This document shows, one piece after another, positions 1 to 64,000 of a DNA stretch of 64,000 bases. Origin of the DNA: a virus. Taxonomy: Duplodnaviria > Caudoviricetes. The position numbers and the translations under genes were made by a program. Numbering within the stretch: the stretch's first letter is position 1; every line of letters starts with the position of its first letter. The notes under the pieces were generated by a model. That model saw nothing but the letters and a program-made list of their open reading frames with translations, was not told where the DNA came from and made no database searches. The stretch is taken from positions 12,654-76,653 of IMG/VR virus record IMGVR_UViG_3300036805_000175; one strand, written 5' to 3'.

Positions 1-2
1 CT

Positions 3-182
3 GACGGCGCACCGGCTGACCCGTTCGGCGGCCAGGGACTGGCCGAAGCCGCTGCGCAGATGGCCGAGATGTATACCGCGTTCTGCGCGGCCGGGATACC
101 ACCGCAGTCGGTGGCGGTGCTGCTCGGCACGTGGATGGCGACCGCCGGGAACGGCAACCAGCCCGGCGGTGACGGCACGTAG
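3..182 (+). CDS. Partial small phage protein (3' end)
   Basis: Frame 3 is open to TAG at 180-182 (..AQMAEMYTAFCAAGIPPQSVAVLLGTW..) with GC3-rich codons. Confidence 0.6.
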   Translation, partial: DGAPADPFGGQGLAEAAAQMAEMYTAFCAAGIPPQSVAVLLGTWMATAGNGNQPGGDGT

Positions 183-191
183 GCTCGGTAC

Positions 192-536
192 ATGCCTGAG
201 CTGGCCGCCATGGACGGGATGCCACCACCCGCAGACCTGCCGCGCGGCGATTGCGTCGTGACCACCCTGTACGGCGAGGACGGCTCAGAGACCGGCATCC
301 GCATCGACCAGGCCGACCCGCGCGTGCTGATCAGTGAGGCACTCCTGGCCACTGTCGCCGATGACCCGCCGCCGTACGCGCGGCTGGACAGGCAGTGCAC
401 GCTGCCGGCCATGGGGCGCTGGGGCATAACCATCGGCGACCTGCTGAAGATCCAGGGCGTCAACCGGACGGTGATCTACCGCCTCGCCGAGTACGTCCCG
501 CGCGTCCACGCCTACATCGGCGAATGGCCAGACTAG
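192..536 (+). CDS. Hypothetical protein
   Basis: GC3-biased ORF packed in a + strand gene run. Confidence 0.65.
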   Translation: MPELAAMDGMPPPADLPRGDCVVTTLYGEDGSETGIRIDQADPRVLISEALLATVADDPPPYARLDRQCTLPAMGRWGITIGDLLKIQGVNRTVIYRLAEYVPRVHAYIGEWPD

Positions 537-548
537 GGACGGTGCCGA

Positions 549-866
549 GTGACCACCCGCCCGCCACCGCTGTACGGCCGGGCGGGCAAGTGCGGCCTGA
601 ACATGGGTGCCACGGGCGAACCCGGCGAGCACGCCGCCAGTGCCTGCGACAAGCCCGTCCAGGTGATCGTCGAGTTCGGCTGTGTCCACGAGCACGTGTT
701 CCGTGAGGGCAAGTGCGCCAGCCACGGCTACCTGCTCGCCTCCGGTGACGCGCCGATGGTCTGCTCGGCCTGCTGGCAGGGCTGGGGCGGCGTCACACCG
801 CACACCTGCCGGCTGCTCGGCCGCGTCGTCGCTGACCTCGAAGCCACCCGGCAGTCCCGTGCCTGA
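549..866 (+). CDS. Cys-rich hypothetical protein (possible Zn-binding)
   Basis: GTG start after GGGACGG; several Cys/His pairs (CVHEH, CSAC, HTC). Confidence 0.6.
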   Translation: MTTRPPPLYGRAGKCGLNMGATGEPGEHAASACDKPVQVIVEFGCVHEHVFREGKCASHGYLLASGDAPMVCSACWQGWGGVTPHTCRLLGRVVADLEATRQSRA

Positions 867-1239
867 ACCGTACGGCTGGGACCACACCCTCGCCAGGCGT
901 GCCGCCGTCAAGGCCCTGCAGCCCGGCACACCGTGCCCCCGCTGCGGCTGGCCGATGCACCCCTCACTGCGGCAGGCCCGTGCCGCTGGCCTGCCCGCCC
1001 GGCTGTGGCGGCTCGACCTGGGCCACTGGCCCGGCCTCGCCTGCGGCGGCCCGCAGACCACCCGGCTCGAGCACACGTACTGCAACCGCAAGGCGGGGCA
1101 GCTCATCACCTCCACCCACCGCAGCAGCGCCAGCCCGCCACGCGGCCCGGCAGCGGGCAGCCAGGGAACCCGGCGTGGCCGCGGCAGCCCACCCCGGGCA
1201 CGGCCCGTGACACCTGGTGTGCGCCGTGCACGGTGGTGA
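859..1239 (+). CDS. HNH endonuclease, terminase-associated type
   Basis: GTG at 859 overlaps the upstream stop; CPRCG..LDLGH..LEHTYCNRKAG His-Me finger; lies just before terS. Confidence 0.75.
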   Translation: MPEPYGWDHTLARRAAVKALQPGTPCPRCGWPMHPSLRQARAAGLPARLWRLDLGHWPGLACGGPQTTRLEHTYCNRKAGQLITSTHRSSASPPRGPAAGSQGTRRGRGSPPRARPVTPGVRRARW

Positions 1240-1801
1240 CGGCACGGCACACCTCACGCTCAGTGCCACCGGCGCAGCGGTTACAGCCAGGCATCCCCAG
1301 CAGGGTAACGCAGTGCTATCACCGCAGGTCAGATGGCCAAGCGTGAGCGGTGATGTAGCGTAGGCAGCGCGCAGAGCATCGGATGGTAATCACTCACCGT
1401 CACATACCAGGGCGACCATCGCACCGGCTACCCACCGTAACCGACGAGGATGGTGCACTGTAGCGCTCTGACCTGCACGAACATAGCGCAGACCGTTAGC
1501 GGCGCTAAGCAATAATGCGGCATTTTTTTCCAGGGGCAGCACGAGTGCCCGCAGTTTTTTGGAGCGTTTCTCTCCCCGATGGCGAGCGTCCGGCCAGCGG
1601 TCACACACCGCTACGGCCACGTTTCCGCAGGTCAGAGCCCTGTATCCGGCCCTTCCGCACCCTCCCGCTAGCTACGCTGTGTAACGCCCGGGGATTGGTC
1701 ACCATCCGTGACCCCACGCCGTGGGTAACGGTGGGTGACATCCGGCCAGCCGGAGATAGTCACCGGGTGTCACTGCGGGCCGGAATCTCCTGACTGGGGG
1801 C
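1240..1801. promoter_or_regulatory. Non-coding packaging/cos and late-promoter region (putative)
   Basis: Lower-GC gap between HNH and terS; T-tracts at 1523-1529 and 1555-1560; repeated GCAGGTCAGA and GTNAC motifs. Confidence 0.5.
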
Positions 1802-2314
1802 ATGATGCCAGCGTCCGCGCGCACGCAGAAGCAGATCGCGGCCCGGCGGGCCCGTGTCGTGGCCCTGCGCGCCACCGGCATGAGCTGGGATGACATCGCC
1901 GCCGGGGTGGGGGTGCTCAATGCGGCAGTCGCACGCCGGGACGCCCAGGAGCACGCGGCTGCTGACGCCAGGACTGCGGCGGGCCCGCAGGCGGACCTGG
2001 CGGTTGAGCTTGAGCGGCTGGACATCGCCGAGCGTGCCGTCCAGCAGGTGCGGGAGGCCGCGTCGGCGCTGGCCTCGGCCAGCCCGGACGATGATGACGA
2101 GACCGGCGCGGCCGATGACGCGGACGCGATGGCGCTGACGCTGGTGCTGGGCGCGGTGGACCGGCTGATGCGGATCCACGACCGGCGGGCCCGCCTGCTG
2201 GCGCTCACCCCGGCGAAAGGTGCCCAGCCGGCGGGTGCGGGCAAGCCGAGCGCCATCGACGAGGTGGCCGCAGCGCGCAAGCGGCGGCGCACCCGGTACT
2301 CCGCGGCGCAATGA
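1802..2314 (+). CDS. terS: Terminase small subunit (HTH)
   Basis: N-terminal HTH (LRATGMSWDDIAAGVG); C-terminal SAIDEVAAARKRRR; ATGA overlap with terL. Confidence 0.75.
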   Translation: MMPASARTQKQIAARRARVVALRATGMSWDDIAAGVGVLNAAVARRDAQEHAAADARTAAGPQADLAVELERLDIAERAVQQVREAASALASASPDDDDETGAADDADAMALTLVLGAVDRLMRIHDRRARLLALTPAKGAQPAGAGKPSAIDEVAAARKRRRTRYSAAQ

Positions 2315-4002
2315 CGGTCACCACCCCGGCCCGGTCGCTGGTCACTGGGGAGCAGCGGCCCCGGCTGTTCTCCTGCCCGGCCTACGCCACGTCGGCGGGC
2401 GCGGACGTGATCGAGTTGGCCGGCAAGGCGGGCCTGTTCCTGGACGACTGGCAGCGGTGGTTCCTCACCCAGGCGCAGGGCGAGCGGGACCCGGACGGCA
2501 AGTGGGCCGCGTTCGCGGTGGCGCTGATCTGCTCGCGGCAGAACGGCAAGGACGTGATCCTGGAGGCGCGGCAGCTCGCCGGGCTGTTCGCGTTCGGTGA
2601 GACGCTGATCATCCACACCGCGCATGAGTTCCGCACCGCACAGGAGGCGTTCCTGCGGATCCTGCAGCTGATCGAGGGCTACCCGGACCTTGACCAGGAG
2701 GTCGCGAAGGCCCCGGCCAGCCACGGCGAAGAGGGCATCATCCTCAAGCCGACCCCGACGGTCATCACGGGCGCGGGCGGGCACCAGATCACCCGGTCGC
2801 GGACGGCGCGGCTGCGGTTCCTGGCCCGGCACAAGGGCGCCGGCCGCGGGTTCACCGGGGACCTGGTGATCTACAACGAGGCGATGTACCTGGACTCCGG
2901 CCCGGTGGCGGCGTCGCTGCCGACGATGGCGACGCGGATGAGCCAGACCGACGGCGGCCCGCAGGTGTGGTACACGGGCAGTGCCGGGGTGGGCGCGGCG
3001 AGCCAGCAGCTGGCGCGGGTGCGGGAACGCGGCATCGCCGGCGGCACGTCGCTGTGTTTCGCCGAGTGGTCCATCGAGCTGTGCGACGAGGCGTGCCCGC
3101 CGCGCTGCGGCGCGCACGACGACCCGGGCACCGAGCAGGCCGCGGCGAAGGCGAATCCCGGCTACAACCTGCCCGGCCGGTACGACCCGGAGATGGTCCA
3201 GCGGTTCCGTGACGAGATGGACGAGCCCACGTTCCTGCGGGAGATCCTGGGCGTGGGCACCTACCCGGTGCCCGCCGAGGGCTGGGCGGTCATCCCAAAG
3301 ACCTGGTGGGCTTCCACGATGGCGGGTGATGACCAGCGGGCCGCCCGGCCGGTGTTCGCGATCGACACCACGCCGGACCGGGCGTACACGTCGGTGGCGG
3401 CGTGCGGCACGCCCGGCGGCACGGATAAGCCGCGGATCGAGCTGTGTGACCACCGGGCCGGGCAGCGGTGGGCCGCCGCCTATGCCGCCAGCCTGGACGA
3501 GCGGCGCGGCCCCGGCGTGTGGATCGTGGACAAGGGTGCCGCCGCGGGGACGCTGATCGGCGCGCTGGAGGACGCCGGGCTGCGGGTGGAGTGCCCGACG
3601 GCGACCGATGTGGCGCACGCCTGCGGGCGGCTGTATGACGCGCTGCGCGACCGCGAGATCGACCACGCCTGCGACCGGGAGGTGCAGACCGGGCTGGCCG
3701 GGCTGGCGCAGCGGCGGCTCGGCGCCGGGTTCGCCTGGGACCAGCGCGCCGCCGTGGTGGACATCTCCGGCGTGTACGCGTACACGTTCGCGTTCTGGGG
3801 CTGGGAGAAGTTCGGCGGCCAGCCCGCGGACTATGACACCGGCGAGTCGGTCGGGTTCGGCCCGGCGCAGATCATCAGCCTGTTCACCTCCGGCACCTAC
3901 GGGGCCGAGCAGATGCGGCGGATGCGCGGCCGCGGCCTGATCACCGACGACATGCTGGCCGGGCTCGCCGCCGCGGGCGTGCACGTGCCGGCGGGCATCT
4001 GA
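2311..4002 (+). CDS. terL: Terminase large subunit
   Basis: Walker A SRQNGK; HTAHEF; GRGFTGDLVIYNEA; nuclease-domain AIDTTPDR and VVDIS. Confidence 0.95.
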   Translation: MTVTTPARSLVTGEQRPRLFSCPAYATSAGADVIELAGKAGLFLDDWQRWFLTQAQGERDPDGKWAAFAVALICSRQNGKDVILEARQLAGLFAFGETLIIHTAHEFRTAQEAFLRILQLIEGYPDLDQEVAKAPASHGEEGIILKPTPTVITGAGGHQITRSRTARLRFLARHKGAGRGFTGDLVIYNEAMYLDSGPVAASLPTMATRMSQTDGGPQVWYTGSAGVGAASQQLARVRERGIAGGTSLCFAEWSIELCDEACPPRCGAHDDPGTEQAAAKANPGYNLPGRYDPEMVQRFRDEMDEPTFLREILGVGTYPVPAEGWAVIPKTWWASTMAGDDQRAARPVFAIDTTPDRAYTSVAACGTPGGTDKPRIELCDHRAGQRWAAAYAASLDERRGPGVWIVDKGAAAGTLIGALEDAGLRVECPTATDVAHACGRLYDALRDREIDHACDREVQTGLAGLAQRRLGAGFAWDQRAAVVDISGVYAYTFAFWGWEKFGGQPADYDTGESVGFGPAQIISLFTSGTYGAEQMRRMRGRGLITDDMLAGLAAAGVHVPAGI

Positions 4003-4019
4003 GACGGGGAGGACCCGGC

Positions 4020-4331
4020 ATGACGACGACCACGCCCGCGCCGCCGGTCCTCAACGGGGCCGGCCCGCGGCTGTCCCGCCGCCGCAGGGCCGCACGCTGG
4101 GCACGGTGGGCCCGTGACCGCGGCATCCGGGCCGCCAACCGGGTGGCTGCGTGGCGGTGGGCACCCGCACTCCCGGGCGTGGCCGGGGTGGTGCTCACCT
4201 CGATGGCCGCCGGCGGTGTCGTGGGCGAGGCGGTGAACTGGCTGTTCGGCCTGTGGGCCGGGGTGGGCTTGCTGGGCCTGTTCCTGCTGCGCATCGACCA
4301 CCGCCTGCCACCGCCGCGCATGGAGCGGTAG
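4020..4331 (+). CDS. Small two-TM membrane protein before portal
   Basis: Two hydrophobic segments; usual position between terL and portal in HK97-like phages. Confidence 0.7.
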   Translation: MTTTTPAPPVLNGAGPRLSRRRRAARWARWARDRGIRAANRVAAWRWAPALPGVAGVVLTSMAAGGVVGEAVNWLFGLWAGVGLLGLFLLRIDHRLPPPRMER

Positions 4332-5645
4332 ATGGGCCTGGTCTCCGGGGCCGCCGCAGCGCCGGGCACCGCCCTGATGGTCCCCGGGACGGGGGTCACG
4401 CAGGCGCAGGCCCGCGAACTGTGGGGCATCTCCAACCCGATGGACCTGGTGCCGCGGCGGCAGGCCGCGGGCGCCCCGCTGCCGGTGGTGAACGAGGACA
4501 CGGCGCTGCGCAACAGCGCGGTGTGGGCGTGCCTGCGGATGCGCGCCGACCTGATCTCCACCTTCCCGGTCAACGTCTTCCGGATGGTGCGCCAGGGCGA
4601 CGGGTCCAGCGTGCCCGTGTCGGTCCCCACGCCGCGGGTGCTGGCCAGCCCTGACGGCCCGGGGTCGCTGTGGCCGCAGTGGTGCTTCGCGTCGCAGTGG
4701 GACCTGGACCGGACCGGCAACAGCATCGGCCTGATCACCGAGCGCGACGGCAACGGGCTGCCCACGGTGATCGAGCTGCAGTCCGCCACGTCGGTGTCGG
4801 TGCTGATGAACTACCGCAAGAAGATCGTGGGCTACCGGATCGCCGGGAACATCTACGACCCGGCCGACGTGTGGCACGAGAAGCAGTTCGTGGTCGGCGG
4901 CTTCCCGCTCGGCCTGTCCCCGGTCGCCTACGCCGCCTGGCAGGCGCTGTCCCGGGCGATGACCATCGACCAGTTCGCCATCGGCTGGTTCGCCGGCGGC
5001 GGCGTGCCGCGGGCGCGGCTGCGCAACCTGAACAAGCCCATCCCCGGCGCCGAGGCCGACGTCGTGAAGGAAGCCTGGCTGGCGAGCATCGCCACCGGGG
5101 AGCCGTTCGTGCACGGCACCGACTGGGAGTACGACCTGCTGCAGGCCAACGAGGCCGGCTCGTCGTGGCTGGACGCGCAGAAGGCCGGCGTGGTGGACGT
5201 GGCCCGGTACTTCGGCTGCCCGGCCGACCTGATCGACGCGGCCGTCACCGGCGCCGCCCGGATCACCTACGCCAACGTCGCGCAGCGGCACGTGCAGCTG
5301 CTGGTGCTCAACATCGGCCCGGCCGTGGTCCGCCGGGAGGCGGCCCTGTCCACGCTGGTGCAGGCACCGCGGTACGTGAAGCTGAACACCAAGGCGCTGA
5401 TGCGGCTCGACCCGCTGACCCAGGCGCAGATGCTGGACCTGCTGGTGCGCGGCAAGCAGCTCGCCCCGTCGGAGGCGCGCGAGTTCGACGACCGGCCGCC
5501 GTTCACCCAGGCGCAGATCGACGAGCTGGACCACTTCTTCCCGCCCACCGCGCCGCCGCTGGCCCCGGCCCCGGTGGACGGCGTGCCGCAGGCCCCCTAC
5601 AGCGAGCCGGTCACCGGGCCGGGCACCGCGCCGGGCGAACCCTAG
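4332..5645 (+). CDS. Portal protein, HK97 family
   Basis: VWACLRMRADLIS, GLSPVAYA, FAGGGVP, DVARYFGCP, TYANV motifs. Confidence 0.95.
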   Translation: MGLVSGAAAAPGTALMVPGTGVTQAQARELWGISNPMDLVPRRQAAGAPLPVVNEDTALRNSAVWACLRMRADLISTFPVNVFRMVRQGDGSSVPVSVPTPRVLASPDGPGSLWPQWCFASQWDLDRTGNSIGLITERDGNGLPTVIELQSATSVSVLMNYRKKIVGYRIAGNIYDPADVWHEKQFVVGGFPLGLSPVAYAAWQALSRAMTIDQFAIGWFAGGGVPRARLRNLNKPIPGAEADVVKEAWLASIATGEPFVHGTDWEYDLLQANEAGSSWLDAQKAGVVDVARYFGCPADLIDAAVTGAARITYANVAQRHVQLLVLNIGPAVVRREAALSTLVQAPRYVKLNTKALMRLDPLTQAQMLDLLVRGKQLAPSEAREFDDRPPFTQAQIDELDHFFPPTAPPLAPAPVDGVPQAPYSEPVTGPGTAPGEP

Positions 5646-5752
5646 AGCGGCCCGGCTCCCGGCTTTCACCACGTCCTCCGGGAGTTCTGGCCCTCCGGCC
5701 GGCCCGGGCCGCCTGAACGTCAACCCTATCCCCGGCACTTCGAGGGAGAACC

Positions 5753-7138
5753 ATGCACGGCTCCGACTGCGGCTGCGCCGACCGCGCCAACGGGCACAAC
5801 CCGGACAGCATCGACTACCGGGCGTCCGTGGACAACTCGGCGTGGGACGGCCCGGCGGCCATGTCGGGCTGCTCGAACTCCGGCACCCCGGCGTCGTGCT
5901 TCGGGTCCATCTGCGCCGGCAAGAAGGCTGGCGACACCGCCACCCAGGACGCGTGGGCGCTGCCGCACCACAAGCACCCCGGCGACCCGCCGAACGCCGC
6001 CGGGGTGCAGAACAGCCTGTCCCGGCTGCCGCAGACCCAGGGGCTGACCAACGCCGCCGCGGCCAAGGCGCACCTGCAGGCGCACATGAAGGCCATCAAC
6101 CCGGACTACGCCGGCGACGCCGCGGAACCGCCGCAGGCCGGGCCGCCCGCGCGTGCTGACGCCCGGGCGCGGGCACGGGCGGGCGTCCGGGAGTCGCGGC
6201 GGGACATCATGCCGAAGGTGGCCGCGGCCCGGGCCGCGTGGGCCAACGACGGCCAGCACCACGCCCGCCGGGAGGCACCCAACCCGGGCGGGCGCACCCA
6301 GGGGTTCGGCTCCAAACTGCGCGCCGTCGCGGCGATGAAGGACGGCGGCCAGTTCTACGAGCTCGAGGGCACCGCGTCCGTGGTGGACCAGCCGTACGAG
6401 ATGTATGACATGTTCGGCCCCTACGACGAGGTGATCACCAAGGGCAGCTTCGACGCCTCGCTGGCCACCGACGGCCTGGACGTGGCGTTCCTGCTCAACC
6501 ACAAGGGCGTCACGATGGCCCGCACCACCAACGGCACCCTGTCGCTGTGGGCCAGCCCCGATCTCGCCGTCCGGGCCTACGTCAACGCCGGCCGGGCCGA
6601 CGTCCGGGACATGGTGTCGGCCATCGCCGATGAGCTGATCACCGAGATGAGCTTCGCGTTCTGGCTGCGCGGCGGCGAGTGGTCCGACGACTACATGACG
6701 TTCACCATCGACGAGGCCGACATCAACCGGGGCGACGTGTCCGCGGTCAACTACGGCGCCAACCCGTACACGTCCATCGCCGCCCGCACCGCCGAGCTGC
6801 TCGACGCGGTGGACCGGATGCCCGCCGGGCTGGCCCGGGAGATGACCGAGCGGCTCGCCGCCCGGCCGGACCTCACCGACCCGCGGATCGGCTGGGAACC
6901 CCCACAGGCCCGCGGGGACACGCCGGAGCAGCTGCGCGACGCCCTGCACAGGCACGTCATCGGCTACCGGGTGGGCGGCAAGGTGCACGCCCCCACCGAC
7001 GTGGACCTGGTGACCGACTGGGCCGACGCCGGCGTGCCGGACGACGTGTTCCCGGTGCCCGGAGGCGAGGCGAAGACCGGGCTGAGCGTGCAGATGCTCG
7101 CGCTGCAGCTCGAGTCCGACGACGACCTCGACCACTAG
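5753..7138 (+). CDS. HK97-family prohead protease with long N-terminal extension
   Basis: LEGTASVVDQPY, YDEVITKGSF, FLLNHKG..MART, EMSFAF, DVSAVNYGANPYT. Confidence 0.9.
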   Translation: MHGSDCGCADRANGHNPDSIDYRASVDNSAWDGPAAMSGCSNSGTPASCFGSICAGKKAGDTATQDAWALPHHKHPGDPPNAAGVQNSLSRLPQTQGLTNAAAAKAHLQAHMKAINPDYAGDAAEPPQAGPPARADARARARAGVRESRRDIMPKVAAARAAWANDGQHHARREAPNPGGRTQGFGSKLRAVAAMKDGGQFYELEGTASVVDQPYEMYDMFGPYDEVITKGSFDASLATDGLDVAFLLNHKGVTMARTTNGTLSLWASPDLAVRAYVNAGRADVRDMVSAIADELITEMSFAFWLRGGEWSDDYMTFTIDEADINRGDVSAVNYGANPYTSIAARTAELLDAVDRMPAGLAREMTERLAARPDLTDPRIGWEPPQARGDTPEQLRDALHRHVIGYRVGGKVHAPTDVDLVTDWADAGVPDDVFPVPGGEAKTGLSVQMLALQLESDDDLDH

Positions 7139-7216
7139 CACCCCCCCCCCCGCAAGCCCACCCGCGCCCAGCGGGTGAACCGCCGCGCGATCCGCGTGGC
7201 GTGCAGTGCCGCCGCG

Positions 7217-7295
7217 CCGCCAGTCAGAGCGGCTGCGGCTCGTACCCGCCAGTCAGAGCGGGCAAGTCACCCGCCCGGGCCGCCAGTCAGAGCGG
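7217..7295 (+). repeat. Three 16-bp direct repeats CCGCCAGTCAGAGCGG, each a stem-loop
   Basis: Copies at 7217-7232, 7246-7261 and 7280-7295; CCGC/GCGG stem with CAGTCAGA loop. Confidence 0.9.
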
Positions 7296-7351
7296 CCCCG
7301 GTGCCAGACGGCACGAACCTCACCGTTCACAACGCCCAGGAAGGCACCGCA

Positions 7352-8869
7352 GTGAATCCCACCATCGACAGCCTGCTCGCGCAGGCCGAGGTCGAGAAGG
7401 AAGCCGCCGAGCACCGCCGTCAGCGGGCCCGCGCCGAGATCACCTACATCATCAACGCCGCCAACTCCGAGGGCCGCTCCCAGCTGAGCCCCGAAGAGGA
7501 GCAGAAGGCGTCCGACGCCCGCAAAGCCCGCGACCAGGCCCGCAAGGACATCGCCGGCATCGAGGGCAAGATCGCCAACCTGCGTGATCTGCAGGCCGAG
7601 GAGAGCGAGTACGCCTCGGCGCAGCAGCGCACCCAGGCCGCCGGGCAGCCCATCGCCACCGAGCGTGGCGGCGACCCGGGCCGGGCCGGCGGCGGCGACG
7701 CGCCGCACTCCACCGGCGGCCAGGGCGGCCAGCGGGCGCCCGCCTACGACCAGGTGCACCGGGTCGGCGCCGAGGCGCGCACCTACACCAGGGGCTCGGA
7801 CCCGAACGGGCGGCAGTTCCTGATGGACGTGTGCCGGGCGCACATCCTGTCCGACCCGGCCGCGCAGGCCCGGCTGTCCCGGCACATGGCCGAGGAGCGG
7901 GTCGAGCGGACCGCCGAGCAGATGCAGCGCGCGGCCGGCGACAGCACCACCGGCAACTGGGCCGGGCTGACCGTGCCGCAGTACCTGACCGACATGTACG
8001 CGCCGGTCGCCCGGGCGCTGCGCCCGTTCGCCGACATCTGCAACAAGCACCCGCTGCCCGCCAACGGCATGGCGCTGGACATCTCCCGGATCACCACCGG
8101 CACCGCGGTGACCCAGCAGGTGAACGAGCTCGACAACGCCTTCCAGCAGAGCGCGGACGACACGCTGCTGACCGTCCCCGTGCTCACCGCGGCCGGGCAG
8201 CAGAAGGTGTCCCGGCAGGCCATCGACCGGGGCACCGGCATCGAGGACGTGCTGATGCAGGACCTGTTCGCCGCGTACGCCACGTCGCTGGACAACCAGC
8301 TCATCACCACCGCGAGCACGGGCCTGTCGGCGGTGGCGAACACCGTCACGGCCAACACCACCACCAACCAGGTCCAGTCGGCCTACTCCAAGATCCTCGG
8401 TGCCATGTCCGGGGTGGAGGCGGCCCTGCTCAACATGGGCTACCCGACGCACGCGGTCATGCACTCCCGCCGGTGGTACTGGTTCGCCTCCCAGCAGGTG
8501 AGCACGTTCCCGTTCGTGCAGCAGCCGGGGATGCCGTTCAACGCGACCGGCGCCGCCGAGCCCGCCAGCCACTACAACAGCGGCGTCCGGGGGCACCTGC
8601 CGATCGGGCTCGAGGTCGTGGTGGACAACAACCTCGCCACCAACCTCGGCGCCGGCACCAACCAGGACGAGATCTACGTCGTCCCGGACCGGGAATGCCA
8701 TTTGTGGGAGGATCCCTCGGCCCCTCTTTATATTCGTGCCGATCAGCCGGCGGCCCCGAGCCTCGGAGTTCTTTTGGTCACGTACGGTTACTTTGCCTTT
8801 ACTTTTGCACGCTATTCCGGTGCAATCCAGAAAGTTTCTGGCACGGCATTGTCTGTACCTGTGTTTTAA
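7352..8869 (+). CDS. Major capsid protein (HK97 fold, coiled-coil delta domain)
   Basis: GTG at 7352 after AGGAAGG; coiled-coil N-terminus; AGLTVPQYLTD, QQKVSRQAIDRG, VMHSRRW, VVVDNN. Confidence 0.9.
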   Translation: MNPTIDSLLAQAEVEKEAAEHRRQRARAEITYIINAANSEGRSQLSPEEEQKASDARKARDQARKDIAGIEGKIANLRDLQAEESEYASAQQRTQAAGQPIATERGGDPGRAGGGDAPHSTGGQGGQRAPAYDQVHRVGAEARTYTRGSDPNGRQFLMDVCRAHILSDPAAQARLSRHMAEERVERTAEQMQRAAGDSTTGNWAGLTVPQYLTDMYAPVARALRPFADICNKHPLPANGMALDISRITTGTAVTQQVNELDNAFQQSADDTLLTVPVLTAAGQQKVSRQAIDRGTGIEDVLMQDLFAAYATSLDNQLITTASTGLSAVANTVTANTTTNQVQSAYSKILGAMSGVEAALLNMGYPTHAVMHSRRWYWFASQQVSTFPFVQQPGMPFNATGAAEPASHYNSGVRGHLPIGLEVVVDNNLATNLGAGTNQDEIYVVPDRECHLWEDPSAPLYIRADQPAAPSLGVLLVTYGYFAFTFARYSGAIQKVSGTALSVPVF

Positions 8870-8931
8870 TCCTTAACCACTCCGTCATTCTAGAGTGGCT
8901 ATTCTTCGCGCAATTCTTAGTCGCTTTCCCG

Positions 8932-8992
8932 TGGTACAATTAGCGGAGCCAGCGAACGGCTCCCGGCCGGGATGTGCCCCGGCCCGGGAGCC
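8932..8992 (+). promoter_or_regulatory. Extended -10 promoter (TGgTACAAT) and leader hairpin of the endonuclease gene
   Basis: TACAAT at 8935-8940 preceded by TG; GGCTCCCGG (8958-66) pairs with CCGGGAGCC (8984-92). Confidence 0.55.
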
Positions 8993-9025
8993 TGCCGACC
9001 ACCCGATCGAGACTCGGAGGCCGAC

Positions 9026-9706
9026 GTGCCCAGGGTACTGCAGCCCGCTACCTGTCCCTCGTGCGATGGCGAGTTTCTGCCAGCAGACCGCCTCGCGAAA
9101 GTGTCTGCCCAGGTCTACTGCTCACTCCAGTGCCGGGCGCGGTACAAGATCAGGCGGCGTAGCAGGTGCGCCCGCTGTAAGACCCGCAAGATCGAACGCG
9201 GTTCCTACTGCCGTCCCTGCCAGCGGGCCTACGATCAGGAGAATAAAGCCCGGTTCCGGCCCACCTGTGCAGCCTGCGGTGCCCTGCGGGAAAGCAATGC
9301 TAGCCATCCGTCCTACTGCCGGGCCTGCATAAGCGTAAAACGGGCCTCGGCAAAGCGGTGGCGGAAAACATGCAGGACCTGCGGGAAGTTGCGTGAGGAC
9401 AGTTCGCATCCGTCCTATTGCCGTGCCTGCCAGTGGGCGGCATGGCTCCGGCAGAAATACAAGATCACGCTGGAAGAGTTCGCAGCTAAGGTGGCCGAGC
9501 AGGATGGCCGGTGTCCCATCGATGGCGAGATGCTGGACGTGAGCCTGGACGCGATGACTGGCCGCCGCAAGACCCGCGTGGATCACGACCACAGGACTGG
9601 CCGGTTCCGGGGCATCACGTGCCACCGCCACAACATCGGCATGGGCTACTTCGCCGACGACCCGGCGCTGCTGCGGGCGGCGGCCAGCTACCTGGAGACG
9701 GCGTGA
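9026..9706 (+). CDS. Endonuclease VII-family (His-Me) homing-type endonuclease with N-terminal CxxC repeats
   Basis: GGAGG RBS at 9016-20; many CxxC motifs; KYKIT..EQDGRCPI..VDHDHRTGRFRGITCHRHNIGMGYFADD. Confidence 0.85.
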   Translation: MPRVLQPATCPSCDGEFLPADRLAKVSAQVYCSLQCRARYKIRRRSRCARCKTRKIERGSYCRPCQRAYDQENKARFRPTCAACGALRESNASHPSYCRACISVKRASAKRWRKTCRTCGKLREDSSHPSYCRACQWAAWLRQKYKITLEEFAAKVAEQDGRCPIDGEMLDVSLDAMTGRRKTRVDHDHRTGRFRGITCHRHNIGMGYFADDPALLRAAASYLETA

Positions 9707-9843
9707 TAGCTGAGATCGTGGGTGGCCAGTTCGACGGCTCCCAATACATGCTGCCCTCTGGTGTGTATCCGGGCTCCACGATCGTCACGATTGAGCGCGA
9801 CGGCCAGATCTGTGAACGTGGAGCCCGCTACCTGCCTCGCTGA
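9703..9843 (+). CDS. Small hypothetical protein (46 aa)
   Basis: GTGA overlap with the endonuclease stop. Confidence 0.4.
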   Translation: MIAEIVGGQFDGSQYMLPSGVYPGSTIVTIERDGQICERGARYLPR

Positions 9844-9880
9844 TTACGCCATCCATCCTCCCGGACAGGAGATCCTGCAA

Positions 9881-10222
9881 GTGACCGCAACGCCGCTCTT
9901 GAGCTATGAGCTGATCACCGAGGACGTGCGCATACCCGCATCCGGGAACACCTGGACCCCCAGTACTGCCGGTATCATCGTGGACCTGGACATTCCGGCC
10001 GACGGTTTCGTCGCCGGCTCCGGCGTCATCGTCCTGCAGGTGCTCAACACCTCCGGCGATATGGTTGATGTCACCGATTATGAGACGGTCGCGGCGGCGG
10101 GTGACGTACACACGCACAGCGGCCCGCACCCCACCGACTCGGCCAAATGGCGATTCCAGATTTACGCTGACGAGCAGATTCCTCTCGTGCACCTCTGGAT
10201 GACCGTTCTCACCGGTCCCTAG
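9881..10222 (+). CDS. Hypothetical beta-rich protein
   Basis: GTG after AGGAG; lower GC3 than neighbours. Confidence 0.55.
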   Translation: MTATPLLSYELITEDVRIPASGNTWTPSTAGIIVDLDIPADGFVAGSGVIVLQVLNTSGDMVDVTDYETVAAAGDVHTHSGPHPTDSAKWRFQIYADEQIPLVHLWMTVLTGP

Positions 10223-10224
10223 CC

Positions 10225-10776
10225 GTGAGGCTGGTCCGCTCCTGGCCGGCCGACGTGCCGGGCCACCATCCCCGCGTCGTCGACGGCCTGGAGCGGGTCA
10301 TCACGGACGGCCCGGACTACCGGCCGCTGGCGGGGATCGATGACGACCTGATCCACCTGGACTGGGACATGGCCGTCTGCCCGGAGGACCTGGCCCACTT
10401 CGCCGCGCACGCCCGCGAGGACCCCGGCGCGGTGCTCGTGGGCCCGTACAGGATGTACGCGGGCAGCCTGCAGGGTGCCCGGCCGCGCGGGCTGGCCGCC
10501 GATGAGTGGGCGATGCGCCGGTACTGCGCCGGGCCGGCGGGCGCGGAGACGGCGATGCGGCACATCACCCCCGGCGACGGGGCGTGCCACCTGTTCGGGT
10601 TCGGCATGGTGTACTTCCCGGCCGGGCTGCTCGCAAAATTCTGTGCGGCGTTCCCGGGGGAGCCGCTGACCGACATCGGCTGGTCCGGCTGGCACAACCG
10701 CAACGTGAGCTATGAGGCGCGGCTGTGCTGGCACGTCCACCCGGTGCACCTGAACTTCCCCCCGCCGTCGCTGTGA
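10225..10776 (+). CDS. Minimal GT-A-like glycosyltransferase (putative)
   Basis: DDDLIHLDWD (DxD-like), FGFGMVYF, DIGW, CWHV pattern. Confidence 0.5.
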   Translation: MRLVRSWPADVPGHHPRVVDGLERVITDGPDYRPLAGIDDDLIHLDWDMAVCPEDLAHFAAHAREDPGAVLVGPYRMYAGSLQGARPRGLAADEWAMRRYCAGPAGAETAMRHITPGDGACHLFGFGMVYFPAGLLAKFCAAFPGEPLTDIGWSGWHNRNVSYEARLCWHVHPVHLNFPPPSL

Positions 10777-10840
10777 CCCCTTTGAGAGTGCAGGCTCCGG
10801 TAGGGTCTGCCGTAATGGCCATCACCGATGGGAGTGAGCC

Positions 10841-11059
10841 ATGAGCACCGACCGGGCCGAGCATCTCGCGGACGAGCTGGCCGACGCGGAGACCGACGGT
10901 CGCAGCACGGACGCGCAGCGGATCGCCAAGCACGCCGAGGCCGAGCGGGAAGCCGCCGGCCGTGACCGCGGCGAGGCCGCCGCCGAGCGCGAGCAGCAGA
11001 CCCGCAGCCGCCACACGCCGCCGAAGGGCCGCCGCCGCGCCGCCCCCGGCAGCACGTGA
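10841..11059 (+). CDS. Small charged protein
   Basis: GGGAGTGAG RBS; GC3-rich. Confidence 0.7.
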   Translation: MSTDRAEHLADELADAETDGRSTDAQRIAKHAEAEREAAGRDRGEAAAEREQQTRSRHTPPKGRRRAAPGST

Positions 11060-11445
11060 CCCCAGCGACCGCTGTGACCGAGTTCAAAATCGCCCAGCAG
11101 GCCAGCCCGGGGGAACGGTACGCGCCTGCCGCGTTCGATGCCCAGGTGGGCACCGGGATCCCGCTGAACCTGTACGGTGCCAAGGTCGCCACCGCCACCC
11201 TGACCGCCGCTGACGTGTCCGGGGACGGCACGTCGGTGCTGCTGACGCTGGACCTGGACGACACCGAGAACACCCGCCGCGGCGACCTGGCCCGCACGGT
11301 GCTGGAGATGATCCGCGGCGGTGGCCTGCCGTCCGCGTCGTTCCGGCTCCCCGGTGGTGTCACCCTGCACCCGCGCGAGGCGCAGGAGTACACCCACATC
11401 GAGGACGGTCCCGGCCCCGGCGCGCGCAAGGACGGGCTGACGTGA
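11056..11445 (+). CDS. Hypothetical protein
   Basis: GTGA coupling on both sides. Confidence 0.65.
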   Translation: MTPATAVTEFKIAQQASPGERYAPAAFDAQVGTGIPLNLYGAKVATATLTAADVSGDGTSVLLTLDLDDTENTRRGDLARTVLEMIRGGGLPSASFRLPGGVTLHPREAQEYTHIEDGPGPGARKDGLT

Positions 11446-11753
11446 CCCAGCCGCAGCCGGCCGGGCCGCCGCTGCTCGACCCGGGCAACCGGTGGATCAC
11501 CCCGGAGCAGTGCGACCTGACCACCGGCCGCATGTACCTGACCGATAACGCGACCGGGCTGCGGACTGAGTACGCGGTGCTGACGTTCCGGGCTGGCAAC
11601 TCCACGATGACCCTGCTCGTCACGAAGGACGAGCTGCGGTCGTGGATCGGCTCCCTGCGGGAGACGCACGGCAAGATGAGCAGCGTCGCCATCGCCACCC
11701 CGGGCGGCCCGCCGGTGCCACTGCCGGACGGGCTGCGCAAGGGCCGTGGCTGA
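11442..11753 (+). CDS. Hypothetical protein
   Basis: GTGA coupling; GC3-rich. Confidence 0.65.
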   Translation: MTQPQPAGPPLLDPGNRWITPEQCDLTTGRMYLTDNATGLRTEYAVLTFRAGNSTMTLLVTKDELRSWIGSLRETHGKMSSVAIATPGGPPVPLPDGLRKGRG

Positions 11754-11895
11754 CGAGCCCGCCCCGCAGGGCACCCGCACCGAGACCACCGTGCGCACCT
11801 ACGACGCGGACGGTGAGCTGACCGGCGAGACCGTCACCACCGTGACCAAGACCGAGCCGGAGCCTGAGGGCAAGCGGCCCGGGTTCTACCTGTAG
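11746..11895 (+). CDS. Small Thr-rich protein (49 aa)
   Basis: GTG at 11746 to TAG at 11895; not in the ORF track. Confidence 0.5.
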   Translation: MADEPAPQGTRTETTVRTYDADGELTGETVTTVTKTEPEPEGKRPGFYL

Positions 11896-11939
11896 CGAGT
11901 CATTGCCCGCGCTCGGCTACTGAGGGAAAGGCCGCACTG

Positions 11940-12398
11940 ATGGCGCTCACCGCTCACGTCTTCCCGCAGTTCATCATCGGCATGAACGCGGGCAACATCG
12001 AGTTCGGGTCCGGCACATTCAAGGTGGCGCTCGGCAATGCCGCCGGGCCCATCACCCTGGCCACGGCCGGGATCTCCACGGCCACCCTGTTCACCGACTG
12101 GACGGCGATCGTGCCGGAGATCACCGGCACCGGCTACACCGCCGGCGGTGCCACGGTCTCCAGCCCCACGTTCACCGCCGGCGGCAGCAACGACAGCGTG
12201 GCCACGTGGACGACCGCGACGAACCCGTCGTGGTCCGGGGCAACGTTCACCGCCAACCAGGCCGTGTTCTACAAGTCGTCGGCGACCACGAACCAGCTGA
12301 TCTGTTTCTGGGACTTCGGCGGCGCCGTCTCGGTGACCAGTTCCACGTTCACGCTGACGATCGCCGGCACCGGCATCCTGACCGCCACCGCGTCCTGA
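11940..12398 (+). CDS. Virion structural protein (EITGTGYTAGG type)
   Basis: FKVAL..EITGTGYTAGG..LICFWDFGG pattern seen in phage minor structural proteins. Confidence 0.7.
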   Translation: MALTAHVFPQFIIGMNAGNIEFGSGTFKVALGNAAGPITLATAGISTATLFTDWTAIVPEITGTGYTAGGATVSSPTFTAGGSNDSVATWTTATNPSWSGATFTANQAVFYKSSATTNQLICFWDFGGAVSVTSSTFTLTIAGTGILTATAS

Positions 12399-12411
12399 GA
12401 AAGGCAGCCTG

Positions 12412-12876
12412 ATGAGCGACCACATCTACGAGGGCGCCTGGACCTACACCTCCGGTGCCGCCGCGCACGCCATCGGTGAGATCATCCCGGCGTCGCTGGC
12501 CACCGGGAAGCGGCCCCCGGAGATCCGCGAGATCGGGGTCTTCAACCAGTCCGGCGTGGGTGCCCAGATTGGCCTCGGCCGCCCGGCAGCGATCGGTGTG
12601 ACGCCGGGCACGCAGACCACCGTGCAGGCCGGGAACAGCATCGACACTATCGCTGGCAACACGGTCATCGCCGCCTCGTGGGGCACCGCACCCACAACCC
12701 CGACGACGTTCATGCGCCGGGCCGACCTGCAGGCCGTGGCGGGCGCGGGCGTGATCTGGACGTGGCTGCCGGGTGAGTTCGTGCTGTGGTCGGGCGCGTC
12801 CATCAGCACGCTCGTCCTCTGGCAGCTATCCACGCTGGCGGTAACTTTCGACCTCTACTGCAAGGTAGCGGAGTGA
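12412..12876 (+). CDS. Putative virion structural protein
   Basis: Beta-rich; lies in the structural operon. Confidence 0.6.
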   Translation: MSDHIYEGAWTYTSGAAAHAIGEIIPASLATGKRPPEIREIGVFNQSGVGAQIGLGRPAAIGVTPGTQTTVQAGNSIDTIAGNTVIAASWGTAPTTPTTFMRRADLQAVAGAGVIWTWLPGEFVLWSGASISTLVLWQLSTLAVTFDLYCKVAE

Positions 12877-12880
12877 TTTA

Positions 12881-14014
12881 GTGCCGCAGTACGCCATGCA
12901 GGCGGGCAGCCGCATCGCCTCCATGCCCGGGATCGTGCCGCCGGTCACGATCACCACCACCGGATCCACGTTCTCCCCGTGGGTGGTGGCGGCACCGGGG
13001 GTGACGGTCACCTGGTCATGTCCCAGCGCTGGAGTCACCGCCACCGGCCTGACACCCACGCTCAGCTTCGGCAGCGCGGCGTCGCGGGTGGTCTACATGA
13101 CCGCCGTAGACGCGTTCGGCAACGACGCGCTGAACCAGATCACCCTGTTCAACATCGGGTTCAGCTCTGGGGATGACGTTGGCATCAACAGCCTGCCGTC
13201 GTCCTGCAACTGGCCCGTCCAGTCCGTCTCCGGGATCGCTAACGTGAACTCGATGACCGGGCTGCAGCTTTTCCTCGCCGCCGGCAACACGGGGCTGACC
13301 GGCCCGGTCAGCTTCAACGGCATGACCAGACTGCTCAACATCGAGTGCTATGCGTCATCGTTCACGTCGGCCACCATTGCCGGCTGCACGTCGCTGGTGC
13401 GGTGTGTCATCGAGCAGAACCGGCTGACCACGTTCGACCCGTCCCCAGCGGCGGCGACGCTGCAGGAACTGCGGATCGCCTTCCAGCAGGGCGGCTCGAT
13501 GACGCTGCCCGCATCGCTGCCCGCCTTCCCGAACCTGTACCACTGGTGCCTGCGCGACCAGGCCGTCGTCAACATGCCCAGTTTCGCCAGCGGGTTCCCG
13601 GCGCTCACCCAGCTGTGGATCTGGAACACCGGCCAGTCCGGCACGCTCACCGTCAACTCGGGCGTGCAGATGGACTCGGTCCTCGCCCACAACAACGCCT
13701 ACACGGCGGCGAACCTGGGCAGCCTGTTCCCCTTCACCGGCGGCCAGCTCACCGGGCAGATCGCCATGGCCTCCAACGCGCTCACGTCGGTGACCATCAG
13801 CGGCGACGGGCAACTGTACAGCGTGGACTTCTCCGCCAACTCACTGCCGCAGGCCCAGGTGGACTCCATCCTGACGACGGTAAACGGGTACGGCACGGCG
13901 GACTCGCTCGGCCTGGTGGACGTGTCCGGCACGGGGAACGCCGCGCCGTCGGCCACGGGAACGTCAGCGGCGACGGCGCTGCGCGGCCGGAGCTGGACCG
14001 TCAACACCAACTAG
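12881..14014 (+). CDS. Leucine-rich-repeat-like virion protein
   Basis: Degenerate LxxLxxxxN units (LVRCVIEQNRL, LTQLWIWN, LYSVDFSANSL); C-terminal NAAPSATG..RSWTVNTN. Confidence 0.6.
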   Translation: MPQYAMQAGSRIASMPGIVPPVTITTTGSTFSPWVVAAPGVTVTWSCPSAGVTATGLTPTLSFGSAASRVVYMTAVDAFGNDALNQITLFNIGFSSGDDVGINSLPSSCNWPVQSVSGIANVNSMTGLQLFLAAGNTGLTGPVSFNGMTRLLNIECYASSFTSATIAGCTSLVRCVIEQNRLTTFDPSPAAATLQELRIAFQQGGSMTLPASLPAFPNLYHWCLRDQAVVNMPSFASGFPALTQLWIWNTGQSGTLTVNSGVQMDSVLAHNNAYTAANLGSLFPFTGGQLTGQIAMASNALTSVTISGDGQLYSVDFSANSLPQAQVDSILTTVNGYGTADSLGLVDVSGTGNAAPSATGTSAATALRGRSWTVNTN

Positions 14015-14023
14015 GGGCCTGAC

Positions 14024-15568
14024 GTGGCGATCACCGTCGTCCAGACCGCCACCGGCACCGGGAACCCCCCCGTCAGCTTCGCCAGCAGCATCACGCCCGG
14101 CAACACGGTGATCCTGATCGCGCCGTGCTACAACACCAGCGGCAACCCCAACACGATCACCGGTGTGAAGCTGGGCGGCGGCACCGTCACCGGGACGGCC
14201 GCGTTCTTCAGCCCGGGCACCACGGGCACCGTCAACTCGCCCACCGGGTCCGGGAACGTTGCCTCCATCGCGATCTGGATGCTGCCCAATATCCAGCTGG
14301 CCGGGCAGACCCAGGTCGACTACACGCCCAGCGGAAGCCAGGTCGGCCAGGTCGCCTACGAGGTCGCCGGGCTCGGCACGTCGCCGTCGCTGGACAAGCC
14401 CGCTTCCGGCAGCGGCACCACCACGGGCACCGTAACGTCTGGCAGCACCGGGGCCATCACCGGATCGCCGGAACTCATCGTCGGCGGTGCGATGATCTTC
14501 GCCGGGGCCACCGGCGCACCGGCGGGGTTCACCACCGCCAACCCGACGGGTGACTGCTGGGCCGGCTACCAGATCGCCACGTCGCCCGGTGGTTCCTACA
14601 CCTGGACACAGACCGGCAACGGCAACCCGTGGGCGGTCGCACTCGCCACCATCCAGGGCACCCCGGTAGCACCCCCGCCGGTCTATGTGATCCTCAGCGC
14701 ACCCTGGCGGCCAGCACCGCCGCCAGGCCGCGTGCCCACGCAGGTCGTCACCGGCCCGCTCCCGGCACCCCCGGCGAAGCTCGGCGGGATCACGCAGCCC
14801 GAGGCCGTCCCGTACCTGCTGCCCAGCGGCGTGGCACCGCAGGTCATCACGTCGCTCGTGCCCAGCAGCCCCGGCTCCGTCACGGGCCAGCCGGCCGCGC
14901 TCGCTCTCGCCGCCCCGGCGGGTTCGGTCTCTGCGGGCGGCATCATCGCCGGGGCTACCGCCGCGTTCACCCTCGCCGCACCCGCTGGCACCGTCAGCGC
15001 GAGCGGTGGCGTGGCGGGAATCCCGGCCGCGCTGACGTTCACCGCACCAGCCGGATCCGTTTCTGCCGGTGCCGCGGTGCAGGGTGCCACGGCATCGCTC
15101 ACCCTGTCCGCCCCCGCTGGCGCGGCGGGTGCGGGTGCCGGTGCTGCAGGCAGCGCGGCCAGCCTCACTCTCGCCACCGTCCCCGGTTCAGTGTCGGCTG
15201 GCGCTGTCCTCACCGGGGCCACCGCCGGGCTGGTGGCCTCCGCTCCCGCTGGCACTGTGTCCGCTGGCGCGGCTATCGCCGGGCTGGCCGCACGGCTCGC
15301 CCTCGCCGCGAACCCAGGCACCGTCACCACGGGGGCCGGGGTGACCGGAGTGGCCGCGAGCGTGGCCCTCTCGGCTCCCGCAGGCAGCGTGAGCGCCGCA
15401 ACTGCTGTCGCCGGGGCGACGGCCACAATGACCCTGGAGGCACCTCCTGGCCGTGCGTCCACAGCCGCCACGGATCCACTGATCAGCCTCATCCAGTCGT
15501 CCGGGGAGCCGCTGGCCATCACCCAGGGTGGCTCCGGGACGCTGCTCACCCAGAGCGGGAGGCCGTGA
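14024..15568 (+). CDS. Fibre-like virion protein with nine 22-aa repeats
   Basis: Repeat GxxAxLxLxAPAGSVSAGxxxx encoded at 14885-15478. Confidence 0.7.
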   Translation: MAITVVQTATGTGNPPVSFASSITPGNTVILIAPCYNTSGNPNTITGVKLGGGTVTGTAAFFSPGTTGTVNSPTGSGNVASIAIWMLPNIQLAGQTQVDYTPSGSQVGQVAYEVAGLGTSPSLDKPASGSGTTTGTVTSGSTGAITGSPELIVGGAMIFAGATGAPAGFTTANPTGDCWAGYQIATSPGGSYTWTQTGNGNPWAVALATIQGTPVAPPPVYVILSAPWRPAPPPGRVPTQVVTGPLPAPPAKLGGITQPEAVPYLLPSGVAPQVITSLVPSSPGSVTGQPAALALAAPAGSVSAGGIIAGATAAFTLAAPAGTVSASGGVAGIPAALTFTAPAGSVSAGAAVQGATASLTLSAPAGAAGAGAGAAGSAASLTLATVPGSVSAGAVLTGATAGLVASAPAGTVSAGAAIAGLAARLALAANPGTVTTGAGVTGVAASVALSAPAGSVSAATAVAGATATMTLEAPPGRASTAATDPLISLIQSSGEPLAITQGGSGTLLTQSGRP

Positions 15569-16443
15569 CCGTGGCATATGACATCGGGCAGACCTACCAG
15601 ACCGCCATCGACGTCACCGACGCCGGCAACCTCCCGGCCACCCCGGACCAGGCGGTGCTCACCGTCACCTGGTGGGACGCGGCCGGGCAGCAGGCCAGCG
15701 TGTACGCGCTGCATCCCACCGGCAGCCAGCAGCAGCTGCCCGATCCGGACCCGGCCGGGCATGTGGCGCTCAACTGGCAGTTCACTGAGGCCGCCACCTA
15801 CTGCTTCGACTGGCAGGCCGACGGGCCCGGTGGTGTGTCCGCGCACTCCAGCGACTATGTGACCGCGCGCAAGTACATCGCCGCGCTGCCGCTCGCCGAC
15901 GCGGCGGACTGGGTCGGCCTGTCCGACGCCCAGCAGATGCCCAAGCTGCGGGCGGCACTCGCGCTGGCCACCAAGATCGCCGAGGACGTGGTCGGCCCGA
16001 CCGTGCCGCGCACCTACACCGACGACTGGATCCCCGGCACCACCCGGCCGGTGCTGCGGGTGCCCCGGCCGCCGCTGCCCACCAGTTCCTCGGTGACGGC
16101 GCTGCGGAGCGTGTATGACGGCGGCCCGGCGTGGGACCCGGCCGACCTGATCGTCAACCCGGCCGCCGGGACCATCCGGTGGAAAGCCGGGATGGACTTC
16201 TGGTACGGGCCGTGGTTCGTCACCTACACCGCCGGGCGGGCCGAGGTGAGCGAGAACATCGCCGGCGGCGTCCGGGAGATCCTGTGGGACCTGTGGGCGA
16301 CGCAGCGGTACATCTTCGGGGACGCGCTGGAGCCGGACGCCGCCGACACGGCCGCGTTCGAGTCGCGGCTGCCGCCGGGCTGGGCGCCGCCGCGGCGGGC
16401 GATGGAACTGTTCGGCTCCGACACCCAGCCGTCATTCGGCTAG
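15565..16443 (+). CDS. Head-tail adaptor (gp6/gp15-like) with extra N-terminal domain
   Basis: GTGA start; LADAADWVG..LATKIAEDVVG..VTYTAGR..VREILWDLWATQR. Confidence 0.7.
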   Translation: MTVAYDIGQTYQTAIDVTDAGNLPATPDQAVLTVTWWDAAGQQASVYALHPTGSQQQLPDPDPAGHVALNWQFTEAATYCFDWQADGPGGVSAHSSDYVTARKYIAALPLADAADWVGLSDAQQMPKLRAALALATKIAEDVVGPTVPRTYTDDWIPGTTRPVLRVPRPPLPTSSSVTALRSVYDGGPAWDPADLIVNPAAGTIRWKAGMDFWYGPWFVTYTAGRAEVSENIAGGVREILWDLWATQRYIFGDALEPDAADTAAFESRLPPGWAPPRRAMELFGSDTQPSFG

Positions 16444-16489
16444 CCGGAGCATTTCCGGATTCACGCATAGGGATAGGCAGGAGCCTGCT

Positions 16490-16831
16490 GTGACCGCTTA
16501 CGCCGCCGACCCGGTGTCCTTCGCCGGCACCACCCCCAATAAGCGCACCGGCACCGCCTCGTCCGACAGCGTGCCGCAGGGCTGCCTGCTGCTGGTCATC
16601 AACACCACCGCCAACGTGCACAACCTTGACCTCGGCATCAACGCCACCTACCGGGGCGTGCAGGTGACTAACAGCACCACCGCCGGGCTCGGCAAGATGC
16701 GGTACGCCATCGCCGCGAACGCGTCGCTTTACATCCGGGTGCCCCCGGACGCCGGCGATGCGAACGGGCAGTGCTCGATCGCCATCGACAACACCGCCTC
16801 CGACATCACGTACTACGTAATTGGGGTCTGA
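16490..16831 (+). CDS. Small virion protein
   Basis: GGCAGGAG RBS; beta-rich. Confidence 0.6.
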   Translation: MTAYAADPVSFAGTTPNKRTGTASSDSVPQGCLLLVINTTANVHNLDLGINATYRGVQVTNSTTAGLGKMRYAIAANASLYIRVPPDAGDANGQCSIAIDNTASDITYYVIGV

Positions 16832-16833
16832 CC

Positions 16834-17136
16834 ATGGGATTCACCTTCGTTTCGGACACCGCTGTCGTCTCTGCCACTGAGGCAAACCAGGACGAGGGAA
16901 TTGCCTGGGCTGCGGTGGAAGGGCCGGCCGGCTCGACCGGTGTCAATGGCGGCGGGTGGGCTGTCGTTGCCAAAGACGATGGCACCTACAGTCAGGAGCC
17001 GTTGCCGCTGCCGGTCTACAGCAAGCCTGCACCGAACCCGGAATACCCCAACTACTGGTTTGTGGGGGTGCCCTGCCCGAAGACAGGTGGTGCCCCCATG
17101 CGGGTTTGGGGCCTGTTCTGGACGCCGGATGCCTGA
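16834..17136 (+). CDS. Hypothetical protein (lower GC)
   Basis: ATG at 16834 follows the upstream stop. Confidence 0.5.
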   Translation: MGFTFVSDTAVVSATEANQDEGIAWAAVEGPAGSTGVNGGGWAVVAKDDGTYSQEPLPLPVYSKPAPNPEYPNYWFVGVPCPKTGGAPMRVWGLFWTPDA

Positions 17137-17172
17137 TCTGTACATCTTCACGTTCTGGAGGTAACAGCGATC

Positions 17173-17556
17173 ATGGCCGAACCGCTGGGCATGGCCTACC
17201 GGGCCACGCAGCCCATCACCGACCCGGACACCGGTGCCCGCGCCTACAACACCGGCGACCTGGTGCACGAATCAGCGCTGGAGGACGGCGGCGGCCGGCT
17301 CGGCGTCAGGCTCGGCGTCAACGTCGAGCGGCGTGACCACGTGGCGGTGTCCCGGCCGGCGAAGAACGCGCCGGCCGCCCTGTGGGTGGAGTTCGCCGTG
17401 GCCGAGGGGATGGACAGGGCCGACGCGGAGGGGATGAGCCGCAAGGATCTCATCAAGCTGTACGGCGAGGCGGACGACCAGGCCGCCGCGCCGGTGGTGA
17501 CGCCGGCTGAGACGCCGGCCGGGGATGAGGGTGACGGGAATGCCGTCACCGGTTGA
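17173..17556 (+). CDS. Hypothetical protein with Rho-N/LSR-like C-terminal helix
   Basis: GGAGG RBS; AEGMSRKDLIKLYG motif. Confidence 0.6.
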   Translation: MAEPLGMAYRATQPITDPDTGARAYNTGDLVHESALEDGGGRLGVRLGVNVERRDHVAVSRPAKNAPAALWVEFAVAEGMDRADAEGMSRKDLIKLYGEADDQAAAPVVTPAETPAGDEGDGNAVTG

Positions 17557-17911
17557 GTCCGCCGGGCCCGGCATCACCATCGTGTGGAACCCGGCCGGGC
17601 TGGCCGACCTCATTTACAACCCGGACGGCCCGCTGAGCGAGTTCCTGCACGCCGCCGGGAAGATCGTCACCGCCGGGGCGCAGGCCCGCGCACTGGTGCG
17701 CACCGGGAAGATGCGCGACGAGATCACCTACGAGCTGGCCAGGTCCGCCAAGGGCTGCTACGTGAGCATCGTCTCCCCGGCCACCAACCCGGCCACCGGA
17801 TTCCCCTACCCGCTGGTGCACGAATCCGCCCACCCGCGGGACCGCCGCCCGCACCGGTCGCTGGTGCCCGCCCTCGGCGACATCGCCAAGATCACCGAAT
17901 CCTTGCTCTGA
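17540..17911 (+). CDS. HK97 gp10-like neck/tail-completion protein
   Basis: AQARALVRTGKMRDEI..YPLVHE pattern. Confidence 0.65.
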   Translation: MPSPVESAGPGITIVWNPAGLADLIYNPDGPLSEFLHAAGKIVTAGAQARALVRTGKMRDEITYELARSAKGCYVSIVSPATNPATGFPYPLVHESAHPRDRRPHRSLVPALGDIAKITESLL

Positions 17912-17924
17912 AAGGGGCTCACCC

Positions 17925-18473
17925 ATGACCACGACGCAGATCAAGGCCCAGCAGATCGCCTCCCTGTCGGTGGCCGCCGTGGTCGGCGGTGGCACGTTCG
18001 CCGCGGCCACCTATTTCTGGAAGGCCACCGCAGTGGGCCCGTGGGGCGAGTCCGGCGCGTCCGCGGAGGCGACGGTCGCGGTGGCGCTGAACGGGTCCGC
18101 GACGCTGACCATCGGTGCTGCCCCGGCCGGCACTCACCACCTCAACGTGTACCGGGGCACCGTCACCAACACGGAGAACAAGCTCATCGCCACGCTGCCG
18201 GCCGGCACCACCACGTTCACCGACACCGGCACGGCGGGCGTCACGGCCACCTGCCCGGCCACCGCGGCCGCGTTCGCGGCGCTCACCAAGTCCGGCGGTG
18301 TCCCCACCAAGGCCGGCGTGGCCGCGGTTGAGCCGGCCGGGCTGGCCGAGGGCCTCCAGCTGACCGCCTACGCCGGCGCGGTGGGCTGGTGCGCCAACAT
18401 CCCCTCCACCACGTGGCAGCAGCGCAACCAGAAGTACATGGCCGCCGCCGGGCTCGCCCTGCAGGAAGTCTGA
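17925..18473 (+). CDS. Virion protein with FN3-like domain
   Basis: TYFWKATAV..GES..LNVYRG..TFTDTG. Confidence 0.6.
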   Translation: MTTTQIKAQQIASLSVAAVVGGGTFAAATYFWKATAVGPWGESGASAEATVAVALNGSATLTIGAAPAGTHHLNVYRGTVTNTENKLIATLPAGTTTFTDTGTAGVTATCPATAAAFAALTKSGGVPTKAGVAAVEPAGLAEGLQLTAYAGAVGWCANIPSTTWQQRNQKYMAAAGLALQEV

Positions 18474-18592
18474 GGCCGCCCAGGTACTGAGTCGGCATCC
18501 ATAGACCCGCCAGCCCGGCCGGGCTGGCGAAGGGCCACGCACCGGATGCGTGGCCGCTATCTGCCCGCCACCGCCCGTAAGGGAGCACGCCC

Positions 18593-19174
18593 ATGCCGGC
18601 TATCACCGTCGCCAAGACACCCATCGCCCGCGACCCCGGGTACCTGTACTACGGGCCGCTGGCCACCTCCCTGCCGGCCAACACCGTCGCCGGGTCCGTG
18701 TTCACCGACACCTGGCCGGCCGGCTGGGCGCCGTGGGGGGTCACCCGGTCCGGGAGCGAGTTCCAGTACTCGGTGACCACCGACAACATCGAGGCCGCCG
18801 AGTACCTGGACCCGCTCGTCATCGTCACCACCGGCCGCGCCGCGCAGGTCGCGTTCGAGTGCATCATCCTGTCCGCGACCACGATGAAGCGGGCGCTGAA
18901 CGGCGGCACCGTCACCACGTCCGGGTCCGGTGCGACCCTGCTCACCACGGTCACCCCGCCCATCCCCGGCGCCGAGGTCCGGTCGATGGTCGGCTGGGAG
19001 GCGCAGGATGGCACCGAGCGGATGGTGATGGAGCAGGTGTTCCAGGCCGGCACGATCACCATCGGCCGCGCCAAGGGCAGCGCCAACGCGGGCGTGACCA
19101 TGGAATTCCACGCAGAGCTTCCGAGTTCCGGGTTCCCTTTCCAGTACTTCACGGCGGGTGCGGCGCGTGGCTAG
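18593..19174 (+). CDS. Major tail (tube) protein
   Basis: PGYLYYGP..WAPWGVTRSG..EYLDP; position before chaperones and tape measure. Confidence 0.8.
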   Translation: MPAITVAKTPIARDPGYLYYGPLATSLPANTVAGSVFTDTWPAGWAPWGVTRSGSEFQYSVTTDNIEAAEYLDPLVIVTTGRAAQVAFECIILSATTMKRALNGGTVTTSGSGATLLTTVTPPIPGAEVRSMVGWEAQDGTERMVMEQVFQAGTITIGRAKGSANAGVTMEFHAELPSSGFPFQYFTAGAARG

Positions 19175-19748
19175 CGAGACGTGGCCGGGCGAGGCCGGGC
19201 CGAGGTTCGATGGCACCCACCAGGTGCAGGCGGAGATGGAAGGCGTCACCCTCACCGGCAGCGTCCAGTTGCGCGGCAAGACCTACCGGCTCGGGTCGAT
19301 GGGCGGCTCCAACGCGGTCGCCGGGATGCAGTTCGCCAAGGCGCAGCTGCTGAACCTGGACACGAGTGACCCGAAGGGCGGCGCCGCCCTGTGGGACATG
19401 CTCCGGTCCTGTTTCCTGGTCTCCCCGCCGTGCGGTGGCTGCGAGGCGTGCGACCGGGACGACTACGACTCCTGCAAGCAGCTGGACGAGGGCGACTGGC
19501 CGGTGTTCCAGCAGCGGGCGCTCGCCCTGTGCGTCCCGCTCGATGACATCTTCGATGTGCTGACCGGGGCGCTGGAGCAGATCGCGGCACGCCCTACCCC
19601 GCCGCCGTCCGGCTCCTCGTCACCGGATGCCACGACCTCGCCGAGATCGAGGGCGAGCTCATCCGCACCGGTGCGGCAACTGCCGGCGGCGTTCCAGGCG
19701 GCGCAGGAGTCTGGGGACCTGATCGACGTGGCCCAGCTAGCCCGCTAG
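19167..19748 (+). CDS. Tail assembly chaperone (gpG-like)
   Basis: Lies between MTP and TMP; ends in an RPTPPPSGSSS low-complexity tail. Confidence 0.7.
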   Translation: MASETWPGEAGPRFDGTHQVQAEMEGVTLTGSVQLRGKTYRLGSMGGSNAVAGMQFAKAQLLNLDTSDPKGGAALWDMLRSCFLVSPPCGGCEACDRDDYDSCKQLDEGDWPVFQQRALALCVPLDDIFDVLTGALEQIAARPTPPPSGSSSPDATTSPRSRASSSAPVRQLPAAFQAAQESGDLIDVAQLAR

Positions 19749-19933
19749 CGGGCCTGTCCATCCGGCTGTTCTGCAACCTCGTGTATGCCCGGCTGGCCGC
19801 AGCCTGCCCGGACGCGAAGACGCGGGACGAACTGGAGCACGAACTGTCCGCGCCGGCCCGGGGCTGGGGCGCGGTCGAAGCCGACCTGTGGGCGCGGGTC
19901 AGCGCCGCCCCCGACACCGACGACGGGGGGTGA
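19592..19933 (+). CDS. -1 frame extension of tail chaperone (gpGT-like)
   Basis: Frame PYPAAVRLL..DLAEIEGELIR..LSIRLFCNLVYARL..TGA 19933; candidate shift site CGC CCT AC at 19590-19597. Confidence 0.65.
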   Translation, partial: PYPAAVRLLVTGCHDLAEIEGELIRTGAATAGGVPGGAGVWGPDRRGPASPLAGLSIRLFCNLVYARLAAACPDAKTRDELEHELSAPARGWGAVEADLWARVSAAPDTDDGG

Positions 19934-19941
19934 GCTAGGCC

Positions 19942-22900
19942 GTGGTGATGCTGGGCGCGGTGCGGGTGGCGGTGCTGCCGGACCTGGCCGGGTTCACCCC
20001 CGCCGTCCGCCGCGGCGTCGCCGGGGCCAACCTCGGCGCCGAGGGCAAGAAGGCCGGGAAGGCGTACGGGTCCGGGCTGTCCGGGGCGCTCAAGTCGCTC
20101 AAGGGCACCCTGGCCGTGGCCGGGATCGCCGGGCTGGCCATCGGCATCGACAAGTCCGTCAAGGCCGCCAGCGAGTTCCAGTCCCAGATGGAGAAGATCC
20201 ACACCCAGGCCGGCGGCACGCAGCGGGACGTCACCAGCCTGTCCAAGGCCATCCTCGGCATGACGAACGCGCAGCAGGGACCGCAGCAGCTCGCCCAGGC
20301 CATGTTCCATCTCAAGTCCGTTGGCCTGGACAACGTCAACGCGATGAAGGCGCTGAAGGCCGCCTCCGACCTGGCGGCGGTCGGCGGCGCCGACCTCGAG
20401 GACACCACCAACGCGGTCGCCGGGGCGTGGCGGTCCGGGGTCAAGGGCGCGCAGACGTTCGGCCAGGCCGCCGCCACGGTCAACTCGATCGTCGGCGCCG
20501 GCAACGTCAAGATGGGTGACCTGGTCAACGCCATCGGCACCGGCATCCTGCCGTCCGCCCGGGCGTTCGGCGTCAGTTTCAAGTCCGTCGGGGCCGCGCT
20601 GGCGCTGATGACCGACGAGGGCATCCCCGCCCAGCAGGCCGCCACCCGGCTGCGGATGTCCCTGTCGCTGCTTGGCGCGCCGTCCAACGCGGCTGAGCAG
20701 CAGCTGAAGTCCATCGGCCTGACCGGCCTGAAGCTCGCCAACGACCTGCGCTCGCCGGGCGGGATCGTCGCGGCCATCGGTGACCTGAAGTCCCACCTGG
20801 AGGCGTCCGGGAAGTCGGCGTCCGCGCAGGCGCAGATCCTGTCCCACGCGTTCGGCGGCGGCCGGTCCTCGTCCGCGATCCTCACCCTGATCAACAACTA
20901 CGGCGTGCTGCAGCGCAAGCAGGACCAGGTCAACGCCGGCATCAGCAAGTTCGGCGAGGACGTGGCAGCGCAGAAGCAGACCGCCGAAGCCCAGTTCCAC
21001 ATCCTCGGCGCCAACGTGGAACGGCTCGGCATCAGCATCGGCAACGTGCTCCTCCCCGCCGCGGCGGGGTTCACGAAGTTCCTCAACACGTTCCTGGTTC
21101 CCGGGCTCGGCCATCTCGCCTCCGCGCTGACCGGCAGCGGGAAGGGCAGCACGATCCTGCGCGACTCCCTGTTCGGGGTGGCGGCGGCGTTCGCGGCGCT
21201 CAAGTCCATCGGCCTCGTCACCCGGCTGATCTCCAGCTCGGCCGCGTCGTTCGGCCGGCTCGCCCTGGTGTTCCGGTCAATGAAGGACGCCGCCGCCGCC
21301 GGCACGGGCATCAAGACTCTCGCATCCGGCGTTGGCACGCTCGCCGCCAGGCAGGGCACCGCCGTCGCCGGCGCAGGCGCGCTCGGCGCGGCCATCGGCG
21401 GCATCTCCCTGTCCGCCGCCGGGGCGACGCTCGGCCTCGGCGCGGTCGCCGCTGGCGTCGGCTATTACATCTACACGCAGCGGAACAGCCTCACCCTGTC
21501 CCAGCAGATCAACCGGCAGTTCGACACGGAACGGGCCAAGCTCGGCTTCAACGCCGCCGCCTATGACAAGCTGGCCGGCTCCATCGGCAAGCAGGCCAGG
21601 GCGCAGGAACAGGTCTCCCAGGGCGGTGGCCGGCTCGACGCTGTCGTGCAGAACAACACCGCCCGGATCACCACCTACGCCACCCAGCAGAACAAGGCCG
21701 TCACCGCCGGGAAGAATCTCAGCGACGCGCTCAACTCCATCCAGATCCGGATGAACACCAGCCGCGGCGATGCGATCAACCTGGCGCAGGCGGCCGGGGT
21801 GTCGGCGAAGCAGCTCGCCGCGGGCGGCGAGGCCGGCCGGAAAGCCGCCGCGAAGGTGGCCGCCTACGGGCAGGCCAACGAGGCGGCCGTGCAGCCGGTC
21901 AAGGGGCTGAACACCGACCTCCAGGTCACCTCCAACAAGGCGCTGTCGGCCACCGACCGGATCAACGGGCTGACCTCGGCGCTGGGCAAGCTACTTGACC
22001 CGCTCACCTCCAACTCGGACAACCTGGTCACGTTCTACAACGACCTCAAGACCGCCACCGGCAATCTGAGGGCCAGCGGCGGTGCGATGGGCTACCTGAC
22101 CCAGAAGCAGCGGGACTCCCGGGGATCATTCAACGCCGTGCTGGGCGACCTGGAGTCGCTGATCACCAACACCCACCAGTCCTCCACGCAGCTGGACGCG
22201 AACCGGAAGATGGTGGAGAAGGAGATCCCGCGGCTGTATGACCTGGCCGGGTCCAACAAGTCCGCCCGGGCCGAGGTGGCCGCACTGGCCAAGGCGGTCC
22301 GCGGGCAGACCGGCGACATCGGCGCCGGGCACGGCAACCGGGCCGACCTCACGAAACAGACCGGGCAGGCCGGGCAGACCGCCAGCACCGCCAAGGGCGA
22401 CATCACCCGGCTGGCCACCGCGATCCGGCACATCCCCTCCTTCGAGGGTTTCAAGCTGCAGATGACCGGTTCCGGCGCGTACACCATCCACGGGCCCGGG
22501 GCCAACTTCATCGGCCCGGCCACCGGCCGCGGCGGGGTGGGGTCGCGGCCCCGCGCCGGCGGCGGCCCGGTCACCGGCCCGGGCGGGCCCCGGGACGACC
22601 GGGCCGGCCTGTTCGCCCTGTCCAACAAGGAATGGGTGATCCAGGCCCGGTCGGCCAGCAAGTACGGCAGCACGGCGATGTCCGCCGTCAACGCCGGCAC
22701 CGCCCAGATCGTCGTGCCCGGCCTGGCCGCCGGAGGCCTGGTGGAGGCGGGCAGCCAGGCGGTGCTGTCCGGCCAGTACGCGGTGAACATGACCGGCACG
22801 TTCAGGAAGGACCTCACTCACAGCATGGCCTCGGCGATGCGGGAGGCGATCAAGAAGGACAAGGCCGCAGCGGCGGCGGCGTTCGGCGCCGGCGAGCAGG

Positions 22901-23466
22901 GCGACACGGGAGCCCGGACGCGCAGCGCAGCGGTCGCGCAGGCATACGCCGCGTCGCAGCTCGGCCGGTTCGGCTGGGGACCGGGCCAGATGGGGCCCCT
23001 CATCATGCTGTGGAACCAGGAATCAGGCTGGTCCGCCTATGCGGTCAACCAGAGCAGCGGGGCGGCGGGCATCGCCCAGTCTCTCGGCCACGGCCCGGTC
23101 ACCCTCGGCGACTACGTGGGGCAGATCAACTGGGGTCTCGGCTACATCAAGTCCACCTACCTGTCACCCGCCGGGGCGTGGGCGCACGAGCAGGCATTCA
23201 ACTGGTACGGCAACGGGCTGCGCGACGGCGTCTTCGACCGGCCGACACTGATCGGCGTCGGCGAGCGCGGCCGGGAGCGGGTGAACATCGAGCCACTGTC
23301 CCGGCCGCAGTCACCGGCCACGGGCGGCTCTGCGGCCGGTGCACGGCAGCCGCAGACCATCGTCGGTGCCCAGTTCACCGGACCCGTCTACCTGCAGGAC
23401 AAGACACAGGCGCTGCTGCTCGGCCAGCAGACCTCGTGGGCGATCAGCAAACGGAACTGGGGGTGA
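19942..23466 (+). CDS. Tape measure protein with C-terminal lytic transglycosylase domain
   Basis: 1174 aa, Ala/Gly-rich; TP901-type core; LWNQESGW..GAAGIAQ..QINWGLGYIKSTY..NWY at 22981-23208. Confidence 0.92.
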   Translation: MVMLGAVRVAVLPDLAGFTPAVRRGVAGANLGAEGKKAGKAYGSGLSGALKSLKGTLAVAGIAGLAIGIDKSVKAASEFQSQMEKIHTQAGGTQRDVTSLSKAILGMTNAQQGPQQLAQAMFHLKSVGLDNVNAMKALKAASDLAAVGGADLEDTTNAVAGAWRSGVKGAQTFGQAAATVNSIVGAGNVKMGDLVNAIGTGILPSARAFGVSFKSVGAALALMTDEGIPAQQAATRLRMSLSLLGAPSNAAEQQLKSIGLTGLKLANDLRSPGGIVAAIGDLKSHLEASGKSASAQAQILSHAFGGGRSSSAILTLINNYGVLQRKQDQVNAGISKFGEDVAAQKQTAEAQFHILGANVERLGISIGNVLLPAAAGFTKFLNTFLVPGLGHLASALTGSGKGSTILRDSLFGVAAAFAALKSIGLVTRLISSSAASFGRLALVFRSMKDAAAAGTGIKTLASGVGTLAARQGTAVAGAGALGAAIGGISLSAAGATLGLGAVAAGVGYYIYTQRNSLTLSQQINRQFDTERAKLGFNAAAYDKLAGSIGKQARAQEQVSQGGGRLDAVVQNNTARITTYATQQNKAVTAGKNLSDALNSIQIRMNTSRGDAINLAQAAGVSAKQLAAGGEAGRKAAAKVAAYGQANEAAVQPVKGLNTDLQVTSNKALSATDRINGLTSALGKLLDPLTSNSDNLVTFYNDLKTATGNLRASGGAMGYLTQKQRDSRGSFNAVLGDLESLITNTHQSSTQLDANRKMVEKEIPRLYDLAGSNKSARAEVAALAKAVRGQTGDIGAGHGNRADLTKQTGQAGQTASTAKGDITRLATAIRHIPSFEGFKLQMTGSGAYTIHGPGANFIGPATGRGGVGSRPRAGGGPVTGPGGPRDDRAGLFALSNKEWVIQARSASKYGSTAMSAVNAGTAQIVVPGLAAGGLVEAGSQAVLSGQYAVNMTGTFRKDLTHSMASAMREAIKKDKAAAAAAFGAGEQGDTGARTRSAAVAQAYAASQLGRFGWGPGQMGPLIMLWNQESGWSAYAVNQSSGAAGIAQSLGHGPVTLGDYVGQINWGLGYIKSTYLSPAGAWAHEQAFNWYGNGLRDGVFDRPTLIGVGERGRERVNIEPLSRPQSPATGGSAAGARQPQTIVGAQFTGPVYLQDKTQALLLGQQTSWAISKRNWG

Positions 23467-23470
23467 CCTG

Positions 23471-24373
23471 TTGACGGTCGTCTCCATCACCCTGCATGAC
23501 CCGGACACCGGGCTCACGTCGCAGGTGTGGCCGCGGCTGGGCGTCGCCTACCAGGGCTACCAGGTGCAGGGCACCCCGCGCGCCGTGACCGAATCCCGGA
23601 CCGGCGGCGACGGGACGGTGGACGCCACCCGCAACCTGGACGACGCCGCCATCTCGCTGAACCTGCGGCTGTACGCCACCCCGCAGGCACTGATGGACGA
23701 GTTCGCCGCATTCCTGCACCCGCGCCGCCGGCCGCTGCTGATCGTCGAGGACACCGAGTGGGCGCAGCCGCGGCAGCTGCTGCTCCGGTCCGACACGCAC
23801 ACCACTCCCCGCGAGGTGGGGACCGGCATCACGAGGAACGTGCAGTTCCAGTGGCGCGGCCCTAACGGCATGTGGGAGCAGACCGGCGACCTGCTCGAGT
23901 TCGCGGTGCCGGTGACCCTCCCGGCGACCGACGGCCTGCACGTGCAGGCGTCCGGCGGGCTGCACTTCCCGTCCACCGGGCTCGACGTGAAGCCGACCGG
24001 GGCGGTGGGGGAATACGAGGCGGTCAACCCCGGCAGTGAGGATGTGCCCTGGCAGGGATTCCTCTACGGCCCGTGCGTGGGCCCGAAAATCGCCAACGAC
24101 TCGGTGTTCAATGCGGACGGCAGCCAGGGGCAGGCGCTCGAGTTCACCGACGACGTGGTACTGCAGGCCGGCGATTACCTGTGGCTGGACTCCACCGGGC
24201 AGGCGCTGATCAACTCCGACCCGGACTCCTCCGTGCTCACCAGCCTGGACACGGGCACGTCGGACTGGTGGCCAATCCAGCCCGGCACGAATCTGCTCCG
24301 TTATTACCCCACGACGGGCTCGGCCGGCGCGGTGGCGCTCATCTACTGCCGGCCCGGATGGTACCCGCAGTGA
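23471..24373 (+). CDS. Distal tail protein (Dit-like)
   Basis: Follows TMP; WWPIQPGTNLLRY C-terminal motif. Confidence 0.75.
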   Translation: MTVVSITLHDPDTGLTSQVWPRLGVAYQGYQVQGTPRAVTESRTGGDGTVDATRNLDDAAISLNLRLYATPQALMDEFAAFLHPRRRPLLIVEDTEWAQPRQLLLRSDTHTTPREVGTGITRNVQFQWRGPNGMWEQTGDLLEFAVPVTLPATDGLHVQASGGLHFPSTGLDVKPTGAVGEYEAVNPGSEDVPWQGFLYGPCVGPKIANDSVFNADGSQGQALEFTDDVVLQAGDYLWLDSTGQALINSDPDSSVLTSLDTGTSDWWPIQPGTNLLRYYPTTGSAGAVALIYCRPGWYPQ

Positions 24374-24389
24374 CCCCTGGAGGTACCCG

Positions 24390-25355
24390 GTGACGCTCCA
24401 CCAGCCGCTGCTGATGCAGCCTTCCACCGGGGATGCGGATCTCACCTGGTCCGGGCAGGAGATGCGGACGCTGCTGGCCGCGCTGCTCGGCCACCCAGAC
24501 GGCTTCCAGAACGCCCGGGGCATCCTCGGCGGCGTCAACGGCATCGGCTTCTCGGTGGCGCAGCGCGGCGCCGGGGCGAACTTCAGCGTCGACATCCCTG
24601 CCGGCAAGGCCGTCGTGGTGGGCGGCGACATCACCAACCAGGGCTCGTACGTCATCTGGAACGACACCACGTTCAACCTGGCCGTGCCCAGCCCCGGATC
24701 GGGCACGGAGGTGCACCGGGTCGTCCTGCAGGTCCGGGACAAGCTCGTCAACGGCACGTGGACGACGTACGACTTCACGCCGGTGCTGCTCCCGGACACC
24801 GGCTCGGGCACCCCGGCCGAGCCCGCGTCGGCGGTGACGATCGCGTTCGTGTCCGTCGCGGCCGGGCAGGCGTCGGTGCAGAACGCGAACATCACCGACT
24901 ACCGGGAACACGCGTCCACGGTCACCTGTTTCAAGGCGTCCGACACCTCCCGCGCCTCGACAACGTCGATGACCAAGGACCCGGACATCCAGCTGAACAA
25001 CCTGGCCGCCGGGGCCACCTACGACGTGCGCGGGGTGATCTTCTACACCGGCGGCACCGGCGGCAGCGAGGGCGACATCCAGTACACGTGGAACACGCAG
25101 AACTGCGGGTTCACCTACGGCAGCAGCCGGCAGAACCTCGCCGGGCCGGCGGCCGGGTTCGCCAACACCGACGCCGACACGGTCCAGGCGGCCACGACCG
25201 GCGTCTCGTCGCTGATGAACATCAGCATCCAGGGCACGCTCGTCACCACCGCCAGCCCGGCGTTCTGCCGGTTCTCCTGGGCGCAGAACTCCAGTAACGC
25301 CACCAATACGACCGTGAAGGCCAAAAGCCAGCTCCGCGCCCGCAGGCAGTTCTAG
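24390..25355 (+). CDS. Minor tail protein
   Basis: VDIPAGKAVVVG..HRVVLQVRD..PAEPASAVTIAFV pattern of actinophage minor tail proteins. Confidence 0.7.
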   Translation: MTLHQPLLMQPSTGDADLTWSGQEMRTLLAALLGHPDGFQNARGILGGVNGIGFSVAQRGAGANFSVDIPAGKAVVVGGDITNQGSYVIWNDTTFNLAVPSPGSGTEVHRVVLQVRDKLVNGTWTTYDFTPVLLPDTGSGTPAEPASAVTIAFVSVAAGQASVQNANITDYREHASTVTCFKASDTSRASTTSMTKDPDIQLNNLAAGATYDVRGVIFYTGGTGGSEGDIQYTWNTQNCGFTYGSSRQNLAGPAAGFANTDADTVQAATTGVSSLMNISIQGTLVTTASPAFCRFSWAQNSSNATNTTVKAKSQLRARRQF

Positions 25356-25357
25356 CC

Positions 25358-28300
25358 GTGGGGTTCGTGCAGAAGGCTGGGTCCGCATCGGGGTCCGGTG
25401 CGACCCTCACGGTCACCGTCGGCCAGGACGGCGGCGTGGCGGTCCCCGGCTTCGCCACGGTCGCGGCCGGGCACACCGCCATCCTGGGCATGTCGGCGGC
25501 CGGCGGCATCTACGCCGCCTCCGTGACCGACAGCCACGGCAACGCGTGGAACGTGGACTCCCCGGGGAGTCCCTCCACGACCGGCATCCGGTCCGGGCTG
25601 GCCTCCGCGCCCGTTGGCACGCCGCTGGCGGCCGGGGACACGGTCACCATCACCTGGTCGGCCACGCCCACCGGTGGCGCGCAGGCCGGCCTGGCCGACT
25701 TCACCGGCATCGGCGTCTCCGGCACCCACGCCGCCACCGACCCGCACGGCACCGCCGACCACATCTCCGCCGCCACGCTCAGCCTGGAAACCGCCGCGGC
25801 CGCGGGGCAGCTGGGCGAGACCGTCATCTCGGTGGCCGGGTCGTCATCGGCCGCGGGCACCCTGTCGCCATCGGCCACCGACGCCGATTCCGGCGGTACC
25901 TGGGCCAGCCTGGGCTACCCGGCCGCGCCGGGCCGGCTGGACATCGCCTGGCAGGCCGCACCCGCCACGGGCACGCCGACCACGTTCGCGGTCACCTGGA
26001 CGGACAGCGCCGGGCCGCCGCAGAACATGGACGCCTGCCTGGTCGCCTACCTGCCGGCGTCCGGACTGGTGATCGGCGGCACGCCCGGCGAGGGCAAGGC
26101 CGGCGACACGCTGACGTTCGTCCCGGACATCGAAGGCGGCACCGGCCCGTACACGCTCGCCCTCGCCTCCGGTGTCCTGCCGCCCGGCCTCACCCTCGTC
26201 GCGGGCGGCGGCGGTGGCGGCGGGCCGGTGGGGCAGTTCGGCAACACCTACCACGTGCCCTCGCTCGGCAGCATCCAGGTGGCGACGGAGAAGTGGGTCG
26301 GCACCGCCGCCGGGTACGGGCCGCCGGACATGGTGGAACGCTGGCCGACCGCCCGGAAGTGCTTCTTTGGCGCGTCGGACGGCACCGGGTCGCTGGCGAA
26401 CTTCCCGCAGACCCTCGGTGATGACACCAAGGCCTGCGTGGACATGAACATGACCGCGTTCCTGGTGTACAAGCCGGCCGTCAACAAGTCACTGACCACC
26501 TACGACGCCACCGTGGGCTCCGCGACCGGGGGGAACAGCCACGGCGGCACGCAGGCCGACTGGATCGCGCTGCGCGACTCGCTGAAGGCGCTGAAGGCCG
26601 CCAAGGTGGCCTGCGAGGCCGTGCTGTGGCATGAGATCGAGCACCAGCCGCTCACCCCCGTCCAGTACTGGTCGTGCCTGGCCTGGTATTCCAGCGCGGT
26701 CACCGCGGCGCTCGGCACCGGCCACCTGCACCATTCCTCGTCCGCGTCCTATGCCGGCAAACTCGTCTCCACCTTCCCCGGCAAGCCGAACTTCTCCAGC
26801 ACCTGCTTCATCACCGGCAAGGTGTGGACGGACTGCTACACCCACTCCTGGCTCGGCGGCTACCGGCTCGACGGCCACGACACGCCGGGTGCCGGGGCAC
26901 CGGCCGCAACCTCGCTGTACGGCCTGGCCATCCTGAACGGCCTCGGCCTCGGCGGGGTCATGGAACTTGGCATGGGCCAGGTACTCCACAAGGACAAGAA
27001 CGGCAAGGTTGACCAGGTCCCCGGGGACACGCCGAAGTACGTGGACTACCTGGCCAGGGCCGCGCTCGCCTATCCCGGCACCTCCTACTTCTGGTATGCG
27101 GACCCGACCGGGGCGACCGGCGGCACCAACGACGTGATCCCCGGCTTCGCGTCCGACGCGGACGGGTCGCTCGGCGGGTACGACGCCCGGCCGGCTCTGC
27201 GGAACCTGGCCGACGCGATCACCGGCGCCGGTGGTGGTGGCAGCACGCCGGAAGTGCAGGGCACGCCCACCGCGGACGGGTCGTGGACGGTCACGCTGCG
27301 GGTGACCGACTCCCTTGGCGCGACCGCGACGGCGAGTTTCACCTTCGTCATCGGCCCGGTCACCCCGCCACCGCCACCCCCGCCACCACCACCGATCCCG
27401 GTGCCGGTGCCCAGCCCGGGCAAGCCACCCATACCTAAGCCGTGGGTGTTCAAAATCTGCGCCCAGCAGCCGTCCGGGGCCGAACTCGCCCCGATCATGC
27501 AGGCCGCCACCCGCCAGCTGATCCTGCGCGCGGGTGCGGGGAACTACCACGAGGCCACCGTGGACCTGTCTGGCGACGACAGCGCCGCCGCCTACGTGAC
27601 CGAACTCGTCACCGACCTGCAGGTGCACCTCGGCGGCCAGGTGCTGTTCTGCGGCCGGATCGGCGGCGCTGGGGACTCCCTGCCCTCCGGGGGGGACTAC
27701 CGGTTCACGCCGGCCGCGCTGGACTACCGGGAACTGCTGCGCCGCCGGTCCCTCGCGGTCAACGGCGGCCCCAACTACCAGGGCGTGGATGTCGCCGACA
27801 TCGCCTGGGATCTGATCCAGCAGACGCAGAACACGCCGGCCGGGTGGCTTGGCATCGCCCGCGGGAAAGGCGCCGACGGGCTCGGGCAGAAGCGGTTCAT
27901 CAACACGATCCGGCAGAACTTCGTCGGTGCCACCATCGACCAGCTCGCGCAGATGAACCCGGGCATGTTCGACTGGGACATCACCCCGTACGGGCCGGGT
28001 GACCTGCGGCTGGACATGTGGGCGCCCACCCGGGGCAAAGACCAGGGCGTGACGCTGCTGTACGGCGGCCCGCTGGTCGACTCGATCGACCGCACCACCG
28101 ACCCGTCGGCGTTCGCCAACTCAGTGTTCGTCACCGGCCAGTCCACGTCGGCGCAGACCTCCATCGCGGCCGGCAGTGATACCGGAACGATCGCCAACAT
28201 CGACCACTGGGGCAGCCCGGCCCCGGGCGAGCTGGACGTGGACGACGCGTCGTCGTTCACCGCCTCGGGCACGCTGATCGTGCACGACTCCGCGGCGGCG

Positions 28301-28810
28301 AACGCGCTCGTGGACTACACCAACCACGGGGACAACCGGTTCACCGGCTGCACTGTCCGCGGCTCACCCAGCGGCACGGTCACCAAGGGCAACTATGTGT
28401 TCCAGAAGCCCCTGGACCCGGTGCAGCTCGACGCCGCCGGGATCGCCGGCCGGCCGGAGGGCCGCTGGGACCAGGTGATCGGGTCGCAGGCCACCACGCA
28501 GGACGCGGTCAACGCCGCCGCCGCCTACGACCTGCAGCTTGGCGAGGTCGTCACGCCGTCCTACGTGATTGTGCTGAAGCCGGGCGCGTGGGCCGGGCCC
28601 AAGCACATCTGGCTGGGCGACTGGGTGACGGTGATCATCAGCCGCGGCCGGCTGAACGTCAGCGACCGGCTGCAGGTGTCCGAGATGGACTTCGACATCA
28701 GCCCGGACAACATCGAGACCGTCACGCTCACGCTTGGCCGGCCGCCGTTCAAGTGGGAGCGGCACATCGCGATCATCCTGCGGCGGCTCAGAAATTTGGA
28801 GGCCGAGTGA
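25358..28810 (+). CDS. Multidomain tail protein: N-terminal domain + Ig (He_PIG-like) + GH26-like barrel + baseplate hub
   Basis: GPYTLALASGVLPPGLTL; LWHEIE/WTDCY/MELG; poly-Pro linker; hub motifs FANSVFVTG, WLGDWVTV, TVTLTLG. Confidence 0.75.
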   Translation: MGFVQKAGSASGSGATLTVTVGQDGGVAVPGFATVAAGHTAILGMSAAGGIYAASVTDSHGNAWNVDSPGSPSTTGIRSGLASAPVGTPLAAGDTVTITWSATPTGGAQAGLADFTGIGVSGTHAATDPHGTADHISAATLSLETAAAAGQLGETVISVAGSSSAAGTLSPSATDADSGGTWASLGYPAAPGRLDIAWQAAPATGTPTTFAVTWTDSAGPPQNMDACLVAYLPASGLVIGGTPGEGKAGDTLTFVPDIEGGTGPYTLALASGVLPPGLTLVAGGGGGGGPVGQFGNTYHVPSLGSIQVATEKWVGTAAGYGPPDMVERWPTARKCFFGASDGTGSLANFPQTLGDDTKACVDMNMTAFLVYKPAVNKSLTTYDATVGSATGGNSHGGTQADWIALRDSLKALKAAKVACEAVLWHEIEHQPLTPVQYWSCLAWYSSAVTAALGTGHLHHSSSASYAGKLVSTFPGKPNFSSTCFITGKVWTDCYTHSWLGGYRLDGHDTPGAGAPAATSLYGLAILNGLGLGGVMELGMGQVLHKDKNGKVDQVPGDTPKYVDYLARAALAYPGTSYFWYADPTGATGGTNDVIPGFASDADGSLGGYDARPALRNLADAITGAGGGGSTPEVQGTPTADGSWTVTLRVTDSLGATATASFTFVIGPVTPPPPPPPPPPIPVPVPSPGKPPIPKPWVFKICAQQPSGAELAPIMQAATRQLILRAGAGNYHEATVDLSGDDSAAAYVTELVTDLQVHLGGQVLFCGRIGGAGDSLPSGGDYRFTPAALDYRELLRRRSLAVNGGPNYQGVDVADIAWDLIQQTQNTPAGWLGIARGKGADGLGQKRFINTIRQNFVGATIDQLAQMNPGMFDWDITPYGPGDLRLDMWAPTRGKDQGVTLLYGGPLVDSIDRTTDPSAFANSVFVTGQSTSAQTSIAAGSDTGTIANIDHWGSPAPGELDVDDASSFTASGTLIVHDSAAANALVDYTNHGDNRFTGCTVRGSPSGTVTKGNYVFQKPLDPVQLDAAGIAGRPEGRWDQVIGSQATTQDAVNAAAAYDLQLGEVVTPSYVIVLKPGAWAGPKHIWLGDWVTVIISRGRLNVSDRLQVSEMDFDISPDNIETVTLTLGRPPFKWERHIAIILRRLRNLEAE

Positions 28811-29103
28811 GCACACCGCTGGGGCCACTGGACACGACCGTCATCACCAGGATACTGCTGCCCGGTGCCGGTGACTGGGTGGATGTAGTTCCCGGCACCC
28901 TGTTCATCTTCAACAACCCGCAGTTCATTGTGCTCGGCTCCGACCCAGAAGTCCCGGATCTGGTCACCCCAGGTGGCCTATGGCTGACCTGGCAGGACAG
29001 TACCGGCGAAGTCCACGGGACGCCGGCAGGCAGCGTGCTCGACACCATCTGGACGCCGCCGGTGCCGCTCAGCCAGCAAGACACCGCGAAGGAGGCCGGC
29101 TGA
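28807..29103 (+). CDS. Hypothetical protein
   Basis: GTGA coupling. Confidence 0.55.
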   Translation: MSTPLGPLDTTVITRILLPGAGDWVDVVPGTLFIFNNPQFIVLGSDPEVPDLVTPGGLWLTWQDSTGEVHGTPAGSVLDTIWTPPVPLSQQDTAKEAG

Positions 29104-29390
29104 TGGCAGGGCACCGGGACATCCTGCTGGCGCGGGTGGCCGCACTGGAGGCGCGGCAGGCGCAGCTGGAACGCCGCCACGGCGCGCCCGCGCTCAGCGG
29201 CACCGTCATCGGGATACCGGGCCACGAGCCCGCGCCCGGCACCTGGGACGCGCACGCCCGCACGGGCGTGTGCAGGCACTGCGAACTGCCCATCAGCGGC
29301 GGCACCGACAGCCACCACGGCTGGTCCACCCAGGCCGGCGGCACAGGCTGCCTGGCGCACCCGGACCTGGCAGGGAAGGATCACCTTTGA
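29103..29390 (+). CDS. Hypothetical Cys/His protein
   Basis: GGAGG RBS; TGATG coupling. Confidence 0.6.
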   Translation: MAGHRDILLARVAALEARQAQLERRHGAPALSGTVIGIPGHEPAPGTWDAHARTGVCRHCELPISGGTDSHHGWSTQAGGTGCLAHPDLAGKDHL

Positions 29391-29698
29391 ACAAGCAGCA
29401 GGGTCACACCACCGGCCCGCAGTCGTTCCGGGTGCACGCCGAAGGGGACCTGGCCACCGTCACCGCCCAGCTGGCCACCGCCGGCGACAGCGAGAGCGAA
29501 CTGGCCGCGGGCTGCCGCAAGATGCTGGCCGGGCTGCTCGCTGATGCCCTCGCGGACGAGCCGCGCCCGGATACCGAGGGTGGCGCGGTGCCGTTCCGCT
29601 ACGTCGCGTCGGCGTCGGGGCATCCCGGCGACCCGGAGGCGGGCAAGCCGCCATGGCTGAGCGTCATCGTGCACGCTGACACCCAGGAGAGCGAGTGA
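29387..29698 (+). CDS. Hypothetical protein
   Basis: TTGA coupling; GC3-rich. Confidence 0.55.
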   Translation: MNKQQGHTTGPQSFRVHAEGDLATVTAQLATAGDSESELAAGCRKMLAGLLADALADEPRPDTEGGAVPFRYVASASGHPGDPEAGKPPWLSVIVHADTQESE

Positions 29699-30687
29699 GC
29701 AGTCCCCGCCCAGCCATGTTCCGCGCGGGCGGCATTCCCCGCGGGATGCCGCTCCTCGGCTCAAGCACCCGCTGCCTGCTCGCGGATATCAGCGAATTCC
29801 AGCCCGACCTGCATGACGCCGCCTACCTGGCCTGGTCGAAGGCCATCATCATCCGCGCCATGTACGGTGACGCACACGATGACCGGGCCTGGTTCGGCGG
29901 CGCGAGGCGTGCGGCCCTGCACGCAGGTGGCGTCCAATTCCTAGGCTTGTATCAGTACCTGGTCGCCGGCCAGGACGCCGCAGCACAGGCCCATGCCCTG
30001 GTGGACCTGCTCGGCCCGCTCAGGCCGGGCGAGGTGCCCATCTGCGACCTGGAGGAAGGCGACGGCAACCAGGCCAGCCGGTACGGTGCCTGGCGGGCTG
30101 TCGTCGTCGGGGCCTACCCGCAACTGAAGGACACGCCGCTCGGCGGGCCGCTGCTGTACTCCGGGCTCAACTTCGCGGCCACGCACGGCCTGCGGCCGGA
30201 CTGGGTGGCCGCCTACCAGTCCACCGCCCCGGCGATGCCGCATGTCCTCTGGCAGTTTTCCGCCAGCTTCCAGGTGCCCGGCGTCGGCATCGCGGACTGC
30301 TCCGTCTACCTGGGCACCGTGGCGGACCTGCGGGCGCTCGTCACCCCGAAGTCCAGGCCCGCGCCGAGGCCAGACCCCCAGCCTGCCCCCACTCCAGTCC
30401 CGGAGGACGAGCCGATGAACCTGGACACCACCATCCCGAGCCACCCCCTGCTGATCGACTTCGGCACGAAGACCCTGGACCTGCTCTCGGTGAACACCGA
30501 GGGCAGCCCGCTTGAGGTCACCGTCACCTTCCTCAACGAGGGGGCGAAGGCGAAGCCGTACACCCTGTCGTGGGGGACTGCGGACACCGTGGGCTCAGGC
30601 ATCGAGGTGCCGGCGGGGATCAAGAAGGCCCGCATCGACATCATCTCCGGTGGCGGCCTGCCGCTGGGTGTGAGATTTAATCAGTGA
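29695..30687 (+). CDS. Endolysin, GH25 muramidase
   Basis: ADISEFQ, IIRAMYG, GLYQYL, CDLEE (DxE), LWQFS. Confidence 0.88.
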   Translation: MSSPRPAMFRAGGIPRGMPLLGSSTRCLLADISEFQPDLHDAAYLAWSKAIIIRAMYGDAHDDRAWFGGARRAALHAGGVQFLGLYQYLVAGQDAAAQAHALVDLLGPLRPGEVPICDLEEGDGNQASRYGAWRAVVVGAYPQLKDTPLGGPLLYSGLNFAATHGLRPDWVAAYQSTAPAMPHVLWQFSASFQVPGVGIADCSVYLGTVADLRALVTPKSRPAPRPDPQPAPTPVPEDEPMNLDTTIPSHPLLIDFGTKTLDLLSVNTEGSPLEVTVTFLNEGAKAKPYTLSWGTADTVGSGIEVPAGIKKARIDIISGGGLPLGVRFNQ

Positions 30688-31259
30688 CCACACTCGACGC
30701 AGCCCCCGGTGATGTGCTGGCGGTCAGCGCCGGGCCGTGGTGGTGCCGCAAGGTGATCGAGCTCGGCGAGCGGATGCGCGGCCTCGCCGCACCCGTCAAC
30801 CACGTGATCGTGATCACTCATCAGGACGCACTCGGCAGGTGGATCGGCGTTCAGGGGCAGCCCGGCGGGGTCGGTCCCGTGGACTGCACGCCATACCTGG
30901 CTGCCAAGGTCACGCGCTCCAACCATCTCCAGCCGAAGCCGGCACCGGGCAGCCCGGAGATGACCGCATTCCTGGCGGACTGCGTAAACGCGCTGGGCAT
31001 CCGGTACGACTGGGCGGGGATCGATGACGACCTGCTCGACGCCCTGCACTTGCACGACCTGACCGCACTAGTGGACCGGCTGTGGCGGTGGCCGGCCAAG
31101 CACGGGATGCTGCCGGGCGAGGTCGTCTGCTCGTCGCTGGCGGCTGAGCTTTATGCGCTGGCCGGCTGGCCGCACCCCGATCTCGGGGACGAGCGGCAAT
31201 GCGAGCCATCGTCGTGGTGGCGATGGAACGACGGCGAGCAGTGGCGGCATGCTGCGTGA
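30684..31259 (+). CDS. Permuted NlpC/P60 (YiiX-like) papain-fold enzyme
   Basis: PGDVLAV..NHVIVI..YDW..VVCSSLAAELY, with His before Cys. Confidence 0.7.
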   Translation: MTTLDAAPGDVLAVSAGPWWCRKVIELGERMRGLAAPVNHVIVITHQDALGRWIGVQGQPGGVGPVDCTPYLAAKVTRSNHLQPKPAPGSPEMTAFLADCVNALGIRYDWAGIDDDLLDALHLHDLTALVDRLWRWPAKHGMLPGEVVCSSLAAELYALAGWPHPDLGDERQCEPSSWWRWNDGEQWRHAA

Positions 31260-31360
31260 TCTGCTCACCGGCACACTGCTGGCGGCGGTAGTGCTGACGC
31301 TGGCGGTGATCGCCTGGGGTGTGCGGTCCGCACGGCAGGCACGGCTCGAGGAGGACGGCA

Positions 31361-31657
31361 GTGGACGCTCACCAGCTCGCAACCCTGATCGCGGTCCCTT
31401 TGCTGACCGGGACGGTGATCCCGCAGCTGACGGTCCTGGTCACCAAGGCCACGGTGGCGAAGGGGATCCGGAACCTGATCACCCTCGCCCTGGCCGCGCT
31501 GTCCGGCGCGCTGGCCACGGTCACGTGGGGCAGCACCGAGCGGTGGCAGGATTACGTGATCGCCATCGGCACCGCCGCCCTGGCGTCGCTGATCACGCAT
31601 GAGGCGGGGATGACCGGGCCGCTGGACCGGGCCACAGCCCGCCGCGGGCTCGGCTGA
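31361..31657 (+). CDS. Holin (putative)
   Basis: GAGGAGG RBS; 98 aa with 2-3 TM segments; basic C-terminus. Confidence 0.7.
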   Translation: MDAHQLATLIAVPLLTGTVIPQLTVLVTKATVAKGIRNLITLALAALSGALATVTWGSTERWQDYVIAIGTAALASLITHEAGMTGPLDRATARRGLG

Positions 31658-31761
31658 CCCACTCAGGCGGCAGGCGGTGCGCCCGGTTCCCATAGGCCCA
31701 GCAGCGGCCAGGACGGGCGGGGGCTATGGGTGCTGGGCCTGAGTCCCGCCGGCCGCCCCTG

Positions 31762-32175
31762 ATGGCGCGGAGACCGGGACGCGTCATCGTCTGGTACGCG
31801 TGCGTCCTGCATTACGCCTGGAGCGTCCTGCTGGCGGTCAGCCCCGCAGCCATGCACTCCACGCCCGTGTCCGCCGTGGTCGCCGTGTCCGGCGGCCGGC
31901 GGGGCGCGCTGGCCGCGCTGGCCGCCTGCGCGTCTGCCGCACTGGCGGCCCCGCTGGCCCGCCGCGGCTGGCTGCTGCCGGTGCTGCTCGTCCCGCAGCA
32001 GACCCTGCTGCTGATGAGCGCCGGCGCGGCCCTGCACGCCACCGCCGCGGGCCACTACGCGGACGGCGTGCCCCGGCCGTGGCCGTTCATCCTCGGCGAT
32101 CAGCTGCCGGTCATCCTGACCGCCCTCCTGTACACGGCCGCCCTGCTGTCCTACCGGGTGCCGCATGAGCGGTAA
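31762..32175 (+). CDS. Membrane protein (lysis region)
   Basis: About four hydrophobic segments. Confidence 0.65.
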   Translation: MARRPGRVIVWYACVLHYAWSVLLAVSPAAMHSTPVSAVVAVSGGRRGALAALAACASAALAAPLARRGWLLPVLLVPQQTLLLMSAGAALHATAAGHYADGVPRPWPFILGDQLPVILTALLYTAALLSYRVPHER

Positions 32176-32710
32176 CGCCGTGCTGCTGATCACCGTCACG
32201 GCGGTGTTCATCTCACTGATCACTGTGGTGGCGATGCAGCGGGCGGCCTGGGAGAGAGGGAATACCGTGCCCCGGTTGCCCCGTAAGATCCCGCGCCCCA
32301 TCGGCGCGTCCGGATCGCACATGCTGGTCATGGGACTCACCTACGCCATCTACGCGCTGTCGCTGGTATTCCAGGGCATCCGCTGGCACCGCACACCCGC
32401 CTACCGCAACCTGCTGATCATCATGCCCACCGGCACATGGGGCGTGTTTTTCGGCGTGACAGCCGTTCTGCTGCTAGCCGGGGCCTTCTGGTCCCGGCCT
32501 CCGTGGCTGGCCTACACGGCGATCGTGCTGGCGGTCATGCTCACCTCCTCCTGGGATGTGGCATTCATCGTCCGCTGGGCGACCAGCTCCAGCACCACCC
32601 CGGAAACCTGGACGAGCTGGACCGTGTTCAACTACGTGCTCCTGCGCGCCGGGATTCTCATCGAGAGGGAGCGCGGCCGGCCGGCCTTCCTGCCCGGTGC
32701 CGATGGCTAG
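32165..32710 (+). CDS. Membrane protein (lysis region)
   Basis: Multiple TM segments. Confidence 0.7.
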   Translation: MSGNAVLLITVTAVFISLITVVAMQRAAWERGNTVPRLPRKIPRPIGASGSHMLVMGLTYAIYALSLVFQGIRWHRTPAYRNLLIIMPTGTWGVFFGVTAVLLLAGAFWSRPPWLAYTAIVLAVMLTSSWDVAFIVRWATSSSTTPETWTSWTVFNYVLLRAGILIERERGRPAFLPGADG

Positions 32711-33065
32711 CCCGGAAGTCCTCACCGAGTGGCTCGCCGTGGGCTTCGCCGCTGTCGGCGCTGTCGTCGCCGTCGTGACGGTACGGCGCCAGTCCCGCAA
32801 GGACGCCACCCGCGAGGAACAGGACCGCGACGCCACCGACGTCGCGTCCTGGACAAGCCTGAACACCGCTCTCGACAGGGAGATCCAGCGGTTGCACGCC
32901 GAGCAGGACCGGATGCGCGAGAACTCGGAGCGCAAACTGCGCCAGCAGCGGGAGGACTACGAGCAGCAGCTGACCGTGGCGAACGCGCGGATAGCCGAAC
33001 TGGAACGGGACGTGGAGAGCCTGCGGCGGCTGCTCCGGCCACCGGGCGGCGGCGCGGGCCAGTGA
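32703..33065 (+). CDS. TM + coiled-coil protein
   Basis: N-terminal TM followed by a heptad-rich region. Confidence 0.7.
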   Translation: MASPEVLTEWLAVGFAAVGAVVAVVTVRRQSRKDATREEQDRDATDVASWTSLNTALDREIQRLHAEQDRMRENSERKLRQQREDYEQQLTVANARIAELERDVESLRRLLRPPGGGAGQ

Positions 33066-33436
33066 GCACCGACCCGCTGCTGCTGCTGATGCTCGCGGTG
33101 TCCTGCGCCAGCCTCATCCTGCAAAGCGCCGCCCTCGCTCACCTGTGGCGGCAGCAGGCCTCCTATGACGCCGAGCGGCGGGCCGGCCGCGGCTACGTCC
33201 GCACCGCCGCCTGCCGGGTCCTGGCCGCCTGCATCTACACCGCAGCCGCGGCCCTGGGCGTGGCCCGGGTGCGCATCCCCGGTGCCGGCATCCTCGGCCC
33301 CGAGGCGCTGGTCGTCTTTACGGTGGTCCAGGCGATCTGGCTGGCCAATTCCGCGATGGACATCCGGGTCCGGCAACTGCTGCGCAAGCGTGGCAGCAAC
33401 CTGTCCGCAGATGCGGAGCGGCTACGGGAATCGTGA
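33062..33436 (+). CDS. Membrane protein
   Basis: GTGA coupling; three TM segments. Confidence 0.6.
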   Translation: MSTDPLLLLMLAVSCASLILQSAALAHLWRQQASYDAERRAGRGYVRTAACRVLAACIYTAAAALGVARVRIPGAGILGPEALVVFTVVQAIWLANSAMDIRVRQLLRKRGSNLSADAERLRES

Positions 33437-33448
33437 GGGAGCCAGCCC

Positions 33449-33766
33449 GTGTCCGGGATACCCGTCGAGCTCGTCATCACCGGCGGCGTGGTGCAGCTCC
33501 AGAAATGCGGCCTGTACGCCCACGCTGTACCGATTCTCAACAGCCACCACGTTTGCCCGGAGTCCTGGTGGCTGGCCGCCGGGAAGCCTGTTGCCTCCCC
33601 GTTGTTCAGCCTCTGCCCGGACTGCCACGAAGCGGTGCATGTGGCGATCGACGCCCAGATCCGGGGCCTGGGCACCTCGCTGCTGCCGCCGCGGTGCGTG
33701 AAGCTCGCCGCTGAGGCGTTCCCCATCGCCGAAGCGAACGGGCTCACCCCGGCACTGACCCTGTAG
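33449..33766 (+). CDS. Small HNH-like protein
   Basis: SHHVCP..LCPDCHEAVH. Confidence 0.6.
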   Translation: MSGIPVELVITGGVVQLQKCGLYAHAVPILNSHHVCPESWWLAAGKPVASPLFSLCPDCHEAVHVAIDAQIRGLGTSLLPPRCVKLAAEAFPIAEANGLTPALTL

Positions 33767-33781
33767 GAAGGAAACCAGAAC

Positions 33782-34723
33782 GTGACGACAGCCACCGCCG
33801 GCTACACCATCTACCGGCAGCACATCCCCGAGCACGTCGTGCCGGGCAAGCGGCTCGGCCGGCACATCCGGGTGGACTCCCGGTCGGCCGCCTACCGGTA
33901 CCAGCACTCCGGCCGCGCCGCGGCCGGGCAGGTGCTGCTGGACCGGGCCATCGCCATCCTGGATCAGGGCGACCTCGGGTCGTGCACGGGAAATGCGGAA
34001 ACCGGCGCGCTGGGCACCGCCCCCTGCTTCGGTGTGCTGCCCGCAGGCAAGACGTGGAAGACGGCACTGAATGAGACCTTCGCGGTCGGCGTCTATTCCG
34101 ACGCGGAAAAGCTCGACGGTGGCACCGGCTACCCGCCGGAGGACGAGGGCTCGGACGGCACGTCGGTAATGACGGTCGCGCTGAAGCGGGGGCTGATCTC
34201 CGGGTTCACCCACGCGATGACCGTCGCCGAGGTCAGCGATGCAGTGCAGTCCGGCTACCCGGTCATCATCGGCGCCTACTGGTATGACAGCTTCGACACC
34301 CCGGATTCCTCCGGCGTGATCCAGCTGGCCAAGGGGGCGCAGGTCCGCGGCGGCCACGAATGGCTGCTGCGCGGTGACGACCCGGACGCTCAGCAGTTCC
34401 GTGCCGACAACTCCTGGGGCACGTCGTGGGGCGCGGCAGGCTCGTTCACGGTGCCCTACGCCGTGCTGGACAGGCTGCTCGGCGAGCAGGGCGACGGGCA
34501 GGTGCCAGTCCCGCTGACCGACCCGGCACCCACCCCGCAGCCCACGCCCACGCCATCACCGACCCCGGCGCCCACGCCTGGGCCGCTGCCGGCGGACGTG
34601 GCCACCTACCTGGCCGACCCGGAACTGGCCGACTGGGCCGCCCGCAACCATGTGGGGGAGAACCGGTACGCCGCCAGGGCATACACGGCACTGAAGGACG
34701 CTTACCCGGCCGCCAAGATGTAG
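33782..34723 (+). CDS. Papain-like cysteine peptidase (C1) with PT linker
   Basis: DQGDLGSCTG, GGHEW, DNSWGTSWG. Confidence 0.85.
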   Translation: MTTATAGYTIYRQHIPEHVVPGKRLGRHIRVDSRSAAYRYQHSGRAAAGQVLLDRAIAILDQGDLGSCTGNAETGALGTAPCFGVLPAGKTWKTALNETFAVGVYSDAEKLDGGTGYPPEDEGSDGTSVMTVALKRGLISGFTHAMTVAEVSDAVQSGYPVIIGAYWYDSFDTPDSSGVIQLAKGAQVRGGHEWLLRGDDPDAQQFRADNSWGTSWGAAGSFTVPYAVLDRLLGEQGDGQVPVPLTDPAPTPQPTPTPSPTPAPTPGPLPADVATYLADPELADWAARNHVGENRYAARAYTALKDAYPAAKM

Positions 34724-34743
34724 CCTGCGATACGCCAAGACAC

Positions 34744-34791
34744 AGCACCGCCCCGGCTGGTCCTTCGGGACCGGGCCGGGGCGGTGCTTTT
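34744..34791 (+). terminator. Intrinsic terminator closing the late operon
   Basis: AGCACCGCCCCGGC/GCCGGGGCGGTGCT stem, GGTCC-TTCG-GGACC cap, then a T-run; lies between convergent genes. Confidence 0.85.
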
Positions 34792-34805
34792 GCGTTGCCC
34801 CAGGC

Positions 34806-35162
34806 TCAGTGGGTGAAGCCGCAGGTGGCGTCGAGCGGCCGGGTGATGGTGGCAGCCTGTTTCGCCCAGTTGGCAGCCTCGGTGACCGCGTGCACGCTGC
34901 TGTCCGATATGGGGCCGTTCTCGCGGGCCTGCCAGGAGGCCATCTGCCCGGCGGCGTGCGCGAACGTGGCCAGCTGCGGCTCATGCCAGCGGGTGGCGGC
35001 CTGGGTGAGGATGGCGGTGCGGTGGGCCTGGGTGAGGGGAGAGTGCTCGGCGGTGTGCAGCGCCGGGCACCAGCCGGGCGGGCCGCCGCCACATGCGGTG
35101 AGGGCTGCTGCGGCGATGAGGGCGGCGGCGAGAGCGGCGCAGGCCCGCAGGAGCGTCTTCAC
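34806..35162 (-). CDS. Lipoprotein (possible superinfection-exclusion moron)
   Basis: Signal peptide ending in lipobox LTAC. Confidence 0.7.
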   Translation of the reverse strand: MKTLLRACAALAAALIAAAALTACGGGPPGWCPALHTAEHSPLTQAHRTAILTQAATRWHEPQLATFAHAAGQMASWQARENGPISDSSVHAVTEAANWAKQAATITRPLDATCGFTH

Positions 35163-35440
35163 CGGTGCTTCGCCTTGCGGCGGGGATGCCTGGCGAGCTC
35201 GGCCCGGGCGTAGGTGCCCACCCCGGCCTCATCCAGCACCGCCAGCAGCTCGGCGTCCTTGTCCCGCAGGCGGGCGCGGCGGGCCGGCCGGTAGGCGGTG
35301 ACCGGGCCGGCACCCGTGGAGACGCCGTCACCGCCGGGCCCCGTCCATACCCGCAGCCACCGCGGGCCCAAACCAGCACGCAGCCCGCGCCGGCTGATCC
35401 TCAGCCGCAGGCCCCGGGCCGGCCACAGGTACACGCTCAT
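35159..35440 (-). CDS. DUF4236-like protein
   Basis: GLRLRISRRGLRAGLGPR motif. Confidence 0.55.
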   Translation of the reverse strand: MSVYLWPARGLRLRISRRGLRAGLGPRWLRVWTGPGGDGVSTGAGPVTAYRPARRARLRDKDAELLAVLDEAGVGTYARAELARHPRRKAKHR

Positions 35441-35614
35441 CGGAAACTCCCTCCCCGTGTCAGTTAGACGAACGAGCGGCCCGCAGGTTTACCGCGCGCC
35501 GTAATCGATTTGGCAGCCAGCGCCGGCCGAACCTGGGGCAGGCGCACAGGGCACAATCCGTGGCAGCCCGGTAATGTTCGTGGGCGTCTCGCTGGTGACC
35601 GCAGTGGCGGCAGT

Positions 35615-35926
35615 TCATGACTCGCCAGCCTCCCGGGTCGGCCCGTACTTCGCGTCCAGGCGTGCCAGGCGGAGATCCTCGTCCTGGCGCATCTCGCTGA
35701 CCAGCCGGGCACGCAAGCCGTGCAACTGCCGCATCATCCTGTCGATGTCCTCAACCGCATCGTGGCCGCCCTTGATCGCCTCGGCGGGGCGATCACCCAG
35801 CGGCGGGATCCGGTGGCACCCGGGGGTGGGCGGGTTCTCGTAGCCGAGATCCGCCCATACCCCGACATGCCAGTTGATCAGTCCGGCCAGTTCCACAAGG
35901 CCGGCCGACGGGTCGGGGGCGGTCAT
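35615..35926 (-). CDS. Hypothetical protein
   Basis: ATGA coupling. Confidence 0.6.
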   Translation of the reverse strand: MTAPDPSAGLVELAGLINWHVGVWADLGYENPPTPGCHRIPPLGDRPAEAIKGGHDAVEDIDRMMRQLHGLRARLVSEMRQDEDLRLARLDAKYGPTREAGES

Positions 35927-36321
35927 GGCTGGCCGTCCTCAGGTACCTCAATGGCGATGACGGGCTTGCCGGGAGCCATGCGCTCAAGTTCGGCAAACGG
36001 ATTCATGTGCATGTGATCCTCAGGGGCGAGCGGGGTCACGTCACGGGTCTCGCCGTGCTCAGCAACGACACCGGCCAGCCACTCCGCTACCGCCTCCTCG
36101 CCGCTGAACTCTTCCGGGACTTCGACTGCGGCAAGATCGGGGAAGTGCTCGCGCAGCGACGGGGCGCACTCGTCCATGGCGCGCGGCAGCTGGTGGGTGA
36201 ACAGATTGTCGCCGGTCATGAAGTTGCAGATGTCGTAGACGCCGTCCACGTGGCGTGGCGAGACGAGCCTGCCCGTGGTGACGGTCAGGATGTCCCCGAC
36301 GTGGAAACTGCGGGTTGTCAC
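35923..36321 (-). CDS. Conserved phage hypothetical protein
   Basis: GGAGG RBS; FHVGDILTVTTGRLVS..FMTGDNLFTHQLPR. Confidence 0.7.
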   Translation of the reverse strand: MTTRSFHVGDILTVTTGRLVSPRHVDGVYDICNFMTGDNLFTHQLPRAMDECAPSLREHFPDLAAVEVPEEFSGEEAVAEWLAGVVAEHGETRDVTPLAPEDHMHMNPFAELERMAPGKPVIAIEVPEDGQP

Positions 36322-36533
36322 TCCACCACCTCCAGTAACTCCGGGTGATGCGCGCACACCAGGACCGGTGCCCCGGAGGGTGTGTGGCCGATGGTCACCG
36401 CGTCGCACGCGAGGTGGCTGCGGCAGTTGCGGACGGCACAGCGGCGGCCGTTGCGCTGGGCGCGGGTCAGGGAACGCGGGTCGATGACGGGGGCACTCGT
36501 GGGAGCGCGTACGCTCCCGCTGGTCAAGGCCAT
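36318..36533 (-). CDS. Small Zn-binding protein divergent from the integrase (possible RDF)
   Basis: CAVRNC..CAHH; leaderless start at the edge of the att-like repeat. Confidence 0.55.
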   Translation of the reverse strand: MALTSGSVRAPTSAPVIDPRSLTRAQRNGRRCAVRNCRSHLACDAVTIGHTPSGAPVLVCAHHPELLEVVE

Positions 36534-36578
36534 GTCTGTAATTAGACACCGCTGGATACCAGTGTGTCAATATAGACA
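36533..36578. other. Candidate attP (46-bp imperfect inverted repeat)
   Basis: TGTCTGTAATTAGACAC-cgCTGGataCCAGt-GTGTCAATATAGACA immediately upstream of the serine integrase. Confidence 0.6.
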
Positions 36579-36580
36579 GC

Positions 36581-38077
36581 ATGACAGGTTACCTCTGGGG
36601 CATCTACACACGCATCTCTGACGCCCGGCGCGATAAGCGCGAAGGCGCGGACCGGGGTGTCGCACGGCAGGAGAAGGAGGTCCGGGAACGGATCACCGAG
36701 ATTGACCCGGCCGCTGTGGTCGTGGCCGTCTTCACCGACAATGACAAGTCAGCCTACAGCGGCAAGCCGCGCCCGGCCTATGACGCGCTGCTCAGCGCCG
36801 TCCGCGAGGGCCGCGTTAACGCCATCTGCGCCTGGCACACCGACCGGCTGCACCGCTCCCCGGCCGAACTTGAGCACTACATCAACATTACGCAGGATGT
36901 GCCGACGTACACGGTGAAGGCCGGGATGCTCGACCTGTCCACCGCCTCGGGCCGGATGACCGCCCGCATCCTCGGAGCCGTCGCGCGGCACGAGTCCGAG
37001 CACAAGGCCGAGCGCATCCTGTCCAAGCACCGCGAGCTTGCTGCGGCGGGCAGGTCCACCGGGGGAGGGTTCCGGCCCTACGGCTACGTGCGCGTCTACG
37101 ACCGCCCGGAACTCCCGCACCGGATCATCCGCGAGGACATCGTCCCGGAGGAAGCGGAGATCATCCGCGAGTGCGCCCGGCGCATCCTCGGCGGAGAGGG
37201 CCTGTACACCGTCGTAAATGACCTGAACGCCCGCGGCATCCCCACTTCGGCCGGTGCCCGGTGGTCCACCAGGAGCCTGGCACGGATGCTCGCCTCGGCG
37301 CGCATCGCCGGGCAGCGCGAGCACCGGCCACGCGGCCGGGACGAGATCAAGCGCGCACTCACCGGCGAGGTCACCGCCACCGGCAAGTGGGCGCCCATCA
37401 TCTCCGTGCCCCAGTCCGAGGCCCTGCGGAACAAGCTCAATGACACAGAGCGCCGCACATCCCCGGGGCGCACGGGGCGCTACCTGTGCGCCGGGGGAGT
37501 GCTGGTGTGCGGCCAGTGCGGCAAGAAGCTGAGCGGGCGGTCGCGCGGCGCGGGGAAGGGGGCGATGTACAGCTGCGTCGGCCACCAGGGCGGGGAGCCG
37601 TGCTGCGGGCGCATCCACGTCGACGCCCCCGGTGCCGACTACGTGGTCACCGGGTGGGTGTCGGTGCGGCTGGCGCGCCCGGCCTACCGGGAATGGCTGG
37701 AGCGCCGCGACGACAAGCCGGACGAGAGCAAGCTGCGGGCCGAGCTCGACGAGGTCCGGGAGAAAGAGAAGGAACTGGCCGCCGACTGGGCGGAGGGCAG
37801 GATCGGCAGCGCGGAGCGGTTCAAGTCCCGCGACACGCTCGAGGCCAGGGCCGCCCGCATTCAGGCGCAGCTGTCCCGGGCCAGCGCCACGCTCGTGCTG
37901 GACGGCATCCCGCCGGGCCCGGCGGACCTGCAGGCGTGGCTGCTGGACGGCGCGGTGCCCGTGGCGCGGCGGCGCGCGGTCGTCCTCGCCGTGCTGGAGA
38001 AGGTCACCGTCTCACCCGCAGTCAAGGGGCGCGGGCGGTTCGACCCTGAGCGGCTGGACCCCCGGTGGAAGGCGTGA
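36581..38077 (+). CDS. int: Large serine integrase
   Basis: YTRIS catalytic Ser; DNDKSA; DRLHR; DLSTASGR; recombinase domain; CGQCG Zn-ribbon; coiled coil. Confidence 0.95.
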   Translation: MTGYLWGIYTRISDARRDKREGADRGVARQEKEVRERITEIDPAAVVVAVFTDNDKSAYSGKPRPAYDALLSAVREGRVNAICAWHTDRLHRSPAELEHYINITQDVPTYTVKAGMLDLSTASGRMTARILGAVARHESEHKAERILSKHRELAAAGRSTGGGFRPYGYVRVYDRPELPHRIIREDIVPEEAEIIRECARRILGGEGLYTVVNDLNARGIPTSAGARWSTRSLARMLASARIAGQREHRPRGRDEIKRALTGEVTATGKWAPIISVPQSEALRNKLNDTERRTSPGRTGRYLCAGGVLVCGQCGKKLSGRSRGAGKGAMYSCVGHQGGEPCCGRIHVDAPGADYVVTGWVSVRLARPAYREWLERRDDKPDESKLRAELDEVREKEKELAADWAEGRIGSAERFKSRDTLEARAARIQAQLSRASATLVLDGIPPGPADLQAWLLDGAVPVARRRAVVLAVLEKVTVSPAVKGRGRFDPERLDPRWKA

Positions 38078-38574
38078 ACACGGTGGACTCCTGGGAAGAC
38101 CGCCACCGCTCCGAGACGGCACTTTACCGCTACTACGACCGCGGCGGCTGCCTGCTGTACCTCGGGATCGCAGCGAACGCCCGGGCGCGGATGTTCCAGC
38201 ACGCGCTCTGCGCTCCGTGGTTCGCCCAGGCGGCAGCCGTGAGCACGGAATACTTCACCAGCAGGGAAGATGCGGCTGCCGCCGAGACCGCTGCCATCGG
38301 GCGCGAACTACCACTGTGGAACCGTACCGGGCCAGGAGGCAAGATCGTCCAGCAGTTGACGGCACTGTGGGCCGGGGCGCCGCTTAACCGCCGGGGCGAA
38401 GATGGGCGCCTGACCGAAGACGCGAGGCTTGACCTCGCGAACCGCGTCCGCAGGCGGCGGCAGTTCGCGCGGCATCTTGCCTGCGACTGGTGCGTATCGC
38501 ACATCGTGCACGAACTGGGCTCACAAGACTGGCGCGCTGTCGCGACCGAAGGTGGTGCACCACCCGGGCCATAG
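38074..38574 (+). CDS. GIY-YIG nuclease-family protein
   Basis: ALYRYY..LLYLGI..R..H..W..AETAAI..P.WN; GTGA overlap with int. Confidence 0.75.
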   Translation: MNTVDSWEDRHRSETALYRYYDRGGCLLYLGIAANARARMFQHALCAPWFAQAAAVSTEYFTSREDAAAAETAAIGRELPLWNRTGPGGKIVQQLTALWAGAPLNRRGEDGRLTEDARLDLANRVRRRRQFARHLACDWCVSHIVHELGSQDWRAVATEGGAPPGP

Positions 38575-38661
38575 GGAGGCCAGAACCACCGGGACATAAT
38601 CCCGATTGCCCCTTCCGCGCGCCTCCAGCCGGTAGAGGATAATGCACGTTATACTGGTGTC

Positions 38662-38934
38662 ATGCGGCGACTGCTTACCATCGACGGGCATGCCCGGAGA
38701 CTTGATGACGGATTCGAGAGTGACCTGAAGGTTGCAGTACCGGGCCGGTGGATCCGCGGTGGCCTCTTCTATGGCTCCGCGCCTGGTTCCCACATGATGG
38801 GCAGGCACATGGCATTCTGGCGGACCCAGTGGGGCGGCATGCATGGGTGGAACTTCCGCTTCGGCCGGTGGCCGGAGCCGTGCATCACCATGCTCCTGCA
38901 CACCCGGCCCACCCGCCAAGGCGAGCCACAATGA
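38662..38934 (+). CDS. Hypothetical protein (leaderless)
   Basis: TATACT at 38650-55, 6 nt before ATG; ATGA coupling to the next gene. Confidence 0.5.
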   Translation: MRRLLTIDGHARRLDDGFESDLKVAVPGRWIRGGLFYGSAPGSHMMGRHMAFWRTQWGGMHGWNFRFGRWPEPCITMLLHTRPTRQGEPQ

Positions 38935-39932
38935 CCGGTGCCAAACTCGTCCCCGTCCACCGGGCCGCATTCTGGCTCACCGCCGGACCCCGCGATGCGT
39001 CCCGTCTCGCCACCCTGACGGCCACGTGGCTGGCCCGCCGTGCGGAGAGCACCCAGCGCGAGTACCGCAAAGACCTCGGCCACTGGATGGACTGGTGCGA
39101 CCGCTGCGGAGTCTCGCCCTTGTCGGCGCGCATGGTGCACATGGACGCCTGGATCGCATGGCAGCGCCAGAACGGCATCAGCGGCAGCGGCAAGCCCGCG
39201 GCCGAGGCCAGCATCGCCCGCCGCGTCGCCTGCATCTCGTCCTGGTACAAGTACCTGATCCGCAACACGAAGGACGACCCGGCCCCGCTGGTGACCACCA
39301 ACCCGGCGGACACCGACGGGCGCCCTGACATCGACCCTGACAACTCCACGACGGTAGGGCTGAGTACTGCCGAGGCTGACCGGCTCATCGCTGCAGCGGA
39401 CACTGAGGGGCCGCGCACGTCGGCCCTGATCCGGCTGCTGCTCTACGGCGGCCTGCGGTGCGGGTCGGCCATCGGCGCGGACGTGGCCGACCTCGGGCAC
39501 GACTCCGGGTTCCGGATCCTGACGGTCCGGATGAAAGGCAGGAAGGTCCGGCGCGTGCCCATCCCGCCGTCGCTGGGCGATGCGCTCGACGCGATGCTCG
39601 CGGAGCGGGGGAACCCTGCCGGGGGGCCGCTGTTCGCCACCCGGACCGGTGAGCGCCTGGGTGAGCCGTACCTCTACGTGCTGGTGCAGCGGCTGGCCCG
39701 CACCGCGCGGATTCCCTCAGCCGGGAATCTCTCCCCGCACTCGCTGCGCCACACCTTCGCCACCGACTACCTGAACGCTGGCGGCAACCTGCGTGACCTC
39801 CAGGACGCGATGGGGCACGCCGACCCGCGGACCACCCGGCGCTATGACCGGTCGCGGCACAACCTCGACCGGCATCCGGCTCATGTGCTCGCCACGCGCT
39901 ACGGCGCACGGCCAGCCGAATCGAACGGCTGA
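38931..39932 (+). CDS. Tyrosine recombinase (XerC/D-like)
   Basis: GGLRCG (R), KGRK, HSLRH, MGHADPRTTRRY (H,Y). Confidence 0.92.
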   Translation: MTGAKLVPVHRAAFWLTAGPRDASRLATLTATWLARRAESTQREYRKDLGHWMDWCDRCGVSPLSARMVHMDAWIAWQRQNGISGSGKPAAEASIARRVACISSWYKYLIRNTKDDPAPLVTTNPADTDGRPDIDPDNSTTVGLSTAEADRLIAAADTEGPRTSALIRLLLYGGLRCGSAIGADVADLGHDSGFRILTVRMKGRKVRRVPIPPSLGDALDAMLAERGNPAGGPLFATRTGERLGEPYLYVLVQRLARTARIPSAGNLSPHSLRHTFATDYLNAGGNLRDLQDAMGHADPRTTRRYDRSRHNLDRHPAHVLATRYGARPAESNG

Positions 39933-39996
39933 ACCTACCCGCCCTCCCGGGACAGGAACTCCTGTGCCTGCGCCCACGCGATCTCCTGTGCCTCCG

Positions 39997-40299
39997 TCAG
40001 CCATCGGTGCTCCCCTCCCCCAGCAGGGCAGCCGAGACAGCCTCAACGGTCGGGCAGGGCCACTTGTAAGTGCATTCGGCGCACTTGGCCACCAGGATGC
40101 TTCCCGGCATTGAGTGGTGCAGCGCCAGAACTGCGTCAGCGACGGCAAGGAGCCGGGGCACGTCGGCAAGCGCAAGCTGATCCGAGGCAGACCGCCGGCT
40201 CGAAGCCCGTGCTGGATGAAGGTCCGGGCCGGGATCTGCGGCGACCTCATAGCGTTCCCGGATCCCGTCCAGGGCTGCGGTCACGTCTGCGTCAGGCAT
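39997..40299 (-). CDS. Hypothetical protein
   Basis: CAEC..WPCPT motif; coupled gene run. Confidence 0.6.
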   Translation of the reverse strand: MPDADVTAALDGIRERYEVAADPGPDLHPARASSRRSASDQLALADVPRLLAVADAVLALHHSMPGSILVAKCAECTYKWPCPTVEAVSAALLGEGSTDG

Positions 40300-40588
40300 C
40301 CTTCGTCTCCTCGTGCACTGCGGGGTATTCCAGGGTCAGGTGACGTTCGCTGGCCAGCACGGCACACGCCGGGCAGAGGACCGGGGTGCCCTCCCGCATC
40401 ACGATCACAACCGGCTGGACGCTGCGGACCCGCTTCGTGCAGATCGCGGCGAGCGGTGTCCCGATGCCGGTGAACCGGTGGCTGGGGCCGGGCCAGGACA
40501 TCGGCTCCAGCAGGGTGGGCGGGACCATGGCCACGTGGGTGATCTTGTAGCCGAAGCCGGATACGACGACAGGAATGGGGTCAGGCAT
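40292..40588 (-). CDS. Hypothetical protein
   Basis: Coupled gene run. Confidence 0.55.
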   Translation of the reverse strand: MPDPIPVVVSGFGYKITHVAMVPPTLLEPMSWPGPSHRFTGIGTPLAAICTKRVRSVQPVVIVMREGTPVLCPACAVLASERHLTLEYPAVHEETKDA

Positions 40589-41063
40589 CGGGCCGCTCTC
40601 CCAGGTACGCGCGGGCCACGGCGAGCGGGTACCTCTCCATCACCGGGTCGGACTGCGGGAACACCTGGGCATCGATCAGCGCGGCCTCGCGCTCCAGCCA
40701 GTCAGCGACGGCCAGGGCCACGGCAGGATGCCAGGAGGCGACGTGCTCGGCAGCCGGCCTGTAGGCCGTGCATCCCGCGAGACCCTCGCACACGCCGTCG
40801 ATGACGATGCCTTTGCCGTGCTCAAGCTGGCCACTCAGCGTGTTGCCGGCCTCGTCCTGCACAAAGCCAACGGCCCACGAACTATCCTTCTCCCCGGTCA
40901 TCTCCCATGCCCATGGCCCTGGCGCGATCTTCTCGGCGTGCTCCCTCATTAGCTTGGCCGCAGCCCTGAGTTCGGTTGCGGGGGTAACTGGATCAGCTCC
41001 TCGCTGTTCGGCACGAAAGGCGGCGGGACTGAACCCTCCTGGCCTGTTGTCGCGGTCAGTCAT
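40581..41063 (-). CDS. Ead/Ea22-like hypothetical protein
   Basis: APGPWAWE..HVASWHPAVALAVADWLE. Confidence 0.6.
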   Translation of the reverse strand: MTDRDNRPGGFSPAAFRAEQRGADPVTPATELRAAAKLMREHAEKIAPGPWAWEMTGEKDSSWAVGFVQDEAGNTLSGQLEHGKGIVIDGVCEGLAGCTAYRPAAEHVASWHPAVALAVADWLEREAALIDAQVFPQSDPVMERYPLAVARAYLGERPDA

Positions 41064-41307
41064 CGGGCTTCTCCCCCTCGGTGCGTTCTCCGGGCTCGTC
41101 GTAGTGCAGCGTGACCGTGATGGCCACCTCGTCACCGCTGGCGAGGTCGAACAGCATCTCGGGCAGGTGCCGGGCGCAGGTCTCGGCAGGACTCCAGCCT
41201 TCTACGGCGTCGCCGTCGGCGCGCTCCAGGCGGTAGCGGGAGCGATCGCCACACTCGGTCGGCCCGTCCATGTGCTCGACGTACATCTCGCAGCGTGGAA
41301 TGGCCAT
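41056..41307 (-). CDS. Hypothetical Cys protein
   Basis: Coupled gene run. Confidence 0.55.
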   Translation of the reverse strand: MAIPRCEMYVEHMDGPTECGDRSRYRLERADGDAVEGWSPAETCARHLPEMLFDLASGDEVAITVTLHYDEPGERTEGEKPDD

Positions 41308-41309
41308 CG

Positions 41310-41654
41310 CTACAGCCCCGGATCCGCGTCGCTGATGACGTGACCGCTGGCGTCTACGGCACCGGAGATGTCTGGCGTCTCGCGGAGCAGCCGGGATAGC
41401 GCGTGCTCGGGAGCCGGGGCGACCTCAATCTCTACGCTGTGACTGGCCGCGAACTTCTCCGCATGTGTGGTGCAGACATAGCGTTGCGACCAGGCCACCC
41501 GGCCGGCGCGCCCGGTCACGTAGTTGTAGTAGGTCGCGTGAGTCGCAGGCTCCTGGCATTTGCCGATGCGGCACTTCTCCCAGCCAAGCCGCTTGTTGCG
41601 GGCCATCTCGTCATCGGTGAGCGGGCGTACGGAGTGGCCCCAGGAACGGCTCAT
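41310..41654 (-). CDS. Hypothetical Zn-finger-like protein
   Basis: CRIGKC..CTTH; ATG at 41654 after GAGGAG. Confidence 0.55.
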   Translation of the reverse strand: MSRSWGHSVRPLTDDEMARNKRLGWEKCRIGKCQEPATHATYYNYVTGRAGRVAWSQRYVCTTHAEKFAASHSVEIEVAPAPEHALSRLLRETPDISGAVDASGHVISDADPGL

Positions 41655-41887
41655 CACTTCTCCTCGGTGCGCTTGTTCTCCAGGTCGGCCGCCGCATCCC
41701 CGCTGCCGATGTATCTGCGGCACTCCCCCGGGCTGGTGAAGAACGCGAGCGGCGAGGCGTGGTTGTCGTGCCAGACGGCGTACAGGCGGCGGCGCTGGCC
41801 CTCCCACAGGTCGTAGGTGAAGGGACCGATGCGGCCCCAGGTGCCACGGTCGCAGTCGGGGGGACGCTTGGTCAGGGTGGAGGTCAT
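41654..41887 (-). CDS. Hypothetical protein
   Basis: Coupled gene run. Confidence 0.55.
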   Translation of the reverse strand: MTSTLTKRPPDCDRGTWGRIGPFTYDLWEGQRRRLYAVWHDNHASPLAFFTSPGECRRYIGSGDAAADLENKRTEEK

Positions 41888-41890
41888 CGG

Positions 41891-42163
41891 TCAGTCCTCG
41901 TCGTCCGGGTAGCGGTAACCGGTGCATCGCTGCGCGCCGAGCCCGTGCGGCGGGTGATTGCCGGGGATAGAACAGTGGGCACGTTCCAGGCCGGCAGCGC
42001 GGCGAGCTTCGTCCTCGGTGGCGAACGTGCCGGCGTGGTGGCCGTCGTGGAAGGTGTGCCCGCAGTCGCAGTCACGGAAGGCGCCGAACAGGTCCGGGTA
42101 GCCCTCGGTGCCGGACAGGGCGCGCGTAACGTGCGCGGCACCCGGCGCGGTGGGGTCACTCAT
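41891..42163 (-). CDS. Hypothetical Cys/His protein
   Basis: Coupled gene run. Confidence 0.55.
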   Translation of the reverse strand: MSDPTAPGAAHVTRALSGTEGYPDLFGAFRDCDCGHTFHDGHHAGTFATEDEARRAAGLERAHCSIPGNHPPHGLGAQRCTGYRYPDDED

Positions 42164-42354
42164 CGCGGAACCTCGATTTCAAGCGGGGTGGCACGCCGCT
42201 CGGAGCCCTCCCCCGGACGGCAGGACACGCTGCCGCCCCGGACGTGGTACCAGGCGCCGGATGGCCCGGGGTTCTCGACCTTGAACAGCCTGCGCCGGCA
42301 GAGCTGGCAGATGACGATCCGCTTGGTGCGCTCGGTCCTGTCCGCAGTGTTCAT
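42160..42354 (-). CDS. Small Zn-ribbon protein
   Basis: CQLC..WYH..C; AGGAG RBS. Confidence 0.55.
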   Translation of the reverse strand: MNTADRTERTKRIVICQLCRRRLFKVENPGPSGAWYHVRGGSVSCRPGEGSERRATPLEIEVPR

Positions 42355-42471
42355 CTGTGCTCCTAGATTGCCGTTTACGTAAAGACACGATACCCTGGTG
42401 GCATGACGAACGCAACCCCGTCCGGGCAGGTGAGCACGGATACCTGTAAAGACGTGTGCGATGATCGGCCC

Positions 42472-42648
42472 ATGCCCCGGCCAGCGACAGGACAGACGCC
42501 CGTGCGCAACATCCGCGTGCCTGGCCGTATCTGGCGTGCTGCGCAGGAGAAAGCCAGCGCGGAGGGGCGCACGATGACCGATGTGCTCGTGGCCTACCTG
42601 CGGCGGTACATCTCCACTCCCCCGCGCAGGCGGGCTGGCGATGACTGA
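42472..42648 (+). CDS. Ribbon-helix-helix DNA-binding protein
   Basis: PVRNIRVPGRIWRAAQEKASAEGRTMTDVLVAYLRRY. Confidence 0.75.
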   Translation: MPRPATGQTPVRNIRVPGRIWRAAQEKASAEGRTMTDVLVAYLRRYISTPPRRRAGDD

Positions 42649-43159
42649 GCGTACGGCGGTCTACCGGCTGTTTGCGGAGGATGACTCGCTGCTCTACGTC
42701 GGGATCAGCGATAACTTCGGCAGGCGATGGAAGCAGCACGCGCATGCCCAGCCTTGGTGGCCGGGGGTCAAACGGCAAACGGTTGAATGGTTCGATACGC
42801 GCGAAGATGCAAGGGCGGCGGAGACGCGAGCTATCCACGATGAGTGCCCGACTCATAACTGGCAAGAAGTTCCGGCGTCTCTGCGGCAGCCTAAACCACC
42901 CCGGCCGCCACTCCCGCGCCCACCTGTGTGGACCGACTATGAGCGGGCGCAGGCCGTTGGCCAGATTCGCGACTTGCTGACGCGCCCCGACCTGTCGCAT
43001 GCAGCCACGCGCCTCATGGCGGCAAGCGTGCTCTCGACCGGCCGCGCCGAACTCCCGCGAGGTGCGCAACTGCGCCTCATTGCACGGAGTTGCGGGGTCA
43101 GTGTGGCCAATGCGTACAAGATCATTGCCGAACTTGACGGTCGGCGGCGCGCCGAGTAG
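42641..43159 (+). CDS. GIY-YIG nuclease-family protein with C-terminal HTH
   Basis: AVYRLF..LLYVGIS..RWKQH..WW..AETRAI..PTHN; C-terminal IARSCGVSVANAYKII. Confidence 0.8.
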   Translation: MTERTAVYRLFAEDDSLLYVGISDNFGRRWKQHAHAQPWWPGVKRQTVEWFDTREDARAAETRAIHDECPTHNWQEVPASLRQPKPPRPPLPRPPVWTDYERAQAVGQIRDLLTRPDLSHAATRLMAASVLSTGRAELPRGAQLRLIARSCGVSVANAYKIIAELDGRRRAE

Positions 43160-43170
43160 AGCGGGCATCA

Positions 43171-43470
43171 TCACAGCGTCGCCTCCTCGTTGATCCTGCG
43201 CCAGTTACGGCTACCCAGGTCGGTGAGACGCTCCCGGCCATCCGGCCACCGGGCCACGACCACCTGCGCTCCGACGAAAAGCAGCATGATGCGTGCGCGC
43301 CTCGTGTCTTCGTCGCCCTCCAGCACGGTCCCGGGTCCCCACTCGTTACGCCGCGCCCACTGAGCACTCCCGGGCCACCGGCAGGGATTGCAGCTAAAGT
43401 CGGCGGTGGCGGGGCAGCCCCACGCTGTGTGACGCTCGTGCCACTGGCGCACCCGGAGTGAATTGCTCAC
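43171..43470 (-). CDS. Hypothetical protein
   Basis: GTGA coupling. Confidence 0.5.
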   Translation of the reverse strand: MSNSLRVRQWHERHTAWGCPATADFSCNPCRWPGSAQWARRNEWGPGTVLEGDEDTRRARIMLLFVGAQVVVARWPDGRERLTDLGSRNWRRINEEATL

Positions 43471-43694
43471 CACATCGCCCCCTGCTCGTCGGCGATGCCA
43501 CGGCAGCCACGGCAAACCGAATCGCCCGGCCGCATCTCCTCCTCGGCAATGGGCACCCACAGCTCAGCCACCAGGAGCGGGAGCCCACACCGGGTGGCGC
43601 CATCGGACGGCTCGGGCTTCTCGCTGGCGGCCACGGCCGGATCCCGCAGGTGCAGGACAGTGACCACCTTCGAGGCTGGCGCGCAAAAAGTCAT
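43467..43694 (-). CDS. Small Zn-binding protein
   Basis: TRCG..VCRGC. Confidence 0.5.
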   Translation of the reverse strand: MTFCAPASKVVTVLHLRDPAVAASEKPEPSDGATRCGLPLLVAELWVPIAEEEMRPGDSVCRGCRGIADEQGAMW

Positions 43695-44050
43695 CTCGCC
43701 CCCTGTGGCTGCGGTTTGAACACCGGGCGCGGCCTGGCGGACTCGCGGACCTTGCGGACGAGAGCGTCACGAAGGGCCTTCGACTTCGCGCCGATGAGGG
43801 CGGCCACCTTGCGCCGCTTGCGGCGTCTCCACCACCAGACCGCAATCGCAGCGATGAGAGAGACGCCCGAGCCGGCAGCGGGCAGCCATGAGCGCTCCAG
43901 TACCAGCACGGCAGTACACACGATGGCGATGGCGATCCAGTCGGCCGTGAAGGTACGGGCCCGGATGGGCCACAGCCGGTAGAGCACCTGCCAGATCACG
44001 GCGGCACCTGGTGGCCACAGGACCAGCGCGGCAAACTTGAGCAAGATCAC
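43691..44050 (-). CDS. Membrane protein
   Basis: Three TM segments and a basic tail. Confidence 0.6.
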   Translation of the reverse strand: MILLKFAALVLWPPGAAVIWQVLYRLWPIRARTFTADWIAIAIVCTAVLVLERSWLPAAGSGVSLIAAIAVWWWRRRKRRKVAALIGAKSKALRDALVRKVRESARPRPVFKPQPQGAR

Positions 44051-44334
44051 GCCGCTCTCCTCGTCGCCGCGGTCCTGAACTTCGCCACCTCGGCCACCGA
44101 ATCCGGGGTCGCGGGCAGTCCCAGTGCCGCGTTCAGCAGGTCGGCCAGGATGATCGCCACCGCGTGCTTCTCGGGCACCGTCCGGGCGTTGCGGTGGAGC
44201 AGGATCGCTATCCCGGCCTGGTCGCGGGCGGCCACACAGCGGCGCAGGTCCAGCGCGGCCGGTCCCATCCGGACGGACAGGCGTTCCCGGGCGTTGGCGT
44301 GGTCCTCGGCGGCGTCACGGGCGAAGCGGTTCAT
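44047..44334 (-). CDS. Hypothetical protein
   Basis: GC3-rich; GTGA coupling. Confidence 0.5.
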   Translation of the reverse strand: MNRFARDAAEDHANARERLSVRMGPAALDLRRCVAARDQAGIAILLHRNARTVPEKHAVAIILADLLNAALGLPATPDSVAEVAKFRTAATRRAA

Positions 44335-44347
44335 CGCCAGTGGTGGC

Positions 44348-45031
44348 CTAGCCACGGGTGGCCTTCGGGGGATGTATGGGCGTGACGAAGTTGCTCGTGA
44401 CAGACCCACGAGTGCGGGCATAGAAGTCGGCCGCACGCTCAGTGGCGAAGGTGCCGTAGGTCTTACCGTCCGCGCCGAGCTTGACCACGTAGCCGCCGTG
44501 GCGCACTTGCAGGCCGGCCGTCTTGGCGACAGCCCGCAACAGTGCCGCCATCCGGGCCAGGGGCAGCGGCTGGGCTTCCCGCCTAGGCGCCTTCTTCACC
44601 GCAGTGAGCTTCCCGCCGCGCGGCACGAGCAGGCCCCAGCCTTCCGGCAGTTCATCATCACGCACGATGGACTTGTCGGCCGCCGCCAGCCACCAGTAGT
44701 TCGTGAACGGGACGAACTCCTCGGCCTTCCACGGGTCTTTCAGTTCACGCAGCCAGTCAGACCGGCTGACCTTGACCTCTACGCCGTGGATAGCGATATT
44801 GCTGCTCGCCCATGTGTCAACAGCTACGAAGTCGGCAGTGCGGCAGTCGAACCCCGCCTTGGCGCGGACGTGCTCGGCGCGGACATACCGGTCGGCCTGG
44901 ACGGCGCCGTTGTAGGACTGCTGGCCGAACCGCTTGTGGAGCAGGTCCAGCATCCCGCGCTCGGTCAACGTGATCGGCTTGGGCATCCCCTTGGAAGAGG
45001 TCTCGTCTTCGACGTCGAACAGCGGCTCCAT
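44348..45031 (-). CDS. MmcB-like PD-(D/E)xK nuclease
   Basis: ADFVAVD..HGVEVKVSRSDWLRELKDPWK..YWWLAA. Confidence 0.75.
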   Translation of the reverse strand: MEPLFDVEDETSSKGMPKPITLTERGMLDLLHKRFGQQSYNGAVQADRYVRAEHVRAKAGFDCRTADFVAVDTWASSNIAIHGVEVKVSRSDWLRELKDPWKAEEFVPFTNYWWLAAADKSIVRDDELPEGWGLLVPRGGKLTAVKKAPRREAQPLPLARMAALLRAVAKTAGLQVRHGGYVVKLGADGKTYGTFATERAADFYARTRGSVTSNFVTPIHPPKATRG

Positions 45032-45228
45032 CACGGCTTCCACTTCCCCACCCGCCGCGCTGTGGCCGCGTCTTCCCGGGCCTGGGCGTCACGCTCCCGC
45101 TGGAACATGTCTGGCTGGCCCTGGGATGCACGCTGCGGCTCCAGGATGGCGGCGGCTATCTCGTCAGCGACACGGAGGCGGTGCTGACGGAGCATGGCGG
45201 CTATCGCGGTGCGCTTGGCGCGGTTCAC
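45031..45228 (-). CDS. Hypothetical protein
   Basis: Coupled gene run. Confidence 0.5.
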   Translation of the reverse strand: MNRAKRTAIAAMLRQHRLRVADEIAAAILEPQRASQGQPDMFQRERDAQAREDAATARRVGKWKP

Positions 45229-45557
45229 GGCTGCTCCCGTATCAGGTCCGCGAACGGCCGGCCAGTCTGCACCAGGACGCTGCCCAGTCCCCCGCCAGGC
45301 GGGTGAGTGCGCCCGGCGCAGGTGGCATGAACAGACTCAGCGAGGGCAGCGATGCGCTCCCGCTCGGCCGCGCGGACCTTCGCCATCTCGGTGCACTCGT
45401 CGCCATGGTCCAGGACACTCTCGGCGCTGGTGCCGTGCAGATCGGCACTAGTGAGCTGGGCACCGCAGCCAGGGCAGGCCCAGACTTGCGTGTCGGTCCA
45501 GTGGAGCGGGATGCAGTCGCTGGGCGCGTCGGTCAGGGTGAGCAACTGGGTAATCAT
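45225..45557 (-). CDS. Hypothetical protein
   Basis: Coupled gene run; CPGC. Confidence 0.5.
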   Translation of the reverse strand: MITQLLTLTDAPSDCIPLHWTDTQVWACPGCGAQLTSADLHGTSAESVLDHGDECTEMAKVRAAERERIAALAESVHATCAGRTHPPGGGLGSVLVQTGRPFADLIREQP

Positions 45558-45976
45558 GGCGAGTCCTCGTGGTCCACGGTTACGTTGGCGCGCCGGTAGC
45601 GCTTCCGCTCGTCGGCGCGGATGATCGGCTCAGCGGCGAAGAGGGCGATGCGCGATGCGATGCGCCACCGGTCGCGCTCGAAGCGGCTCTCAGGCTGCGG
45701 GAGGTCGTCAAGCGCCGCGTCAACCGCATCGAGCACCCCGGGCGGCAAGGGCTTCGCATCCCTCAGATCGTCGCTGAGCCGTTTGGCTTCCCCGGGGTCC
45801 AGTTGTACAGGCTCAGCCTCAGGCTGACCGTGAGCGTTGCCCCGAGCCCAGATCCGGGCCAGGTTCGCCGCGTCCCGGTAGCAGAAGATGAAACTCTCCG
45901 TGCGCATGCCGTCCGCGAGGGAGTCGAAGTGCGCAGCGAGGGACAGGAGCGCCTCGCGGGCTGTGGGCTCGCTCAC
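45554..45976 (-). CDS. Hypothetical protein
   Basis: GTGA coupling. Confidence 0.55.
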   Translation of the reverse strand: MSEPTAREALLSLAAHFDSLADGMRTESFIFCYRDAANLARIWARGNAHGQPEAEPVQLDPGEAKRLSDDLRDAKPLPPGVLDAVDAALDDLPQPESRFERDRWRIASRIALFAAEPIIRADERKRYRRANVTVDHEDSP

Positions 45977-46392
45977 GGCTTCGCTCCCGTCGCTGAGGCC
46001 CGTGCCCGCGCCTCCAGGAACCGGCACGCAGCCGCGCACCCGTTCACCCCGGCTACTGCGGCAGCCAGAGCGGCGGCATCCGCGGGGTGCCGGAGCGCAA
46101 TCCGGCCCTGGAGGCCCTGAAGGTCGGTGAGGAGTGCTGAGGCCCGGGATGCGAGAGTGCCGAGCTTGTCGGCTAGCGGGGACGGGGTGACGCTCATGCC
46201 ACGCTCCTTCGGGTCATGGCGCTGCAAGCTGCCCGTGCTGGCACGGAGCCGCCGCTCGTACCGCTCCGCCGTCCGCCGGCTCAGGCCCATCCGGGCCGCC
46301 GCCCGCTCAGGCGTCTCCCCGAAGTCACGGGTCAGTTCCCGGTAGTCCTCCAGCCGGGCCAGCGTCCGCGCCAGCGTGCCCATGCACGTCAC
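45973..46392 (-). CDS. HTH protein, with a probable internal start at 46197
   Basis: ERAAARMGLSRRTAERY HTH; AAGGAG before ATG 46197. Confidence 0.5.
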   Translation of the reverse strand: MTCMGTLARTLARLEDYRELTRDFGETPERAAARMGLSRRTAERYERRLRASTGSLQRHDPKERGMSVTPSPLADKLGTLASRASALLTDLQGLQGRIALRHPADAAALAAAVAGVNGCAAACRFLEARARASATGAKP

Positions 46393-46727
46393 CGTTCCGC
46401 CCTCCTCGCCTCGAGCATCGCCTCGAGCCCGGCCCGCGCGGCCCGGTACTCCTCGTTCGGCGGGACACCGCAGCGAGGGACACCCAGCGCCGTCACATGC
46501 CCGGCACGGTCGTCCCGGACACGCCCCAGGATGCCGGCCGGCGTCACCCGGACCGGGGTGCAGCGGTAGTGCTCGAACACCGCGGCCATGGCCTCGTCCA
46601 GGCTCAGGTTCGGCACCCACGGGTTACCCAGGCTGTCCGCCCACGTGGCCAGGGACGCCTCCGGGTCCAGCGTCTCGTCCCAGCTGCGGGCGAACTCCAG
46701 CAGTTCGCGCACCTCGGCCTCGGTCAC
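46389..46727 (-). CDS. G39P-like helicase loader/inhibitor
   Basis: LATWADSL..LDEAMAAVFEHY..TPAGI; lies in the replication module. Confidence 0.5.
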   Translation of the reverse strand: MTEAEVRELLEFARSWDETLDPEASLATWADSLGNPWVPNLSLDEAMAAVFEHYRCTPVRVTPAGILGRVRDDRAGHVTALGVPRCGVPPNEEYRAARAGLEAMLEARRAER

Positions 46728-46951
46728 GCGACATCGCCTCCGAACATGGCAGGCTGGATCGGTTTGTCCAGGCGCTTGCGGATCAGCTCGGCGTAGGCCG
46801 GGTCCTTCTCGATCAGCAGGCAGCGGAAGCCCTCCACGATGCACGCCTCGGCCGTCGTGCCGCTGCCCGCGAACGGGTCCAGGACAAGACCATCCGGCGG
46901 CGTGATGAGCCGCACCAGCCACGCCATGAGGTCGACAGGCTTGACGGTCAA
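46724..46951 (-). CDS. N6/N4 DNA methyltransferase C-terminal fragment (SAM-binding motif I)
   Basis: TTG start; TVKPVDLMAWLVRLITPPDGLVLDPFAGSGTT..IEKD. Confidence 0.8.
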   Translation of the reverse strand: MTVKPVDLMAWLVRLITPPDGLVLDPFAGSGTTAEACIVEGFRCLLIEKDPAYAELIRKRLDKPIQPAMFGGDVA

Positions 46952-47046
46952 GTCGGATGGGCAATGTGCCCACCCGTCTCCGGCATCACCTCCTCGAAGT
47001 AGGCGTGCAGGTGCGCGGGGACTTGTTCGGGGCGCAGGTCACGCAT
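46948..47046 (-). CDS. 32-aa methyltransferase middle fragment ending HPT
   Basis: MRDLRPEQVPAHLHAYFEEVMPETGGHIAHPT*; its TGA overlaps the TTG of the next fragment; not in the ORF track. Confidence 0.45.
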   Translation of the reverse strand: MRDLRPEQVPAHLHAYFEEVMPETGGHIAHPT

Positions 47047-47092
47047 AACTCATCACCGCGATTGGCTTAATGATCCTTGATAGGCTGGGCGA

Positions 47093-47848
47093 ATGGCGAA
47101 GGGACAGCTTGGCTACAAGATCCGTACGATCCGCTGCGCTGGCTGCCCGGCCGTAGTGACTGGGCACTTCCCACCCGGCCAGCGCTACTGCTCGGCCGCC
47201 TGCTACTGGGCGGCTGACCGCCCGAAACGGCGGACTGGGCAGACGCTCAACTGCGGGCAGTGTGGCCACCCGTTCTACGTCCCGCGCGGCCGGGCCGGCA
47301 CGGCGCGGTTCTGCTCGGCCGCCTGCCAGATTGCGTGGCAGGGACGCAACAAGACGGAGCACATCTGCAAGGTTTGCGGTGCGGCGTTCCACTGGTCGCC
47401 AAGTCGCAGCGGCGGCGGCAAGTACAACATCACGTACTGCTCGCTGTCCTGCCGCGATGCCGACCCCGAGCGCACGGCCATGCTCCGCGAGATGAATGCA
47501 GTTCAGCAGACACGCCGCACCACGAATGCCGAGCGCATCGGCTACGGGCTGTTGTCCGCGCTCGGTATCGCCCATGAGCCACAGGCCATGTTCGCCGGGA
47601 AGTTCTGCGTCGACGCGCTGCTGCCCAGTTATCGCGCCGTGGTGCAGTTTGACGGCGACTACTGGCACGACCGCAAGGGCACTAGCGCTGAGCCGAGGAT
47701 CAGGCACAGAGTGGCGCTCGACGGTTCCCAGGACGCTTACATGCGCGCCTGCGGCTGGACTGTCCTGCGGCTCTGGGAATCCGACCTCAAGGGCGAGCCG
47801 GCCATGTGCGCGGAGAAGATTAGGCAGCATCTACGCCTGCCTTCCTGA
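47093..47848 (+). CDS. Vsr/DUF559-like endonuclease with N-terminal Zn-finger repeats (homing-endonuclease-like)
   Basis: YCSAAC/FCSAAC/YCSLSC repeats; VDALL..VVQFDGDYWH..QDAYMRACGWTVLRLWESD; leaderless TAGGCT at 47081-86. Confidence 0.85.
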   Translation: MAKGQLGYKIRTIRCAGCPAVVTGHFPPGQRYCSAACYWAADRPKRRTGQTLNCGQCGHPFYVPRGRAGTARFCSAACQIAWQGRNKTEHICKVCGAAFHWSPSRSGGGKYNITYCSLSCRDADPERTAMLREMNAVQQTRRTTNAERIGYGLLSALGIAHEPQAMFAGKFCVDALLPSYRAVVQFDGDYWHDRKGTSAEPRIRHRVALDGSQDAYMRACGWTVLRLWESDLKGEPAMCAEKIRQHLRLPS

Positions 47849-49031
47849 GTTCCGCCATCACGTAGGCGCGCTCATCCTCGGTCAGGTCGGCACGCAGCCG
47901 CAGGACGGTGTTCTTGATCCGCGGCCGCTCGGCACTGCCGGCCTTGGGCTCGTAGCGGAACACGGGGAAGAACCGGGACGCGCCGCCTGAGTCGGCATAC
48001 ATGCTGCCCGGTGTGCCGGCCCCGGGGAAACTGGTCGCTCTAGGATTGCCGTTTGGCCCGTGATCTACGGCGCTGTAGACGCCGCTGCTCTTGAGCTTCC
48101 CGCTCTGCCGGTCCAGTTCCTCTGCGGCTTCTGGGCCGAGCAGGACGTTCGGCGGCCAGCGGCCCATGCCGTCATGAGGCGCAGGCTGCACGGCCCCGGC
48201 CCCATCCGTGCCGCCTGCAAGACGGCCAGCCGCATATGTCCTCGTCCCCGCCGCCCGCTTGTCCTGCGGGGAACCCACCCGGCACCCGCCTACGTTCACC
48301 GCCCCCGTGCCGTGCTCCACCACGTTCGCGGCAACGGTCCCCCGGAGTGGCTTACGGGCGAGCCACCACATCTCGTGGCCCGGCTTGAGCGCGGTTCCCC
48401 AGCCGTCCCAGCGGGCGGCGTTCTCAGTAGCGGGAGCGGTCACGGGAATCTCGCCCGGCAGGCCAAGACGGTCACCGTAGACCTCTGGTGAGGCGTTCGG
48501 TCGGGCACGGGCACCTCGCGTCCCGTCTGGGAACTGCGGGCGTGTGCCGACTACCTCTCGCGCAGCACCGGCCGCCCTGTCGATGGCCTTGGACACGTCC
48601 AGCGACTTCGGGAAGCCCGAGCCGAACAGGTGCGTCACGCAGTCGCGGATCTCCAGCCCGGCGTCCTCGATCGCCCAGGCCGTCCAGTGCGAGGTGCGCG
48701 GGATGGACCAGACCAGAGCGTGCGCGCCGGGCTTCATCACGCGCATCGCCTCGGCCAGGACGGCGGTCAGCCACTCCACGAAAGCCCCGCGCTCGCCGTG
48801 CCCGTACTCCGGGCCACGGGCAGACGTGTGGCCGGACACGTCACCACGGCCCACGTCGGCAGGGTTGCGGGCCCGGCGGAAGTCATCCCACTCGCGGCCC
48901 ATGAACGCAATTCCCGCTGGAGGGTCGGTGACTACCGCGTCGACGCTGGCAGCCTCCAGGGTGGGCAGCACAGTGAGGCAGTCCCCGAGGTGCAGCGTCA
49001 CCCGGTCGTCCGCCCAGTATGCCTCGGTCAT
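47820..49031 (-). CDS. N6/N4 DNA methyltransferase N-terminal fragment (catalytic motif IV + TRD)
   Basis: GDCL..SVDAVVTDPPAG; GSGFPKS; GWGTALKP; GRWPPNV; ASRFF..YEPKA; no FxGxG motif. Confidence 0.85.
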   Translation of the reverse strand: MTEAYWADDRVTLHLGDCLTVLPTLEAASVDAVVTDPPAGIAFMGREWDDFRRARNPADVGRGDVSGHTSARGPEYGHGERGAFVEWLTAVLAEAMRVMKPGAHALVWSIPRTSHWTAWAIEDAGLEIRDCVTHLFGSGFPKSLDVSKAIDRAAGAAREVVGTRPQFPDGTRGARARPNASPEVYGDRLGLPGEIPVTAPATENAARWDGWGTALKPGHEMWWLARKPLRGTVAANVVEHGTGAVNVGGCRVGSPQDKRAAGTRTYAAGRLAGGTDGAGAVQPAPHDGMGRWPPNVLLGPEAAEELDRQSGKLKSSGVYSAVDHGPNGNPRATSFPGAGTPGSMYADSGGASRFFPVFRYEPKAGSAERPRIKNTVLRLRADLTEDERAYVMAELRKAGVDAA

Positions 49032-49702
49032 GCCGCGCTCCCGTACCGCCGGTCGCTGCCCTTGAGCACGACGCGCGTGGTCATCTCCGTGAGCCGGGAC
49101 GCCACCCGCTCCCCCAGCGCGCCGGCCAGGTCACGCGGCGGGATGTTCGAGGTGAACAGGGTCGGCAGCGCGTGCTCGTAGCGGTGGTTCACCAGCCGGT
49201 AGTTGACCTCCTCCACCCATTCGCTGCTCTTGGCCGCGCCCAGGTCGTCCAGCACCAGCAGGCCAGCGCCGCCGACCGCGGCGAACTCGGCCTCGGAGTC
49301 GACGCCGTGCCGTGGCCGCATCCGCGCGTACAGGTCGGCGGCCGGGATGGCCACCCACCGGGAGCGGATGCCGCACGCGGCCAGCCCGCGGATGACGCCG
49401 TACGCCTCATGCGTTTTGCCCGTCCCCGTGGGCCCGAGCAGCAGCAGCGAGGGACCGCCGTCGACGGAGGCGACCACGCGCCGCCGGGCCAGGGCGTGCC
49501 GCACCAGCACGGCCACCCACGTGCGCACACCCTCGTCGGTGGCCAGGGCCGTGGCGTAGCGGGCCGGGATGCGCGACATGGCCTGGCTGAACGCCTCGGC
49601 GGCACCGTAGTCGCCGTCGTCGGCGGCCAGGGACGCGGAGTCGATGCCGCTGCCGGCCAGGAACTCCTCGCGCCATGCGGCGAGGTCGCTGGGAAGGTTC
49701 AC
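49028..49702 (-). CDS. DnaC/IstB-like ATPase (helicase loader)
   Basis: GPTGTGKT; LLVLDDLGA; NHRY..PTLFTSN; RVASRL. Confidence 0.9.
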   Translation of the reverse strand: MNLPSDLAAWREEFLAGSGIDSASLAADDGDYGAAEAFSQAMSRIPARYATALATDEGVRTWVAVLVRHALARRRVVASVDGGPSLLLLGPTGTGKTHEAYGVIRGLAACGIRSRWVAIPAADLYARMRPRHGVDSEAEFAAVGGAGLLVLDDLGAAKSSEWVEEVNYRLVNHRYEHALPTLFTSNIPPRDLAGALGERVASRLTEMTTRVVLKGSDRRYGSAA

Positions 49703-50577
49703 CGGGGACGCAACTCCTCGTTGTAGACGGACGGGTCGGCGGGGTTGCGGAAGGTCTGGTGACCCTGCTCGCTGGTCCCGCCACCACCGTTGGTTATGCC
49801 GTTGACGAAGCTCGCCAGCGTGGACGGATGCTTGGCCGCGATACGCCACTGCTCAAGGCCGGCCCGGATGTCGTCCGTTTCCTGGCCCTCGTCGAGCAGC
49901 TTCTTGAGCTCTGCGGATATCTGGCCGATCACCCGGTCGGGTGGGCGCTTGCGGCAGGCGCGAATCCATTCAGCGACGAGCGTTCCGGCTGTCGCCGTTG
50001 TGGCTTGCTCGGTCCGCGCTGCCTGCGCCGGCGTAGCCGGAACGGGTTTGGGTTCGGGTATGGGCGCTATCTCGTTAGAGATAGCCCGGTGCGCCGGCGC
50101 GCGCGAGCCATCACTTGCCATCGGCTTGCCAGCAACGTCATGGCTACCCTTTGGCAAGTTGTCAGGATTGGATGGCAAATTGCTATCGGGCTTTGACTCC
50201 GGGCCATCCGCGTCACGCTTGGCCCACCGCGCCTGAGCACCGCGCCGGCCTGCTTGCGCCCGTGCCTCACGCGTCTTCGGCGTCGGCAGGTACTGGTCGA
50301 AGTCGTGGATCAGCCACCCGTCGCCCTCGTCGCGGGATTCCCAGAGTTCTTCCTTGACGAGCAGCGCGGCGAGCTCGCGCGCACCCGGCCCGAGGTAGCG
50401 CCGCGGCAGGTGCGCGGGAAGCAGGCCCGGCGTCTTGCCTTTGCGGAGCGTGTTGCGGTGCGCCCAGGTCAGGCAGAGAGTCCATAGGCCGATAGCGGCA
50501 CCGCCCTGCTCGTGGTCGAGCAAGGCGAGCACCTTGGGGTGGTCGTCGAACGCATCGTCAATGCGCGCCCACGCCAT
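49699..50577 (-). CDS. Replication initiator (replisome organiser)
   Basis: MAWARIDDAFDDHPKV..GLW..GWLIHDFDQY N-terminal wHTH; directly upstream of the DnaC-like gene. Confidence 0.8.
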   Translation of the reverse strand: MAWARIDDAFDDHPKVLALLDHEQGGAAIGLWTLCLTWAHRNTLRKGKTPGLLPAHLPRRYLGPGARELAALLVKEELWESRDEGDGWLIHDFDQYLPTPKTREARAQAGRRGAQARWAKRDADGPESKPDSNLPSNPDNLPKGSHDVAGKPMASDGSRAPAHRAISNEIAPIPEPKPVPATPAQAARTEQATTATAGTLVAEWIRACRKRPPDRVIGQISAELKKLLDEGQETDDIRAGLEQWRIAAKHPSTLASFVNGITNGGGGTSEQGHQTFRNPADPSVYNEELRPR

Positions 50578-50778
50578 CAGCAGGTGGCTTCCTCGTGCCA
50601 GGAACCCTTCGAGAGCACTCAGGGCACCTCTCCAGTCGGGTGTCATTGGTTGGCCTACGATCTGTGCGAACATCTCCGTTCTGTTATACCATCACGGAGA
50701 CCGGCTCGTAAGAGCGTAGCGGATATCATGGGGTTCTGCACACTGGCCAGAACGGGAAGACATGTCATGATGGAGTGC

Positions 50779-51027
50779 GTGAGCGACCTGACCGAAGCGC
50801 GCCTGACCAAGGCGGCCCGCACCTATGCCCGGCTGCGGGACCAGTTCTCTGACGCCCGCAAGGAACTGACTGCGGCGATCGTGGCCGAGCGCAGGGAAGG
50901 CGCGAAGATCGAGGACATCACGGCCCGGGTGCCGATCCGGCAGACCCAGGTGAACCGCATCCTCGAGGCGGCCGGCCTTACCGAGAAGCGGCCCCGGCCG
51001 CTGCGCTCCGTTGACGACGGCTCCTGA
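50779..51027 (+). CDS. Small HTH regulator (antisense moron)
   Basis: IEDITARVPIRQTQVNRIL; CATGAT 7 nt before GTG. Confidence 0.6.
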   Translation: MSDLTEARLTKAARTYARLRDQFSDARKELTAAIVAERREGAKIEDITARVPIRQTQVNRILEAAGLTEKRPRPLRSVDDGS

Positions 51028-51154
51028 CTTCATCCGGCCATCTCCCTCGCTGCCCGTGCGTTCTGGTCCAGCAGCGCGATAGCTGCCTGGGTGTCCTCAG
51101 GCAGCGGCTCAGGCGCAGCGAGGACGACATGCGGGAAGGGCACTCCGGCGGGGC

Positions 51155-52810
51155 TCACGCGGCGACCTCCGTCCGCACACGGTCAAGCAGCAACGACAGG
51201 GCCAGGGCCGCCTGGGCCGGGACCACCCCGTTGCCGAGAGCCTTGAGCTGGGCGTTGCGGGACAGGCCGGGCACGTCCGTGACCCAGCCCGCAGGCAGGC
51301 CCATTAGCCACTCGACGAACGCCGGGCTCAGCCGCTGCCCAGTTCGTCCAGGCTCAGTTGGCCGGGGTGCTGGGCATCCGGTGACAGCTTCCCAGCGGCC
51401 GATGGCTGGCCCGTAAGCGCGCCAATCAAGGTCGGACTGCCCGAGGGCATCGTTACGCTCATCCGGTCCCCGTCCGCCGCCATGGGAGTCGGCAGGAGCA
51501 CTTCCCCCTGCGGTCTGCCCTCGTCGGTCCGCTCGGCACCCAGCGAGTACATCGTCTCCGTCCCCGATGCGCCGCGCGCTGCCCGTGGTGTCGGCAGCAG
51601 CACCTGCGACAGCGGCGGCCGGAATCCCTCGCTCGCCCTGCGGCCCGGTGTCCCTGTGTCGGATGCCCTCGGAGTGGGCAAGAGCGGAGGCCCGGACCTC
51701 GGCTGGGTCGGTGCCGTCCTCGAAGCTGTTCCACGGGCCGTCAGGGCGTCCGAGTTCGGGGTCGGCGCAGTTTCCGCCGCATGGCCCGGCGCAGAATCCC
51801 CCGGCGTCGTGGGCATAGTCGGGGCATCCGCAGGATGGGCACCGGGACTCGCCGGGCCCGATGCTCCAAGGCTCATGACCGCGCTCGGCAGCATCAGGTC
51901 CCCCGAACTCCCCCGCTGGTTCGGTCCGCCCTTCGTGCCGTCCGTCGCCCGGGGCGTCGGCAGGAGCTCGCACTCCACCTGGTCGGCCAGCGTCGGCCCG
52001 TGGCCACCCTCCCGGCGCTTGTCCGGGTGCTGGCTGCCGCCGTTCACCGCCAGCTGCGCGGTCGGGGTCTTGAGCAGGTGCGCCGTGACGGTCGCCAGGT
52101 TGCGCGCCCGCTTCGTGCCAGACGGCCGCTGGCCGCCGTCGTGCTCCTCGGGTGACGCGCCCCCGCCCTTCGCCTGTGGCCGTGGCGTCGGCAGCAGGCC
52201 AGGCGAGGATGAAGATGCGCTTGCGCTGATGGGGAGCACCGGCATCGGATGCGCGCACGCAGAGCCAAGTCCCCACGTACCCGATTGCGGCCAGGTCAGC
52301 GGTGACTCCGGCAAGTCCTCGAACAACGAGGGCAGCCACGTTCTCCAGGAAGACGAGGCCCGGTCGAAGCGAGCGAACGGCACGCACGACCTCCGGCCAG
52401 AGCCATCGTTCATCTGCTTCTCCTAGTCGCTTGCCCGCGAGGGATATCGGCTGGCACGGGAACCCGGCCGTCAGGATGTCCACGGGCTCTGCCGCAGCCC
52501 AGTCCGTCTCGCTGATGTCCCCGAGGTTCTTAGCGGCGGGGAAGCGGTGCGCGAGGATGGCCGCCGCCCCCGGGTCGTTGTCCGCGACCCAGGCGAGCTT
52601 GCCGCCGAGCACCTGATGCACGGCCATCCCCAGGCCCTCGTAGCCAGAGCACAGGCTGCCGATGCGGAGCTGGCTGCCACCGGCCGGGGCACCTTCCCCG
52701 GGTATCCCGGCCGGCGCAGTCTGGTCCCGCAGCGGCAGGGGGGGCGGCGCCGCTGCGGGAGTCTGGCCGGGAGCAGCGAGCGCGGTCTCTGCTCCCGGAG
52801 TCACGGTGTC
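51155..52810 (-). CDS. dcm: C5 cytosine DNA methyltransferase
   Basis: LCSGYEG, GDI, AGFPCQ, ENV, PHQRKRIF, LSPAFVEWLMGLP, LGNGVVP. Confidence 0.92.
   Translation of the reverse strand, partial: DTVTPGAETALAAPGQTPAAAPPPLPLRDQTAPAGIPGEGAPAGGSQLRIGSLCSGYEGLGMAVHQVLGGKLAWVADNDPGAAAILAHRFPAAKNLGDISETDWAAAEPVDILTAGFPCQPISLAGKRLGEADERWLWPEVVRAVRSLRPGLVFLENVAALVVRGLAGVTADLAAIGYVGTWLCVRASDAGAPHQRKRIFILAWPAADATATGEGRGRVTRGARRRPAAVWHEAGAQPGDRHGAPAQDPDRAAGGERRQPAPGQAPGGWPRADAGRPGGVRAPADAPGDGRHEGRTEPAGEFGGPDAAERGHEPWSIGPGESRCPSCGCPDYAHDAGGFCAGPCGGNCADPELGRPDGPWNSFEDGTDPAEVRASALAHSEGIRHRDTGPQGERGIPAAAVAGAAADTTGSARRIGDGDDVLAGCRADRRGQTAGGSAPADSHGGGRGPDERNDALGQSDLDWRAYGPAIGRWEAVTGCPAPRPTEPGRTGQRLSPAFVEWLMGLPAGWVTDVPGLSRNAQLKALGNGVVPAQAALALSLLLDRVRTEVAA
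51328..52413 (-). CDS. Overlapping alternative-frame protein with LLPTP repeats
   Basis: AGGAGAAG RBS before ATG 52413; FDRASSSWRT..LFEDL..TWPQSG; six LL[P/K]TP units. Confidence 0.6.
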   Translation of the reverse strand: MNDGSGRRSCVPFARFDRASSSWRTWLPSLFEDLPESPLTWPQSGTWGLGSACAHPMPVLPISASASSSSPGLLPTPRPQAKGGGASPEEHDGGQRPSGTKRARNLATVTAHLLKTPTAQLAVNGGSQHPDKRREGGHGPTLADQVECELLPTPRATDGTKGGPNQRGSSGDLMLPSAVMSLGASGPASPGAHPADAPTMPTTPGDSAPGHAAETAPTPNSDALTARGTASRTAPTQPRSGPPLLPTPRASDTGTPGRRASEGFRPPLSQVLLPTPRAARGASGTETMYSLGAERTDEGRPQGEVLLPTPMAADGDRMSVTMPSGSPTLIGALTGQPSAAGKLSPDAQHPGQLSLDELGSG

Positions 52811-52926
52811 CATGGCGTCTCCCACGGGCTGGCCGCACGTTCCCGCAGGACCGTGAGGTGTCTCCGGTGCCACAGGAGCGCGTGCAGGGTGGCAAGAGCG
52901 GCAGCGAGGAGCAGGGCAGTCTTCAC
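52801..52926 (-). CDS. Small TM peptide
   Basis: AGGAGAG RBS; hydrophobic N-terminus. Confidence 0.45.
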   Translation of the reverse strand: MKTALLLAAALATLHALLWHRRHLTVLRERAASPWETPWTP

Positions 52927-53183
52927 GTGGTCTCTCCTGTCGCTGCGCTTGTGGGCCCGCACCCCTTCGGCGGCAACCGTGGCGGGTCGTGGTTGATGAG
53001 CCCGGTCATGGCCAGCAGCAGCACCCGCTCGGCCTTCGTCCGGCCGTACCGGGCACACTGGCGGGCTGCCGCATACAGGTCAGCGGGTTCCAGCCACATC
53101 GGCCCCATGGTGGCCTCGGCCGCAGCGGCGACGAGCGCGGTGTTGCGGCGGCGTATCGCCGGGGTGATCTTCCGGAGTGTCAC
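52923..53183 (-). CDS. Hypothetical protein
   Basis: GGAGG RBS; GTGA coupling. Confidence 0.5.
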   Translation of the reverse strand: MTLRKITPAIRRRNTALVAAAAEATMGPMWLEPADLYAAARQCARYGRTKAERVLLLAMTGLINHDPPRLPPKGCGPTSAATGETT

Positions 53184-53380
53184 GGAGCCACCTCCGCGTA
53201 CGCCCTGCACCCGCAAGGCCCGCGCGCCCCGGTGACCGAGCACGCCGTGCGCTTCCCCTTGGTGCCGATGTCGTGTGCCGCAATTCCGTGACCGCATTCG
53301 CAGACCTCCGGCAGCGGCCAGGGCTGGTGGCACGTCGGGCACCGGCGGAGCGTGTCTGCGGCCTGCTCTGCGCTGGTCAC
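53180..53380 (-). CDS. Small Zn-binding protein
   Basis: CPTC, CECGH..H..C..CGC. Confidence 0.55.
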   Translation of the reverse strand: MTSAEQAADTLRRCPTCHQPWPLPEVCECGHGIAAHDIGTKGKRTACSVTGARGPCGCRAYAEVAP

Positions 53381-53649
53381 GGCCGTCCTTCCCGCCGCTG
53401 CGGGTACACGGGTTCGGGTGCTGGCTGGCCATCCAGGGCGTGCTCCAGGCCTTCGAGCACGGCCCGTTCCCGTCCGGTCAGGTGCTCGCCGTCGCGCTCC
53501 CGGCCATAGCGGCAGGGTCCACGGCACTGGCGGCAGCGGGGGTTTCTGCGGAGCGTCCGGGGCTTCTGGCCTGGGTGGAGGTAACGAACCGCGGCGAGGA
53601 AGAAGAGGACCGCCGCGGCGAGGAACGGGATCCACAGCCAGCTGCCCAT
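53377..53649 (-). CDS. Small TM protein
   Basis: MGSWLWIPFLAAAVLFFLAA. Confidence 0.5.
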   Translation of the reverse strand: MGSWLWIPFLAAAVLFFLAAVRYLHPGQKPRTLRRNPRCRQCRGPCRYGRERDGEHLTGRERAVLEGLEHALDGQPAPEPVYPQRREGRP

Positions 53650-53710
53650 CACGCCACCGCCCGGATGGCGCCAGCGGTGGCAGCGGCGGAGGGAAGCCAG
53701 GACGGGATGC

Positions 53711-54334
53711 TCATGCTGCACCTCCGAACAGGAGGCCCTGGCCGTTGGCTTTGCGCAGCCAGCCCAGGAGTTTGGGCAGGTTCTCGTCCGGCCCGAAAGC
53801 CAGGTAGGTGCCATCAGCGCTGTCGCAGCCGATGTAGCGGGCGTATTCGAGCCGCCGCAGGGAGTTGACGCGCCCCATGTGGACGCGCTTGCCCAGGGCT
53901 TTCGCCTGCTCCGCCAGGTCCTTTGCCGCCGGGCCGAGTTTCCATGCCGTGTCGCCGCCGAGGAACAGGACATCGAACGTGTCCCACGGCACGGTCAGGT
54001 CTTCCAGGCCGTTCTGGGCGGCGAGGGCGGCCGGGTAGCCCAGAGCGCGGATGCCGTCCATGAGCGGCAGCGACTCAGCCAGGGTCGCCTTCGCGTCGAA
54101 CGGCACATCGGGAGCGACCGCGAACCAGCACCGGCCGGCCGCATGGGAACGGGCGGCCAGGAATGCATGCCAGGCAGCCAGGCCGGGCCATCCGCTGCCG
54201 AACTTCCCGTTGTCGGCGGCCCACTGGATGTCCTTAGGCAGGAGGTTGCCCTGCGCGGGCGTGTCGATCATGCCGAGCATGCCCTGGCGCATGAAGGCGC
54301 GGATCTGCGCGGTTGACGGGGTGGCGAAGTACAT
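53711..54334 (-). CDS. TGT/DpdA-like TIM-barrel protein (putative deazaguanine transglycosylase)
   Basis: WAADNG, VAPDVPFD, AAQNG, LFLGG, VHMGRVNS, DSADGT; TGATG-coupled to the VUT gene. Confidence 0.6.
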   Translation of the reverse strand: MYFATPSTAQIRAFMRQGMLGMIDTPAQGNLLPKDIQWAADNGKFGSGWPGLAAWHAFLAARSHAAGRCWFAVAPDVPFDAKATLAESLPLMDGIRALGYPAALAAQNGLEDLTVPWDTFDVLFLGGDTAWKLGPAAKDLAEQAKALGKRVHMGRVNSLRRLEYARYIGCDSADGTYLAFGPDENLPKLLGWLRKANGQGLLFGGAA

Positions 54335-54888
54335 CACGCAGTCACCGCCAGTGGTTTCGTCCTGCGGAGTCCCCATGTGGCAGGGCCGGCCGCGAACTGC
54401 ACCCACACCTTGCCGAGCACGAGCCCCGCGACTGCGGCAGCACCGGACGGCAGGCCGGCCAGGTGCAGGAACAGCACCGAGTCAACGACAGCGGCCACGC
54501 AGCCGGACGCGACCACGGCGGGCACGAACCAGCGCTTCTGCAGCGGCGTGTAGACCGCCATGTCCGCCGACTCCGAGCACAGGTAGGTGAGCCCGGACGC
54601 GACCGCGATGTGCGGGTCAGAGATGCGCCAGGAGATGAGCGCGCCGACGAGGATGGCCGCGATGCCGAGCCACCGGCCGCCGAGCCGCTGCGTCACGTCC
54701 CGGGCCGGGAAGGACACCGCGGCGGCCCACACACCGGAGGGGGCCAGCAGGCCGAAGCCGACCGGGGTCAGGTGCACGCCGGGGCCAGCGGGGATGCCCA
54801 CGTGCACGATGAGCGCGTTACTCAGCACGATCGCGGCGACGTAGACGGCGAACGCGGCAGCGGCCCACCAGCGGAGTTGCCTGCCCAT
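54334..54888 (-). CDS. yhhQ: VUT-family (YhhQ) preQ0/preQ1 transporter
   Basis: LSN..RDVTQRLGG..IAVASGLTYLCSESADMAVYTPL..VDSVLFLHLA. Confidence 0.85.
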   Translation of the reverse strand: MGRQLRWWAAAAFAVYVAAIVLSNALIVHVGIPAGPGVHLTPVGFGLLAPSGVWAAAVSFPARDVTQRLGGRWLGIAAILVGALISWRISDPHIAVASGLTYLCSESADMAVYTPLQKRWFVPAVVASGCVAAVVDSVLFLHLAGLPSGAAAVAGLVLGKVWVQFAAGPATWGLRRTKPLAVTA

Positions 54889-55367
54889 CACGCCACCGCC
54901 CCAGCGGGAGCCTCGAACGCGTACCCGCCGTCTGCCGTCAGCCAGGCCGTGATGCCCGAGCCGCCCGCGCTGTGCAGCATGACCGGGACGAGTGCGGGAC
55001 TCTCCCACGAGTGCAGCCAGTACCCGGCGCCGTTCATGTCCCTGTCGCGGTCCTCGGCCTTGCGGTGGCAGCCGGGCGAGGTGGCCGAGCCGCACAGCGT
55101 TACCAGGTTCTCCGGGCTGTTGCCGCCGCCCTGGCCACGGGCCACGCGGTGCTGTATAGACCACCAGGTGCCCGGGATGCCCACCGGCTTGCCGCAGGCG
55201 CAGCACTGGAATTGGTCGCGCTCGAGCACGAGCGCCCGGGTGGCGCGGTCCGGCCCGGTGTCCCGCTGCGGCTTGCGCGCGGTCTGTGTCCTCGCTGGCG
55301 CGGTCGTGGCCTTGAGTGGTGTCCTGGCCTTGAGGGGAGTTCGCCGGGCCAGCGGTGTGCGCCTCAC
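54888..55367 (-). CDS. HNH endonuclease
   Basis: VLERDQFQCCACG..QHRVARGQGG..NLVTLCG..GCH. Confidence 0.8.
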   Translation of the reverse strand: MRRTPLARRTPLKARTPLKATTAPARTQTARKPQRDTGPDRATRALVLERDQFQCCACGKPVGIPGTWWSIQHRVARGQGGGNSPENLVTLCGSATSPGCHRKAEDRDRDMNGAGYWLHSWESPALVPVMLHSAGGSGITAWLTADGGYAFEAPAGAVA

Positions 55368-55597
55368 GCCAGCTCTCCGTCCGGCGTCGTGGCCCAGCCC
55401 TTCGGCCGTTCCACCGGGGGCAGGTCGTCGACGGCGTTCACAAGGTCGCGGCAGGCGAGTTCCAGTGCCGTCTCCAGCTTCGGCAGCAGCCCGGCCGCCC
55501 TCGGGTCGTCGGCTATGTGACGCTCGGCGGCGATGATGTCCGCGGCGATGGTGATGACCCGCTGCAGGGCCTCCTTGCGGGCTTCGCGGCCGTTCAC
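55364..55597 (-). CDS. Hypothetical protein
   Basis: GTGA coupling. Confidence 0.6.
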   Translation of the reverse strand: MNGREARKEALQRVITIAADIIAAERHIADDPRAAGLLPKLETALELACRDLVNAVDDLPPVERPKGWATTPDGELA

Positions 55598-55974
55598 GCT
55601 GCCACTCCCGCAGCTGTCCACATACTCCGGATGTTCGAGTTGACGGCCATCGCCGCGAACAGCTCCCGGTCCAGCGCCTTCGCGGTCCGCTCGGCGTACC
55701 TGAACGCGATCTCGGCGTCCTCAGCCCTGGCCCGGTGCGGCATCGTCTCGATTGTCGCCGCGGCCTTGCGCTGGTACTCGGGGCCATCGGCGCGCTGCAT
55801 CTCCTTGGCCCACACCAGGTCGAAGTCCCGCTTCTTCGCCTTCATCTCCTTCTCCGCGTTGGTGACGACGCGCACGCCCTTGGCGATGCGGTCCTTGACC
55901 TCGCGGATCCAGCGCTCCGACTCAGCAGGATTCAGTACCGGAACCTGGTCGCTGCTCTCCTCAGTCACCGCCAT
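55594..55974 (-). CDS. Helical hypothetical protein
   Basis: GC3-rich; recombination module. Confidence 0.65.
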   Translation of the reverse strand: MAVTEESSDQVPVLNPAESERWIREVKDRIAKGVRVVTNAEKEMKAKKRDFDLVWAKEMQRADGPEYQRKAAATIETMPHRARAEDAEIAFRYAERTAKALDRELFAAMAVNSNIRSMWTAAGVAA

Positions 55975-56467
55975 CACCACCCGCCGGGAGGGCGAGCACT
56001 GCGCTCAGGTCGATGTCCCCGTTCCGCCACGCGGCGGCGATGGCCGCTTCGGCTTCCTTGGTGAGTTCCACCCGGATCACCGGGTCACCCTCGGATGCCT
56101 CTACGCCGGGGACCGGGATGACCTCGCCGGTCTCCGCGTCCACAAGGCCGCCGTGCTCCTTCACGGACTTGCGCACCGTGTCGGCATAGGACGGCCGGAC
56201 CTGGCGGATGGTCTCCATCTGGTCGGGGCAGTGCTCCTCCACCCAGGCCAGGAATTTGAGCTGGTTCGTGATGGATGCCCGCACGGTGGGCCTGGGCCGG
56301 GACACGATGCCGGCGGTCACGCCGTCCAGGACTACCGGGATCCGGCTGGACACCGGCAGCGCCCGCACCGCGCCGGGCTCGAGTTCGCCCCGGCGGGCGC
56401 CGACGATCCGCTCGGTCAGCCACTTGGCGATGACCAGCAGCCGGGCCTGCTCGAACTCGGCGCTCAT
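55961..56467 (-). CDS. Hypothetical recombination-module protein
   Basis: VDAETGEVIPVPGV; ATGA coupling to ERF. Confidence 0.65.
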   Translation of the reverse strand: MSAEFEQARLLVIAKWLTERIVGARRGELEPGAVRALPVSSRIPVVLDGVTAGIVSRPRPTVRASITNQLKFLAWVEEHCPDQMETIRQVRPSYADTVRKSVKEHGGLVDAETGEVIPVPGVEASEGDPVIRVELTKEAEAAIAAAWRNGDIDLSAVLALPAGGDGGD

Positions 56468-57234
56468 GATGCCGTCGGCTCGGGTGTCTTGCCGTTGCTG
56501 GCCTGGTCTGCCTGTGCCTTGGCCTTCGCGGGCAGCCCCAGGTCCTGGCCCCGGCTGCGGATCTGGGCCTTGATCTGCCCGAAGTGCTCATCGGTGCACT
56601 TGCCGCTCTCGTGCACCGCGGCGGCCTCATGCCAGTACTTGTTGAGCGTGTCCGCGTCCGTGGCGGACGCGATGCGCTCGCTGGTGATGTCGCTGAACCA
56701 GTCCATGTCCGTGACCGGCTCACCCTGCGGTGATGTCTCCCACTGAGCCGGCTCGGCGCTGGGCTGCTGCCGCTGGGCGCGCTGCACGGGTGGCGCGTTC
56801 CGCCAGTCCTCCGTCTGCGCCGGGTGCGCTTGCTCCGCCGCCGCGCCGTCGTCGTCCTCACCCTCGGGCACGGCACCCGTGATGGCGCACAGTGCGTAGC
56901 GACGCGCGTAGGTCACTGCGGAGCCGAGCTGCTGCGGCGTGCCAGTGGACAGCGGATACTGGCCGTCCTCACGCTCGCCGCTCTCGTGCAGCAGCGAGTA
57001 CGTGAGCACGAACTGGCCACTTCCGGTCATCGTGGGGCGCGCACTGAACGACAGCCCATGCTTGCCAAGCAGCGGCAGGACGATGCGGGACACGGCAGCC
57101 AGGTCGGCATACTTGTGCTTGCGGGTGCCGGCCTGGCCTTCAGCGTTGCGCTCGATTGGCTTGAGTTCGGCCTGCACCTTCGCCAGTGCGGCGAACAGGC
57201 TGCTTCCCGTCGTTGCGCTCTTGGTCTCGCTCAT
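56464..57234 (-). CDS. erf: ERF-family ssDNA annealing protein
   Basis: YADLAAV..LGKHGL..QQLGSAVTYARRYALCAITG..EDDDG. Confidence 0.9.
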   Translation of the reverse strand: MSETKSATTGSSLFAALAKVQAELKPIERNAEGQAGTRKHKYADLAAVSRIVLPLLGKHGLSFSARPTMTGSGQFVLTYSLLHESGEREDGQYPLSTGTPQQLGSAVTYARRYALCAITGAVPEGEDDDGAAAEQAHPAQTEDWRNAPPVQRAQRQQPSAEPAQWETSPQGEPVTDMDWFSDITSERIASATDADTLNKYWHEAAAVHESGKCTDEHFGQIKAQIRSRGQDLGLPAKAKAQADQASNGKTPEPTAS

Positions 57235-57596
57235 TTCTCCCCGTCCCCGTTCATCAAGGCGTGCAGCAGCTTCTCCGCGTCCTTCCCGTAGCGCCCGGCG
57301 GCCACTTCCTGCCGTTCCTCCTGGCACGCCCACGTCAGGTCTGGCGCGCATTCCTGCCACCGCTCGTCCCCGCCGCGGATAGCGGCAGCGAGACGCAGGA
57401 CGAACTGGTACTCGCGGAACCGTTCCTCCCGCAGTTCGCGGGTGAGGCCGGGGTGTGCCCAGCCTTCGAGGAGCTGCTGGCGCTCAGGGCCGTAGCTGTC
57501 CCAGTCCCGGGCGAGCCCTTCCAGCCCCGCGCGCCGCTCAGCGTCTGTCGCAGGGCGCCCGAGGCAGACGGCACGCATGCCCGTGGTGGTGCTCAC
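57231..57596 (-). CDS. Hypothetical protein
   Basis: Coupled gene run. Confidence 0.55.
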   Translation of the reverse strand: MSTTTGMRAVCLGRPATDAERRAGLEGLARDWDSYGPERQQLLEGWAHPGLTRELREERFREYQFVLRLAAAIRGGDERWQECAPDLTWACQEERQEVAAGRYGKDAEKLLHALMNGDGEK

Positions 57597-58462
57597 GACT
57601 GCGCCCCGTCCTCGCTGCTGTCCTTCTGGTCACCGGCCGGCAGCGGGTCCGCCTCGTCCAGCGCCTCGTCGTCCTGCCGCTCCGAGGGGGAAGTCCCCGG
57701 CCCGGGGGATGCGCCTGGGCCGGGCCGGGGACGCTCTGGCTCCGCAGCGGCAGGACCGTGATCCGGGTGGCCGCCCGGTGCCGCTGCGGAGGTCTCTTCG
57801 TTGTGCGCGGCCTCGAACGCGGCCATGTGTGCCTTGGCGCCGGGGTCAAGCTCACCGATGGGCTCCGGGGCGGGGGCGGGCACGAGTTTCCCGGTGGCGG
57901 AGTCCAGCACGTACCGCGGCGACGGGAAGGTCATCCCGTGGGCTTCGTAGCCCCTGACCATGCTGGCGAGGGCGCTGCTGCGCTCAGGATCTACGGTGCC
58001 GGGCTCGTCGCTGGCGTCTTCGCCCTGTGCGGGCGGTGTGCAGTCGTGCCCGGTCTCCTGGTCGAACGTGTCCCCGCACGCCGGGCAGGCCCACATCTCA
58101 CCGGGCCCCCCGGTTGCTGGCGGAGCCTCGTCGTGGACGAGCATGGCCTTCGCGGCCATCTCCCGGGCCTCATCCGGTCCCAGGGCGGCCATCTGGGCGG
58201 TGATCCGCGCCACGACGCCGCCGGGGGCGTCCAGGTGCCAGTGCGGCGCGCACGCCGGGCACACCCGCCACGGGCCGTCGATGACCCACCCGGCGGCGTA
58301 GGCGCGGAGTTTCAGGTCGGCGGGGAAGGTGGCCATCTCCGGGTCGGTGAAGGTCGCGCCGCACGGGTCGCAGGTGAGCACGTGCAGGTCGGCCAGCGTG
58401 AGGATGCGCTTGGGCGGCTCCGTGGCCTTTGCCGCCGTCTTGCGGGAGCGGGTGGTGGTCAT
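57593..58462 (-). CDS. Hypothetical protein with Zn-ribbons and acidic tail
   Basis: CDPCG, CPAC, CPACG. Confidence 0.6.
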   Translation of the reverse strand: MTTTRSRKTAAKATEPPKRILTLADLHVLTCDPCGATFTDPEMATFPADLKLRAYAAGWVIDGPWRVCPACAPHWHLDAPGGVVARITAQMAALGPDEAREMAAKAMLVHDEAPPATGGPGEMWACPACGDTFDQETGHDCTPPAQGEDASDEPGTVDPERSSALASMVRGYEAHGMTFPSPRYVLDSATGKLVPAPAPEPIGELDPGAKAHMAAFEAAHNEETSAAAPGGHPDHGPAAAEPERPRPGPGASPGPGTSPSERQDDEALDEADPLPAGDQKDSSEDGAQS

Positions 58463-58827
58463 ATCGACCGCCCCCCGTGCCTGTAGGCCCGGGTGCGGTT
58501 GTATTCCATCTTCCGCTCGTACTCGGCTTCCAGGTCGATGCCGAAGATGGCGCAGTCATCAAGCAGGCGGATAAGCACGTCGGCGAACTCGCTGCCAACT
58601 CCCTCGGGCTTAGCCAGCCCATGGCCGATGTCGAGCCCGTGCGGATTGAGGTCGTAGTCCGTCGCATCCCTGGTGCCCCAGGAGCGCCACGCCTCCAGCG
58701 CTTCGCTGACCTCGCTGTGCAGCAGGGCCATCGCCTCGCCGAAGCTGACCGGATTCTCCCGCCAGCCTTTGGCCTCGCAGTAGGCGTCGACTTCCTTGGT
58801 CATCTCGGCCAGCGTCTTGGCGGTCAT
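58459..58827 (-). CDS. MazG-like nucleotide pyrophosphohydrolase
   Basis: ALLHSEVSEALEA..SEFADVLIR..KMEYNRTRAYRHG. Confidence 0.85.
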   Translation of the reverse strand: MTAKTLAEMTKEVDAYCEAKGWRENPVSFGEAMALLHSEVSEALEAWRSWGTRDATDYDLNPHGLDIGHGLAKPEGVGSEFADVLIRLLDDCAIFGIDLEAEYERKMEYNRTRAYRHGGRSI

Positions 58828-59102
58828 GCCGCACCTCCGAGCACGCCGTGCCAGAGCAACTGCACCTCGGCCACCCGCCCGTACACGACGCTCCCCGCCG
58901 AGCGGTCCACCTTGCCCTCGAAGGTCAGCCACGGCCCGTAGTCGAGGACGACCTCCCGGTGGGTGTCGTCGCCGAAGTGGACACCGAGCAGGGCCACGTT
59001 CGCGTCGGGGCAGTTCACCTGGCGGCCGGTGACCGTGTGCGGGGAGATGTGCACCACGTCACCGGGCAGCAGGCTCATCGCCCGCACGCCGTGGGCGCTC
59101 AT
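58824..59102 (-). CDS. Hypothetical protein
   Basis: ATGA coupling. Confidence 0.55.
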   Translation of the reverse strand: MSAHGVRAMSLLPGDVVHISPHTVTGRQVNCPDANVALLGVHFGDDTHREVVLDYGPWLTFEGKVDRSAGSVVYGRVAEVQLLWHGVLGGAA

Positions 59103-59308
59103 GACTGGCCACCGTTCAGCAGGGCCAGCACCTCGGCCTCGTAGTAGCGGCGGTGGCCGCCCGGTGTGCGGACAGCCGACAGCTTGCCGGCCTTCGCCCA
59201 GCGCGTGACTGACTTCGGATCCACCCTCAGCCGCGCGGCGACCTCGGCCGGGGTCAGCAGGGGCTCGTATTCGCCCCCGCCGTCTGTGTGCTTGATGACG
59301 GTAGCCAT
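59099..59308 (-). CDS. bldC: BldC-like MerR-type HTH protein
   Basis: EPLLTPAEVA..RVDPKSVTRWAKAGKL..RTPGGHRRY.EAEV.ALL. Confidence 0.8.
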   Translation of the reverse strand: MATVIKHTDGGGEYEPLLTPAEVAARLRVDPKSVTRWAKAGKLSAVRTPGGHRRYYEAEVLALLNGGQS

Positions 59309-59407
59309 CTCGGCTGTCCTTCTTCCTTTTCTGTTACCGTTGGAGCGGCCCATCTCGGCCGCTGCCCCGCCGCTCCTCGCTCGCTTGCGGCGGGGCACAT
59401 TCTGTTG

Positions 59408-59668
59408 TCAGGCCGCGTCCGGGCCCGTCTCGCCGGTGCTGGTCTTGGCGTTCTGCTGCAGCCGCCGCGCCGCGTCACGCACGGTGCCCGTGGGTGCGCT
59501 GCCGTCACGCTTGCCGCGCTGGGCACCGAGCTCAAACGCCTCGCCCGCAGACTGGGCTGCCACGCTCAGCGCCCCGGGGTCGGCCACCTCGGCCGGGAAG
59601 CCCTGGGCCTCAGCGGTGGAGACGGCGGTCTCGGCGATGTAGGCGTCCAGGTCGTCGCGGGCGGTCAT
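59408..59668 (-). CDS. Hypothetical protein
   Basis: ATGA coupling. Confidence 0.55.
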   Translation of the reverse strand: MTARDDLDAYIAETAVSTAEAQGFPAEVADPGALSVAAQSAGEAFELGAQRGKRDGSAPTGTVRDAARRLQQNAKTSTGETGPDAA

Positions 59669-59997
59669 GACATGGCTTCCGGGATGGAGTCCTTCTTGAC
59701 CAGCCAGCCGTGGGAGACGTTGTAGCGGTGGATCTCCTGGTAGCCGTCAACCCACTCACCGATGAAGGTGAGGAGCGTGCCGCCAGCGAAACCGGGTTCC
59801 GGTGCCAGCGGCTCGCGGCGCAGCCGGGTCACCTTGCGGAACCGCTGCTTGCGCAACTGCTCCTCTTCGCCGCCGCTGTAGGAGCGCCGCATCGCGCGGT
59901 CCTCGATGAGCACGAGCATGCCCTCGCGGATGTCGTCCCTGAAGAGGATCACGTCCTCGGCCGGGTTCATCCGGTAGTCGGCAACGGTGGTGGTCAT
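59665..59997 (-). CDS. Hypothetical protein
   Basis: ATGA coupling to cro. Confidence 0.6.
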   Translation of the reverse strand: MTTTVADYRMNPAEDVILFRDDIREGMLVLIEDRAMRRSYSGGEEEQLRKQRFRKVTRLRREPLAPEPGFAGGTLLTFIGEWVDGYQEIHRYNVSHGWLVKKDSIPEAMS

Positions 59998-60248
59998 GAC
60001 GCACGCTCCGCGCTGTCGCCGGTCCCAGCCGGCAGTGCGACCAGTTCGTCAACAGTCAGGCCGAGGACTTTGGCGAGCACGGGGACGACCCGTGGCGAGC
60101 AGCCGAGGCCGCCGCTCTCAATCTTGGACAGCAGATTGTCCATGACGGGCTGGCCGAGTATCTCGGCGCACTGGTCGGCGACTTCCTTCTGGGTGAGCCC
60201 CTTGCGGAGGCGCACCACGCGGACCAGTTCGCCGTTGACTGCTGCCAT
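59994..60248 (-). CDS. Cro-like XRE HTH regulator
   Basis: VRLRKGLTQKEVAD..LSKIESG; divergent from the repressor. Confidence 0.85.
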   Translation of the reverse strand: MAAVNGELVRVVRLRKGLTQKEVADQCAEILGQPVMDNLLSKIESGGLGCSPRVVPVLAKVLGLTVDELVALPAGTGDSAERAS

Positions 60249-60254
60249 GCACCC

Positions 60255-60283
60255 AAGCTACCGGTAAGTTCCGGTATAGACAA
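60255..60283 (-). promoter_or_regulatory. Leaderless lytic promoter TTGTCT-17-TAGCTT with operator-like TACCGG repeats
   Basis: -35 at 60283-78 and -10 at 60260-55, 6 nt before the cro ATG; CCGGTA/TACCGG recurs at ~60259, ~60271, ~60376 and ~60394. Confidence 0.75.
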
Positions 60284-60421
60284 GGGGAAGCCGGCAATGA
60301 GACGTAAGCGCGACACAAGCACAATGGGTCGCGGCGGCCTGCTTCCTTGCGCCACCGGGAATCCGGGCTAGTATCCCGGTAGGAAGCGGTAACTACCGGA
60401 GACCGGCAGGAGACTCCCGCC

Positions 60422-61054
60422 ATGGCCCCACTGGATGCTGAACGCCAGCGGCTCGCCGACTTCATGGAAGACCGGCGAGCCGATCTGCGGCTGCGCTGGG
60501 AAGACGTCGCCGCTGCTGGCGGCATCTCCGTCAAGGCGCTCCACGACGTGCGCAACGGCACCGGCCGCCCGCGCCGCAACACGCTGCGCGGCATCGACGC
60601 CGGCCTGCAGTGGGAACCCGGCTCAGCCGAGCGCATCCTGGCCGGCGGCGGCCCGCGTCCGGCCAATTCGTGGCCGCTCGGCCGCCTGCTGGAGCAGCGC
60701 CGCATCGAGCTCGACCCCGCATGGATCAGCGGGGACCAGTTCGCCGCCTACCACGGCCTGCAGCCGTCCTTCGTCGATGCGGTCGAGCGGGGCGCGTGGC
60801 CCCGGTTCACCGCCGAGGAAGCCCAGGACATCGAGCGCGCCTACCAACTCGAGCCAGATTCCTGGCCCGGGAGCCTGTCCACCGGCAAGCTGGTGCCGGC
60901 TGGCAGCGTCCCGGACGCCGGGCCGGGCCTGGACGGCCAGGCTGCCGAGCACCTGCGGCGGACGCCCGGCGCGAGCGAGGCCGAGATCGCGGCCTACCTG
61001 GAGATCCTGCACGCCTTCAGCCCGGCCCGTGAGGCAGCCGCCCGCCGCGCCTAG
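60422..61054 (+). CDS. Immunity repressor with two tandem XRE-like domains
   Basis: RRADLRLRWEDVAAAGGIS..LQWEPGS and RRIELDPAW..AYQLEPDS; AGGAG RBS. Confidence 0.8.
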   Translation: MAPLDAERQRLADFMEDRRADLRLRWEDVAAAGGISVKALHDVRNGTGRPRRNTLRGIDAGLQWEPGSAERILAGGGPRPANSWPLGRLLEQRRIELDPAWISGDQFAAYHGLQPSFVDAVERGAWPRFTAEEAQDIERAYQLEPDSWPGSLSTGKLVPAGSVPDAGPGLDGQAAEHLRRTPGASEAEIAAYLEILHAFSPAREAAARRA

Positions 61055-61217
61055 GCCCGCACGGTACGGTACGTCTGGTTAGGCCCTGGTCCCTGCGCCG
61101 GGGGCACTTATTACTCAAGTGGGCAATTGTTAGCACGGCAGTGGATACTGGTCTCGGCGGAAGGGCACTTGCTCCGCCACGCCGCAGGGCGCGGAGGCTA
61201 AGTCCACTTTTAAAGGG

Positions 61218-62213
61218 CTAGACCCGCACGCAGACCCGGATCCCCAGCAGGTCCAGGTGGCACACCAGCCGGGTAGCCGGCTTCACCACATGCAGCACCC
61301 GGCTCACCACCGGGTGCGGTGACCCCGGCAGCGGCGGCACGCTGACCGTCACGCTCACCGAGGGCAGCGGCAGCGGCGGGGATGACGGCACGGGGGACGG
61401 CACCGGCACCGTGGGCCCGGGGGAAGCCGCTGGTGCCGGTGCCGGGTCAGTGGAGCCGGCCGCGCCCGGCGCGTGCACGGTGCGCTGGACGCGCGCCGAG
61501 GCGTTCATCCCCGCTGGCGCGTGGCCCGGGCTCCCGCTGCCGCCGCGCGCTGAAGACGGCAGCGGGAGTGCTGATGCCGGCGTCCCCGCTGCCGCCGGAG
61601 GGGGCGTGGTGGCGTGCGTGGGCACGCCCGGCGGGGCGAAGGCCACCACGGCCGCCGTTCCCGCCGCGAGGGCGGTGGCACCCGCGGAGGTAGCCAGCGC
61701 GTGCGCCCGCAGCCCGGCCACCGCACCGCCCACCCCGGCCAGCACCGGCAGCACCGCGGACGCGGGCCGGCGGGCACCGAGAGCCCGCTGCGCGCACCGC
61801 ACCGCCCCGGCCCCGGCCACGCCCGGCAGCGTGGACACGCAGACGGCCAGCTTCCCCTCGCGGCGTTTCGCCACCGCCTCCACGCCGGGCGGCAGCTGGT
61901 CGGTGCGCCGGGGCATCTGCCGCGGCGACCTGGGGGTGAGCCCGTCCAGCACGGCCGCGGTCATCCGCCACGCCCGCGCCGGGTCCTCCGGCCGGTCCCG
62001 GCCGAGCACCACGGCCGCGCCGCCGCCGAGGAGCACGGCCTGGTGGCGTCCGTTCTGCGGGGAAGCCATGGCGAGCGCGAACGGCGGCGGGATGTCCCCG
62101 CCGTCCCCCTTGGACGCTGCGAAGGCGGCCAGCGCGGCCCGCGCGGCGGCCAGCTGGCGCTCCAGCTCGGCGATGCGCTGCTGTGCGTCATCCGGACGGG
62201 GGCCTGCATGCAT
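61218..62213 (-). CDS. Membrane-anchored protein: cytoplasmic N-terminus, TM, Pro-rich exported tail
   Basis: GGGAGG RBS; coiled-coil start; hydrophobic TSAGATALAAGTAAVVAF; P/S-rich C-terminus. Confidence 0.55.
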   Translation of the reverse strand: MHAGPRPDDAQQRIAELERQLAAARAALAAFAASKGDGGDIPPPFALAMASPQNGRHQAVLLGGGAAVVLGRDRPEDPARAWRMTAAVLDGLTPRSPRQMPRRTDQLPPGVEAVAKRREGKLAVCVSTLPGVAGAGAVRCAQRALGARRPASAVLPVLAGVGGAVAGLRAHALATSAGATALAAGTAAVVAFAPPGVPTHATTPPPAAAGTPASALPLPSSARGGSGSPGHAPAGMNASARVQRTVHAPGAAGSTDPAPAPAASPGPTVPVPSPVPSSPPLPLPSVSVTVSVPPLPGSPHPVVSRVLHVVKPATRLVCHLDLLGIRVCVRV

Positions 62214-62558
62214 GACCGCGCACCCTCCCAGCATCATCGGCGGACAGTGACCGCCCGGGTACGCAAACGGTAACTTACCCCCGCTGCTGGAGGATTGCAC
62301 CAGATTGGCGCCAGAAAGATCCGGGCGGCAGCGGGGCCGGCGGCGGGAATACCCTTGAGGGGTTGCGTACCCGGGTTCCCGCCGCCGGCGCTCGATCGTG
62401 AGCCAGAGGCCAGCCGCCCACGTGCGCGTGCATCCCGGGACGTGCAGGGTGCAGCCGCCGAGCACCCGGCTGCCTGCGGTAACCGTGCCATCCCCGTCAC
62501 GCACATGCGCACCGCTGCACCATATGTCATGCTTTGCCCCCCGTGCAAGGGATCTCGC

Positions 62559-62801
62559 TCACCGTGATTCGCTGCCCTCGCCCGTGCGTGCGAGCGCCTG
62601 AAGTATTGACGCGCGGAGCTCGCCCGGGGTTGACCCGTGCGCGGAGGCAAGGCCGCCGTCCGGGGGGCTCACGCCCGCCCGGCCGACCTTGCGGGCGTGG
62701 TAGCCGCCGGGCACGGGCCAGCATGCCCAGCCCTGGCCGCGGAACTCCTCCCGGACCTGGTCCAGGTCCGGCTCCGGCCGTCCGCCCCAGGCGTCGCCCA
62801 T
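62559..62801 (-). CDS. Small hypothetical protein divergent from GntR
   Basis: EEFRGQGWACWPVPGGYHAR..TPGELRASI. Confidence 0.5.
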   Translation of the reverse strand: MGDAWGGRPEPDLDQVREEFRGQGWACWPVPGGYHARKVGRAGVSPPDGGLASAHGSTPGELRASILQALARTGEGSESR

Positions 62802-62932
62802 AACGCTGCGTGACCGCCTGGTATCGTTCGCACCGACGCACGGTACAACCTGAACAGCCTGCGTGTCCAGGTTAACCGGGGCATCTGTGCCGACGGGGCC
62901 AGCCAAGCCGGCCGGTACAACGGGGGACCATC

Positions 62933-63184
62933 ATGGAGATCGACCGGTTCGGCGACCGCCCGGCCTACGTCCAGATCGCGGACTGGCTGCGGGAGCAGAT
63001 CACCAGCGGGACGTACGGGCCTGATGACCGGCTGCCCAGCAAGAAGGAACTGCGCCAGCAACTAGGCATCGGCAGTGAGACCTTTGACAAGGCCATGCGC
63101 ATCCTGCGCGATGAGGGCCTGGTCCGCACGGCGCGCGGGCTCGGCCACTACCCCGTCCCGCGTGACCAGTGGCCAGCAGGGTAA
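62933..63184 (+). CDS. GntR-family winged-HTH regulator
   Basis: PAYVQIADWLREQITSG..RLPS..EL..LRDEGLV..GLG. Confidence 0.9.
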   Translation: MEIDRFGDRPAYVQIADWLREQITSGTYGPDDRLPSKKELRQQLGIGSETFDKAMRILRDEGLVRTARGLGHYPVPRDQWPAG

Positions 63185-63262
63185 CCAGGATGACCGGCAC
63201 GACCTGGACCACCGGGACACCCCGGCGTACGGTGAGAGTTGACCCGAGCAAGGGAGCCTCCC

Positions 63263-63433
63263 ATGGTCCGCCGTATCGCCGCCGCCGTCTTCGCCTGCGC
63301 GGCCCTCACACTGCCGTTCGCCCTGTCCGCCGCGCCCGCCGCGCCGGGGGCGCTCCACTACCACTCCGGCCCCAGCCAGCACGTGGCGGCCCTGCATTAC
63401 ACCGGGCCCGCCAAGCTGCACTACCACACGTAG
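63263..63433 (+). CDS. Small secreted peptide precursor with three LHY repeats
   Basis: AGGGAG RBS; signal peptide; LHYHSGP..LHYTGP..LHYHT*. Confidence 0.65.
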   Translation: MVRRIAAAVFACAALTLPFALSAAPAAPGALHYHSGPSQHVAALHYTGPAKLHYHT

Positions 63434-63445
63434 AGTGGGCCACTG

Positions 63446-63652
63446 ATGCTGTACGGGATGAACGAGATACCGCAGCGGCCGCCACGCCCGCGGCTGGAGT
63501 ACGTCCTGGCCACTGGCGATGACCAGGGGCTGTTCTGCGACTGGGACACCTGGCCGGCCCCGCCGGCCCGGAACTCCTATCAGGACGCCGCCCTGCGCCG
63601 CCACCGGATGGTCCGGCGCTGGCAGCGTGACGCCGGCCAGGCCGATACCTGA
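63446..63652 (+). CDS. Hypothetical protein
   Basis: Follows the peptide gene; exact start uncertain. Confidence 0.45.
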   Translation: MLYGMNEIPQRPPRPRLEYVLATGDDQGLFCDWDTWPAPPARNSYQDAALRRHRMVRRWQRDAGQADT

Positions 63653-63739
63653 GCCCGGCAGGCCCCTTGCCTGAGCGGCCAGCGGGGGCGCATCCTGTAG
63701 GTGCCTTCCGCTTCGCCGAGAGCAGGGCAACGCACCATC

Positions 63740-63770
63740 CCGGCCCCCGTCTGAGCAGGACGGGGGCCGG
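63740..63770. terminator. Hairpin between convergent genes
   Basis: CCGGCCCCCGTC/GACGGGGGCCGG 12-bp stem, 7-nt loop. Confidence 0.7.
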
Positions 63771-63787
63771 CGTCTTTCAGCCGGGGT

Positions 63788-64000
63788 TCACAACTGCGGA
63801 CGGGCCAGCATCAGCGCGGCGATGGTCTCCGACCCGGCACCCGACTGGAAGATCCGGCGCATCAGCCCCTCCGGGGTGGTGCTCAGGACGGACATGTTGA
63901 AGAACTTCTCAATCTGGTCGTCCTTCAGCGCCTCCCCCGCCGGGATCACCGGGGACACAAGGAAGACGTGCGTTTCCTTCGTGGTCTCGCTCGGGGAGGA
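63788..64000 (-). CDS. Partial hypothetical protein (3' end)
   Basis: Open frame ..THVFLVSPVIPAGEALKDDQIEKFFNMSVL..LMLARPQL*. Confidence 0.55.
   Translation of the reverse strand, partial: SSPSETTKETHVFLVSPVIPAGEALKDDQIEKFFNMSVLSTTPEGLMRRIFQSGAGSETIAALMLARPQL

Follow-up and report, generated by a model that had tools for sequence, protein, structure and literature searches.

A conserved array of same-loop RNA hairpins in the capsid gene leader of a tailed phage and its relatives in actinobacteria

In the nut sites of phages lambda and P22, boxB RNA presents a fixed loop on a short G+C stem whose sequence is free, and the loop is read by the small phage N protein. Other phage proteins read hairpins in mRNA leaders to set translation, as is known for MS2 and PP7 (coat-replicase), T4 gp43, and T4 gp32. 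In the leaders and sponge RNAs recognized by CsrA/RsmA, several hairpins with the same loop word dock one protein. The P22 scaffolding protein is a head-assembly protein whose synthesis is tied to assembly at the post-transcriptional level, and we know of no defined hairpin operator for this autoregulation. Phages need hundreds of capsid subunits for every dozen portal subunits, all from one late operon. To our knowledge, control of this ratio is poorly understood beyond a few model phages.

The locus described here carries three hairpins with one shared loop in the leader of a major capsid gene. Its likeness to boxB lies in the display of a fixed loop on a free stem. However, boxB has a 5-nt GNRA-like loop and occurs once per early operon, beside boxA and near the promoter, whereas the present loops are 8 nt long and occur as tandem copies inside a late structural operon. 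An earlier note on this DNA had named boxB as an analogue, and the comparison fails on the very features that define that element, which are the pentaloop, the promoter-proximal site, and the early operon. The T4 gp43 operator (5-pair stem, 8-nt loop) agrees with the array in loop size, and the T4 gp32 leader pseudoknot is an example of nucleation well upstream of the ribosome-binding site (RBS). The MS2 and gp43 operators each occur once and either overlap the RBS or adjoin it, whereas the three copies considered here end 40 nt before it. At that distance, simple occlusion of the kind implied by the MS2-type operator analogy, which had also been proposed, is a poor fit. The array has no sequence similarity to the MS2, PP7, gp43, or gp32 operators, and the GGA loop motif that defines CsrA/RsmA sites is absent from it. 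The resemblance to P22 is that the capsid protein has its own scaffold-like N-terminal domain, and RNA binding by this capsid is hypothetical.

The array between the protease and capsid genes

The window, meaning the whole stretch of DNA analyzed here (64,000 nt), is part of a 76.6-kb IMG/VR virus record. Its head module includes the genes for the large terminase (2311-4002), the portal (4332-5645), the prohead (head maturation) protease (5753-7138, plus strand), and the 505-aa major capsid protein (7352-8869, plus strand). The protease matches Pfam PF04586 Peptidase_S78 (1.1e-12) and phrog_80 (1.5e-22), and the capsid protein matches phrog_2263, a major-head-protein family (1.5e-47), in agreement with the neighbors given in the earlier note. 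The protease gene ends with a TAG codon (7136-7138), and the 213-nt gap that follows it (7139-7351, plus strand) is a structured non-coding leader. On the same strand, an RBS (AGGAAGG, 7338-7344) precedes the capsid GTG start codon (7352-7354), which was placed by N-terminal alignment: the protein read from GTG 7352 matches the starts of about 100 homologs residue for residue. The capsid protein has an N-terminal coiled-coil, delta-like domain. The capsid gene is presumably the gene under the leader's control. Upstream of the array are low-copy genes (portal, protease), and downstream of it is the virion gene with the highest copy number.

Three exact copies of the 16-mer CCGCCAGTCAGAGCGG are present on the plus strand, at 7217-7232, 7246-7261, and 7280-7295, with gaps of 13 and 18 nt (29 and 34 nt from start to start). 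Shuffling of the window gives an expectation of 0.22 matches at two or fewer mismatches to this 16-mer, and four matches were reached in none of 100 shuffles. Each copy lies in a plus-strand hairpin with the 8-nt loop CAGUCAGA and a stem extension of its own. Hairpin 1 (7211-7239; loop at 7221-7228) has 10 pairs and one bulged U, hairpin 2 (7245-7262; loop at 7250-7257) has 5 pairs, and hairpin 3 (7272-7303; loop at 7284-7291) has 7 pairs (7277-7298) and an outer set of 4 pairs. The minimum free energy (MFE) of the 222-nt stretch from 7139 to 7360 is -105.6 kcal/mol (z = -4.8), and this stretch is more stable than all 200 shuffled versions. Given the triple repeat, its rarity in shuffles, the hairpin folds, and the leader z-score, the observation is therefore correct, and the earlier description of three same-loop hairpins with differing paired flanks is borne out by exact repeats and folding. 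The array had also been placed about 55 nt upstream of the RBS, a distance that fits the start codon instead: from the end of the third stem (7298) it is 54 nt to the GTG and only 40 nt to the RBS.

Other features of the leader can be noted in passing. Two more G+C-rich hairpins with unrelated loops (7159-7177 and 7181-7201, plus strand) appear in both MFE and centroid folds, and they occupy the place of a terminator in distant relatives. Two bases past the protease stop codon is a run of 11 C residues (7141-7151), a slippage-prone homopolymer that is C-rich like a Rho loading site. Within 7261-7277, the 3′ arm of hairpin 2 has an alternative partner in a downstream CCCGC. Pairing of the two would enclose the loop CAAGUCA and yield a degenerate fourth copy, which overlaps hairpin 2. 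Right after hairpin 3, the segment CGGUGCC (7299-7305) can pair with a local GGCAC to form a small AGAC-loop hairpin (7301-7314). Alternatively, and in MFE folds only, it can pair with GGCACCG (7343-7349), which takes in the end of the RBS together with spacer sequence; this predicted pairing may constitute an anti-RBS switch tied to hairpin 3.

Several other identities for the array were considered and rejected. The capsid reading frame is open from 7175, but homologs start at GTG 7352, which argues against a coding N-terminal extension, and the spacing of the 16-mer copies puts them in different frames, so that no repeated peptide is encoded. A read-through fusion of protease and capsid was discarded because the two genes share a frame in 32 of 92 distinct leaders, the one third expected by chance, and that frame is open in 11. 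In the window, the two genes happen to be in one frame, separated by the TAG codon and an open 71-codon linker. The array is also not an intrinsic terminator, since no terminator-like site was found between 6900 and 7500 and no copy is followed by a U-tract. Nor is it a mobile repeat of the REP or MITE type, as the 76.6-kb record holds no other convincing copy. A search of the leader for a sigma-70-like promoter found none, and the window contains no tRNA gene, which was sought as a possible loop partner. Pfam and PHROG searches for RNA-binding domains gave no useful match in the N- and C-terminal parts of the protease, the capsid N-terminal domain, or the ORF at 4020-4328.

Conservation and covariation in relatives

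Capsid-based searches identified 72 loci in actinobacterial genomes and 80 IMG/VR loci with capsid identities of 41-66%, and the hosts of these relatives include Streptomyces, Kitasatospora, Micromonospora, Frankia, Amycolatopsis, Actinomadura, and Streptosporangium. We counted as relatives the 115 loci with a homologous capsid whose N-terminus aligns. The capsid leaders of 76 of these 115 carry one to four sense-strand hairpins in the 40-250 nt before the capsid start, with loop centers 40-140 nt upstream of the start codon. Their stems are mostly CCGG/CCGG with variable extensions, and their loops are 7-9 nt long with CAG(A) as the first bases. Examples include CAGAUCGC, CAGAUGAC, CAGACGC, and the loop of the window itself, CAGUCAGA, as well as CAAUCAGA, CAGAUCAGA, CAGACCGAA, and CAGAGCAGA. 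Culturable lysogens with a member of the family include Streptomyces sp. CB03234 (L012), S. cellulosae NRRL B-2687 (L005), S. echinoruber JCM 5016 (L010), Actinomadura cremea JCM 3308 (L011), and Micromonospora sp. CA-249363 (L017). An actinophage capsid-leader array with a CAGUCACA loop looks like a member of the same family.

Neighboring copies in relatives are mostly 33-37 nt apart, which can be compared with the distances of 29 and 34 nt in the window. Loop variants are identical within one phage in 16 of 33 multi-copy leaders, and this homogenization suggests a sequence-specific reader; taken with the spacing, it fits one that is possibly multimeric. The start of the array often coincides with the protease stop codon or is only a few bases away from it. 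In some loci, a hairpin copy even lies within the protease frame, about 100 nt before the protease stop (L125 2001-2024, L111 1102-1126, L106 2743-2767, and L116 2742-2766). Because these copies carry the loop variant of their own phage, selection appears to act on the RNA and not on spacer DNA.

The family was defined by building a covariance model (R1) from 73 distinct hairpins. Its members are one to four tandem, sense-strand copies in the gap that separates the prohead protease gene from the major capsid gene, with stems of 4-12 pairs that are free and covarying in sequence and loops of 7-9 nt that begin with CAG. The window array, with its three copies, shares each of these features. Hairpins 1, 2, and 3 (23.5, 19.0, and 24.6 bits, respectively) are the best three plus-strand matches to R1 in the 64 kb. 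Two antisense matches of 19.1-19.4 bits (minus strand, 11708-11731 and 31114-31137) look like chance. In about 1 Mb of related loci, the model gave 119 matches at E<=1, and 111 of them are on the sense strand just before a capsid start. No convincing comparable second site was found in five long phage contigs, the window included. A fourth CAGTCAGA in the window (44750-44768) could form a 5-pair hairpin in a shifted register, scores poorly with the model, and is probably due to chance.

Evidence for pairing comes in part from a loop-first test, which is anchored on the loop word alone and hence is not circular. Of the two commonest loop words, CAGTCAGA is flanked by at least 4 pairs at 21 of 27 occurrences in the capsid leaders of relatives versus 1 of 11 elsewhere in the loci, and for CAGATCGC the corresponding counts are 32 of 37 versus 1 of 81. 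Among the 73 distinct hairpins, 80% of the cells pair (58% in shuffles) and the covariation score is 0.536 (0.161 in shuffles), values that were each reached by none of 500 shuffles. Sliding the 3′ partner by one column causes pairing to drop to 49-52%. Double changes are present at all eight pairs, including flips of the closing pair from G-C, which is usual in the family, to C-G, which is found in 10 of the 73 hairpins and in those of the window. Pairs 5 and 6 outward from the loop (columns 4-21 and 3-22), which were not used in selection, have 23 double changes each.

By comparison, loop positions 1 and 2 (C and A) are invariant, and position 3 is G in at least 90% of the 73 distinct hairpins. 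This pattern shows that the stems serve only to present the loop: a stem is free in sequence as long as it pairs, whereas the loop, with its 5′ CAG, and the strand are fixed. Inside the helices there are 4 G-U pairs and no A-C pairs, which fits sense-strand RNA, and all copies are oriented the same way as the genes. The type of pairing and the strand thus lend indirect support to the view that the hairpins are RNA elements. The earlier note envisaged a structured RNA whose loop is fixed and whose paired flanks vary, and relatives keep this element with covarying stems.

The distribution of the element among relatives is a mosaic. The two loci with the closest capsids found (L073 and L074, 65-66% identity) have no canonical copies, which implies that the element is easily gained, lost, or replaced. 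A locus with only 52% capsid identity (L121) has a hairpin with the exact 16-mer of the window. Exact scans of IMG/VR and metagenomes with this 16-mer recovered capsid leaders only from the L121 contig and from L333, and all others are chance matches within coding DNA from unrelated organisms. Of 55 IMG/VR matches to the CCGG-stemmed CAGTCAGA unit, 34 are directly upstream of a capsid homolog, and one more, on an incomplete sequence (L201), comes after a protease homolog. The word CCGGCAGATCGCCCGG is found in capsid leaders at 15 of its 84 occurrences. None of the other 69 is followed by a capsid gene, and coding periodicity is seen at most of them, apparently from an RQIAR helix-turn-helix peptide.

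The proposal that the RNA is undescribed is upheld by Rfam 15, in which nothing overlaps the array at E<=10 (window positions 6500-8000) and no match at E<=1 was found for eight related loci. The finding has thus survived both of the checks put forward in the earlier note as capable of overturning it, namely conservation and covariation in relatives and coverage by an existing Rfam family. Literature searches by text, with the hairpin 16-mers of four relatives, and with related phrases found no paper describing the hairpins. The candidates described from a catalogue of more than 10,000 viral candidate RNAs include five upstream of a T7-type capsid family (PMC10690425). We conclude that the conserved cis-regulatory RNA hairpin array in the capsid leader is real and, as judged from Rfam, uncatalogued, and that it represents a new family of an already known type of element.

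GenBank phage records hold no near relative of the window phage, and the best capsid match is to cluster J mycobacteriophages at about 30% identity. In two distant relatives that are cultured or annotated mycobacteriophages, Courthouse of cluster J (L328 1300-1365) and prophiT37-1 (L329 1325-1365), a canonical U-tract terminator is present in the protease-capsid gap, which indicates that transcripts of the lineage have a boundary there. After the terminator come two hairpins with a common loop (CUGGCACU; CGCUA, CGCUC) on different stems. These arrays have the same architecture and place as the window array, with unrelated loops and in another capsid lineage, and we consider them analogous to it. 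The layout therefore recurs. The cluster J paper makes no mention of capsid-leader hairpins (PMC3706429).

Possible roles of the hairpin loops

We tentatively favor a reading, to which we give somewhat less than an even chance, in which the loops dock a trans-acting factor that controls the translation or stability of capsid mRNA. The three hairpins in the transcribed capsid leader would be docking sites for this reader, which would most likely be a protein. The scaffold-like domain at the capsid's own N-terminus is one candidate, and others are a late protein of the phage and a host RNA-binding protein or RNase. When bound to the tandem sites, the reader would set the yield of capsid protein from late mRNA. 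It might do so by altering translation initiation, or by changing how stable the capsid mRNA is, or how it is processed, compared with the low-copy portal and protease messages upstream. Direct steric repression of the RBS is unlikely because of the 40 nt that separate it from the hairpins. Autoregulation by the capsid or its delta domain, or antitermination, both raised in the earlier note, are guesses as to mechanism.

Conservation of the loop could also derive from contact with an RNase or RNA polymerase instead of a dedicated regulator. In this case, the array might punctuate message processing or stability at the low-copy/high-copy boundary, as a site at which host RNases (RNase E, J, or III) cleave or are blocked, or else as an attenuator of the U-less type. 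The outcome would be a stable capsid mRNA headed by protective hairpins. We regard this account as possible but on balance unlikely. The array is exactly at the protease-capsid boundary, often at the protease stop in relatives and with one copy inside the protease 3′ end, and these locations are what punctuation would predict, as is an RBS that is too distant from the hairpins for occlusion. Courthouse and prophiT37-1 furthermore have a hairpin and U-tract in the same gap, but no copy in the window array is followed by such a tract. Moreover, generic barriers and terminators need no fixed loop, yet the first two loop bases are invariant, the third is nearly so (G in at least 90%), and the loops are often homogenized per phage (16 of 33 multi-copy leaders).

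A third account needs no reader. In a purely cis-acting RNA switch, a long-range pseudoknot between a loop and the segment before the Shine-Dalgarno sequence would tune ribosome access, and the extra hairpins would be alternative partners. Of 63 distinct leaders, 24 have a complement of at least 6 nt to the loop immediately before the RBS. Shuffles give 1.2 such leaders on average and never more than 6, and same-sense and reversed controls give 0-2. When independent clusters are counted, such a complement is present in 4 of 34 (about 0.65 expected), and most of the signal comes from one related cluster. In L001-L012 and L076-L103, a segment about 20-10 nt before the capsid RBS is the reverse complement of the 5′ arm and loop, and it changes together with the loop class. 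Loops with CAGATCGC pair up with CGATCT(G/A) before the RBS and CAGATG.C loops with CATCTG; in RNA letters, CAGAUCGC loops go with CGAUCU(G/A) and CAGAUG.C loops with CAUCUG. There is one compensatory pair between the two loop classes (GC in 12, CG in 10). For one large group of related leaders, loop pairing of this kind suggests that control is exerted at translation initiation.

The matching of loop classes by their own pre-RBS complements is what such a switch would require, yet the single covarying position separates two related clades. In the window, no loop complement is present in 7101-7500, even with G-U allowed, except for a 5-nt match at 7228-7235 in the 3′ arm of hairpin 1, and no exact complement exists anywhere on the plus strand. 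A complement is also absent from about two thirds of independent lineages, and most lineages with CAGTCAGA, CAATCAGA, CAGACCGAA, or CAGAGCAGA loops lack one before the RBS. Because it is missing in the window and in so many lineages, pairing between loop and RBS region is not a general mechanism. We therefore consider a purely cis-acting switch to be very doubtful, and for the window it is close to excluded.

The cos region of the window bears on a fourth account. The repeat GCAGGTCAGA has three exact copies, at 1324-1333 (plus strand), 1467-1476 (minus strand), and 1627-1636 (plus strand), in a lower-GC non-coding region upstream of the small terminase gene. This sequence resembles the hairpin loop with one extra base. 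Since its copies have no hairpin flanks and occur in both orientations, it looks like a double-stranded DNA site, and the copies are probably terminase or cos-binding sites. The idea in the earlier note that one factor may read both this motif and the hairpin loops gained no support from the analysis. By extension, the leader units might themselves be double-stranded DNA sites for a late regulator or for the factor that reads the cos repeats, given this resemblance, the inverted repeat in every unit (with CCGG half-sites in most relatives), and a pre-RBS element that in relatives is readable as an inverted arm and loop, but this is the least probable of the accounts, since stem extensions that differ between copies of one phage stay complementary, closing-pair flips (10 of 73) and G-U pairs are expected of a folded single strand and not of an operator, the conserved center is asymmetric and in every case on the sense strand, a search for promoter-like sites found none, and the cos repeats lack hairpin flanks.

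Implications for capsid synthesis

Perhaps same-loop arrays in the protease-capsid gap, which the present loci show in actinophages and, with unrelated loops, in cluster J mycobacteriophages, are a general and hitherto unrecognized device of tailed phages. A head-assembly protein, for example the protease tail or the N-terminal domain by which the capsid resembles a scaffold, would then read the loops of its own mRNA. We consider this proposal as a whole to be rather doubtful. If true, capsid synthesis would be coupled to procapsid assembly, in what would amount to an RNA-operator version of P22 scaffold autoregulation.

Returning to the docking of a trans-acting reader as our preferred explanation, the element occurs in dozens of prophages of Streptomyces, Micromonospora, Frankia, Amycolatopsis, and other actinomycetes, and the question of how capsid ratios are set is therefore testable in culturable, inducible lysogens. 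The array offers a conserved and easily recognized RNA located exactly at the boundary between low-copy and high-copy genes, and it is a candidate family for RNA databases. The reader, if found, would provide a compact hairpin-protein pair usable in high-GC hosts.

Follow-up and report, generated by a model that had tools for sequence, protein, structure and literature searches.

The major capsid gene in the window, by which we mean the whole 64,000-nt stretch of phage DNA analysed here, is recoded at silent sites over its last 58 codons and is followed directly by a free-standing EndoVII-type endonuclease gene. We consider it probable that the ~1.35 kb between the capsid gene and its usual next gene (8870-10222) is a homing endonuclease cassette that arose by intronless homing with co-conversion of the capsid 3' end. 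A mobile homing cassette beside a recoded capsid end had been proposed in an earlier note made from the sequence of the window, and this proposal was supported by the sporadic occurrence of carriers, the association of nuclease genes with recoded tails, a shared left border and a pair of related loci with and without the insert (L113 and L109). Intronless homing with co-conversion is a known process, and the data support the window as a clear new example of it. The features of the locus are listed in Table 1.

Table 1. Features of the capsid-endonuclease locus in the window
Feature	Position	Strand	Evidence
Major capsid gene (major head protein), resident part	7352..8692	+	PHROG 2263 at 4e-46
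Recoded capsid 3' end, 58 codons and stop; putative co-converted, cleavage-resistant tract	8693..8869	+	GC3, change point, silent difference
Candidate recognition or cleavage site, ECHLWEDP codons	8693..8716	+	Most conserved 24-mer of endonuclease-free alleles
A/T-rich spacer 3' of the capsid stop	8870..8931	+	GC ~0.50
Extended -10-like element TGgTACAAT, putative cassette promoter	8932..8940	+	Located in sequence; position conserved in related cassettes
Leader hairpin, ~14 bp, G+C-rich	8958..8992	+	Fold of 8938-9028
Ribosome-binding site GGAGG, 5 nt before GTG 9026	9016..9020	+	Conserved motif in cassettes
Free-standing EndoVII-type (DHHRN) endonuclease gene, 226 aa	9026..9706	+	PF02945, PHROG, homologue N-termini
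Four CxxC...CxxC zinc-ribbon modules, presumed DNA-recognition array	9053..9430	+	Translation and alignment
Nuclease domain, beta-beta-alpha-Me, EndoVII type	9443..9697	+	Invariant residues, structure model
Small ORF, 46 aa, overlapping the endonuclease stop (GTGA)	9703..9843	+	GC3 0.72; called on independent contig
ORF, 113 aa, last gene of the low-GC3 island	9881..10222	+	GC3 0.79
Resident flanking gene, 183 aa	10225..10776	+	GC3 0.96; homologues in 28 loci

The capsid reading frame is open from 7175 to 8869, and its real start is likely GTG 7352, which has the ribosome-binding site AGGAAGG just upstream and marks the point where the alignments of related capsids begin. According to the earlier note, the gene uses almost only G/C-ending codons up to 8692, followed by 29 A/T-ending codons among the last 58. 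Our recount of the tail gave the identical figure: G/C-ending codons make up 482 of the 506 before 8693, only 2 of the 366 codons in 7595-8692 end in A or T (GC3 ~0.99), and 29 of the final 58 sense codons do so (GC3 0.50; binomial P ~1e-22 with the background set at 5%). By maximum likelihood, the change point falls exactly 58 codons upstream of the capsid stop. Across it, GC1 changes from 0.69 to 0.59 and GC2 from 0.52 to 0.50; because both barely move, the shift is one of silent sites. The protein aligns with its relatives through the last residue and keeps the family C-terminus, so that the normal capsid end read from the sequence despite the recoding was borne out. Annotators could mistake a recoded capsid end of this kind for a chimera.

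A conserved protein with silent divergence rising at ~8693 had also been predicted. Indeed, silent difference between the window and its nearest relative (L083) was 0.31 in the gene body and 0.65 in the tail (p = 7e-5), at amino-acid identities of 0.68 and 0.71, respectively, and the same jump accompanies the gain of a nuclease in L109/L113. Silent difference was likewise higher in the tail than in the body in the pairs L113/L109, L142/L120 and L135/L132, and in 0 of 10 endonuclease-free control pairs. A near-identical sibling of this phage lacking the endonuclease was not found, and the key comparison therefore rests on the related cassette of L109/L113. These loci, L109 without and L113 with the nuclease gene, come from one metagenome and are 95-97% identical across 3.8 kb. 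Over the final 223 nt of the capsid gene they differ by 51 mismatches (~23%), which are mostly silent; L113 then carries a 683-nt insert with the nuclease gene, and identity is back to 97% straight afterwards. The divergent tract is limited to the side between a conserved motif in the capsid gene and the nuclease gene. This pattern points to a donor-type tract between the putative cut zone and the endonuclease gene, the window's own case being read against a nearest relative that is 69% identical.

The left border of the recoding recurs among loci. The distance from change point to stop is 52-64 codons in the window, L142, L113, L135, L132, L127 and L120, and in type A cassettes, defined as those with the window's leader, A/T-ending codons start at codon -58 and are near zero at -100 to -65. 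At the nucleotide level, no locus has the window's tail, the best identity to any other tail being 0.67. No recent transfer is visible, and the window's copy of the cassette may be old or inactive.

We then considered where the enzyme might act. A target zone near 8690-8870 had been proposed, and it fits with a candidate site at its left edge. Conservation was ranked for every 24-nt stretch within the final 1200 nt of 98 naive (endonuclease-free) capsid alleles, and the counterpart of 8693-8716 came first, with a mean major-allele frequency of 0.962. Recoding begins at these same conserved ECHLWEDP codons in independent loci, and the window differs at 5 of the 24 bases. Furthermore, a fixed A/T wobble at codons -58, -52, -45, -22 and -18 was found in 6-8 of 7-8 cassettes. 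Where carriers and endonuclease-free phages infect together, the endonuclease-free capsid allele would be cut by the enzyme within or close to the ECHLWEDP codons, ~170 nt upstream of the stop. The break would be repaired off the endonuclease-bearing genome, so that everything between the cut and the endonuclease gene would be copied along. The last 58 capsid codons would then be cassette-linked rather than resident DNA, and the silent-site differences in a tail encoding the same protein would also make the carrier's own allele a poor substrate. At 0.50, the GC3 of the tail falls below the 0.79 of the endonuclease gene, a gap that a simple model of donor composition leaves unexplained.

The spacer downstream of the capsid gene is AT-rich, as had been described. 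The extended -10 promoter claimed for this region held in part: TGgTACAAT is present and its position is conserved in related cassettes, with TAGAAT or TACAAT at the equivalent place directly before the hairpin in L163, L165, L169, L142 and L135, but a generic sigma-70 scan of the window's locus called no full promoter, the -10-like element included. Conserved position in related cassettes thus suggests a putative promoter here. The hairpin leader was recovered as a strong fold (-43.1 kcal/mol, z = -2.46, for the 91 nt of 8938-9028). Leader hairpins were compared by per-sequence folds; automatic leader alignment mis-registers them. L163, L164, L165, L169, L142 and L113 have a corresponding hairpin, built of other stem sequences and followed by TGCCGAC, and GGAG(G)CCGAC plus the start codon is conserved in five cassettes. 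ATG 8972 was rejected as the endonuclease start, as it lies inside the hairpin loop, and the N-termini of homologues together with an independent 226-aa gene call indicate that the start is GTG 9026 behind GGAGG.

The endonuclease gene is the only Endonuclease_7 gene within the 76.6-kb record. As had been read from the translation, its product combines zinc fingers with an EndoVII domain: four zinc ribbons precede a match to Pfam Endonuclease_7 (PF02945; 4.4e-14, 52.6 bits against a cut-off of 23.6) at residues 140-224 of 226, and PHROG endonuclease VII is matched at 9e-24. The N-terminus aligns with those of four homologues (P0001-P0004). Homologues have 2 to 7 zinc-ribbon modules, and for this region of the window's protein the matches to Pfam DZR_2 and, by structure, to zinc-finger arrays are both weak. 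The catalytic D186 (codon 9581-9583) and the other motif residues H187, H189, R195 and N203 are invariant across a 13-sequence homologue alignment; the counterparts in T4 EndoVII are D40, H41, H43, R54 and N62, and the roles of these residues have been described (PMC6083498). The structure model (mean pLDDT 78.6; at least 85 over most of the nuclease domain, with one 10-residue block at 69) predicts a beta-beta-alpha-Me fold like those of Hpy99I (probability 1.0) and T4 EndoVII, its top structural matches (rmsd 2.6-3.1 Å over 92-93 columns; E-values only 1.6e-3 to 3e-2).

The zinc site of the DHHRN family consists of CX2-4C before and CX2C after the DHDH motif. In the window's enzyme, this structural site is altered to C163-x2-D166, with Asp as the second Cys, and C199-x2-H202, with His as the fourth. 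The CxxH form is common among endonuclease relatives, and replacement of Cys at the D166 position occurs otherwise in P0003 only (Gly). The EndoVII motif is placed at the C-terminus of the protein; a C-terminal nuclease domain distinguishes the endonuclease clade from the resolvase clade (PMC6083498), and domain order places the window's enzyme with the former. The closest endonuclease homologue shares at most ~60% identity over aligned columns, and an IMG/VR search returned no close relative of the enzyme. Among cultured phages the island is unmatched, and the best endonuclease relatives there are only 29-36% identical.

The right edge of the cassette does not lie at 9706, where the earlier note had ended it, since the compositional island continues to 10222. 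GC3 is 0.50 in the tail, 0.79 in the endonuclease gene, 0.72 in the 46-aa ORF and 0.79 in the 113-aa ORF, between flanks at 0.99 (left) and 0.96 (right). Pfam, PHROG and similarity searches found no family and no homologue for the 46-aa ORF; the 113-aa ORF has no Pfam or PHROG match and one distant homologue only (40% identity), and neither resembles the ORFs behind other cassettes. An independent Logan contig from another run (1586 nt) carries the capsid end, the 226-aa endonuclease, the 46-aa ORF and the 113-aa ORF in the same order. The empty site is seen in endonuclease-free relatives, where the homologue of the 183-aa gene starts 13-29 nt past the capsid stop; the gene nearly abuts the capsid gene (13-26 nt) in L129, L130, L138, L155, L132 and L134. 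The endonuclease gene stands alone between these conserved genes, and the capsid ORF runs through to its normal end without interruption. An Rfam scan of 7000-11000 detected no group I intron or other RNA family above chance, and no displaced capsid exon or original 3' end was found downstream of the cassette; a group I intron-encoded endonuclease was rejected on these two grounds.

Across ~165 related capsid loci, a nuclease gene at the capsid site is missing from ~90%, and its distribution is sporadic. On the capsid-body tree, 15 changes are required to place the 15 nuclease-bearing loci, 13 of them forced by supported branches, the same as for shuffled labels, and presence/absence pairs include L135 with and L132 without the gene in addition to L113 and L109. 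Among non-redundant high-GC3 alleles, tail GC3 drops by >0.15 in 5 of 13 endonuclease-bearing alleles vs 2 of 107 endonuclease-free ones (Fisher p = 1.3e-4; Mann-Whitney p = 3.7e-6). The expectation that endonuclease-free relatives lack the A/T-rich end thus agrees with 105 of 107 alleles, which keep a G/C-ending tail; three loci (L132, L134 and L157) are endonuclease-free yet have recoded tails. Phylogenetically independent pairs, an underpowered comparison, gave 3-4 that agree and 0 that disagree (p = 0.125). A second EndoVII lineage at the capsid site (L103, L101, L088, L089, L120 and L085) has no long recoded tract, showing that a nuclease gene is not automatically accompanied by recoding. 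The genes for P0002-P0004 (38-43% identity) and for the homologue in L169, the single locus added by a narrower endonuclease alignment in the collection scan, lie directly 3' of a capsid gene of the same family with a low-GC3 end, and their leader layout is the same as the window's. Altogether, the architecture of capsid end plus nuclease was found in at least 8 unrelated contigs. The nuclease domain itself varies: L135 (HNH) and L120 (EndoVII) have a common N-terminus (58% identity), and in some loci at the capsid site a Pfam HNH domain stands behind this same N-terminal module.

The main alternative is ordinary mosaic recombination, in which a lower-GC relative donated the capsid 3' end, the nuclease and the two small ORFs, with the nuclease as a passive passenger and neither targeted cleavage nor immunity. 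That the whole of 8693-10222 is a compositional island fits such an exchange, low-GC3 members of the capsid family exist (L016, L019, L121 and L149, GC3 ~0.6), and neither recent transfer nor common nucleotide ancestry of the tail is visible. However, independent loci have their left border at the same codons, right where the most conserved 24-mer lies, recoded tails go together with nuclease genes, and the divergence in L109/L113 is confined between the conserved motif and the nuclease gene. The tail's GC3 of 0.50 is also unlike the 0.72-0.79 of the genes linked to it, and the tail is least similar to that of the low-GC member L121 (0.49). We therefore regard mosaic recombination as unlikely, while giving it more weight than the other two alternatives. 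A chimeric metagenomic contig joined within the capsid gene is hardly credible: the record is a metagenome-derived viral contig and composition shifts abruptly at 8693, but the reading frame and the capsid alignment run unbroken to a normal C-terminus, the Logan contig of another run has the same gene order, and the architecture recurs in the unrelated contigs.

The nuclease could also serve the phage itself, for example as a Holliday-junction resolvase or as an HNH-type factor associated with packaging, and the A/T-rich capsid end would then be regulatory, by harbouring a promoter, slowing translation or reducing RNA structure. This is very improbable. Resolvases exist within the EndoVII family (PMC6083498), T4 endonuclease promoters can sit inside the 3' end of the preceding gene (PMC2988022), and the -10-like element and the hairpin are conserved. 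Most relatives, however, do without the nuclease and its carriers are scattered on the tree, its C-terminal nuclease domain behind zinc ribbons is that of the endonuclease clade and not the resolvase clade, and an HNH domain replaces EndoVII behind the same N-terminal module in some loci. Recoding over 174 nt far exceeds what a promoter needs, and the A/T-rich end is missing from nearly all endonuclease-free capsid genes (105/107). Packaging-associated HNH proteins of HK97-like phages are conserved among relatives and lie beside terminase or portal genes. Such a protein was rejected here, as the gene is missing in ~90% of relatives and has the capsid gene on one side and the next head gene on the other.

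A homing cassette, the reading we prefer, has its closest parallels in the seg and mob genes of T4. In T4, a free-standing endonuclease cuts at a distance of hundreds of bp from the gene that encodes it, and the DNA in between is co-converted; intronless homing by SegF, SegG, MobE and others is accompanied by localized marker exclusion, and segD is located between capsid gene 23 and gene 24 (PMC2988022). As in these systems, a stand-alone nuclease gene lies between conserved genes, the putative cut falls in a neighbouring essential gene, away from the nuclease gene, with the interval co-converted, and a late-type promoter of its own (here putative) near the 3' end of the upstream gene is combined with leader RNA structure. 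Unlike the T4 enzymes, the window's is of the EndoVII/DHHRN type rather than GIY-YIG or classical HNH, and its presumed DNA-binding part is a zinc-ribbon array. Also unlike T4, the co-converted tract would show as a GC3 collapse, because the host is a high-GC actinobacterial phage.

With F-CphI and the DHHRN family (PMC6083498), the enzyme shares an EndoVII motif at the C-terminus, in which D, H, H, R and N are conserved, and a free-standing position beside the presumed target gene. F-CphI works with a group I intron in psbA (PMC6083498), whereas the window has no intron and would owe immunity to silent-site changes; the N-terminal region is also unrelated and the zinc site is C..D / C..H instead of CxxC / CxxC. 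The capsid family of Cluster J mycobacteriophages is distantly related to the window's (~30% identity), and these phages have, besides numerous free-standing HNH genes, a capsid gene with a mobile intron that carries an endonuclease; an HNH insertion has given the neighbouring lysin A gene a new 3' end (PMC3706429). In the window, by contrast, nothing interrupts the capsid gene, the element comes after the stop, and the 3' end has been exchanged for a synonymous one instead of being altered. The homing endonuclease genes of PMC10448857, which cluster near essential phage genes and have repetitive DNA-binding domains, likewise lie beside a capsid gene, have repeated zinc-binding modules and swap nuclease domains on a common DNA-binding module, although their nuclease families are T5orf172 and IPA-HNH. 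Silent-site recoding of the flank is not discussed there, as the word 'synonymous' is absent from its main text. By analogy only, the synthetic Cleave-and-Rescue drive also links a cutter of an essential gene to a recoded, uncuttable version (PMC6442612); the window's element is natural, its 'rescue' is the in-place 3' end and no extra copy, and it would spread by repair-mediated copying.

A broader view, which we put forward tentatively and hold to be less likely than not to be the whole account, is that the capsid 3' end is contested by at least three nuclease designs and that the linked tail is an inherited immunity module, making the element a natural 'cleave and rescue' drive. The competing designs would be the zinc-ribbon EndoVII with a promoter-hairpin leader, a short-leader EndoVII, and HNH swaps on the same DNA-binding module. 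The five fixed A/T wobbles would block cleavage, and because every naive allele has G/C at silent sites, escape would drive the tail towards A/T. If so, the arms race would be readable directly as GC3 collapse.

The window offers a predicted enzyme-target pair for an almost unstudied class, the EndoVII/DHHRN homing endonucleases with modular zinc-ribbon arrays, with a candidate 24-bp site within an essential capsid gene and natural, putatively resistant alleles already available. In high-GC phages, homing tracts would be detectable by composition alone, as a local GC3 collapse in an essential gene beside a nuclease gene, and this signature could be used on actinophage genomes and prophages to locate homing sites and co-conversion tracts.

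The viral record that holds the window is metagenome-derived, 76.6 kb long and 70% G+C. Its major capsid protein is probably translated from GTG 7352, which is preceded by AGGAAGG, because alignments of relatives begin there and GC3 (the G/C fraction at third codon positions) climbs to ~1 soon after. The part of the open reading frame upstream of the start used in relatives (7175-7351) shows a GC3 of just 0.6-0.8 and probably belongs to a non-coding leader, not to the protein. Between 7595 and 8692, A/T stands at the third position of only 2 codons out of 366; from 8693 to the capsid stop it does so in 29 of 58, exactly the count given in the earlier note; a likelihood change point falls exactly 58 codons before the stop. 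GC1 and GC2 are nearly flat across this shift and the protein aligns with relatives up to its final residue, indicating that the shift is synonymous and that the C-terminus is normal, as had been claimed. Amino-acid identity of this 58-codon tail to relatives was 0.64-0.75, equal to or above that of the preceding gene body. A weak Guanidine-III riboswitch match within the protease gene (7022-7085; 20 bits, gathering score 36, E = 0.48) is most likely due to chance.

Features of the capsid region and of the cassette behind it
Feature	Position	Strand	Remarks
Protease	5753-7138	+	Peptidase_S78; head gene 5' of capsid
Major capsid protein ORF	7175-8869	+	PHROG 2263 at 4e-46
Spacer	3' of capsid stop (8869)	+	~50% GC
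-10-like element TGgTACAAT	8932-8940	+	
Hairpin, ~14 bp	8958-8992	+	followed by TGCCGAC
GGAGG	9016-9020	+	between TGCCGAC and GTG 9026
Endonuclease start GTG	9026	+	
ORF, 46 aa	9703-9843	+	GC3 0.72; function unknown
ORF, 113 aa	9881-10222	+	GC3 0.79; function unknown
Next gene, 183 aa	10225-10776	+	GC3 back to 0.96

The A/T-rich spacer, -10-like element and hairpin leader described earlier were all found behind the capsid gene. The low-GC3 island, however, does not end at 9706 as then proposed, since the 46-aa and 113-aa ORFs extend it to 10222. An independent 1586-nt contig (Logan assembly, SRR11835779) matches window ~8684-10269; it encodes the last 61 aa of the capsid protein, the 226-aa endonuclease and both small ORF products, and covers the island almost exactly. 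Its ends may be variant branch points in that sample, or may simply lie where the high-GC flanks were poorly covered. The longest endonuclease ORF starts at ATG 8972, but this codon is located in the hairpin loop; homologue N-termini (consensus M-P-R-V-x-x-Q-P-A-T-C-P) align from the GTG, and the independent assembly called the gene at 226 aa.

In the 226-aa protein, four CxxC...CxxC zinc-ribbon modules precede a nuclease domain of EndoVII type (Pfam PF02945, 4.4e-14), bearing out the Zn-finger and EndoVII assignment of the earlier note. Residues D186, H187, H189, R195 and N203 are invariant in the alignment of 13 homologues, and D, H, H, R and N define the DHHRN homing-endonuclease family (PMC6083498). 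The predicted structure (pLDDT of at least 85 over most of the nuclease domain) best matches Hpy99I and T4 endonuclease VII, with the caution that the structural zinc site is C..D / C..H instead of CxxC / CxxC. The nearest BLAST homologues are only 37-43% identical. Two more HNH matches (PF01844) in the record, at window ~33500-33640 (+; 18.4 bits, below cut-off) and ~55050-55205 (-; 24 bits, above cut-off), could be other homing genes.

The locus was compared with 160 related capsid loci (L plus number), which are 45-66% identical and come from prophages of actinobacteria and from IMG/VR contigs. In many of these, the homologue of the 183-aa gene begins 13-29 nt behind the capsid stop, which is the unoccupied site. 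A nuclease gene lies in this gap in 15 loci on the capsid tree, window included, and is mostly of EndoVII type, with a Pfam HNH domain instead in L135 and L016. These carriers need 15 gains or losses on the capsid-body tree, the same as shuffled labels, a sporadic distribution typical of mobile elements. The N-terminal 85 residues of the L135 protein are 58% identical to the N-terminus of the L120 EndoVII protein; L135:2593-3249 (HNH) and L120:2807-3340 (EndoVII) thus share one zinc-binding module with different nuclease domains in the same gap, which argues for domain swapping among competing homing genes. The 183-aa gene, normally the next one after the capsid gene, is kept in 28 related loci, without a Pfam or PHROG match, and is tandemly duplicated in L142 (6230-6751 and 6766-7326). 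A conserved ~124-aa ORF of no known family, absent from the window, directly follows the nuclease gene in L163 (1012-1386) and L113 (4509-4880), and another gene in L157 (5747-6349).

The clearest evidence comes from L109 and L113, a natural pair found in one metagenome (3300026304). Their sequences are 95-97% identical over a stretch of 3.8 kb, in which each 100 nt holds 0-14 mismatches and mostly 0-7. A 29-nt interval in L109 corresponds in L113 to a 683-nt insert that contains an EndoVII gene. Across the final 223 nt of their capsid genes the two loci differ by 51 mismatches, mostly silent, with codons ending in G/C in L109 and in A/T in L113, and identity returns to 97% directly 3' of the nuclease gene. 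The earlier note had expected a conserved protein with silent divergence from ~8693, and this was found: between the window and L083, silent difference was 0.31 in the body and 0.65 in the tail (p = 7e-5). Body and tail values were 0.12 and 0.54 for L113 and L109 (p = 1e-10), 0.28 and 0.70 for L142 and L120 (p = 2.7e-7), and 0.19 and 0.52 for L135 and L132 (p = 1.2e-6). Ten control pairs without endonuclease were also compared, and in none did the tail show such an excess.

Endonuclease-free relatives had likewise been expected to lack the A/T-rich end. The comparison took 120 non-redundant alleles whose body is high in GC3; tail GC3 dropped by more than 0.15 in only 2 of 107 without a nuclease gene and in 5 of 13 with one (Fisher p = 1.3e-4, Mann-Whitney p = 3.7e-6, both ignoring relatedness); an independent-pairs test, of low power, gave the same direction. 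In the window, L142, L113, L135, L132, L127 and L120, the drop starts at a point 52-64 codons ahead of the stop. In cassettes with the window-type leader, A/T-ending codons are near zero at -100 to -65 and begin at codon -58, the E of a conserved E-C-H-L-W-E-D-P. When 98 distinct alleles lacking an endonuclease are compared over their last 1200 nt, conservation peaks in the 24-nt stretch homologous to window 8693-8716 (mean major-allele frequency 0.962); the window itself departs from this naive consensus at 5 of 24 bases. Four homologues of the window enzyme (P0002, P0003, P0004 and that of L169) lie directly behind a same-family capsid gene with a low-GC3 end and share a leader plan: a TAGAAT-type -10, a G+C-rich hairpin, TGCCGAC, then GGAG(G)CCGAC and the start codon. 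L142 and L113 also have the window-type leader, and the hairpin stem sequence varies among cassettes. The homologue P0001 is located elsewhere, near an SSB gene.

Several points fit this picture less neatly. The site also hosts another EndoVII lineage (L103, L101, L088, L089, L085), in which recoding is confined to the final 10-12 codons or is absent, and this limited extent suggests that the lineage may use another cut site. Members of this second lineage with a short leader of ~35-40 nt (L103, L101, L088, L089, L154 and L072) are recoded only in the final 10-12 capsid codons. Recoded, lower-GC3 tails also occur without a nuclease gene in L132 (5270-5472), L134 and L157, where the nuclease could have been lost or resistant alleles could have spread alone. 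L132 and the HNH-bearing L135 are sisters, the former cleanly lacking the gene that the latter carries. Tail GC3 was lower than nuclease-gene GC3 in every case examined. At several wobble positions almost every cassette has A or T, a pattern that points either to cassette-borne tails of common descent or to position-specific selection. Among the related loci, IMG/VR and cultured phages, no sign was seen that the copy in the window had been transferred recently.

These facts fit intronless homing as known for the T4 seg and mob genes, whose enzymes cut endonuclease-free genomes hundreds of bp from their own gene; repair must reach homology past the endonuclease gene, and the interval is co-converted (PMC2988022). 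Here, naive alleles are predicted to be cut within or close to the ECHLWEDP codons. The obligatory co-converted interval would be the 58-codon tail, whose silent differences would also shield the carrier from cutting. The recoding is confirmed as an observation, and the interpretation that the window holds an intronless-homing EndoVII cassette with a co-converted capsid 3' end, already favored in the earlier note, is supported by the scattered carriers, the excess of recoded tails among them and the L109/L113 pair; on these sequence comparisons we consider it rather likely. The cassette belongs to an already known kind, since EndoVII-motif homing endonucleases such as F-CphI (PMC6083498), capsid-adjacent homing endonuclease genes whose DNA-binding modules are repeated and whose domains have been swapped (PMC10448857), and mobile elements in related Cluster J capsid genes (PMC3706429) have been described. 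Three features are its own: the enzyme combines zinc ribbons with an EndoVII domain behind a conserved promoter-hairpin leader, the putative homing site is defined and lies where an actinophage capsid gene ends, and the candidate co-conversion tract is visible as a collapse of GC3.

Follow-up and report, generated by a model that had tools for sequence, protein, structure and literature searches.

Is a phage DNA methyltransferase (MTase) gene that is broken into three pieces around an antisense endonuclease gene a dead gene, a recoded or spliced one, or the source of an enzyme assembled from separate polypeptides? This question is raised by a 64,000-nt stretch of a Caudoviricetes genome (IMG/VR record IMGVR_UViG_3300036805_000175, positions 12,654 to 76,653), hereafter referred to as the window. 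In the window, the MTase is encoded by three ORFs in two frames, p1, p2 and p3, without the single polypeptide usual for the beta-class PF01555. A preliminary description of the window proposed invasion by a homing endonuclease, giving rise to genes in pieces, with recoding, splicing and simple pseudogenisation as other possibilities. Our analysis favours, with a probability of roughly two in three, a cassette-borne homing endonuclease that turned the gene into one for a three-polypeptide MTase, genes in pieces of the Aeh1 NrdA/mobE kind.

All three minus-strand ORFs of the preliminary description were identified, p1 ending in the tail that had been described and p2 in HIAHPT followed by the stop codon. 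The N piece of MTase, p1 (403 aa; 47820-49031, minus strand), carries motif IV, the catalytic core and the variable/TRD region up to ERPRI, and then continues into an added C-terminal tail of 31 aa (residues 373-403; 47823-47915, minus strand). This tail, derived from the cassette and with the consensus LR.R.DLT.EE..YV..EL...GV, is missing in intact alleles. The ATG of p1 overlaps the stop codon of the upstream DnaC-like gene (ATGA). The micro-ORF p2 (32 aa; 46948-47046, minus strand) consists of an acidic, cassette-derived leader (MRD..E.P..L..YFEEV) and a native MTase segment, GGHIAHPT, up to its stop; phrog_7789 was its match in a profile search. The C piece, p3 (75 aa, TTG start; 46724-46951, minus strand), includes (M)TVKP, the motif X helix and the SAM-binding motif I (DPFAGSGTT), and its stop codon overlaps the GTG start of the next ORF (GTGA). 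p3 matched the C-terminal end of Pfam N6_N4_Mtase (E 4.7e-15), and on the PHROG MTase profile phrog_67 the regions covered by p1 (114-284) and p3 (284-348) adjoin each other. Read from p1 through p2 to p3, the motifs follow the beta-class N6/N4 order, with motif IV and the TRD ahead of motif X (HPTxKP) and motif I. Catalytic and SAM-binding motifs are intact as claimed before, with the qualification that motif IV is DPPA, not DPPY; since the closest intact relatives also carry DPPA, this deviation is not decay. The uninterrupted homologues that the preliminary description proposed to look for do exist; the closest relatives of p1 were intact MTases with 56-65% identity. A second MTase copy was not found on the same contig.

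The second lesion is located inside motif X (46937-46959, minus strand). Here the HPT codons (46951-46959) and the VKP codons (46937-46945) are separated by the 5-nt spacer TGACC (46946-46950), and the junction reads CAT CCG ACT tgacc GTC AAG CCT. The stop codon of p2 sits within this spacer, and the TTG start of p3 (46949-46951) overlaps it as TTGA. The junction sequence thus agrees with the five extra nucleotides and the stop/start overlap noticed previously.

Between p1 and p2, on the opposite strand, is a free-standing endonuclease gene (47093-47848, plus strand), whose 3' end overlaps the 3' end of p1 by 29 nt. Its product had been described as a zinc-finger plus Vsr/DUF559 endonuclease, and indeed three CxxC...CSxxC zinc ribbons and a Vsr-fold nuclease domain were found. 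As in the Aeh1 type of genes in pieces, the ORFs of the host gene keep their order, strand and locus with the endonuclease gene between them. The predicted structure of the endonuclease (pLDDT 91) matches Vsr and the homing-endonuclease domain of I-Bth0305I. By Foldseek, the model hit 1cw0 with E 3e-5 and 3r3p with E 1e-4 (TM 0.79 on the target), and the profile match was at E 6e-7 for 1cw0 and only at E 0.037 for 3r3p. Across 23 homologues the motifs QFDGDYWH, VDA and R.WE are invariant; the EDxHD signature, when sought in the endonuclease, was absent, with QFDGDYWH instead. Vsr repair enzymes are recognised as single domains of about 150 aa that reach the family cut-off and are coupled to C5/Dcm-type enzymes. 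The window protein departs from this pattern with 251 aa, three zinc ribbons, a TIGR00632 score of 29 bits where the cut-off is 97.85, and a Pfam Vsr score of 19 against 27. It is most aptly regarded as a Vsr/DUF559-like branch of its own.

The endonuclease ATG on the plus strand and the p2 ATG on the minus strand are separated by a divergent control region (47047-47092). On its minus strand we observed GGTGATGAG upstream of the p2 ATG. On its plus strand, a -10-like TAGGCT (47081-47086) is located 6 nt before the endonuclease ATG, without SD. The leaderless promoter of the preliminary description is plausible, because the alleles have in common a conserved TAnnnT box, 6-7 nt ahead of the endonuclease ATG; for L022, the upstream sequence is TTGACA-17-TATAAT-6-ATG. 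The conserved box and the lack of SD are in line with that claim, but a strict scan for sigma-70 promoters and terminators between 46600 and 49200 gave no sites.

Twelve diverged alleles, with p1 identities as low as 27%, have the same layout; they come from mycobacteriophages (finished genomes), Rarobacter, Chloroflexi and IMG/VR contigs. A 13th leader ORF was found on a CPR-bin contig. Since both interruptions recur in these 12 independently assembled alleles, chance and assembly error are excluded, including an error of assembly at the 5-nt insertion. Among phage records, 84 carry p2 plus p3 but only 17 the full endonuclease. The layout is apparently unreported; dozens of sequenced actinophages have it, as do distant metagenomic viruses.

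In every one of the 12 split alleles, the stop codon comes directly after HPT, the spacer is 5-8 nt long, and a usable start is present at or before VKP. The types of p3 start include TTGA, TGA-ATG, GTG at the V codon and GAGGAGG-N6-GTG, and in many alleles the p2 codons for FEEV double as the SD for p3. A stop at such a constant position is reminiscent of known take-off or shift sites, and ribosomes might frameshift or hop from p2 to p3, giving a two-piece enzyme. With ACT-tg-ACC, the window could then allow a hop from Thr to Thr by which HPTVKP is restored; GTC follows a Thr codon in the window as well as in L006 and L017, and L018 carries a -1 slippery heptamer, T_TTA_AAG, in the right register. 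However, the shift needed varies by allele, as the frame relation of p3 to p2 is +1 in seven, -1 in three and 0 in one of the distinct alleles. The would-be landing codon is GCC and not Thr in 8 of the 12, a common slippery or stimulatory element was not seen across the alleles, and p3 has an ordinary start codon in each of them. In L005, p2 and p3 would become one continuous frame through a single substitution, yet the stop is retained. With the frame of p3 varying in this way, recoding is considered to be very unlikely.

All three pieces might be nothing but the relic of an MTase killed by the cassette, lingering through short time or hitch-hiking. We therefore compared pN/pS between the annotated and the shifted frames. 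The values were 0.52 against 1.42 and 1.47 for the p1 tail, 0.35 against 1.24 and 1.64 for the p2 leader, and 0.23 against 1.91 and 2.14 for p3. Pairwise dN/dS among the pieces of split alleles ranged from 0.02 to 0.6, with synonymous divergence among alleles being saturated. Purifying selection acts on all the pieces, the cassette-derived tail and leader included, and not the relaxed selection that had been considered for the relatives. In agreement with a relic, p1 of L018 is frameshifted, and orphan MTases of phages are often gained and lost (PMC9957025). Against it stand the low in-frame values (0.23-0.52, compared with more than 1.2 out of frame) at saturated synonymous sites, the retention of ORFs, start codons and catalytic motifs over the whole range of divergence, and the survival of the pieces after loss of the endonuclease gene. 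Both dN/dS and the shifted-frame control speak against simple pseudogenisation, and a dead gene is as improbable as recoding.

Selection on tail and leader as translated peptides also bears on self-splicing, in which the insert would be a group I intron in degenerate form, or tail and leader would act as a split intein that ligates the pieces. Vsr-like endonuclease genes have been reported from group I introns, and also from between the split-intein halves of 'fractured genes' of phages (PMC2677866). No Rfam family was detected at E<=1 over 46000-49500, in a search of limited sensitivity to highly degenerate elements, and a Pfam search of the p1 tail and p2 gave no match. The tail (31 aa) and the leader (20 aa) are too short for intein halves, and terminal Cys/Ser or HN plus Cys/Ser/Thr are absent from both. 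In addition, the two lesions would require two splicing events, and the endonuclease gene is antisense. The splicing suggested previously is thus extremely improbable.

On the tree of the MTase N-core, split alleles were scattered among intact ones with at least 7-10 changes of state, indicating that the cassette is or was mobile. A single clade of split alleles was rejected by the AU test on the same tree (delta lnL 522, p-AU 3e-47), and one ancient invasion followed by vertical descent is ruled out by this test. Recombination within the MTase gene could account for part of the scattered distribution. The endonuclease is only moderately more conserved between alleles than the MTase pieces, and therefore a recent homing event is not directly visible.

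A pair of close relatives illustrates the difference between the two states. Over the upstream 900 nt, Majeke (intact) and Jebeks (split) share 97-100% identity for the most part, also in the 180 nt that immediately precede ERPS; downstream, starting at VKP, the identity is 85-95%. The difference between them is the cassette, which replaces about 39 nt. Jebeks in turn corresponds to Malithi with the endonuclease gene cleanly deleted (705 nt), and all three ORFs are kept. The scattered cassette, this intact/split pair and the purifying selection on the pieces all fit the proposed invasion by a homing endonuclease. In L007 and L027, the N-terminus of MTase seems to run straight into an antisense endonuclease, an arrangement that may represent a second insertion site near motif IV.

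The clean deletion is also relevant to the role of the nuclease, which might be a working partner of MTase, either restriction-like with the N6/N4 MTase or as a Vsr-type T:G nickase for a C5 MTase; the latter corresponds to the T:G repair suggested in the preliminary description. The catalytic domain is closest to Vsr, homologues are located behind intact MTases in convergent orientation (L008, L020, L021, L026 and L028), and a C5 MTase gene is found at a distance of 3.3 kb in the window, and of no more than 3 kb in L008, L021 and Seagreen. Most loci, however, have no C5 MTase within 3 kb, and with only these three other cases T:G repair finds little room. In L014, L030 and L032, moreover, homologues are flanked by unrelated genes and no MTase is nearby. 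The triple zinc-ribbon DNA-binding module is missing from Vsr, and the TIGR00632 score given above is low. Besides, the gene is dispensable, since phages of the Jebeks type have lost it but retain the MTase pieces, and its location inside the gene of the supposed partner is hard to explain. A partner nuclease is thus unlikely, and the varied contexts of the homologues fit a mobile gene. In L020, L021 and L028 the endonuclease adjoins an intact MTase that still bears the HP(T/A/C).KP motif, indicating that this motif alone cannot be the whole target.

For the genes-in-pieces origin, we propose that a mobile cassette inserted between ERP and the HPTxKP motif of a phage beta-class MTase gene. The insertion site would be the short connector that links the catalytic/TRD part to the SAM-binding part; in the structure model of an intact relative, both breaks are located in a non-helical connector of 13 residues that precedes the motif-X helix. 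The cassette would be centred on the free-standing Vsr-fold endonuclease gene, transcribed antisense from what is probably its own leaderless promoter. It gives the upstream piece a tail of about 30 aa and a stop codon, and the next piece a ribosome-binding site, a start codon and an acidic leader of about 20 aa. It is always accompanied by the second lesion, that is, a stop and a spacer of 5-8 nt after HPT, together with a new start for p3. We infer that p1, the micro-protein p2 and p3 most likely reassemble non-covalently into an active MTase, tail and leader probably aiding assembly as in NrdA-a/NrdA-b of Aeh1. Opposite charges are found in the leader, which is acidic, and at the start of the tail, which is basic; L022 has both signs reversed. 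Cutting by the endonuclease most likely takes place in uninterrupted alleles, close to the site coding for HPT/VKP; the cassette would spread by recombinational repair after this cutting, and the spacer would shield the alleles that carry it. Intact alleles have HPT (prophiGD51-1 gp18), HNT (Majeke gp63) or HET at this site. A literature search on methylation or methylomes, assembly or cleavage for the phages with split alleles gave nothing relevant.

At somewhat less than even odds, and thus tentatively, the cassette may be a portable gene-splitting module, with p2 as a true third subunit that supplies HPT of motif X. The basic tail and the acidic leader would then be assembly tags, the endonuclease would be expressed from a leaderless promoter of the module itself, a ribosome-binding site and restart signals would be brought in for the downstream pieces, and the stop-containing spacer would destroy the endonuclease's own target. 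If true, this would be a natural three-part split enzyme in which the invader itself neutralises the split. It is unusual for a subunit of 32 aa to contribute three residues to a conserved motif.

To our knowledge, genes in pieces associated with homing endonucleases are limited to a handful of single cases, chiefly NrdA of Aeh1 and the topoisomerase of T4. Here they occur as a family, with dozens of diverged alleles that either carry the endonuclease gene or lack it, and culturable phages of M. smegmatis provide close relatives that are intact. This family offers a natural series to study how tails derived from an insert rescue a split enzyme, whether a micro-protein is able to bear part of a catalytic motif, and how a Vsr-fold nuclease homes. 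As to annotation, the 'DNA methylase' ORF of many actinophages is the N piece only, to which two small downstream ORFs belong. This affects pham assignments, structure predictions and evolutionary analyses, including published ones.

One of the known systems is the actinophage methylase family of Willsammy, KilKor, CactusJack and others (Gosselin et al. 2023, PMC9957025), which is the same protein family as the window MTase. It hosts an intein, a LAGLIDADG domain and a 'ShiLan' insert and undergoes frequent transfer and within-gene recombination. A small neighbouring 'methylase' ORF was left unexplained therein, and the split, the Vsr-like gene and the frameshift are not mentioned (PMC9957025). 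In the fractured genes described in 2009 (PMC2677866), a Vsr-like free-standing endonuclease gene is located between the halves of a phage DNA-metabolism gene. Most of them use split inteins, and the SbcD-like locus is intein-less with short inserted tails of 25 aa and 9 aa on either side of the break. The window is similar in that the gene parts keep their order and orientation around a Vsr-like gene, but differs in that no intein was found and in the second lesion and micro-ORF, which are not described in PMC2677866; neither 'methyltransferase' nor 'methylase' is mentioned there as a fractured-gene host. Use of the Vsr-like fold for phage homing is known from the group I intron-encoded I-Bth0305I of the EDxHD family (PDB 3r3p; Taylor et al. 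2011, PMC3239194). The window endonuclease has the Vsr-type catalytic fold in common with I-Bth0305I, and differs from it in the N-terminal triple zinc ribbon, QFDGDYWH and a weak relation in sequence.

M.AquI alpha/beta is an MTase of separate polypeptides, broken near the variable region, that works as a complex, and the permuted MTase classes indicate that the fold tolerates breaks between sub-domains. In contrast to the window MTase, M.AquI is a C5 enzyme of two pieces with no intervening mobile endonuclease gene. The organisation nearest to that of the window, nrdA-a / mobE / nrdA-b of Aeromonas phage Aeh1, was reportedly described as genes in pieces by Friedrich in 2007. The host gene there is for ribonucleotide reductase instead of DNA MTase, and its nuclease is HNH, in contrast to the Vsr fold, antisense orientation and putative leaderless expression observed here. 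The Aeh1 case is restricted to one phage, while the present one involves three pieces, including a 32-aa micro-ORF, in many diverged lineages, with a putative function. The fragment tails of Aeh1, derived from the insert, are essential for activity and carry opposite charges (Crona et al. 2011, PMC3045599). Here too, insert-derived C- and N-terminal tails are attached to the fragments, and the charge-opposed tail and leader parallel those of Aeh1 NrdA. In both systems, the endonuclease family is intergenic in related phages and inside a gene in Aeh1 or the window phage.

The split beta-class N6/N4 DNA methyltransferase (MTase) was found in the window exactly in the layout claimed by the preliminary description, with three minus-strand ORFs and one plus-strand ORF. 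Motif IV and the variable region lie in the N piece p1 (49031-47820, minus strand; 403 aa), for which PHROG MTase profiles gave matches, and the C piece p3 (46951-46724, minus strand; 75 aa) aligns to Pfam N6_N4_Mtase at the C-terminal end of that family (E 4.7e-15); position 284 of the MTase profile phrog_67 is both the end of the p1 match and the beginning of the p3 match. For the micro-ORF p2 (47046-46948, minus strand; 32 aa), the match was a PHROG of 29 residues and unknown function, the first sign of this small ORF in other phages. The 5-nt junction was likewise present as described (CAT CCG ACT / tgacc / GTC AAG CCT), including the TTGA stop/start overlap. The pieces belong to a tightly packed operon, given that the p1 start overlaps an upstream DnaC-like gene (ATGA) and the p3 end overlaps the following ORF (GTGA). 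The upstream gene is a DnaC/IstB-like helicase loader (49028-49849, minus strand), and 3.3 kb upstream is a C5 cytosine MTase of 572 aa (51155-52873, minus strand) whose N and C halves are separated by a long low-complexity insert; both were identified by Pfam and PHROG matches. The source of the window is a 76.6-kb viral contig of about 80% completeness, and no second copy of the split MTase was detected on it.

The same order, N piece with cassette-derived tail, antisense endonuclease, small ORF ending in HPT*, and C piece beginning near VKP, was observed in mycobacteriophages of at least two groups (Malithi, Fishburne and Donovan; Seagreen), in a Rarobacter genome, in a Chloroflexi MAG, and in several IMG/VR contigs, with p1 identity of only 27% in the most distant split alleles. 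The ORF of the leader, the cassette-derived N-terminus of p2, was also found on a short contig from a CPR bin. In the phage collection p2 and p3 occur together in 84 records and the full endonuclease in only 17 (RefSeq/GenBank duplicates included in both). Jebeks, with flanks identical to those of Malithi, has lost the endonuclease gene by a clean 705-nt deletion and keeps all three MTase ORFs. A partner role of the nuclease was given low odds. In three alleles (L016, L017, L019), about 1 kb of in-frame sequence is inserted into the minus-strand p1 region after approximately residue 138, giving p1 ORFs of 688-788 aa. This insert is probably the intein reported for the MTase family (PMC9957025); if so, some alleles combine an intein with the endonuclease cassette.

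The cassette boundaries were determined by comparison with intact alleles, which read without interruption ...ERP-(6 to 11 aa)-H(P/N)TVKPLDLMRW. Between Majeke (intact) and Jebeks (split), most of the 900-nt stretch that precedes the break is 97-100% identical, the final 180 nt ahead of ERPS among it, with a divergent patch about 200-400 nt upstream; identity is 85-95% again from CC GTC AAR. Where the intact gene has about 39 nt between these points, Jebeks has, in order, the tail with a stop, the site of the deleted endonuclease gene, the control region, the leader, and a diverged ..VAHPT copy that is followed by a stop with spacer. At the sequence level, this comparison indicates two lesions per split allele, a large insert after ERPxx and a stop-bearing insert of 5-8 nt between HPT and VKP. 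Both breaks map, on a model of the nearest intact relative, to a non-helical connector of 13 residues that immediately precedes the motif-X helix. That the cassette is a degenerate self-splicing element is considered unlikely.

The stop directly follows HPT in all 12 split alleles (in L018 it follows HPTLKP instead). Recoding that joins p2 and p3 was also given low odds: the p3 frame varies among these alleles (+1, -1 or 0), and every split allele has an ordinary p3 start codon at or before VKP: TTG within the TTGA overlap in the window and L022, ATG directly after TGA in L005, GTG as the V codon in L018 and L019, and, in the remaining alleles, a GTG that lies 30-33 nt further upstream and is preceded by GAGGAGG, which encodes FEEV in p2. 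In L018 (2849-2953, minus strand), p2 continues through HPTLKP to its stop and includes the classical -1 slippery heptamer T_TTA_AAG, placed in a register that would lead into the p3 frame; L018 is the sole allele with such a signal, and its p1 is frameshift-broken.

Pairwise NG86 dN/dS was 0.2-0.5 for the tail, 0.12-0.45 for p2, and 0.02-0.6 for p3. As the segments are short, each was also read in its two shifted frames, as a control for the annotated one. The pN/pS was 0.35 for the leader (1.24 and 1.64 in shifted frames), 0.52 for the tail (1.42 and 1.47), and 0.23 for the first 35 codons of p3 from VKP (1.91 and 2.14). These low values in annotated frames only indicate, as far as codon patterns tell, that tail and leader are translated and constrained, and that VKP belongs to translated p3. 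Neither the assembly error nor the relaxed selection considered in the preliminary description was found, and a dead relic with an inactive MTase has low odds. An acidic leader (-2 to -6) goes with a basic start of the tail (first ten residues, +1 to +3), except in L022, where each has the opposite sign. The pattern, with this one swap, would fit electrostatic pairing of the two predicted peptides.

The endonuclease in the window (251 aa, plus strand) combines three CxxC...CSxxC zinc ribbons with a nuclease domain at the C-terminus. It aligned to E. coli Vsr with E 0.005 as a single sequence and E 6e-7 with a profile of 23 homologues, and more weakly to a DUF559-like protein and I-Bth0305I. 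With its confident AlphaFold model (pLDDT 91), Foldseek gave Vsr as the top match, followed by the catalytic domain of the homing endonuclease I-Bth0305I (TM 0.79 on target). All 23 homologues share QFDGDYWH, VDA, an upstream Glu and R.WE without variation; the score is far under the curated Vsr cut-offs, and the EDxHD signature is absent. The protein is best described, from these comparisons, as a separate branch of Vsr/DUF559-like nucleases. The leaderless, self-promoted design is plausible and conserved across alleles, despite a strict consensus promoter scan of the window that found no site: a TAnnnT box stands 6-7 nt before the ATG, without SD, in all actinobacterial alleles, and the low-GC allele L022 has TTGACA-17-TATAAT-6-ATG.

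Among the best 120 database relatives of p1, the tail was present in 14 and about 105 were intact; the nearest relatives of the window p1 are intact (identity up to 65%), with C-termini resembling p3. The split state required 10 changes on the N-core tree and 7 on a 34-row subset, for which a single clade of split alleles was ruled out (cost of 522 log-likelihood units; p-AU 3e-47). Endonuclease homologues also lie convergent to the 3' ends of intact MTase genes, with short overlap or none (L008, L020, L021, L026, L028), and between unrelated conserved genes (L014, L030, L032). Such a pattern is what a selfish mobile gene should produce. No recent cassette transfer was directly visible among the compared alleles, and within-gene recombination, reported for the MTase family (PMC9957025), may contribute to the scatter. 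At the latter three loci (about 2900-3700), the homologue is flanked by ORFs of about 700 and 400 aa, with no MTase nearby; judged by eye from N-terminal sequences, these look like a prkA/yeaH-type pair. In L007 (2563-3681) and L027 (2971-3834), an MTase N-terminus (..GDC.E.M.., stopping just short of motif IV) continues directly into an endonuclease homologue read on its antisense strand, and the remainder of the MTase was not found in the flanks; this may be a second insertion site of the family, near DPPY. About 1 kb from its homologue, L027 has a second small ORF (1602-1889, minus strand) with DUF559/Vsr-like motifs by eye (..VEVDG-like.., GWRVLRY).

The middle codon of HPT varies in intact relatives with a recognisable motif (HPT 42, HET 12, about 10 others), and p2 keeps HPT in all split alleles. 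This variation, only a hint, is compatible with target-site escape of a putative homing target. In the intact alleles closest to split ones (Majeke gp63, Wee gp78; P0005), HPT is replaced by HNT, or by HET in the relatives of the window, at the exact junction codon. In Wee gp78, motif IV is also followed by about 150 inserted aa, perhaps the LAGLIDADG domain described in PMC9957025.

The closest precedent is nrdA of phage Aeh1 split by mobE, in which oppositely charged, insert-derived tails are essential for activity (PMC3045599). Vsr-like homing endonucleases, of which I-Bth0305I is the characterised member (PMC3239194), were predicted from phage "fractured genes", usually with split inteins; an SbcD-like locus has short added tails instead (PMC2677866). 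An intein, a LAGLIDADG domain and one further insert are reported in the sole paper on the methylase family, which mentions neither the split nor the Vsr-like gene (PMC9957025). New in the split MTase are a DNA methyltransferase as the host gene, an antisense and leaderless endonuclease gene, three pieces, one of them a micro-ORF with part of motif X, the constant presence of a second lesion that bears a stop, and a large diverged family including endonuclease-less derivatives.
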